From the NCBI RefSeq assembly GCF_001194135.2, contig NC_068994.1, positions 7,558,875 to 7,592,318 on the forward strand: DNA of 33,444 nucleotides, in the 5' to 3' direction. The notes beneath the pieces are model-generated. The model saw only the letters and a list, made by a program, of their open reading frames with translations. It had not been told where the DNA came from and made no database searches. This document shows, piece after piece, positions 1 through 33,444 of this stretch. A program made the position numbers and the translations under genes. Numbering within the stretch: position 1 is the stretch's first letter; every line of letters begins with the position of its first letter. The stretch comes from Octopus bimaculoides. Lineage: Eukaryota.

Positions 1-146
1 CCCCCCCAGTTGTGACCACCACCACCTCATTAACTATCTTTTGAATTGTTTAAATTCCTGATGTTCTGAAACAATAACGGCTGAATTATTCAGTGTGTGT
101 ATGATAACATGCGTTAATATGTCTGTGTGCTTATTTTAATGTGAGA

Positions 147-520
147 AGGTGCATAGCTTGGTGGTCAGGGTGTTTGGCTCATGATCCTAAGGCCATAAGT
201 TCGATTCCCAACATCACATTATGTCCTTGAGCAAGACACTTTCTTTTACGTTGCTCCAGTCCACTCTGCTGGTAATACACTCCTTTGGTCTTATATAAGG
301 AAGGATACAATGCTTTGTAAGTGAATTTGGTAGCTGGAAACTGAAAGAAGCCTGTTGTGTGTGTATGTGTCTTTGTATGTTCATGTTTGTCCCTCACTAC
401 TGCTTAACAACCAGTGCAGGTTTGTTTATGTCTGAAGCAGTTTGGTGTAAAAAGACTGATGGAATAAGTTCTGGATTATTGCTCCGGCATAGTCACAGCC
501 TAGTGACAAACAAGTAAAAG
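147..520 (+). mobile_element. Degenerate tRNA-derived SINE (family E head, family A-like 3' part)
   Basis: gttcgattccc B box, ccttgagcaagacac core, ggaaactgaaagaagcc body. Confidence 0.6.
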
Positions 521-569
521 ATAAAAGATACTACATCACCTTGACCCAACTTAGGGTCTTGGATTTGGC

Positions 570-674
570 AGGATCTAGTAGTATACCATGCAGATGAGAT
601 GTAACAAGGTGCTACTCAGTGGAACTGAACCTGAAACCACATGGTTACACAGCAAGTTTCTTAGATCACACAGC
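570..674 (-). mobile_element. Degenerate family A SINE head
   Basis: Reverse-complement similarity to 1887-1990. Confidence 0.5.
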
Positions 675-1253
675 GATTCTTACACCTGTTATGGTTGTTG
701 TTATTTCATTTGTCAATCTGTTGTTTATATATATAGCATGTACAGCAAATCAATGTGCTGGTCATATTTGCTGCTGTTTATTTATCTACCATATTTCCCA
801 GCATATAAATCAATTTTTTCACAGCCACAAAATAAATGCTAGATCAATTTATACACCAAGACAGCTTTAGAGGACCAAAGATTCCATGTGAAACGCAACA
901 CGATTTAGAAAGATAATGATGATATTAGAATGTCTATACAAGTTTATAATATATTCTGCATTGATTCGTGTTCCAGTAAATAAATGTATGTGTCATCTTT
1001 ACTGCTGCTTATCTATGTATAGCTGTGTTCTTTTGAAGTTTTCCTGTTTGTCTAATTAAAATTCAATGTTTGTTCTATTTTCTGATATCCTGTTCTTGTT
1101 ACTTTGGTTCAGCTATTTCATAACCTCTTAATTTACAGCTGCTAAATTGTGTTATTTGCTTGTTACACGATTTATTTATTTTCCTTGTCACTTAAATTGT
1201 TTCTCTGAAAATTACTTCCTGTCCTGTTAGTATGTGTTCAATAATTTTGTGTA

Positions 1254-1827
1254 CAGTGAAACCTCAGTTTATGAACTTAAATTTGTTCCTGAAGGCCGTT
1301 CCGAAATGTTCATAAACCAAAACTATTTTCCCCATAGGAAATTCTAGAGAAGGCACAATGAATTTGAGTACCGATGGACTGGCTCCTGTGCAGGTGGCAC
1401 GAAAAATACACCATTTTGAGCGCGGCCGTTGCCAGTACCTCCAGACTGGCCTTCGTGCTGGTGGCATGTAAAAGCACCCACTACACTCTCGGAGTGGTTG
1501 GCATTAGGAAGGGCATCCAGCTGTAGAAACTGCCAAATCGGATTGGAGCCTGGTGCAGCCTTCAGGTTCACCAGTCCTCAGTTAAATCGTTCAACTCATG
1601 CTAGCATGGAAGGCGGACGTTAAACGATGATGATGATGATGATGATGTACACTGAGTGAAAGCTAAACTAGCGAGTGATGCTCTCCCACTGAGTCCAACT
1701 GTTGCTAACCATTGTTGCCAACTTGCATGTTTGTCACTCAAGATGTTTTATGTTCGCAAAATTGTTCATGAACTCATAAACTGATTTGCTTGTGATAAGA
1801 GGCCTTCGCAAACTGAGGTTTCTACTG
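1254..1827. mobile_element. pogo/Tigger-like non-autonomous DNA transposon interrupted by a LINE fragment
   Basis: TA|CAGTGAAACCTCAGTTT ... AAACTGAGGTTTCTACTG|TA: about 17-bp TIRs with one indel, TA target duplications. Confidence 0.75.
1367..1647 (+). mobile_element. 3' end of RTE-like LINE with (GAT)n tail
   Basis: Colinear with 5430-5737; ends ...ggacgttaaacgatgatgatgat. Confidence 0.75.
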
Positions 1828-1886
1828 TACTCATTTTTTGGTACTTCCTTTTTATCAACAGCTTTTTTTTTTTTTTTACATCATCA

Positions 1887-2063
1887 GGCGCAGGAGTGGC
1901 TGTGTGGTAAGTAGCTTGCTTACCAACCACATGGTTCTGGGTTCATTCCCACTGCGTGGCACCTTGGGCAAGTGTCTTCTACTATCGCCTCGGGCAGACC
2001 AAAGCCTTGTGAGTGGATTTGGTAGACGGATACTGAAAGAAGCCCGTCGTATATATATGTATA

Positions 2064-2094
<31 letters not shown>
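1887..2094 (+). mobile_element. tRNA-derived CORE-type SINE, family A (OR-like), followed by (TA)n
   Basis: A-box/B-box-like head, CORE-like caccttgggcaagtg, near-identical to 14274-14491. Confidence 0.8.
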
Positions 2095-2963
2095 NNNNNN
2101 NNNNNNNNNNNNNNNNNNNNNNNNNNNNNNNNNNNNNNNNNNNNNNNNNNNNNNNNNNNNNNNNNNNNNNNNNNNNNNNNNNNNNNNNNNNNNNNNNNNN
2201 NNNNNNNNNNNNNNNNNNNNNNNNNNNNNNNNNNNNNNNNNNNNNNNNNNNNNNNNNNNNNNNNNNNNNNNNNNNNNNNNNNNNNNNNNNNNNNNNNNNN
2301 NNNNNNNNNNNNNNNNNNNNNNNNNNNNNNNNNNNNNNNNNNNNNNNNNNNNNNNNNNNNNNNNNNNNNNNNNNNNNNNNNNNNNNNNNNNNNNNNNNNN
2401 NNNNNNNNNNNNNNNNNNNNNNNNNNNNNNNNNNNNNNNNNNNNNNNNNNNNNNNNNNNNNNNNNNNNNNNNNNNNNNNNNNNNNNNNNNNNNNNNNNNN
2501 NNNNNNNNNNNNNNNNNNNNNNNNNNNNNNNNNNNNNNNNNNNNNNNNNNNNNNNNNNNNNNNNNNNNNNNNNNNNNNNNNNNNNNNNNNNNNNNNNNNN
2601 NNNNNNNNNNNNNNNNNNNNNNNNNNNNNNNNNNNNNNNNNNNNNNNNNNNNNNNNNNNNNNNNNNNNNNNNNNNNNNNNNNNNNNNNNNNNNNNNNNNN
2701 NNNNNNNNNNNNNNNNNNNNNNNNNNNNNNNNNNNNNNNNNNNNNNNNNNNNNNNNNNNNNNNNNNNNNNNNNNNNNNNNNNNNNNNNNNNNNNNNNNNN
2801 NNNNNNNNNNNNNNNNNNNNNNNNNNNNNNNNNNNNNNNNNNNNNNNNNNNNNNNNNNNNNNNNNNNNNNNNNNNNNNNNNNNNNNNNNNNNNNNNNNNN
2901 NNNNNNNNNNNNNNNNNNNNNNNNNNNNNNNNNNNNNNNNTTCCATGACAACTGCTTCCAAGA

Positions 2964-3068
2964 ATGGTGAAGACATTCCAAGCCTACTTACCGCCCAAGT
3001 GCCATCGCACATACAGCTGTGTGCATTGCCGTGCACATCTTGCTAACCATGATGAACTCATTTCCAAG
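2964..3068 (+). CDS. YPEL1: YPEL coding exon 1 ([11 protein letters not shown]...HDELISK)
   Basis: ATG in strong context (agaATGg), in-frame TGA upstream at 2946, donor AAG|gtaact at 3068/3069, phase 0. Confidence 0.95.
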
Positions 3069-3989
3069 GTAACTAACTCCTCCTTCGCCTTCTCTTCCAT
3101 ATTCTTCTTTTCTTCCCTTTCTCTTTAATTTTCTTTCTCTCTTCTTCATCTTCCTTCTTCACCTGTTTTCTTCTTTGTCTCCTCTAAGTGTGTGACTCCT
3201 TCAAATGTTTCCTTGTCTTGCTTCTGTTGTGTTTTTCTGTTTTTCTTTGTATTTTGTCAACTTTTTTTTTTTTTTCTTATGTCCACTTTATCCTCCTATT
3301 TTCTTCTCTTCATGACTGTTCATTTTGTCTTGTCCTTTCTTTTATCCAATTTTGTATCCATCTGACCATTTGTGTATCCTTCTGTCCATTTGTGTATCCT
3401 TCTGTCCATTTGTGTGTCCTTCTGTCCATTTGAGTCTCCTGTCCATTTGTGTAACCTTCTGTCCATCCGTGTGTCCTTCTGTCCATTTGTGTATCCTTTT
3501 GTCCATTTAAGTAACCTGTCCATTTGTGTGTCTCTTCCCCGCCCCGTCCATTTGTGTCTCCCTGTTTACTTTGTCCACTTCTGTCATCTTTGTCTTCTGC
3601 CCACTATGTTTCCTTTTGTCTTCTGTGTCTCCTGTCCACCATGTCTCCTTATGTCCACCTGTCCCACCTTATGTCTCCCTTTGTCTTCTATGTCTCTTGT
3701 CCACCATATTCCCTTGTGTCCACCATGTCTCCCTTTGTCTTCTATGTCTCCTCCTTTCCACCATGTCCCCTTATATCTTATTTTCCTCTCTACTTTGTCT
3801 TCCTTTGTTTACTTGCTTTTCTTTTACGTTTGTCTCTCCTTTGCTTTCTTTTGTCCTTTCTTTCCTTTGTTCTCCCTCATATCCACTTGTCTCTACTTCT
3901 TCCCATCCCAAGGTGCCATGCAGTGGGACTGAACCTGGAACCGTGTGGCTAGGAAGCAAGCATCTTACCAAACAATCACGCCTGCCCCT

Positions 3990-4023
<34 letters not shown>

Positions 4024-7000
4024 CTTAATTTTTAGAAGGAAAAGGTTGATATGAAATTTTGGCTTGCTCACTGTCAGATGTCCAATGACAGCAAGCAAGA
4101 TGAAACTTCGAAGTTACTGTCAACCTCTTCCACATAAAATTAATAAATATGAACTTTACGTGTACATAGGCATGTGTATGTGTGCATATGTGTGTGTGTG
4201 TGTCTGTGGGTTTGTCTCCCTCTGTACTTTGCTGAAAATCAGTGACGCAGAAGTGAAGACGATGATAGCAAATCATCTGCTGTCCTTCATCTCATCTTTT
4301 CTCTTGTTTCTTTTACAGTCTTTCCAAGGAAGTTTAGGACGTGCCTACCTCTTCAACTCTGTGTGAGTATTACTTCATTTCATTCTTTTTTTATTTTTTT
4401 ACATCCATTTTTTTTCTATTCCATGCCCGCATGCATTAAATGAATGTACTACTGAGATTTTGTTTTACAGTTGGATGCCCTTCCTTTCACTAACCTTTAC
4501 TTGTTTTTCAAGTAAAGAAGGAACCTCTTGTGCCACATGTCTTCAAAGGCAGATCCCCTGAAGATGATTTGTTATCATCGTCTTCACTTCTGCTTCACTG
4601 ATGTCTGTGTGTATATTTGCAAACAGAAAGAAGGCAAAGACTAAAGATTTTCAGACAAAGGATATTCTTTTCTACTCTAAGCACAAGGCCCGAAATTTGG
4701 GGGGAGGCGGGGCCTGTCGATTAGATTCACACCAATACGCAACTGGTACTTAATTTATCTACCGCGTAAAGATGAAAAGTAAAGATGACCTCGGCGGAAT
4801 TTGCAATGAATATTTAAGTATAATCTCATTCCAGGGTGAAAAACTAGAGGTAGTCGATAGCTTCCGCTATCTGGGCGACCAAGTTNNNNNNNNNNNNNNN
4901 NNNNNNNNNNNNNNNNNNNNNNNNNNNNNNNNNNNNNNNNNNNNNNNNNNNNNNNNNNNNNNNNNNNNNNNNNNNNNNNNNNNNNNNNNNNNNNNNNNNN
5001 NNNNNNNNNNNNNNNNNNNNNNNNNNNNNNNNNNNNNNNNNNNNNNNNNNNNNNNNNNNNNNNNNNNNNNNNNNNNNNNNNNNNNNNNNNNNNNNNNNNN
5101 NNNNNNNNNNNNNNNNNNNNNNNNNNNNNNNNNNNNNNNNNNNNNNNNNNNNNNNNNNNNNNNNNNNNNNNNNNNNNNNNNNNNNNNNNNNNNNNNNNNN
5201 NNNNNNNNNNNNNNNNNNNNNNNNNNNNNNNNNNNNNNNNNNNNNNNNNNNNNNNNNNNNNNNNNNNNNNNNNNNNNNNNNNNNNNNNNNNNNNNNNNNN
5301 NNNNNNNNNNNNNNNNNNNNNNNNNNNNNNNNNNNNNNNNNNNNNNNNNNNNNNNNNNNNNGTAAGATCGTTGCCAGTGCCCCTGGACTGGTTCTTGTGC
5401 GGGTGGCACATGAGATGCACCATTTTGAGCGTGGCCGTTGCCAGTACCGCCTGACTGGCTCCCGTAGGATTTTCGAGCGAGATCGTTGCCAGTGCCTCTG
5501 GACTGGCTTGTGCGGGTGGCACATAAAAGACACCATTTCGAGCGTGGCCGTTTTCGTGCGGGTGACACGTAAAAGCACCCACTACACTCTCTGAGTGGTT
5601 GGCGTTAGGAAGGGCATCCAGCTGTAGAAACTCTGCCAAATTAGATTGGAGCCTGGTGTTGCCATCCGGTTTCACCAGTCATCAGTCAAATCGTCCAACC
5701 CATGCTAGCATGGAAAGCGGACGTTAAATGATGATGAAATATATAGATATTTATATGTAATAGATCAAGCTTACACAGAGTACAAACGGCCGAGAAAATT
5801 AAAGGGGGGTTATAGATGTATGTATGTTAGTTGTCATCCCTTTCAAATGAGTATCATAAGAGTCCCACTGTATCCTCGAGCTGTAACTTATAAAAGTCTC
5901 TCAACAAGTCACGCAATCACTAGTTCTATGCCGATCATTAACTAATTTGTCCTTGCCATTTTTAAGGGCTATGATGTTGAGGGAATTTTGGCTACTATAA
6001 CTTTGTGTGTGTGTGTGAGAGAGAGAGAAAGCTTTGTGTGTAAGCATTTATCAAAGGGAGTTAATACGGTTATAATGTGCATACATAAAATTACCTCCCT
6101 TTATCAGGATTCGTTTTTACATAATGTTCAAATGTTTATCCAACGTGTGAAATCAACGAACGAGTATTTAGACTATATGGTCGACCAACCTAGTACAAAT
6201 AACAAAAAAAATGTCCTTCAAATCACATACTGTCATCTTTGAAACGAGAACACGTTAGATAATGCATCCTAGATATACTATGTTTGTAGAAATACATTAT
6301 GCCAGGACTCGAACGTCTTACATAGGCCAAAATAGGGATTTATATTTGAATTTAATAATAATGATGATGATGATTTCTTTTATATGCCACCAGGGCGAAG
6401 GATGGAGGGAGACAATACAAGGATGTACATCAAGTGTTGGGGTTTACATGTACTGAAATAAGATATATATATATATATATATATATATGAATAATAACAA
6501 TAAATGAAGCAAAACGCATATAAATAAAAGTTCTTTTAATTCCTACATATGTTTCAAAATATATGTGTACTCTACTCCAAAGAAGTAAGAGATGCTGGAA
6601 TTCCACATGTATTCATTGTCAGGGAACCAACATATAGAAGCACGACAAATGCGAAATGATGAGATAGTTTACAAGTTATAATATTACATGGCGAAGTACA
6701 TTGTCATGGTTTTTTTAAACTGAGATAATATTAATATATACACAAACTAATATATATTTATAGCAAGTATAATAATAAGTTTGATTAATTTGAGAAACAA
6801 TTTTTACAATTTTGGGAATATAGAGGCAAGCGTGTCTGTGTGGTAAGAATCTTGCTTCCAACCACATGGTTCTGGGTTCAGTCCCACTGTGTGGCACCTT
6901 GGGCAAGTATCTTCCACTGTAGCGTTAGGCCAACCAATGAGTGGGTTTGGTAGACAGAAACTGAAATAAGCCCATCACATATATATATATATGACTAAAG

Positions 7001-8366
7001 GCAGTGCACCAGCATGGCCGCAGTCAAATGACTGAAACAAGTAAAATAGTAGTTCACTCACCACCTCCTCTCCCTCTCCACTTCAACTAATTATGTGGAA
7101 GCATTACGGATGGACTAAGTAACGGAGGAACAAGCAGAATTATTATAAGATGCTAAAGGGTTAAGACTGATACAATGGAAACAAAAGACATAAAACAAGG
7201 AGTTGAAAACTTCTGACCCCTTATGATGCCGCTTTCTTCTTTTTTCTTTTTTTTTTTTTTTCATGCTTTCAGTTAATATTTTCTGCTTTGCTTTCCTTTC
7301 AGTGTCAATGTTGGGTGTGGCCCTGCTGAAGAGCGTGTCCTCCTTACAGGTCTTCATGCAGTTGCAGATATCTACTGTGAATGCTGTAAAACCACCCTTG
7401 GGTGGAAATATGTAAGTTGTTTATCTATTTCTTTGTAGATTATGTCTATCCACCCATATCTCTCTCTCTCTCTCCCTCTCGAAACCTCTACATGGGTGTA
7501 TAAAAGATAAGCTGTAATTAAAAAAGAAACCAGACACCTTTGACTTTACATTATCATTTCAGTTGTCCCACTGTTCAGTTGTCTTGCAGTTCTAAATTCT
7601 CTTGTATATTNNNNNNNNNNNNNNNNNNNNNNNNNNNNNNNNNNNNNNNNNNNNNNNNNNNNNNNNNNNNNNNNNNNNNNNNNNNNNNNNNNNNNNNNNN
7701 NNNNNNNNNNNNNNNNNNNNNNNNNNNNNNNNNNNNNNNNNNNNNNNNNNNNNNNNNNNNNNNNNNNNNNNNNNNNNNNNNNNNNNNNNNNNNNNNNNNN
7801 NNGCGGTTTCTATTCCCAGACCAAGCGTTGTGAGTGTTTATTGAGCGAAAACACCTAAAGCTCCACGAGGCTCCCGCAGAGGATGGTGGCGAACCCTGCT
7901 GTACTCTTTCGCCACAATTTTCTCTCACTCTTACTTCCTGTTTCTGTTGTACCTGTATTTCAAAGGGGCCAGCCTCGTCACACTCTGTGTCACGCTGAAT
8001 CTCCCCGAGAACTACATTAAGGGTACATATGTCTGTGGAGTACTCAGCCACTTGCACGTTAATTTCACGAGCAGGCTGTTCCGTTGATCGGATCAACTGG
8101 AACCCTCGACGTCGTAAGCGACGGAGTGCCAACCAACCAATTATACACACATCTCATGTCTGCATTCTTTAATATATGTGTGTGTGTGTATGTCTTTTAT
8201 CTTTTACTTGTTTCAGTCATTCTGGGGTGCCACCTTGAAGGAATATTTAGCCACATGTATCCACCCTAATACTTTCTAAAATTTTTTTAAATTTTAAGCT
8301 TAATCCTTGTTCTATCAGTTACAGGGACACTAGTTATCAAGTGGTGGTGAGGGGCAAACATAGACG

Positions 8367-8415
<49 letters not shown>

Positions 8416-9487
8416 ACCTGGATTAACCAGGCTGTCTAGATTTTATTCTATTTAGCACAGGTTGAAAGCAGGCTAGAGATCTGATTGCTTCACTAGCTCG
8501 CTTTCAACCTGTGCTAACAGAGTAAAATAATAGGTGGTTTATAGAGCTTTTAGCATCTATTTCAAGCATTGTCAGTGTTCTTATTCATACCCTTGTACTA
8601 TAATTATATCTATATAATTATATATCAGTATGTGTATGTGTGTGTGTCCAACGTACTATCTGGTAGCGTCCTAATCTCCAATGGTTTTTTCAAATAAATT
8701 ATGCAATAACCTTCTCCAACTATAATTCTCATATTCGGTTAAAATGTCTTACGTTTAAGCTGGTTCCCCTGCATTTCCCTGAAGAGAAGATTACATTTTT
8801 AAGATCGCCAATTCCTATGGAAGGTATAATTTGTAATCTTCGAAACATATGTTGGAAATAAAAGTATGCAGTTAGCATATATATATATATATATATATAT
8901 NNNNNNNNNNTGGAAAAAATAAGGTACTCAGGTATCTGGATGGTTGTACATTTACAAATTTTTATTAATGTCACATGTTTTATAAATATTAGCGCTTACA
9001 CCTATTCTTGTAGGTTCTTCAAAATATATATATGTGTGTGTGTCATGTATCTACTGTGTATAATACATACTTTTTTCTCTTGTTCAAGGAAAAATATAAT
9101 TGAGTGACTTTCAAAATGTTGACTTTACAACAGACTCACTTATCAACATCAGTAAAGCTCAAAATTCACTTTTTAACTTAACTTTTTGTTTCATTTAGTA
9201 TATGGAAATTTTTTCAATGTAGTTTACAAGCAATTATAATAATTCAGACTAAGCACATTTTTCCCTCTTACATCAAAGCACTAAAATTCATCATTCATAA
9301 GTACATGTACGTGTGATGTACAAGTGCATGTTATATATTACTATATATTATTTAATATATATTATATCATTTTTCTTTTCTTTTTATTTATCCACAGGAA
9401 CATGCCTTTGAAACGAGCCAAAAATACAAAGAAGGCAAGTTCATTATTGAGTTGGCCCACATGATTAAAGACAATGGCTGGGAGTGA
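2964..9487 (+). CDS. YPEL1: Yippee-like zinc-binding protein, join(2964..3068,4319..4362,7303..7411,9398..9487), 348 nt, 115 aa
   Basis: Manual splicing gives [115 protein letters not shown]. It matches the YPEL1-4 group as I recall it, with two CxxC pairs. All introns are GT-AG and phases are consistent. The symbol is nominal; the exact vertebrate paralog cannot be assigned. Confidence 0.96.
3343..3780. repeat. Pyrimidine-rich minisatellite (about 20-bp unit tgtccatttgtgtatccttc, grading into a tgtccaccatgtctcc-type unit)
   Basis: About 10 visible copies of the first unit; explains the Cys/Pro/Ser-rich spurious ORFs. Confidence 0.9.
3907..3986 (-). mobile_element. Family A SINE head fragment in YPEL intron 1
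   Basis: cccaaggtgccatgcagtgggactgaacctggaacc is the reverse complement of the head/core. Confidence 0.7.
4319..4362 (+). CDS. YPEL1: YPEL coding exon 2 ([15 protein letters not shown])
   Basis: Acceptor ttttacag| at 4318, donor |gtgagt at 4363, 44 nt, ends phase 2. Confidence 0.95.
4665..4806 (-). mobile_element. Family B SINE 3' part
   Basis: Reverse-complement similarity to 30350-30450 and the tail at 11340-11380. Confidence 0.65.
4820..5737 (+). mobile_element. 5'-truncated RTE-like LINE (RT C-terminal fragment, gap, 3' UTR, GAT tail) in YPEL intron 2
   Basis: Frame [16 protein letters not shown] matches the ..LE.V..F.YLG motif after the RT core of RTE-clade LINEs; 3' end shared with 1367-1647. 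Confidence 0.75.
6540..6626 (-). ncRNA. Degenerate type I hammerhead motif (G8 to A)
   Basis: Minus strand TTCC-CTGACAA-long stem II-GAAA-CATATG-TA-GGAA. Confidence 0.45.
6825..7047 (+). mobile_element. Family A SINE with 3' tail in YPEL intron 2
   Basis: Head, core and tail ccagcatggccgcagtcaaatgactgaaacaagtaaaa. Confidence 0.75.
7303..7411 (+). CDS. YPEL1: YPEL coding exon 3 ([11 protein letters not shown]...[12 protein letters not shown])
   Basis: Acceptor cctttcag| at 7302, donor |gtaagt at 7412, 109 nt, restores phase 0. Confidence 0.96.
7803..8131 (+). mobile_element. tRNA-derived SINE family D (head mostly in gap)
   Basis: B-box-like ggtttctattccc; highly similar to 13611-13914. Confidence 0.75.
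8440..8528. repeat. Inverted repeat / long hairpin in YPEL intron 3
   Basis: Perfect 17-bp arms 8453-8469 / 8500-8516 with imperfect extensions on both sides. Confidence 0.85.
9398..9487 (+). CDS. YPEL1: YPEL coding exon 4 ([10 protein letters not shown]...DNGWE*)
   Basis: Acceptor tccacag| at 9397 after a polypyrimidine tract, TGA at 9485-9487. Confidence 0.96.
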
Positions 9488-10522
9488 AGTTAGACATTTT
9501 TGATGGCACGGCAGAGGTGATGCATGGCTTGTTCCTCTGCTAAACCACTACAGCAGGAACTTTTTGAAGGAGAGGAAGGAAGAGGGAGGGAGAAAAAAAA
9601 TTTTTTCATACCACCACTCCTATAAAAAAAAAAAAATATTATTTAAACGATATATATATAAATAAATAAGAGTGACAGAAAGAAAGAAAGAAAGAAAAGA
9701 AAACGGAATCCATTTGCTAATTATTCTGTTTTTAATTGTTTGTTTTTCTCTTTTCCCATCTTTCTTTTTACCATCATTTCATTACAGTCTCCTCTCTCTC
9801 CTCTCTATTCATATCTTGTCTGTCTGTTTGTCTTTCTTTCTCTCTCTCTCTCTCTCTCTTTCTTTGTTTTTTTCCTTTCACTCTTTGTCTATGTCTTTCT
9901 CTCTGTCTTTCATGTGTACATCACACACTCACACACATATAACGAACATGCATGCTTGCCCATACCTCCCAATGCATTTTATTGCAACCAACAGTCCATT
10001 TCTCAAAGCTTCCTTTCTTTCTTTTTTCCCCTTTTCTTTTTTTCTGTTCCTCTTACTTTCACTACCCTCTATATAATCCCCAAACAGAAGCTTAATTGCT
10101 TTCAGATCATTATTATTATTATTATGCTCAATAAAATGAGTAGCAGTAAACTACTGGGGGTGATCAATATACACCCTCCCTCCTTCTCCTTGCCCTCCCC
10201 AATTTTCTTTTTTTGGCTTTGTGCCAAAGTTCTTCAGTTTCCATTTCTTTGTTACTACCACCACCACCACAACAATTACTACTACTACTACTACTATTTA
10301 TCTGTAATCATCAGCTGTTTATGCCTTATTTGTAATTGGGGTTACATACATCCAATGTCACACTACAATGCACCTCACCACTCCATCTCGTGCCACAGCA
10401 GCACACCACACCACACCACACTACACCATTTCACCATCACTTTTTGTCCTCGTCTCACTGCTGTCATGTCACTATCAACACATACAACCACACACACACA
10501 CACACACACTGTTACTACTACA

Positions 10523-10553
<31 letters not shown>

Positions 10554-10801
10554 TTGAACAACTTCTCTCATGAACCACCAACGACAATAACTATCCAATG
10601 ATCTCGTTTTTTAACTATGCTGTCTGGGTTTTTTTTTTTTTTTNNNNNNNNNNNNNNNNNNNNNNNNNNNNNNNNNNNNNNNNNNNNNNNTTTTTTTTTT
10701 TTTTTTTTTTTTCTTGTGGGGTAATGGGCCTTCGCATTAGTACCTTATATATTTTTTCTTAACTACCACCATAGTCAACATCATCATCGTCACCACCACC
10801 A

Positions 10802-10833
<32 letters not shown>

Positions 10834-11121
10834 GTTATTGTTATTATTGTTATTATTATTTTGGGGTAGCAGCAGATTGGCAGAATCATTGGAGAGTCAA
10901 AGTTGAAAATGCTTTGCTGTGTATGTGTTGGGCCCCTTATATATTTTGCTTTTCGAATGCCACCAAGACCTAACTTTGCACTTCAGCCTTTCGCGGCCGT
11001 GGGATGAACGCGGGGGGTGGGGGTCGATAAAATAAAGTACCAGTCAAGTATTGTGGGAAGGGAGAAAGCGTCGGTGTAATCAACTGTTCCCCTCCCTTCA
11101 AAACTTCCTAAATCAGAAACC

Positions 11122-11159
<38 letters not shown>

Positions 11160-12500
11160 GGCTGCAAGCTGGCTGAATCGTTATTAGAGCATTGGACAAA
11201 AAATGCTTACCAGCATTTCTTCCAACTTTACATTCTGAGTTCAAATGCTGCCGATGTCAGCTTCACCTTTTCATCCTTTCAGAGGTCGCTAAAATGAGTT
11301 ACCAGTTGAGCACTGGGGTCGATGTAATCGACTAACCCTTCCCCCAATATTTCAGGCCTTGTGCCTATAGTATAAAGGATTATCATTATTATTATTATTA
11401 TTATCATTTTGGCTTTGCTTTAATTCGTACAAGTTGCACCCTAATCTGAACCAGAGATGTCAAGGGACATTATTATTATTATTATTATTATCATTACTGT
11501 CATCATCATCATCATCATCAATATAGTTTATTATTGTCATCATTATTACAACTATCAACATTATCATTACAATGAACTTGCTTAATTATCTGACCATATT
11601 TTGTGTGGTTGGTGGTAATTAATTAATGATGTATCCTAGCAACAATAATAACACGCATTCGCACCCACCCACCCCCACAGACACTCACATACAGGAGATC
11701 CTTTACAATATAGTTAAAAAAAAAACAAATACAATGATAAAAAAAGAAGAAAAAACAACTACACAAAATATGATAAAAAAAACAATCTCACATTTTATTT
11801 TTCATGTTTTTAATTATTTTTTTGTAATTTTTTTTTTCTTTTTCTTTTTCTGAGACAGAAAAACAAAATCTATTTAACAGTGAAAAATAAAACATTTTTC
11901 TTCCTTTCTCTCTTTTTTTTAATAAAAACNNNNNNNNNNTTTTTTTAAATATATATATATAATGACAAAAAAAAACTGCAGTAATAAAAGTCTGTTTTTT
12001 TTTCTTTGTGTTTATAGTGGGACTTTTTGTGTATTTTTTTAATTGCTAAATTTTAATTTATTTTCATGTTATTTTTTATTTACCTTTATTTATATATATA
12101 TATTTATTTATATATATATATATATATATACGTGTGTGTGTGTATATGTACGTATATATGTTTGTATGTATATATATGTGTATATATATTTTTATATATA
12201 TATATATATGTTTTTTGTTGAAGGGTGGGGATGTCTGTTTTCTCTCATATTAAGTTTATGTTTTTCTTTGAGTTAGATAATCTCTGGATTAACTTATCTG
12301 TCATATCCGCATTGCTTTATAAGCATTGCTAACTTGCCGAAAAATTCAGTCTTTTTTCTCTTTCTTTTTCTAATCATCTCTATTTATCCATCTACGTCTG
12401 TCTATCTATTCATCTGTCTATCTCTTTCACTTTCATTTTCTCTCTTTCTCTCTCTTCTCTCTCGGTCAGTCTGTCCAGTGGTTAAGCGAGATATATTTTG
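9488..12500 (+). repeat. Microsatellite-dense region downstream of the YPEL stop (probable 3' UTR and flank)
   Basis: (CT)n, (CA)n, (CAC)n, (TAC)n, (ATT)n, (CAT)n, (TA)n and poly-T tracts; AATAAA at 9661, 10129, 11885, 11921. Confidence 0.7.
10866..11403 (+). mobile_element. Two head-to-tail family B SINEs separated by (ATT)n
   Basis: Copies at about 10866-11120 and 11159-11380, each followed by (ATT)n. Confidence 0.65.
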
Positions 12501-13610
12501 CTGCGATAGCTCCAGCACAACTCTTCTTCTCGTGCCAGAATTGATCTACAAGTGACATTTACACATTTGTAAAGAAAGCATTTGTCTATACCTCCGTGCT
12601 TAGGGTAGTAACAAAAAAAAAAAGAATGAAGAAAACTTTTTTTTTTTTTTTAAACTTTCGATGTTACCCTTTGCTACCGTTGCTGCTCCTGGGCCTGCCA
12701 GCTCTACATCATTGCTAGTTGATGCTGCTATGCTAAAACCAGTTGCAGTAGAAATTGCTTGGTCAACTTTAGCCTATTTGCTGTCCTGCTCAATTTAATT
12801 TCCTTTTTTTTTTTTTTTTTAAGAGAGCCTGGAAGCTACATTTACCAATATGGTTGTTGTTCTTTAGCCCCAGGTCAGCCTGTGATTAGGCAGGCCTATG
12901 TATGATCAAAAGGTGTTTCAGCTGTGACCAACACCCTCTGTCTTTTTGTATATTTGAAAAGGNNNNNNNNNNNNNNNNNNNNNNNNNNNNNNNNNNNNNN
13001 NNNNNNNNNNNNNNNNNNNNNNNNNNNNNNNNNNNNNNNNNNNNNNNNNNNNNNNNNNNNNNNNNNNNNNNNNNNNNNNNNNNNNNNNNNNNNNNNNNNN
13101 NNNNNNNNNNNNNNNNNNNNNNNNNNNNNNNNNNNNNNNNNNNNNNNNNNNNNNNNNNNNNNNNNNNNNNNNNNNNNNNNNNNNNNNNNNNNNNNNNNNN
13201 NNNNNNNNNNNNNNNNNNNNNNNNNNNNNNNNNNNNNNNNNNNNNNNNNNNNNNNNNNNNNNNNNNNNNNNNNNNNNNNNNNNNNNNNNNNNNNNNNNNN
13301 NNNNNNNNNNNNNNNNNNNNNNNNNNNNNNNNNNNNNNNNNNNNNNNNNNNNNNNNNNNNNNNNNNNNNNNNNNNNNNNNNNNNNNNNNNNNNNNNNNNN
13401 NNNNNNNNNNNNNNNNNNNNNNNNNNNNNNNNNNNNNNNNNNNNNNNNNNNNNNNNNNNNNNNNNNNNNNNNNNNNNNNNNNNNNNNNNNNNNNNNNNNN
13501 NNNNNNNNNNNNNNNNNNNNNNNNNNNNNNNNNNNNNNNNNNNNNNNNNNNNNNNNNNNNNNNNNNNNNNNNNNNNNNNNNNNNNNNNNNNNNNNNNNNN
13601 NNNNNNNNNN

Positions 13611-13914
13611 GCGTTGTGAGTGTTTATTGAGCGAAAACACCTAAAGCTCCAGGAGGCTCCGGCAGGGGATGGTGGTGAACCCTGCTGTACTCTTTCACCA
13701 CAACTTTCTCTCACTCTTTCTTCCTGTTTCTGTTGTGTCTGTATTTCAAAGGGTCAGCCTTGTCACACTGTGTCACGCTGGATATCCCCGAGAACTACGT
13801 TAAGGGTACACGTGTCTGTGGAGTGCTCAGCCACTTGCACGTTAATTTCACGAGCAGGCTGTTCCGTTGATCGGATCAACTGGAACCCTCGACATTGTAA
13901 GCGACGGAGTGCCA
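13611..13914 (+). mobile_element. SINE family D, second copy
   Basis: Colinear with 7824-8131. Confidence 0.75.
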
Positions 13915-14273
13915 GTGCCTCTTTCAAAAACTTCAGGGGTTTTTTTTTCTACTCCAACAAGCCCCAGTTTGAGGTGCATATAGCAGTATAGTATATCACA
14001 ATGCTCCTCCAGGAATTTCTCTATGCCCTCATTAGTTGTGGCAAATTCTCGGTTTCATGTCACCTGTCTCCACTCACTCTTATTCTCCGACACATCATCA
14101 TCACCATCCTTATTTCTCTTTCCATCTCCTCTTTGATGAATTCTCACCCACTCCTGTATAAGGTGAGCACTGTATATTTTAAGCATGTAGTGTAGACATT
14201 CACACATCATCCCTATCTTTCCAAACCTTCCTATACTTCACATAGAATTTGTGGTCCTCCAAAATTATTTTGA

Positions 14274-14491
14274 GGCGCAGGAGTGGCTGTGTGGTAAGTA
14301 GCTTGCTTAACAACCACATGGTTCCGGGTTCATTCCACCTGCGTGGCACCTTGGGCAAGTGTCTTCTACTATAGCCTCGGGCCGACCAAAGCCTTGTGAG
14401 TGGATTTGGTAGATGGAAACTGAAAGAAGCCCGTCATATATATATATGTGTGTTGTTTGTGTGTCTGTGTTTGTCCCCCTAACATCGCTTG
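14274..14491 (+). mobile_element. Family A SINE, young copy running into a gap
   Basis: Near-identical to 1887-2050. Confidence 0.8.
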
Positions 14492-15287
14492 NNNNNNNNN
14501 NNNNNNNNNNNNNNNNNNNNNNNNNNNNNNNNNNNNNNNNNNNNNNNNNNNNNNNNNNNNNNNNNNNNNNNNNNNNNNNNNNNNNNNNNNNNNNNNNNNN
14601 NNNNNNNNNNNNNNNNNNNNNNNNNNNNNNNNNNNNNNNNNNNNNNNNNNNNNNNNNNNNNNNNNNNNNNNNNNNNNNNNNNNNNNNNNNNNNNNNNNNN
14701 NNNNNNNNNNNNNNNNNNNNNNNNNNNNNNNNNNNNNNNNNNNNNNNNNNNNNNNNNNNNNNNNNNNNNNNNNNNNNNNNNNNNNNNNNNNNNNNNNNNN
14801 NNNNNNNNNNNNNNNNNNNNNNNNNNNNNNNNNNNNNNNNNNNNNNNNNNNNNNNNNNNNNNNNNNNNNNNNNNNNNNNNNNNNNNNNNNNNNNNNNNNN
14901 NNNNNNNNNNNNNNNNNNNNNNNNNNNNNNNNNNNNNNNNNNNNNNNNNNNNNNNNNNNNNNNNNNNNNNNNNNNNNNNNNNNNNNNNNNNNNNNNNNNN
15001 NNNNNNNNNNNTATGTCCACATTTTCATGCTTGCGTGGGCAGGACAGAATTTATTGAGGTAGATTTTCTGTGGTAGGATGCCCTTCCTGTCACCAACCCT
15101 TCACCTTTTTTCCAAGCAAGGTGATGATTTCCCCAAAGTTAGACATGTTGCAAAATATTGGAAATGAATGACACTGCTTGTATGACAGTGACACTCATTT
15201 ACGACTATCACACAATATCAAGACAAGGAGACATAAACAAATGCAGGGTGATCAGAATTTGAATAAAAACTATTTTGCGCTAAATAA

Positions 15288-15563
15288 AGTTTTCATCCAA
15301 ATCCTGAAGCTCGAAACACATGGTACAATCACCAAGTTGAAAGAGTACTGGAGTCTGAGAACTGGAAGATTGTGTGGGACTTTCCTATTCAAACAGACAA
15401 GAAATTAGAAAATAATAGACCAGATATAACAATTGTAGGTAAGGAAAAGCAAAGTTGCTTGCTTATCGGCCCACCATGCCCGTTTGATTCCAGGGTCATA
15501 AAGAAAGAGGAAGAAAAACACAAACCCCTAAAGTTTGAAATAGGAAGAATTTGGAGCATGTAA
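15288..15563 (+). mobile_element. Dong/R4-type non-LTR retrotransposon fragment (restriction-like endonuclease domain)
   Basis: WYNHQVERVLESENWKIVWDFPIQTDKKLENNRPDITIV...KKEEEK...EIGRIW resembles the WD..TD....RPDI..KE.EK signature of REL-domain elements. Confidence 0.75.
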
Positions 15564-15607
15564 ACAGTAAAGAATTGTTGACCTCGTACCTAAATTAAAA
15601 ACTGTTT

Positions 15608-16190
15608 TGTAAGAATCGTTAGAGCATTGGGAAAATGTTTAGCGGTATTTGTTCCAAGCTCTTAACATTTTGACTTCAAATTCCGTCGAGGTCAACTTTG
15701 CTTTTCAACCTTTCAGAATGGGTAAAATAAAGTAACAGTCAAATAATGAGATCGACACAATTAACTAACCTACTCCCATAAAAACCGCCGACCTCGTGCT
15801 TACATTATTTTAAAACAATTACCGTTCCGTTTTGGGGCTGAAAGACTGGCAGAATCGTTAGATCGTCGGAAAAACAAACAAAAACACACTTCACAATTCT
15901 TCTGAATCTATTCGTCCTAGGTTCAAATCCTTTGCCTTTCGTTCTCTGAGGTCGATAAATTAAAGTACTTGTTGAGTACTGGAGGCGATAGTATGTCCAC
16001 GAAACTGTTGGCCTTGCACCTAAATTAGAAACTAGCGGCATTTCGCTCGTCTCTACGATCTGAGTTTAAATTCTGCCGCGGTCGACTTTACTTTTCATCT
16101 TTTCGAAGTCGAGCACTGGGGTCGATGTAATCAGTTAACCTCTCCCACAAAATTTCAGGCCTTGCACCTGTATTGTAGAATGGATTACAG
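15608..16190 (+). mobile_element. Three head-to-tail degenerate family B SINEs
   Basis: Repeated gaatcgttag / ttcaaattc / gaggtcgac modules; another copy at 17005-17150. Confidence 0.6.
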
Positions 16191-16684
16191 TGTGACACAA
16201 TTTTTGTCCTTGGGTAGCTAGTTATTTCCAATTTGCTTACTGCTAGAAAGTTAATAAAATTGGCAAATATTTCCTTCAAACTTTGCTTTCGTTAGACTTA
16301 TTCAAACCCCAAAGAATTCCTCTCAACACATGGCTATGATGTTCCCCCATTACTCCGACTCATTGTGTAACACGATTTTTGTCCTTGGGTAGCTAGTTAT
16401 TTCCAATTTGCTTACCTCTAGAAAGTAGGAAAATTGGGTAATATTTCCTTCAAACTTTGCTTTCGTTAGACTTATTCAAACCTCAAAGAATTCCTCTCAA
16501 CACATGGCTATGATGTTCCCCCACTACTCCTACTCATTGTGTAACACGATTTTTCTCCTTGCTCCTGGAAAGTTTGAAAATTGGCTAATATTTCCTTCAA
16601 ATTTTGCTTTTGCTACATTTATTCAAACCCCAAAGAATCCCTCTCAATACATGGTTACGATGCTTCCCCACTACTCCTGCTCAT
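16191..16684. repeat. Tandem repeat, about 175-bp unit x3 (third copy internally deleted)
   Basis: gtccttggg at 16206 and 16381; acatggctatgatg-like motifs at 16328, 16502 and 16649. Confidence 0.9.
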
Positions 16685-17339
16685 GATCAGAGATGCATAT
16701 ATTGTCGACCACTAAGGGACATGCTCAAGTGATTAGGGTCAAGCAACTGGTAAGGAATTTTTCGAATTGAGCACAATATTCGCTACGACGATATTTCTGC
16801 TTCAGCAACTCAGTGCTGAATCTGTCTGAAATGTAATGGAAAAGAAACCAGTTTCAAAACATTGATGTCCAGGTCACAAATGCAAAGTTTGAAGGGAATA
16901 ATAGTCATTTCCTTTGATTTCCAGATAGAAACAAATCGGAGGTAATACTTACTGACCAAAGACAAAAAATGAAAAATAAAATTTTGTTACACAGTGTTAT
17001 TAATGTAGCACCAGCTAGCAGAATCGTAAGAGCATCGGACAAAACACTCTGTGACATTTTCTTTTGGCTCCGCTTCTCAATAGAATAAAGTACCGGTTAA
17101 ATTCTGGGGTTGATGTAACTGACTATAACCCTTCCATCAGAAATGCTAGAAACGTTTATTGTCGTTCCTATGCTGCGTATTGGAATGGTTTCAGTTGCGT
17201 ATCAGTTTTTTCTGTGCGAGGAGAATTTTAGCTTCTCACTCAACCATTATCCAATTCTGGAGAAAGAACCATTGTGAGTGGTCTTCAGCAACTTTTCTCT
17301 CCCAAAGGGCAACGCACCCAAACTACAAACACAGTGAGA

Positions 17340-17652
17340 GAAAGAAGGAGAAAGGAAGGAAGATAGATAGATAGATAACTTTCTTTATTAGCCACACAGG
17401 GCTGAACACAGATGGGACAAATACAATGTAGAGTTTTTCTTCTCGATGGGGGCGAAGAAAAAAATAGATAGATAGATATGTACAGAGGTAGGTAGGTTGA
17501 CAGACAGACGGAAATATATATAGACAGATAGATAAATAGGTAGAGATAGAGACAAAGATAGATAGACAAGTACACACATATATAGAGAGATAGATAGATA
17601 GATCGAGAGAAACAGATAGACAAATAGATAAATGCAAAGAGAGAGAGAGAAA
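17340..17652. repeat. Degenerate (GATA)n/(GA)n microsatellite region
   Basis: Directly visible; source of Ser/Ile/Tyr/Leu spurious ORFs. Confidence 0.85.
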
Positions 17653-18714
17653 GAGGCATCAACGTCAATATTTGTCAGGTTCTTCACTCATCAATCACGA
17701 GAGGATGAGAGGTAACAAAGTTAACCTCAGCGGAATGAGAAATCAATCAGAACGCAAACAACCTGAACAAATATTCCAAGGACATTTTATTCGACACTCA
17801 GAAGTTTCTGTCAATTTGCTATCGTCAACAACGGTCGATATTAATCGACCGAAACATTCGCCGGGGATGCTCCAGCATGACACAATTTAAATCATGAAAC
17901 CGCTGAAAGAATAAAGCAAAAAGGTTCTGTCACGAACTAACTGCTATTGGGGCATACCTACACAAATGTGCCCCACCTACTTTGCTTTCGCAGAACTTTC
18001 AGAGGAATGGATATTTCTAAATGAAAATTTCTACAAATACCTTTCAGATGGCGTTATCGGAATTGAATGTAAAAAAGAATACACACGGACATACCACGAT
18101 TGTTTTAAATTTTCAAGTTTCATTTTGTATATATATATATATATATATATATATNNNNNNNNNNNNNNNNNNNNNNNNNNNNNNNNNNNNNNNNNNNNNN
18201 NNNNNNNNNNNNNNNNNNNNNNNNNNNNNNNNNNNNNNNNNNNNNNNNNNNNNNNNNNNNNNNNNNNNNNNNNNNNNNNNNNNNNNNNNNNNNNNNNNNN
18301 NNNNNNNNNNNNNNNNNNNNNNNNNNNNNNNNNNNNNNNNNNNNNNNNNNNNNNNNNNNNNNNNNNNNNNNNNNNNNNNNNNNNNNNNNNNNNNNNNNNN
18401 NNNNNNNNNNNNNNNNNNNNNNNNNNNNNNNNNNNNNNNNNNNNNNNNNNNNNNNNNNNNNNNNNNNNNNNNNNNNNNNNNNNNNNNNNNNNNNNNNNNN
18501 NNNNNNNNNNNNNNNNNNNNNNNNNNNNNNNNNNNNNNNNNNNNNNNNNNNNNNNNNNNNNNNNNNNNNNNNNNNNNNNNNNNNNNNNNNNNNNNNNNNN
18601 NNNNNNNNNNNNNNNNNNNNNNNNNNNNNNNNNNNNNNNNNNNNNNNNNNNNNNNNNNNNNNNNNNNNNNNNNNNNNNNNNNNNNNNNNNNNNNNNNNNN
18701 NNNNNNNNNNNNNN

Positions 18715-18729
18715 AGGGTTAGGGTTAGG
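18715..18729 (+). repeat. (TTAGGG)n-like repeat at a gap edge
   Basis: agggttagggttagg, 2.5 units visible. Confidence 0.55.
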
Positions 18730-18912
18730 ATCGACCACTCAAGACTAGCTAGCGCGGACGCGCCACTGCGCGTTCGGGTCCGCGCTGCTTTAGTAGTACC
18801 TAATCGTCATTTGTAAAAAAAAAAACTCAGAATAAGTCCTGGGGTCGATTTGCTCGACTAAAAGGCGGTGCTCCAGCATGGCCGCAGTCAAATGACTGAA
18901 ACAAGTAAAAGA

Positions 18913-19153
18913 GGATGTACGTGGACGGGGGCGCAATTGTGTAGACGTGCCACTTTAGGTTCGGAACTAATATCAAGCGGGGAGTTTATATCTGCTAACA
19001 CCGTCTGTATAAGCTTAGACTGAGACAGAAGAGGGGGTGGAGATGAAACGACGAACAAACAAGAAAACAACCGTGAAATTAAATGAAACATTAGAAAGCA
19101 ACCAGCCGTGAGAGATTAACAGGTTAATCCAGTCTTTGTCTAGGAATTGAAAG
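18913..19153 (+). promoter_or_regulatory. Candidate first non-coding exon / promoter-proximal region of MFSD13A
   Basis: Non-repetitive, CpG-containing stretch ending in a near-consensus donor AAG|gtaagc at 19153/19154. The start coordinate is a guess. Confidence 0.3.
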
Positions 19154-20113
19154 GTAAGCTTACTTATTTATTATTTTAGTCTCCACTAAAACAAACTAAC
19201 GGTATTCCTAGTCTTTTTGTTGTTTATTTATATGTAAATAGTTTAAACTTTTGAAATATTTCCTTATATATACACACACATATATTATATATATATAAAT
19301 ATAAGAGAATGAAATGACAAAGGAATAAAGGGTTATTTTATGAACTTCATTAGGTTACAGCTGTTTCCGCAATATTTGTGGACTCATAGTTAAGTGCCTG
19401 TGTACCTCCTTATAACTTCGTCGGAACCTCGAATATGAAGTGCCATTTATTTGGGAAAAGAACTGCATTTGTGCGTATGTATGTATATATATATATATAT
19501 ATAGATAGATAGATATGGGAAAAAGTATCATTAACGAGAAAGTAAATACCTATGTGGTGGGGATAAAAAACCTCCCGTAAATAGAATAAGGTTGTGTGTG
19601 TGTGTGTGTGTATATATACACAGCGAAACATCTTAGAAACATTATAGGCCCCCGTATAAATCAATGTACTGAGTCCTATAAGATTTATTTATTGAAGAGT
19701 CACTAGCCGCTTGTGCCCCCACCTCGGACAACTGCATCGTGTGTCCATACCTTAAGACGGCTCTCTCTCTCTCTCTCTCGATAAATATTTCAGAAAGGAC
19801 CCGTTCGTACCTCGGTGTGAAATATTTTTTTTTTCGAGTGCATACAACGTATCTGACTTCCAAACCTGACGCAAGCCACTTTTTTTTCTGGAAAAGAAAG
19901 GAGGAGGGGTAGTTGGGACCTCGGAGTTTCTCATCTACGGAGTTTGTTCCGCGAGTTTTTGTTTTTGTTTTCCTGGTTATTTCGCGTACTTTCAACGAAT
20001 ATGGCATCGAAATCACGCGTAAAGGGCTCCTTTCCCCAGAAAAGGAAAGATTTGGCTGCTATTTCTAGCCACGTAACAGCACTTTGCGATAAAGGACACG
20101 CCGATATTTCGCT

Positions 20114-20188
<75 letters not shown>

Positions 20189-21235
20189 TTTGTGTGTGTG
20201 TTGTCTAGCGCTGGTCTAACTTTGACCATCACATCTTAGTTTTACAGGCATGGTTTGAGAAAGATTTGGCTATTGTTTCTAGACTGTCGATCGACCATGT
20301 AGGGACGTGTGTGTTCTCTATATCCTTATATACTAGCAACTTCCTGAGATTTTGACAGACGTGTGTGTATATTGTGTACACCTACACATATAAGCGTACA
20401 TTTGTGTGCGTGTAATCTTTTAACATGACATCCTATAATCTAAGATGTAACCCACATTCACTATGTTAACAAGTGTCACATTTTGGTGGTGCAAAGCTGT
20501 TTTTCTTTTCTGTACTTCCATCGCTTTAATCTCTCAGTAATGTTTATGTCACAATCAAACAGATGTTTTATTCCGTGTACTTATGGATTGATATACATTG
20601 TCTCTACACATACATTTATTTACACAGCTATCGAGTTATCAAGCTGACGATCTGGGATCCTGTACGTTATCATTCGACCAGCTTTAAAAACAATAGCGAC
20701 CAAATCTCCCTCAAATCATAATTCTTACTGTCTTAAAAATAATAATAAATTAATAAGACTCGTTGAATAACGTAGTTCGGGGTTCCCTGTTCATCAAAAA
20801 ATAACAGGGTGGTCATGGCTAGCATGCCTTTGATATTTGACTGCTCAATCACGGATGACCTGGGGTGAAACAATTAAATCAACAATCGAGTAAGATTGGT
20901 GGTGGGTGGGGTCCAAGATAGACGTGTACGTGTGTGTGATGTTTTCATTTATAGATGTAAGTTGACGACACACAGATAGACATAAACACACGCACGACTG
21001 AGTCGTCTTTTCCTCGTTGTTGATTATCACCTCGTCCCGGATCCAAAGGCTAATGAATTCAATTAGGTAGGTACAAAATTCGGTTAATCGTTTTATTAGT
21101 TGGGTATTATTGCATAACATTTATATACACCTGCATGGCTTCTCACTAAAAAGAGTATAGACATACAAACGTGTATACATGTGCAAATATAATTCATTTA
21201 TATAGAAATAAATGTATACATACTATCACACACAA

Positions 21236-21269
<34 letters not shown>

Positions 21270-21940
21270 NNNNNNNNNNNNNNNNNNNNNNNNNNNNNNN
21301 NNNNNNNNNNNNNNNNNNNNNNNNNNNNNNNNNNNNNNNNNNNNNNNNNNNNNNNNNNNNNNNNNNNNNNNNNNNNNNNNNNNNNNNNNNNNNNNNNNNN
21401 NNNNNNNNNNNNNNNNNNNNNNNNNNNNNNNNNNNNNNNNNNNNNNNNNNNNNNNNNNNNNNNNNNNNNNNNNNNNNNNNNNNNNNNNNNNNNNNNNNNN
21501 NNNNNNNNNNNNNNNNNNNNNNNNNNNNNNNNNNNNNNNNNNNNNNNNNNNNNNNNNNNNNNNNNNNNNNNNNNNNNNNNNNNNNNNNNNNNNNNNNNNN
21601 NNNNNNNNNNNNNNNNNNNNNNNNNNNNNNNNNNNNNNNNNNNNNNNNNNNNNNNNNNNNNNNNNNNNNNNNNNNNNNNNNNNNNNNNNNNNNNNNNNNN
21701 NNNNNNNNNNNNNNNNNNNNNNNNNNNNNNNNNNNNNNNNNNNNNNNNNNNNNNNNNNNNNNNNNNNNNNNNNNNNNNNNNNNNNNNNNNNNNNNNNNNN
21801 NNNNNNNNNNNNNNNNNNNNNNNNNNNNNNNNNNNNNNNNNNNNNNNNNNNNNNNNNNNNNNNNNNNNNNNNNNNNNNNNNNNNNNNNNNNNNNNNNNNN
21901 NNNNNNNNNNNNNNNNNNNNNNNNNNNNNNNNNNNNNNNN

Positions 21941-22080
21941 GCATAACTGGTACTTAATTTATCGACCCCGAAAGGATGAAAGGCAAAGTCGACCTCGGCG
22001 GAATTTGAACTCAGAACATAACGGCAGACGAAATACCGCTAAGCATTTCGCCCGGCGTGCTAACGATTCTGCCAGCTCGC
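21941..22080 (-). mobile_element. tRNA-derived SINE family B, young copy
   Basis: Roughly 90% identical by eye to the reverse complement of 30279-30425. Confidence 0.8.
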
Positions 22081-22081
22081 T

Positions 22082-22494
22082 GTCTTACAGCTGTTTCTGG
22101 GATGATGTGAAATGGTTAATAGAGGTAAATATTAGAGTTCAGTATAAGGAGATATTTTGGAAAAGGAGAAAATAGGGAAATAGGAGAATGAATGTAGAAA
22201 TAAAAATAAAAATGTATAAAGATGTTATAGTTGCAGTTCCATTATCCAAGGAAATTGGTGTGTGGAAGTGGTAGAAGCACTTCCTGTCTGTGGTATGTAA
22301 ATTCCAATAGGAGTTCATATTTCTTTATACATTTTTATTTTTATTTCTACATTCATTTCCCTATTTTCTCCTTATTTGTTTCCTTTTCCAAAATAACTCC
22401 TTATATTGAACTCTAATATTTCCCCTCTCGTTAATTCTCTCATATCGTCTCTGATGAAGGTATATCCCTACTATCCCAGAAACAGCTGTAAGAC
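22082..22494. repeat. Fold-back inverted repeat, probable Penelope-like pseudo-LTR remnant
   Basis: Perfect 22-bp arms 22082-22103 / 22473-22494 and about 95-bp imperfect arms 22127-22222 / 22322-22421. Confidence 0.85.
22447..22494 (+). ncRNA. Minimal type I hammerhead ribozyme motif (Penelope-like element type)
   Basis: GTCT-CTGATGA-a-GGTATA(loop)TATCCC-a-GAAA-CAGCTG-TA-AGAC: complete core, 4-bp stem I, 5 of 6 pairs in stem II, palindromic stem III, GUA cleavage triplet. Confidence 0.7.
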
Positions 22495-23017
22495 TACCTT
22501 TCTCTTTATAAATGTCCTGAAAATTCCACACAGCCTTGGCTTTGTTGTCTCATTTTATATAACATATACATGCTCATACAAGACCCACATTAGACTCCTT
22601 ACTCATATCATTATCAACCTGAGAGTTTAACTACAGTCCTTCCTAGCACTTACATAGTGTTACCTGCCACCTTGTGTCTTTTGGATACCAATACCTATCA
22701 TATATATANNNNNNNNNNNNNNNNNNNNNNNNNNNNNNNNNNNNNNNNNNNNNNNNNNNNNNNNNNNNNNNNNNNNNNNNNNNNNNNNNNNNNNNNNNNN
22801 NNNNNNNNNNNNNNNNNNNNNNNNNNNNNNNNNNNNNNNNNNNNNNNNNNNNNNNNNNNNNNNNNNNNNNNNNNNNNNNNNNNNNNNNNNNNNNNNNNNN
22901 NNNNNNNNNNNNNNNNNNNNNNNNNNNNNNNNNNNNNNNNNNNNNNNNNNNNNNNNNNNNNNNNNNNNNNNNNNNNNNNNNNNNNNNNNNNNNNNNNNAT
23001 ATATATATATATATATA

Positions 23018-23230
23018 CAGGGTGGCCCAAAAGTAGGTTTACGATTATCTCGTAGGCACTTTGAATTTCTTTTAAAACATTTTATTACATTTAAATTTCT
23101 ACCTTACAATTAACTAAATTAACATAGAATAATGGTTTCATATTCTTTTTATAATTAAGATCTAAACTGTTAATATATGTATGCGAAAGAGATAGTGGAA
23201 TAACTGTAAACGTACTTTTGGGCCACCCTG
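23018..23230. mobile_element. Tc1/mariner-type MITE, 213 bp
   Basis: Perfect 18-bp TIR CAGGGTGGCCCAAAAGTA / TACTTTTGGGCCACCCTG, flanked by TA inside a (TA)n tract. Confidence 0.9.
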
Positions 23231-23677
23231 TATATATATGTGTGTGTGTGTGTGTCATAATTTTTCTTTCTCGCTTTGTATGTATGTCTATATTTATACG
23301 CATGTATACATATGCGTGTGTGTATGCACACACACACATATGCATATGCTATGTTTTAAATCAAACAAGACTGTGTATGACCATTCACACGAGTATCCTA
23401 AATTATTTGAAAGCACAAACGATTTCTTAGTCAGCCAAGCTTAACCTAATTTCCTATTTCTCAATTTAGTGGTGGAGTAACTAGGCGTGTGTTTTCTCTT
23501 AAAAGACACAGGATGGTTGAGTGTTATTAAGACAAACACGATTGCTTGCGTGTCAATTGATTTTCCTTTCAACTTTGATTGGTTGTGACAGTTGCTATCA
23601 ATGTTAGGAGGCAAGATGAGACAAGACAGACAATACAAGCAACAAAACTTTTACAGTCATATAGTTTGCTACCTCAG

Positions 23678-23741
23678 GTACCCAGATCAAATTTTGTAGC
23701 TATTAGTCCTTAAGTACTGGAATCCACAGAGCTTGGTTAAG
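23678..23741 (+). other. Candidate 64-nt 5' UTR exon of MFSD13A
   Basis: Acceptor tttgctacctcag| at 23677 and consensus donor AAG|gtaagt at 23742; no transcript evidence. Confidence 0.35.
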
Positions 23742-23767
23742 GTAAGTGTATTGTTTTACATATAATG

Positions 23768-24032
23768 AAGGCACGTGGATTAGTGGGTAAGGCGTTTGGC
23801 ACATGATCACATGGTAGTGAGTTCGATTTCCAGTGGCATATTGTATCCTACAACAAAACACTTTATTCCACATTGCTTCTGTATTTCAAAGGACTGCCCT
23901 TGTCACGTTCTCTGTCATGCTGAGAACTATGTTAAAGGTATTCATGTCGGTGGGGTGCTCAGCCACTTGTGTGTTGGTTTTGTGGGCAGGGTATTATGTT
24001 GATCGGATCAACTGGAACCCCCGATGGAGTGA
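23768..24032 (+). mobile_element. Degenerate SINE with E-like head and D-like 3' half
   Basis: Head aligns with 147-260; 3' half aligns with 13738-13914; duplicated at 24425-24608. Confidence 0.55.
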
Positions 24033-25109
24033 CAATTCATTTGTAAAAAAAAAGAAAAAGGGAAAACTTTGTTATTTAAGAAAACCTGTGACTGACATGA
24101 ATTACTTACAGGTAACAGTGCACTAAAAGCAATTAGCTTAGTGTTTACATATTCAACGTTGTGAGTTTATGTATGGGCCAATAGGTATGTGAGTTTATAA
24201 ATTGTGAATTTATGTATGGACCAATATGGGCCATGCACCCCAGAGAGAGAGAGAGAGACTCAAAGCTTGTAATTAAGAATTAAAAATATATATTTACAGC
24301 AATCAAATAAATCATTTGTAACATGTATTTTGCTTGTTTAAATTTTTTAATTGAATAGAGTTCCTTAATGAATTCAATTAGGTAGGTACAAAATTCGGTT
24401 AATCGTTTTATTAGNNNNNNNNNNTACAACAAAACACTTTATTCCACATTGCTTCTGTATTTCAAAGGACTGCCCTTGTCACGTTCTCTGTCATGCTGAG
24501 AACTATGTTAAAGGTATTCATGTCGGTGGGGTGCTCAGCCACTTGTGTGTTGGTTTTGTGGGCAGGGTATTATGTTGATCGGATCAACTGGAACCCCCGA
24601 TGGAGTGACAATTCATTTGTAAAAAAAAAGAAAAGAAAAGCCGTTGGAAAACAGATTATAGCAGCGACTCCATCTAAGAAGATCTGAAGAAGGAATTGTA
24701 TTCCAAAATATCATCGGACTATAGATAACTAAATTACAACAGGTATATAGTCCATTTTTTGTATTATAGTGCATTGTTGTACCATTCAAAACTTTTTATT
24801 CTTTAAATTCTCCAAGGTTTATCTCTTGATTAATAGTCTTGTCTTATACTTCTTCTGATTTTGTCTTTGTTCCCTTTTTCTTTTCTTATAGAACCCAGTC
24901 CGATGAGAGAAGAGGAATTTCTGAGAGAGCCCCAAAATTTGTAACCAAATGAACCCCGAAACAACAAGCATCCCTTACTCTATACAAGACATTATTCAAC
25001 TTTTGAATGCTTCTTGTAAAGCAACGCACTTCTTTGATTATATCTTTTTGTTTGTCTTATTATTTCAAGTCTCTTTTATATTCTGATAGAATTCCTGGGA
25101 GATTTCAAA

Positions 25110-25981
25110 ATGGCAAACACAGGCATTCCTCTCGATATTTGTTATGGTTCATTATCTTTGTTCACCACAATTCTTCACAACATTTTCCTTCTCTACCATG
25201 TCGACATGTTCGTGTCCTTTTATAAAATTGACAAACTTTCCTTTTGGATTGGGGAATCCATATTCCTCGTGTGGAATTCCTTGAACGACCCACTCTTTGG
25301 CTGGCTCAGCGATCGGCAATACCTCTCGCCACATTCAACAGCATCTTCTTTCAAGAGCAACGAACCATACTCCAAAAGTAATACAGGCTCCTCGTCATCC
25401 AAAGAAGAAAATCTCTACACATACAACAAGTCGAAATACAGTGAAAAGCCATTCCCATCGAGTTATTCCAACTACAGTAAAATCAATAACCGACAGAGCA
25501 ATCCAGAATTATTGCAGTCCGAACCGAATTCTATCAATGCATCGATAATATCACACCGCCTCAACTCCCTTGCATGGAATGGACCCATGTTTGCTGTTTC
25601 TTTTGCCCTCTTCTGGGTATCCTGGCTGTCACCTGGCTTGCAATTTGTCGTTTGCCTCTGCCTCTATGACAGTTTCTTGACTTCAGTTGATCTCCAACAC
25701 AATGCCCTCTTGGCTGACCTGGCCATATCAGCTGACGTACGGACACGGCTTAATGCCTGCAGTGCAATCTTTAGTGCCTTTGGATCTGTGTCCGTGTTTG
25801 TGTCTTATGCTGTTTGGCACCAAGAAAACCTTGTATCATTCCGTGCCTTCTGTTTGTTGCTCTCCGTTTTATCCATCTTGGGGTTCTACGTCGGGATCCG
25901 TCTCCTAAGGACAGTAGCCATTCCTCTCTGTTCAAAGAATTCATCCGTGGCTGTAGAAAATACTCAGTCAAAACTTTCTAG
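25110..25981 (+). CDS. MFSD13A: MFSD13A coding exon 1 (aa 1-290, N-terminal TM helices)
   Basis: ORF-track 295-aa ORF; aaaATGg start; donor AG|gtacat at 25981/25982, phase 2. Confidence 0.95.
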
Positions 25982-28900
25982 GTACATTTTTTTTTAATCT
26001 AAATATTTTTCATCACCACCACCACCACCACCACCACCATCATCATTTTAATGTTAACTTTTCCATGCTTGCATGAGTTGAATGAAATTTATTGAGGCAG
26101 ATTTTTTGTCACCACCTGTTTTCAAGCTTTGTAAATATTTGCCCCATGGCCAGACATGTTTTAACAGATTTTTGGAAATGAATGACATTGCTTGTAATAT
26201 GATTTGGGGGGATTAAAGTATGAATCCAAGGTGGAGGGCTGGCAGAATTGTTAGAGCATTGAACCAATTTTCTCGTGCTGTTTGTACCAGCTGTTTTAAG
26301 TTCAAATTCAGCTAGGGTCAACTTTGCTTTTCTTTTGTCTTTCCAGTTTTGATAAAATAAAGCACCAGTCTAAGACTGTAAATTGCCTGAATCAGTAGAG
26401 CATTGGAGAAAATGCATTGTTCCAGTTCTAAGGTGACGAGCTGGTAGAACTGTTAGCATGCCAGGCAAAATTCTTGGCAGTATTTTGTCCACTTTTATGC
26501 TCTGAGTTCAAATTCTGCCGAGGTCAGTTTTGCCTTTCATCCTTTTGGGGTTGATAAAATAAGCACCAATTGAACCCTGGGGTCAATGTAATCAACTTAC
26601 CCCCTCCCCCGAAATTGCTGACCTTGTTCCAAAATTTGAAACCAATATTTTATTTATAGCACTTCGTTCTCTAAGTTCACTTGTGGCAACACTGGTGCCA
26701 AGCTGTATCAGTCCTTACCTTTTCCTCACGCAGCATTGGTGATATAGAGCAGTGCTCCACAACCGGTATACCATGGCACACTGATGTGTCATAAGACAAT
26801 GCTAGACAAAATATATATGTGTAAACATGCAAAATGAGAGGAAGAGACATCAGAGTCTAAGTTTGAATCATTAGAGTGCTACTATAAGTGTTTTCTATAT
26901 TTAGAATCTCTGGATCTCATCTATTGATAACTCTTCGAAATGCCGGTGTTTTAATGGTGGCATCTGATGAAGGATATGTTATCTATGTGGCCTGCTTGTT
27001 TGTTGTACCTTGTTTATCATTTTGTCCATGTTCCTTTGCAACGCCATGTACCTAGATATGTATCTATATGTACATGTAGATGAAGGTATGTACATACATG
27101 TACATATATATGCATATACTCATATATTGTTTATATATATATATATATCTACATACACATGGCCGGTATCTTTGTTTCCATCTACTAAATCCACCACAAT
27201 GCTTTGGTCAGCCCAGGGCTATAGTAGAAGACACTTGCCTAAAGTGCCATGTAGTGAAACTGAACCCAGAACCATTTGGTTGAGAAGTAAACTAATTACA
27301 TAGCCAAATTTGCACCTAATTGTCTGTTAATTTTCCCCTTTAACACAGCACAATGCTCTCTTTGTTCTTATTTTTTTTATCAAAATGTTACTAATTTTTC
27401 ATTATTCTTCACAGCTCCCTCAATTATCTCCGTCATTTTGGATCCTGTTCAAAAAGTTCTACCGACGACCTGAAGAATTATGTCCGTCAGTTAACAACAC
27501 ATCAAAATTTTATATGGTTTGCTCTCATGAATCTCATCCAGGTAAGGAGAAGACATCTATGCAGTTACAGTGTGTATGTGTGTAAACCTCCAGAATGTTG
27601 GTTTCTAATTTTGGCTGATTTAGGATTTGAAAGCTATTTTAGAGCCAGGAGTACACAAAAGTGCATTCACTGGTGCTTACAATCCAGTTATGTGAAGGAA
27701 ATTGTGTCCTTGTACTTCATTCTAATCAATGTAGCATAGCTGTCATTTTGTGCTTTCAAACTGCATTTAATCCAAAGGTCATAAATATGAAACCCTTTCA
27801 ACTCCAGGTTGAAAATTTAATTCAGTTCTGTCAATCCACTGCCCTTAACATTAATAATAATAACACTGATGATAATAATAATAATAATAATAACAACAAG
27901 AGCACTCAGAGAGTGCAAACCTCCCCCAAGGCAACACTAACATCCTCTCAACGATTAGCCAGAGATGATTTTTAAAATGAGAAAAATCTGAAATAAACTT
28001 GACAGCTCTCACAAGCGAGAATACTAAAAATGAACCCAACTGCTCTCAAAAAGTAAGTAAAAAGACAAGGAAAATAATGCAGAATCCTTGTCCAGTACCG
28101 GATTGATCTCAAAATCTAATCAGTTCGTGCCAATCACAAGGCCAAACATCCCTGAAAGTTTCATCCGAATCCATCCAGTGGTTCTTGAGATATCTTATTC
28201 ACGGACAAATAAACATGACTCTTTTACTTGTTTCAGTCATTTGACTGTGGTCATGCTGGAGCACCGCCTTTAGTTGAGCAAATCAACCCCAGGACTTATT
28301 TTTTGTAAGCTTAGTACTTATTCTATCAGTCTCTTTTGCTGAATCGCTAAGTTCTGCAAACAATAACCACCATCTACCAATGCTTACCAAATACATAACT
28401 GTCGAATCAGTATTATCATAAATGTGAGATAAACCCTTCTTAGCATAGTTTTGATCTCTGCTCCCTTAATCCTCTGCTTTATCTCCTTTACAGGTTTTTC
28501 ATTGTCATTTCAACAGCAACTTCTTTCCATTATTCTTGGATGTCTTACTGGGAAAAAATGGCAATTCACTCGGAGCTCTGCTACTTGGTATGTCTGCAAT
28601 CACAGTCTTTTTTTATTCTGAAAAACAGAAAATCTTTGAATGTCTTCACCCTATTTTGCTGTCTTTCTGGTATAGCAGGAATAGCATAAATGTAATCTCT
28701 ACCAAAAGAAGATAAAAGTTCTAAAATTAGACGACTGATCATGTTGCAGCTTTGTAGTCAAAATATATTTGGGACTCATTGTGAATAACCTCCCCCAGAG
28801 CTGTTTATTTTTGTCTTTAATTGAAAGAAAAAAAAAATTGGATTTTTGTTATGAAACAAGCGTGTATTGAACCCAGCACTTCATCTGGTAAAAGAGCAAG

Positions 28901-31900
28901 GCTGAGACATTTTGCAATTGAGGAAATTACCGATGTTTCTTCTTCAGGCAAAAACTTTACCCTTATGTAGACGACGAGAGTGATTTTGGACAATCAAACT
29001 GGTGAAATAAGTTGCAATTCAAGTGAACACATATGGTCATTGAGAAATAGGTCTATCATCGTTATTCTCCTGAATATTGTTTGTAACTCTGTTCATTAGT
29101 TTGCCTGTAATTCTTAATCTTCAGCTATGTATGGAATTACTTATATTTTTGCCCAGGGCATCAACCGGTGTCAGCCCTAGGTCTGAAAGCGTTAATGAAT
29201 TTAACTGGGGTATTTTAACTCAGGTATTTATACATGCTTTGACAGCAGATCTAGGGGTACTGTTATATTTCTCTTGTTTACTTACAAAGAATAGAATAAT
29301 AATCCAGACAGGTGTGTTGTCTGTGGTTCAATATACTTCTCTCATTTACTCACAAAGAAGAAAACACATTGGTACTCCAGGTAGGTGAGAAGTCTGTTTA
29401 TTCCAACTGTAAAACTCAAGACTGTAATAATAATGTAAACCAAAAATCAAGATTACTTCAATAATAACAACACATGCACAGGTTCAATTCCACTTCTTTA
29501 TTGTTAGTTGGGACCATCATTGATGGAGAGCGCTGATGGACCTGCATAACGATGTCTCTGGAACCACTAACTTTACTGTGGAGAGCAGTAAATATCAAAT
29601 TAGAAATAATTAGATATTTGATGACTAAGAGAAACGTATTAGTTAATGACTAATATTATTTCAATTACTTCACCGAGTATGGGCAACAACTCTGGACATG
29701 TTTCTTTTTTACTATGACTATGACCTCATCAGCAAATCTTAGTTTGTTTGTTCTTTTTCTTCTCCCTTGTTGCTTCAAGTCCTTTCTCCAAGCATTACTG
29801 TTTTGTTTCTTTTCCAGGGGTCTCTTTCGTGTTCCCACACATCAACAACATCTACTTTTTGTCCCTTTGCCGACGGCACGGAGTCTATAGAGTGGTTCTC
29901 CTTATGTTTGTTATGAAATTTTTATTGACTCTAACAATGTGTGGAATTGGTTCCAATTGTATCTGGGCCATTTGTATCTATATCGCAAGGTAAGTACTTC
30001 TCACTATCTCTCTCTCTCTCTCTCTTTTGTATACATCTGCTCATCATCATCATTACATTTACATGACACTAAACTCAGCTTGCACGTAACAAACATATTG
30101 CTTATGTGAATTAGAAAAAGGAACTTTGAGTATTAATCCTGTAGTATTTAAAACCCATATAGTCTCCCTGTTTTATGTTCAAACTGGCAGGATCTGGTTT
30201 CTCACACTTACCCTACAATGTCATTCTAAAACTAAGCAATCACATCCTTGAAATCTCAAAGATAATTCTTGATTAAGGGCGGCGAGCTGGCAGAATCGTT
30301 AGCACGCCGGGCGAAATGCTTAGCGGTATTTCGTCTGCCATTACATTCTGAGTTCAAACTCCGCCGAGGTCGACTTTGCCTTTCATCCTTTAGGGGTTGA
30401 TTAAACAAGTACCAGTTACGCACTGGGGTCGATCTAATCGACTTAAACCCTTTGTCTGTCCTTGTTTGTCCCCTCTATGTTTGCCCCTTGTGGGCAATAA
30501 AGAAATGGGTAATTCATGATTAATACAAAACACTATAAATAATTATAAGCATTACATTTCACTGAGTAATCTGAATGCCTTAAGGGGTTAATGTATCCTT
30601 AATATTTCAGCAACCGCGTCTTCACAGAAGGGACCTGTAAGCTCCTCAACCTCGTTGTCAGCGATCTTGTCGATGAAGACTGTGTCATACACGGCAGGCA
30701 TCAACCGGTGTCGGCTCTGATCTTTGGAACCGTGGCTCTTCTATCGAAACCTGGTCAGACACTAGCACCCCTCCTGGGGACATGGATGTTAAGTTGGCAG
30801 ACAGGTCCGTAACAGTTTTCTTCCTTTTTTTAACCATTTTCTTTTCCTTTGCTTTCTCTTACAATTAACTTTTGGTGCCAAATTAATCACAGTTCAATCA
30901 TTTTCTTTTTGTTACCTTTTGCTGGTTTCAATCATTGGATTGTAGCCATACTGGAGCACTTACCTTGAAGGCTTTTACTCAAACAAATCAATCCCAGTAC
31001 TCGTTCTGTCAATCGCTTTTTGCTGAACTGCTAAGTTAAGGGGACATACACAGGTCATCAAGCAGTAGCATGGGGGACACACATTATAGGCTTCCATACA
31101 ATTTCTGTTTGTGAAATTTACACACAAGGGCATTGGTCAGGGTTATAGCAAAAGACACTTTACCAAAGTTCCATGTAATGGAATTGAACCTGAAACCAAA
31201 TGGCTCAAAAGTGGGCCTTGAGCCAACTAAAACCTTGTGAGCAGATTTAAGTTAGTTTTCTACTCGAGTCATGTCAACTCATAAGGGCCGGTTTCCCGGT
31301 TTTCATAGCATATATATATTCTCCACCTGGACAGGACACCAGTCCCTCGCAGGTTTACTCATTTTTGCCAGCTGAGTGGACTGGAGCAACATGAAGTGAA
31401 GTGTTTTGCTCAAGAACACAATGTGTCACCCAGTTCAGGAATTGAAACTGCAATCTTACAATCATGAGTCCAACACCCAAACCAATAAACCACACGCCTC
31501 CACTGCGAGTGGATTTGGTAGATGGAAACAGAAAGAAGCCTATCATGTATGTGTGTGTGTGTGTGTGTGCATGTGTATCTTTCATGCGTTTGTTCCCCCT
31601 CCCACTTCACAACTGGTGTTTGTGTGTTTACATCCCGTTAGCTTAGCAGTTCAGTGAAAGAGACTGACAGAACCAGTTACCAAGCGTAAAAAATAAATAT
31701 TATGGTCAATTGGTGCAACTATAATCCTTCAAGGCGGTGCCCCAGCATGGCCACAGTCTATTTAAAGTTTGTGTTTACATCCCATTAGCTTAGCGGTTCA
31801 GTGAAAGAGACTGACAGAATCAGTTACCAAGCGTAAAAAATAAATATTATGGTCAATTGGTTCAATTATAATTCTTCAAGGCAGTGCCCCAGCATGGCCA

Positions 31901-32382
31901 CAGTCTATTTAAAGTTTGTATTTACATCCCGTTAGCTTAGTGGTTCAGTGAAAGAGACTGACAGAATTGGTTGCCAAGCGTAAAAAATAAATATTATGGT
32001 CAATTGGTTTGACTATAATCCTTCAAGGCGGTGCCCCAGCATGGTCACAGAAAAAAACTGAAGAATACAAGATTAAATATGATCCTTTCTCCACTCTTTC
32101 TTTCACAGAAGGAATGTTGGAGACCAGACGTTCTGTAGTTTCTTTTGCTTTCTCTCTTTTGCAGGTCACGAACTGTTCACAGCCGCGTCCAGCGAGGTCC
32201 GGTCATCCGATCTGAGTTCAGACCCAAACCACCGAATCGCCTGCTTCAATCTACTCGTTTACATCCCCATGGTGTGTGCCACATTTCAGATGCTCATCTG
32301 GCTGCTGAAGTTTCGTCTCCACGGACATCGACTGCACTGGATCAAAGCTGTTCGCTCTGGATCGTCTTCTCTAGCTGTATAA
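25110..32382 (+). CDS. MFSD13A: MFSD13A/TMEM180 major facilitator superfamily membrane protein, join(25110..25981,27415..27541,28494..28587,29818..29989,30611..30804,32165..32382), 1677 nt, 558 aa
   Basis: Spliced product contains motifs I recognise from MFSD13A: [77 protein letters not shown]. Exon phases 2,0,1,2,1 join without a frameshift and all introns are GT-AG. Confidence 0.95.
26233..26645 (+). mobile_element. Two to three head-to-tail family B SINEs
   Basis: gctggcagaattgttag at about 26238 and gagctggtagaactgttag at about 26438. Confidence 0.65.
27163..27306 (-). mobile_element. Family A SINE, degenerate
   Basis: Reverse-complement similarity to family A head/core. Confidence 0.65.
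27415..27541 (+). CDS. MFSD13A: MFSD13A coding exon 2 (SLNYLRHFG...[21 protein letters not shown])
   Basis: Acceptor ttcacag| at 27414, donor CAG|gtaagg, 127 nt. Confidence 0.93.
27895..28208 (+). mobile_element. Helentron-associated (HINE/DINE-like) non-autonomous element
   Basis: Starts aacaagagcactcagagag after (TAA)n; internal aaagtttcatccgaatccatccagtggttcttgagatatc...acggacaaataaaca resembles the HINE/DINE core. Recognition from memory only. Confidence 0.4.
28219..28352 (-). mobile_element. Family A SINE 3' tail
   Basis: tcttttacttgtttcagtcatttgactg...; similar tails at 8197-8345 (-), 18790-18911 (+), 30923-31080 (-). Confidence 0.65.
28494..28587 (+). CDS. MFSD13A: MFSD13A coding exon 3 ([31 protein letters not shown])
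   Basis: Acceptor tttacag| at 28493, donor G|gtatgt, 94 nt, ends phase 1. Confidence 0.94.
29818..29989 (+). CDS. MFSD13A: MFSD13A coding exon 4 ([23 protein letters not shown]...CIYIA)
   Basis: Acceptor tttccag| at 29817, donor AG|gtaagt, 172 nt. Confidence 0.94.
30133..30591 (-). mobile_element. piggyBac-like MITE (TTAA-flanked) carrying a nested SINE
   Basis: TTAA at both ends, degenerate CCCTT/AAGGG termini, body is the reverse complement of 33024-33222. Confidence 0.65.
30277..30508 (+). mobile_element. tRNA-derived SINE family B nested in the piggyBac-like MITE
   Basis: ggcggcgagctggcagaatcgttag...gagttcaaa...gccgaggtcgactttgcctttcatcc. Confidence 0.8.
30611..30804 (+). CDS. MFSD13A: MFSD13A coding exon 5 ([12 protein letters not shown]...[10 protein letters not shown])
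   Basis: Acceptor atttcag| at 30610, weak donor G|gtccgt at 30805, 194 nt; phase fits exon 6. Confidence 0.92.
31075..31620. mobile_element. Cluster of nested SINEs (family A -, family A + interrupted by family E -)
   Basis: The family A body gccttgtgag/gagtggatttggtag is split by a minus-strand tRNA-headed element at about 31280-31501. Confidence 0.55.
31620..32048. repeat. Tandem repeat, 147-bp unit x3, derived from the family A SINE tail
   Basis: tttacatccc at 31627, 31774 and 31921. Confidence 0.92.
32165..32382 (+). CDS. MFSD13A: MFSD13A coding exon 6 (HELFTAASS...[23 protein letters not shown])
   Basis: Acceptor cttttgcag| at 32164, TAA at 32380-32382. Confidence 0.93.
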
Positions 32383-32595
32383 GAACAACACTGGCTAAAT
32401 TCATCTGTGTAAATGTATGGGAGGGGGGTGGGTCATCATTCACATATACTCAGAGGTTGTATTTGGTGAAGGACAAATATTGTTTTTTTTTTTTTGTGTG
32501 TGTATAACTATGTATATACATATGTGAGATAGAGAGAAAGTGTGAGAGAAAGAAGGGATGAATGTGAGCATATTGAAATATTGTATAAGGCAGCT

Positions 32596-32605
32596 ATTAA
32601 ATAAA
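32596..32605 (+). terminator. Candidate polyadenylation signal of MFSD13A (overlapping ATTAAA/AATAAA)
   Basis: Hexamers about 215 nt after the stop, followed by T/GT-rich sequence. Confidence 0.55.
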
Positions 32606-33023
32606 ACTGCTTTGTATAGACATCAATTTTACTACAATCTATTGTCTGTTTATTTTTGTAATGGTGCTTGAAGGCCGTCTTAACATATCTTCACAATCAT
32701 CCCTCTCTCTCTTTTCCAAATAGTGCAGCCCTTGTGTCATTTTTTCCAGCAAACAAGTCAACACCGTTATCATCATAATGCTCTAATGTCCGTTTTCCAT
32801 GCTGCTATGGGTTCGGTGGTTTGACAGGAGCTGCACCGGGTTCCATCGTCTGTTTCGGCATGTCCTTCCCAACTCCAAACATTTCACAGATCATACTGTG
32901 TGCATTCTACGTTGCATCAGCACCGACAGGGTCACCAGGTACCTCGCAAGACAAAAACCCCGCTCAACTGGGAGTGGGGGGAGCAGTATTAAGAGGATGT
33001 GGTTTTGTGCCAGTTGAGAGATT

Positions 33024-33222
33024 TAACCCTTAAGCATTTACATTATTCTATCAAATGTAATATTTATTTATTCACATTGCTTTCAATTAGTCATGCATAA
33101 TCTCGTAACTTTGAAATTTCAATGACATGATTGTTTATTTCTAGAATAGCACTGCAAGGTAAGTGTGAGAGGCCAGATCTGGCCAGTCTGAACATAAAAC
33201 TGGCAGAATATTTTGGCTGGAC
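33024..33222 (+). mobile_element. piggyBac-like MITE, 3'-truncated second copy
   Basis: Starts TTAACCCTTAAGCAT; inverse homology to 30133-30591. Confidence 0.6.
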
Positions 33223-33249
33223 ATCATCATCATTTAACGTCTGCTTGCT

Positions 33250-33444
33250 TATATATATATTTTTTTTTAAATTTATTTATTTATTTATATATATATTTAT
33301 TTATTTATATATATATTTATATATATATATATATATTTATTTATATATATATTTATTTATATATATATTTATTTATATATATATTTATTTATATATATAT
33401 TTATTTATATATATATTTATTTATATATATATTTATTTATATAT
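33250..33444. repeat. AT-only compound microsatellite (TA/TTTA)
   Basis: Directly visible. Confidence 0.9.

What the first reader, a model, noticed from the sequence alone, without database searches (positions are those of the whole stretch)
29157..29180. Candidate 24-nt microexon that re-encodes exon 5's HQPVSAL with only synonymous changes
Seen: ttatatttttgcccag|GGCATCAACCGGTGTCAGCCCTAG|gtctga in intron 3. It shares 16 exact nt with exon 5 (30697-30712). The next three differences are all third-position synonymous (TCA/TCG, GCC/GCT, CTA/CTG). It is phase 1-1 like the host intron, so inclusion gives ...[15 protein letters not shown] with no stop. Inference: a fragment of a duplicated exon recruited as an alternative microexon, copying a loop peptide to a second position in the transporter. 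The donor is weak.
Basis: partly seen in the sequence, partly recalled or inferred. Interest (0 to 1): 0.7.

Follow-up and report, generated by a model that had tools for sequence, protein, structure and literature searches.

The report
Intronic look-alike of an exon fragment
A 24-base stretch inside an intron of a TMEM180-like transporter gene really does repeat part of a later exon and sits between splice-like signals, but nothing available shows it is spliced in, and the indirect evidence favours an inert small copy over a working microexon.

Summary
29157-29180 (GGCATCAACCGGTGTCAGCCCTAG) lies between cccAG| and |GTctga in a phase-1 intron of a TMEM180/MFSD13A-like gene. It shares 16 exact bases with exon 5 (30697-30712). 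The next three differences are third-position, synonymous transitions, and inclusion would read [15 protein letters not shown] without a stop.

The repeat is probably not chance. A GC-rich exon 16-mer is expected about 2-4e-4 times per window, although composition-blind tests give only p = 0.02-0.045.

The microexon reading has no direct support:
- Intron 3 alone holds 53 frame-preserving, stop-free AG..GT pseudo-exons.
- The donor is weaker than all three real donors checked in the gene.
- The insert would fall in the middle of a predicted transmembrane helix, not a loop.
- "Only synonymous changes" is weak evidence. Exon 5 is itself constrained (p about 0.14 for a neutral copy), and the divergence is uneven (0 of 5 against 3 of 3 wobble sites, p = 0.018).

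Best reading: an inert short copy of an exon-5 fragment (about 0.5). Rivals are chance (about 0.25) and a real alternative microexon (about 0.15). Junction reads or octopod conservation would decide.

The parts
29157..29180 (+). Candidate 24-nt pseudo-exon or microexon. It is a direct copy of an exon-5 fragment and would encode (G)HQPVSAL(G).
29137..29156 (+). Splice-acceptor-like stretch ttacttatatttttgcccAG. It has a pyrimidine run and a UGC at -7..-5. The CAG may itself come from exon 5's GGCAGG.
   Evidence: rough PWM 4.95, rank 2 of 67 AGs in the intron
29181..29186 (+). Weak donor-like GTCTGA after TAG.
   Evidence: rough PWM -1.47, rank 15 of 70 GTs; real donors score 1.1, 8.4 and 2.9
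29181..29192 (+). Possible decayed continuation of the copy beyond the supposed donor. With one gap it aligns to 30721-30733.
   Evidence: 37 columns, 78% identity; right-flank extension p = 0.046
30697..30718 (+). Parent stretch in exon 5, codons (R)HQPVSAL. The first 16 nt are identical to the copy.
28494..28587 (+). Coding exon upstream of the host intron ([32 protein letters not shown]). It ends in phase 1.
28588..29817 (+).
29818..29989 (+). Coding exon downstream of the host intron ([13 protein letters not shown]...IYIAR).
30611..30804 (+). Exon 5 ([14 protein letters not shown]...WQT), the most conserved exon of the gene. Its donor is CAG|GTCCGT.
32165..32382 (+). Last coding exon, with stop TAA at 32380-32382.
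25038..25994 (+). Stop-to-stop open frame holding the large first coding exon ([13 protein letters not shown]... with the D-P-x-x-G-W-x-S-D-R motif). Its boundaries were not fixed.
   Evidence: MFS_2 at 25.7 bits, E = 5e-6

Best explanation
The 24-mer is an inert intronic look-alike. It is a short DNA-level copy (about 22-37 nt) of the exon-5 stretch that encodes (R)HQPVSAL, lodged 1,540 nt upstream in intron 3 of a TMEM180/MFSD13A-like MFS transporter gene. Most likely it arose by a small duplication or a templated repair patch. The CAG in front of it may have come with the copy (exon 5 reads GGCAG|GCATC), and the GT behind it is coincidental. It is then one of about 50 frame-preserving pseudo-exons in this intron, and it is spliced in either never or only as noise. 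Shown: the repeat, its improbability given its composition, the frame, the splice-like flanks, and the helix position of the would-be insert. Inferred: the copying mechanism, its direction (exon to intron) and the absence of inclusion. Taken together, 'not a functional exon' (this explanation plus pure chance) has about 0.8 probability.
For: A GC-rich 16-mer shared with exon 5 is expected only 2-4e-4 times per window, and the 24-mer is 62% GC in a 35% GC intron. It is the only exon/non-exon match of 13 nt or more in the window. All three mismatches are transitions, as expected of real divergence. Similarity may continue past the supposed donor, so the homology edge need not coincide with the exon edge. 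The donor TAG|GTCTGA scores below all three real donors checked and ranks 15th of 70 GTs in the intron, whereas SRRM3/4-type microexons characteristically have strong 5' splice sites (10.1101/2024.09.17.613571, introduction). There are 53 equivalent pseudo-exons in the same intron. The insertion point G32|V33 lies inside predicted helix 24-52, so eight residues including His, Gln and Pro would be inserted mid-membrane. Orthologues show no residues at this junction, and one has the two exons fused. The wobble-only pattern is expected about 14% of the time for a neutral copy of a constrained exon (own calculation: 8 wobble sites at double rate against 15 other sites). The divergence is uneven, 0 of 5 against 3 of 3 wobble sites (1/56 = 0.018), which a single duplication followed by peptide-level selection does not predict.
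Against: Several things coincide: AG immediately before the copy, GT immediately after, length 3n, the same reading frame as in exon 5, and synonymous-only differences. I estimate these jointly at well under 1% for a neutral copy. The acceptor is good (rank 2 of 67) and carries a UGC at -7..-5. A real donor in the same gene also has C at +3 (CAG|GTCCGT). No RNA or cross-species data could be consulted, so non-inclusion is inferred rather than shown. The clustering of all differences at the 3' end is not explained by simple neutral decay either. The AF2 model is only moderate (mean pLDDT 65.6; about 61-62 around the junction).
Confidence: 0.5

Rival explanations
1. Pure coincidence. The 16-nt identity, the partial extension and the AG/GT flanks arose independently in the intron, and nothing was ever copied.
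For: Composition-blind tests are only marginal. A match of 16 nt or more occurred in 7 of 300 Markov simulations, an ungapped score of 18 or more in 4.5%, and blastn gives E = 0.046. Neither flank extends convincingly (p = 0.12 and 0.046). The finding was selected after the fact by a reader scanning for anything unusual, in a genome with tens of thousands of such windows. Pseudo-exons are abundant.
Against: Chance matches are dominated by AT-rich words; the next best is the 14-nt TCTCTACACATACA. For GC-rich 16-mers the expectation is 2-4e-4 per window, and about 1e-6 for this word. The x||x||x continuation has a probability of about 0.002, and three of three mismatches being transitions about 0.04, under randomness.
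Confidence: 0.25
2. One reading: a lineage-specific alternative microexon, born from a partial copy of exon 5. When included, it inserts G-HQPVSAL into the transporter between LLL and GVSF.
For: The length is 24 nt, a multiple of 3, and the phase is 1-1. The frame is the same as in exon 5 and there is no stop. The acceptor is good and has a UGC just upstream. The three differences from exon 5 are all synonymous. Similarity drops at or near both supposed exon edges. The gene tolerates a GTC donor elsewhere.
Against: There are no expression data and no conservation data. The donor is weak, contrary to the known microexon architecture (10.1101/2024.09.17.613571). The insert would lie mid-helix, in a TM8-like helix, and carries Pro, His and Gln. 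No orthologue has residues there. Synonymous-only differences are expected fairly often anyway, and their 0 of 5 against 3 of 3 distribution (p = 0.018) does not fit long-term peptide selection. The prior for any one of 53 pseudo-exons is low.
Confidence: 0.15
3. An eroded whole-exon duplicate: an old copy of all of exon 5 (a former mutually exclusive or cassette exon), of which only this core is still recognisable.
For: A permissive gapped alignment strings weak matches (CCTGTAA, TCAGC.AT) through about 100 nt upstream of the core, opposite the 5' part of exon 5.
Against: That left extension is not better than random intron segments (score 3, p = 0.12). A perfect 16-mer next to fully decayed sequence is not what uniform ageing gives. 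The copy is not adjacent to exon 5, and the phases differ (1-1 against 2-1).
Confidence: 0.05

Closest known systems
Intronic pseudo-exons (AG..GT-flanked, open, unused intron segments)
   Same: It lies deep in an intron between splice-like dinucleotides, preserves the frame, and has one good and one poor splice site. It is one of 53 such segments in the same intron.
   Different: Unlike ordinary pseudo-exons, it repeats a coding stretch of the same gene, in the same frame.
SRRM3/4 (eMIC)-dependent neural microexons
   Same: It is 24 nt long, a multiple of 3, has a UGC close to the 3' splice site, and sits in a conserved membrane-protein gene.
   Different: It has a weak rather than a strong 5' splice site and no UCUCUC element, and it would lie mid-helix rather than on a surface. 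Conservation and neural inclusion are untested (10.1101/2024.09.17.613571).
Tandem exon duplication giving mutually exclusive or cassette exons
   Same: Both involve intragenic reuse of exon sequence on the same strand.
   Different: Only about 11-19% of the parent exon is similar. The copy is two introns away rather than adjacent, and the phases differ.
Short templated insertions or micro-duplications from error-prone double-strand-break repair (e.g. polymerase-theta end joining; own knowledge)
   Same: It is a copy of tens of nucleotides from a nearby template in cis, with sharp edges and mismatches clustered at one end.
   Different: The 1.5-kb distance to the template is larger than is typical. 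No empty-site allele or relative is available to prove an insertion.
TMEM180 / MFSD13A (MFS_2, GPH-like orphan transporter) - the host gene
   Same: The C-terminal half is 53-62% identical to vertebrate TMEM180. Exon 5 is 75-85% identical across animals. The first coding exon reaches MFS_2 at 25.7 bits, and the best fold match is MelB.
   Different: The first coding exon carries a Ser/Asn-rich low-complexity stretch of about 80 residues (25326-25566). The Pfam score is just under the curated cut-off.

Membership tests
SRRM3/4-type (neural) microexon | Length 3-27 nt, multiple of 3, frame-preserving, no stop | tested here: met
   24 nt, phase 1-1, reads GHQPVSALG. However, 53 segments in this intron meet the same test at 3-60 nt.
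SRRM3/4-type (neural) microexon | Intronic enhancer UCUCUC...UGC just upstream of the 3' splice site | tested here: inconclusive
   There is a UGC at -7..-5 (tttttGCccag) but no UCUCUC within 70 nt upstream. A 3-mer has little weight.
SRRM3/4-type (neural) microexon | 5' splice site stronger than average | tested here: not met
   TAG|GTCTGA pairs with U1 at 5 of 9 positions. Its rough PWM score is -1.47, against 1.1, 8.4 and 2.9 for the real donors, and it ranks 15 of 70.
SRRM3/4-type (neural) microexon | Tissue-regulated inclusion seen in RNA | not testable with these tools
SRRM3/4-type (neural) microexon | Conservation of the exon and flanking intron in related species | not testable with these tools
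   No relative closer than 85% on exon 5 was found. The window's ORFs are not in the collection, and the scans and the search of the intronic ORF were empty.
SRRM3/4-type (neural) microexon | Insert lies at a protein surface or loop | tested here: not met
   The junction G32|V33 is inside predicted helix 24-52 (local pLDDT about 61-62, so moderate confidence).
Duplicated exon (tandem exon duplication) | Similarity over the whole exon, with like length and phases, next to the parent exon | tested here: not met
   Only 22-37 of 194 nt are similar, and the left flank gives p = 0.12. Exon 4 lies between copy and parent, and the phases are 1-1 against 2-1.
Short templated insertion / micro-duplication | Copy of tens of nt from a nearby cis template, beyond chance | tested here: inconclusive
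   Copy and parent are 1,540 nt apart on the same strand. The expectation is 2-4e-4 for GC-rich words, but p = 0.02-0.045 by composition-blind tests.
Short templated insertion / micro-duplication | Empty site in an allele or related species | not testable with these tools
   No related genomic sequence was reachable.
TMEM180/MFSD13A (host gene) | Sequence homology to named TMEM180 proteins across the C-terminal half | tested here: met
   E = 1e-46 to 1e-41 at 53-62% identity, including NCBI 'transmembrane protein 180'.
TMEM180/MFSD13A (host gene) | MFS_2 (PF13347) domain above the curated cut-off | tested here: inconclusive
   The first coding exon alone scores 25.7 bits against a cut-off of 27. 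The C-terminal fragments give no hit. PF13347 is precomputed on several homologues.

The most novel reading that the evidence does not exclude
A young, lineage-specific alternative microexon created from a 24-nt intragenic copy of the transporter's most conserved motif (HQPVSAL of R-x-Q-x-x-S-A-L-x-F-G). It would be kept in frame by selection and included in some tissue, lengthening or kinking a TM8-like helix of an orphan MFS_2 transporter.
Probability: 0.13. Interest if true: 0.55.

Novelty: new member of a known kind. Interest (0 to 1): 0.2.

Why it matters
If the microexon were real, it would be an unusually clean example of microexon birth: a partial exon copy that becomes a new in-frame cassette, with its origin still readable in the same gene. 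That would bear on how microexon programmes grow outside vertebrates. As the evidence stands, it is a cautionary case. An open frame, AG/GT flanks and synonymous-only differences from a constrained parent exon are all expected at appreciable rates for inert intron sequence, so they should not be read as evidence of exon use without junction reads or conservation.

Tried and rejected
**RNA-seq.** I did not try to reach reads by another route and did not use read laying with run ids from memory.

**Close relatives.**
- The protein search with exons 3-5 found only distant TMEM180s, at most 62% identity at near-full query coverage and at most 85% on exon 5.
- Exact look-ups of 16 ORF variants around the site were not in the collection. 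The first call was probably spoilt because non-ATG start codons were translated literally.
- A search with the 103-aa intronic ORF over the candidate found nothing.
- Two metagenome scans, one with the exact 35-mer and one with a degenerate [14 protein letters not shown] pattern, found nothing.
- Two orthologous loci were fetched. They are too distant to test conservation, but neither has an insert, and one has no intron at the site.

**Literature.** A 2026 preprint includes Octopus bimaculoides splicing data, but no supplements are held.

**Folding the inclusion isoform.** The skip form was accepted. I draw no conclusion from that difference.

**Rejected ideas.**
- Whole-exon duplicate: the left-flank extension is not significant.
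- Transposon-borne sequence: blastn of intron 3 against the window shows no other copy.
- Editing or duplex partner: the only reverse-strand match is 13 of 16 at 25742, and the local RNA fold has z = -0.99.
- Known RNA family or tRNA: none found.
- Assembly artefact: the nearest N run is 4.7 kb away.

**Structure searches.** The PDB sequence search was empty. The fold search gave only a weak MelB top hit.

Full report
**1. What is there**

The window's + strand carries the 3' two-thirds or more of a TMEM180/MFSD13A-like gene. tblastn with homologues places the coding exons as follows:
- 28494-28587: [32 protein letters not shown]
- 29818-29989: [13 protein letters not shown]...IYIAR
- 30611-30804: [14 protein letters not shown]...[13 protein letters not shown]...WQT
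- 32165-32382: GHELF...SSLAV, then the stop

A large first coding exon lies in the open frame 25038-25994. It reads [13 protein letters not shown]... and contains ...[11 protein letters not shown].... The spliced C-terminal half hits proteins named 'transmembrane protein 180' at E = 1e-46 to 1e-41. The first exon reaches Pfam MFS_2 at 25.7 bits, just under the cut-off of 27. The best fold match of the AF2 model is the melibiose permease MelB, and it is weak.

**2. The observation**

It is correct in every detail.
- 29157-29180 is GGCATCAACCGGTGTCAGCCCTAG, between ...ttatatttttgcccag and gtctga....
- Its first 16 nt are identical to 30697-30712 in exon 5. The repeat finder reports 20/22 identity.
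- The differences at nt 17, 20 and 23 are TCA/TCG, GCC/GCT and CTA/CTG. All are third positions, synonymous and transitions.
- Exon 3 ends after the first base of a codon, so inclusion gives [21 protein letters not shown] with no stop.

**3. Is the repeat more than chance?**

It is the only exact match of 13 nt or more between about 1.5 kb of coding sequence and the rest of the window. The runner-up is the AT-rich 14-mer TCTCTACACATACA.

Tests that ignore which word matched are only marginal:
- The longest exon/non-exon match reached 16 nt in 7 of 300 third-order Markov simulations.
- An ungapped +1/-1 score of 18 or more occurred in 4.5% of simulations.
- blastn gives E = 0.046.

Those chance hits come almost entirely from AT-rich words. 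The analytic expectation is 0.017 per window for all exon 16-mers. It is only 2-4e-4 for words with GC of 10/16 or more, and 1-3e-6 for this word. The 24-mer is a 62% GC island in a 35% GC intron. The continuation x||x||x has a probability of about 0.002 by chance, and three of three mismatches being transitions about 0.04. I therefore think a real copying event is more likely than coincidence. In a whole-genome scan, however, a few such coincidences are expected.

The similarity does not extend convincingly. Anchored extension to the left scores 3 (p = 0.12). Extension to the right scores 4 (p = 0.046). The right-hand extension runs past the supposed donor to 29192. One possible extra on the left: exon 5 reads GGCAG|GCATC and the copy CCCAG|GGCATC, so the 'acceptor' CAG may itself be copied sequence with a 1-nt indel.

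**4. Do the exon-like properties mean anything?**

AG in front, GT behind, a length of 3n and an open frame describe 53 segments of 3-60 nt in this one 1,230-nt intron.

I ranked the sites with a rough textbook PWM, used for ranking only:
- The acceptor is good: 4.95, rank 2 of 67 AGs. Three of the four real acceptors score 8.4-9.9 (exon 5's scores -0.4).
- The donor TAG|GTCTGA scores -1.47, rank 15 of 70 GTs. That is below all three real donors checked (1.1, 8.4, 2.9).

Known SRRM3/4-dependent microexons have stronger-than-average 5' splice sites, plus a UCUCUC...UGC enhancer upstream (10.1101/2024.09.17.613571, introduction). Here there is a UGC at -7..-5 but no UCUCUC, and the donor is weak. 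In fairness, the real donor of the intron after exon 5 is CAG|GTCCGT, which also has C at +3.

**5. The 'only synonymous changes' argument**

Differences between a constrained exon and its copy are enriched at wobble sites whether or not the copy is coding, because the exon lineage can change only there. There are 8 wobble sites evolving on both lineages and 15 other sites evolving on one. The chance that three differences all fall on wobble sites is then about (16/31)^3 = 0.14.

The divergence is also uneven. None of the first five wobble sites differs, and all of the last three do (1/56 = 0.018). A single old duplication kept by peptide-level selection should spread synonymous change evenly. 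The pattern looks more like a 16-nt perfect core with an error-rich or partly coincidental edge. Simple neutral decay does not explain this clustering either. I list it as unexplained.

**6. Where the insert would go**

An AF2 model of the C-terminal half was built from a 12-sequence alignment (mean pLDDT 65.6, pTM 0.58). It gives helices at 10-22, 24-52, 54-75, 80-117, 122-135, 137-154 and onwards.
- The exon 3/4 junction (G32|V33) is eight residues into helix 24-52. This is the hydrophobic [27 protein letters not shown]8-like in MFS numbering.
- Eight extra residues containing His, Gln and Pro would therefore be inserted mid-membrane, not in a loop.
- The parent HQPVSAL (residues 120-126) is the end of a loop plus the first turn of helix 122-135.
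- It lies in the best-conserved motif of the family: R119, S124, A125, L126, F128 and G129 are invariant and Q121 nearly so in 20 sequences.

Homologues from vertebrates and other animals have no residues between ..LLG and [VIL]S[FY]. In one orthologous locus (L001, GCA_949826985.1) the two exons are contiguous, with no intron at all.

**7. What could not be done**

The two tests that would decide the matter were out of reach.
- No octopod or other close relative is present in the reachable collections.
- A preprint with Octopus bimaculoides splicing data holds no searchable supplements.

**8. Other checks**

There is no other copy of the block or its flanks in the window, so it is not visibly transposon-borne. 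There is no reverse-complement partner and no unusual RNA structure (z = -0.99). There is no Rfam family or tRNA. It is not near an assembly gap.

**9. Verdict**

The sequence observation is confirmed. The repeat is probably a real, short, DNA-level copy of an exon-5 fragment. The step from there to 'alternative microexon' is unsupported and, on indirect grounds, unlikely.

My probabilities:
- inert copy: about 0.5
- coincidence: about 0.25
- real, regulated microexon: about 0.15
- eroded whole-exon duplicate: about 0.05
- other: the remainder

The joint coincidence of AG, GT, 3n, a shared frame and synonymous-only change is real and keeps the microexon reading alive. That is why I do not score it near zero. 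A single RNA-seq overlay or one related genome would settle it.

Noticed in passing
window 31623-32050: A 147-nt unit repeated 2.9 times in tandem (93% matches), in the last intron, ending about 115 nt upstream of the last coding exon's acceptor.
   Followed up: partly
window 30275-30500 (+): A SINE-like element with a tRNA-like head (gggcggcgagctggcagaatcgttagcacgccgggcgaaatgcttagcgg...) in the intron before exon 5. ARAGORN and Rfam report nothing. A similar translated motif recurs near 26432-26551 and 21950-22010.
   Followed up: partly
window 30154-30264 and 33106-33216: A 111-nt inverted repeat, 79% complementary, bracketing exon 5 through the last exon. These are probably two copies of a dispersed element in opposite orientation.
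   Followed up: no
window 23849-24058 and 24425-24634: 210 nt are 100% identical on either side of the 10-N gap at 24415-24424. This looks like unmerged contig ends, an assembly artefact, rather than a biological duplication.
   Followed up: partly
window 25326-25566: The large first coding exon carries a Ser/Asn/Lys-rich low-complexity stretch of about 80 residues ([41 protein letters not shown]...) between the DP..GW.SDR motif and the next hydrophobic segment. It could be a lineage-specific loop expansion or an unrecognised intron.
   Followed up: no
window 30805-30810: The real donor of the intron after exon 5 is CAG|GTCCGT, with C at +3 and +4. This is an unusually weak-looking constitutive donor after the gene's most conserved exon.
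   Followed up: partly
window 28334-28353 and 31018-31037; 28240-28360: A shared 20-mer, TTTTGCTGAA(TC/CT)GCTAAGTT, and the surrounding 'gtcatgctggagcaccgcc...' sequence look like two copies of a dispersed repeat in neighbouring introns.
   Followed up: no
protein P0089 (homologue), aligned to window 30624-30800: One homologue has a 19-residue insert exactly between HGR and the HQ..SAL motif, and another after SNRIFT. These probably reflect retained introns in that gene call.
   Followed up: no
whole window: There are 12 runs of N totalling 12.8% of the window, so any exon or repeat census of the upstream 24 kb is incomplete.
   Followed up: yes
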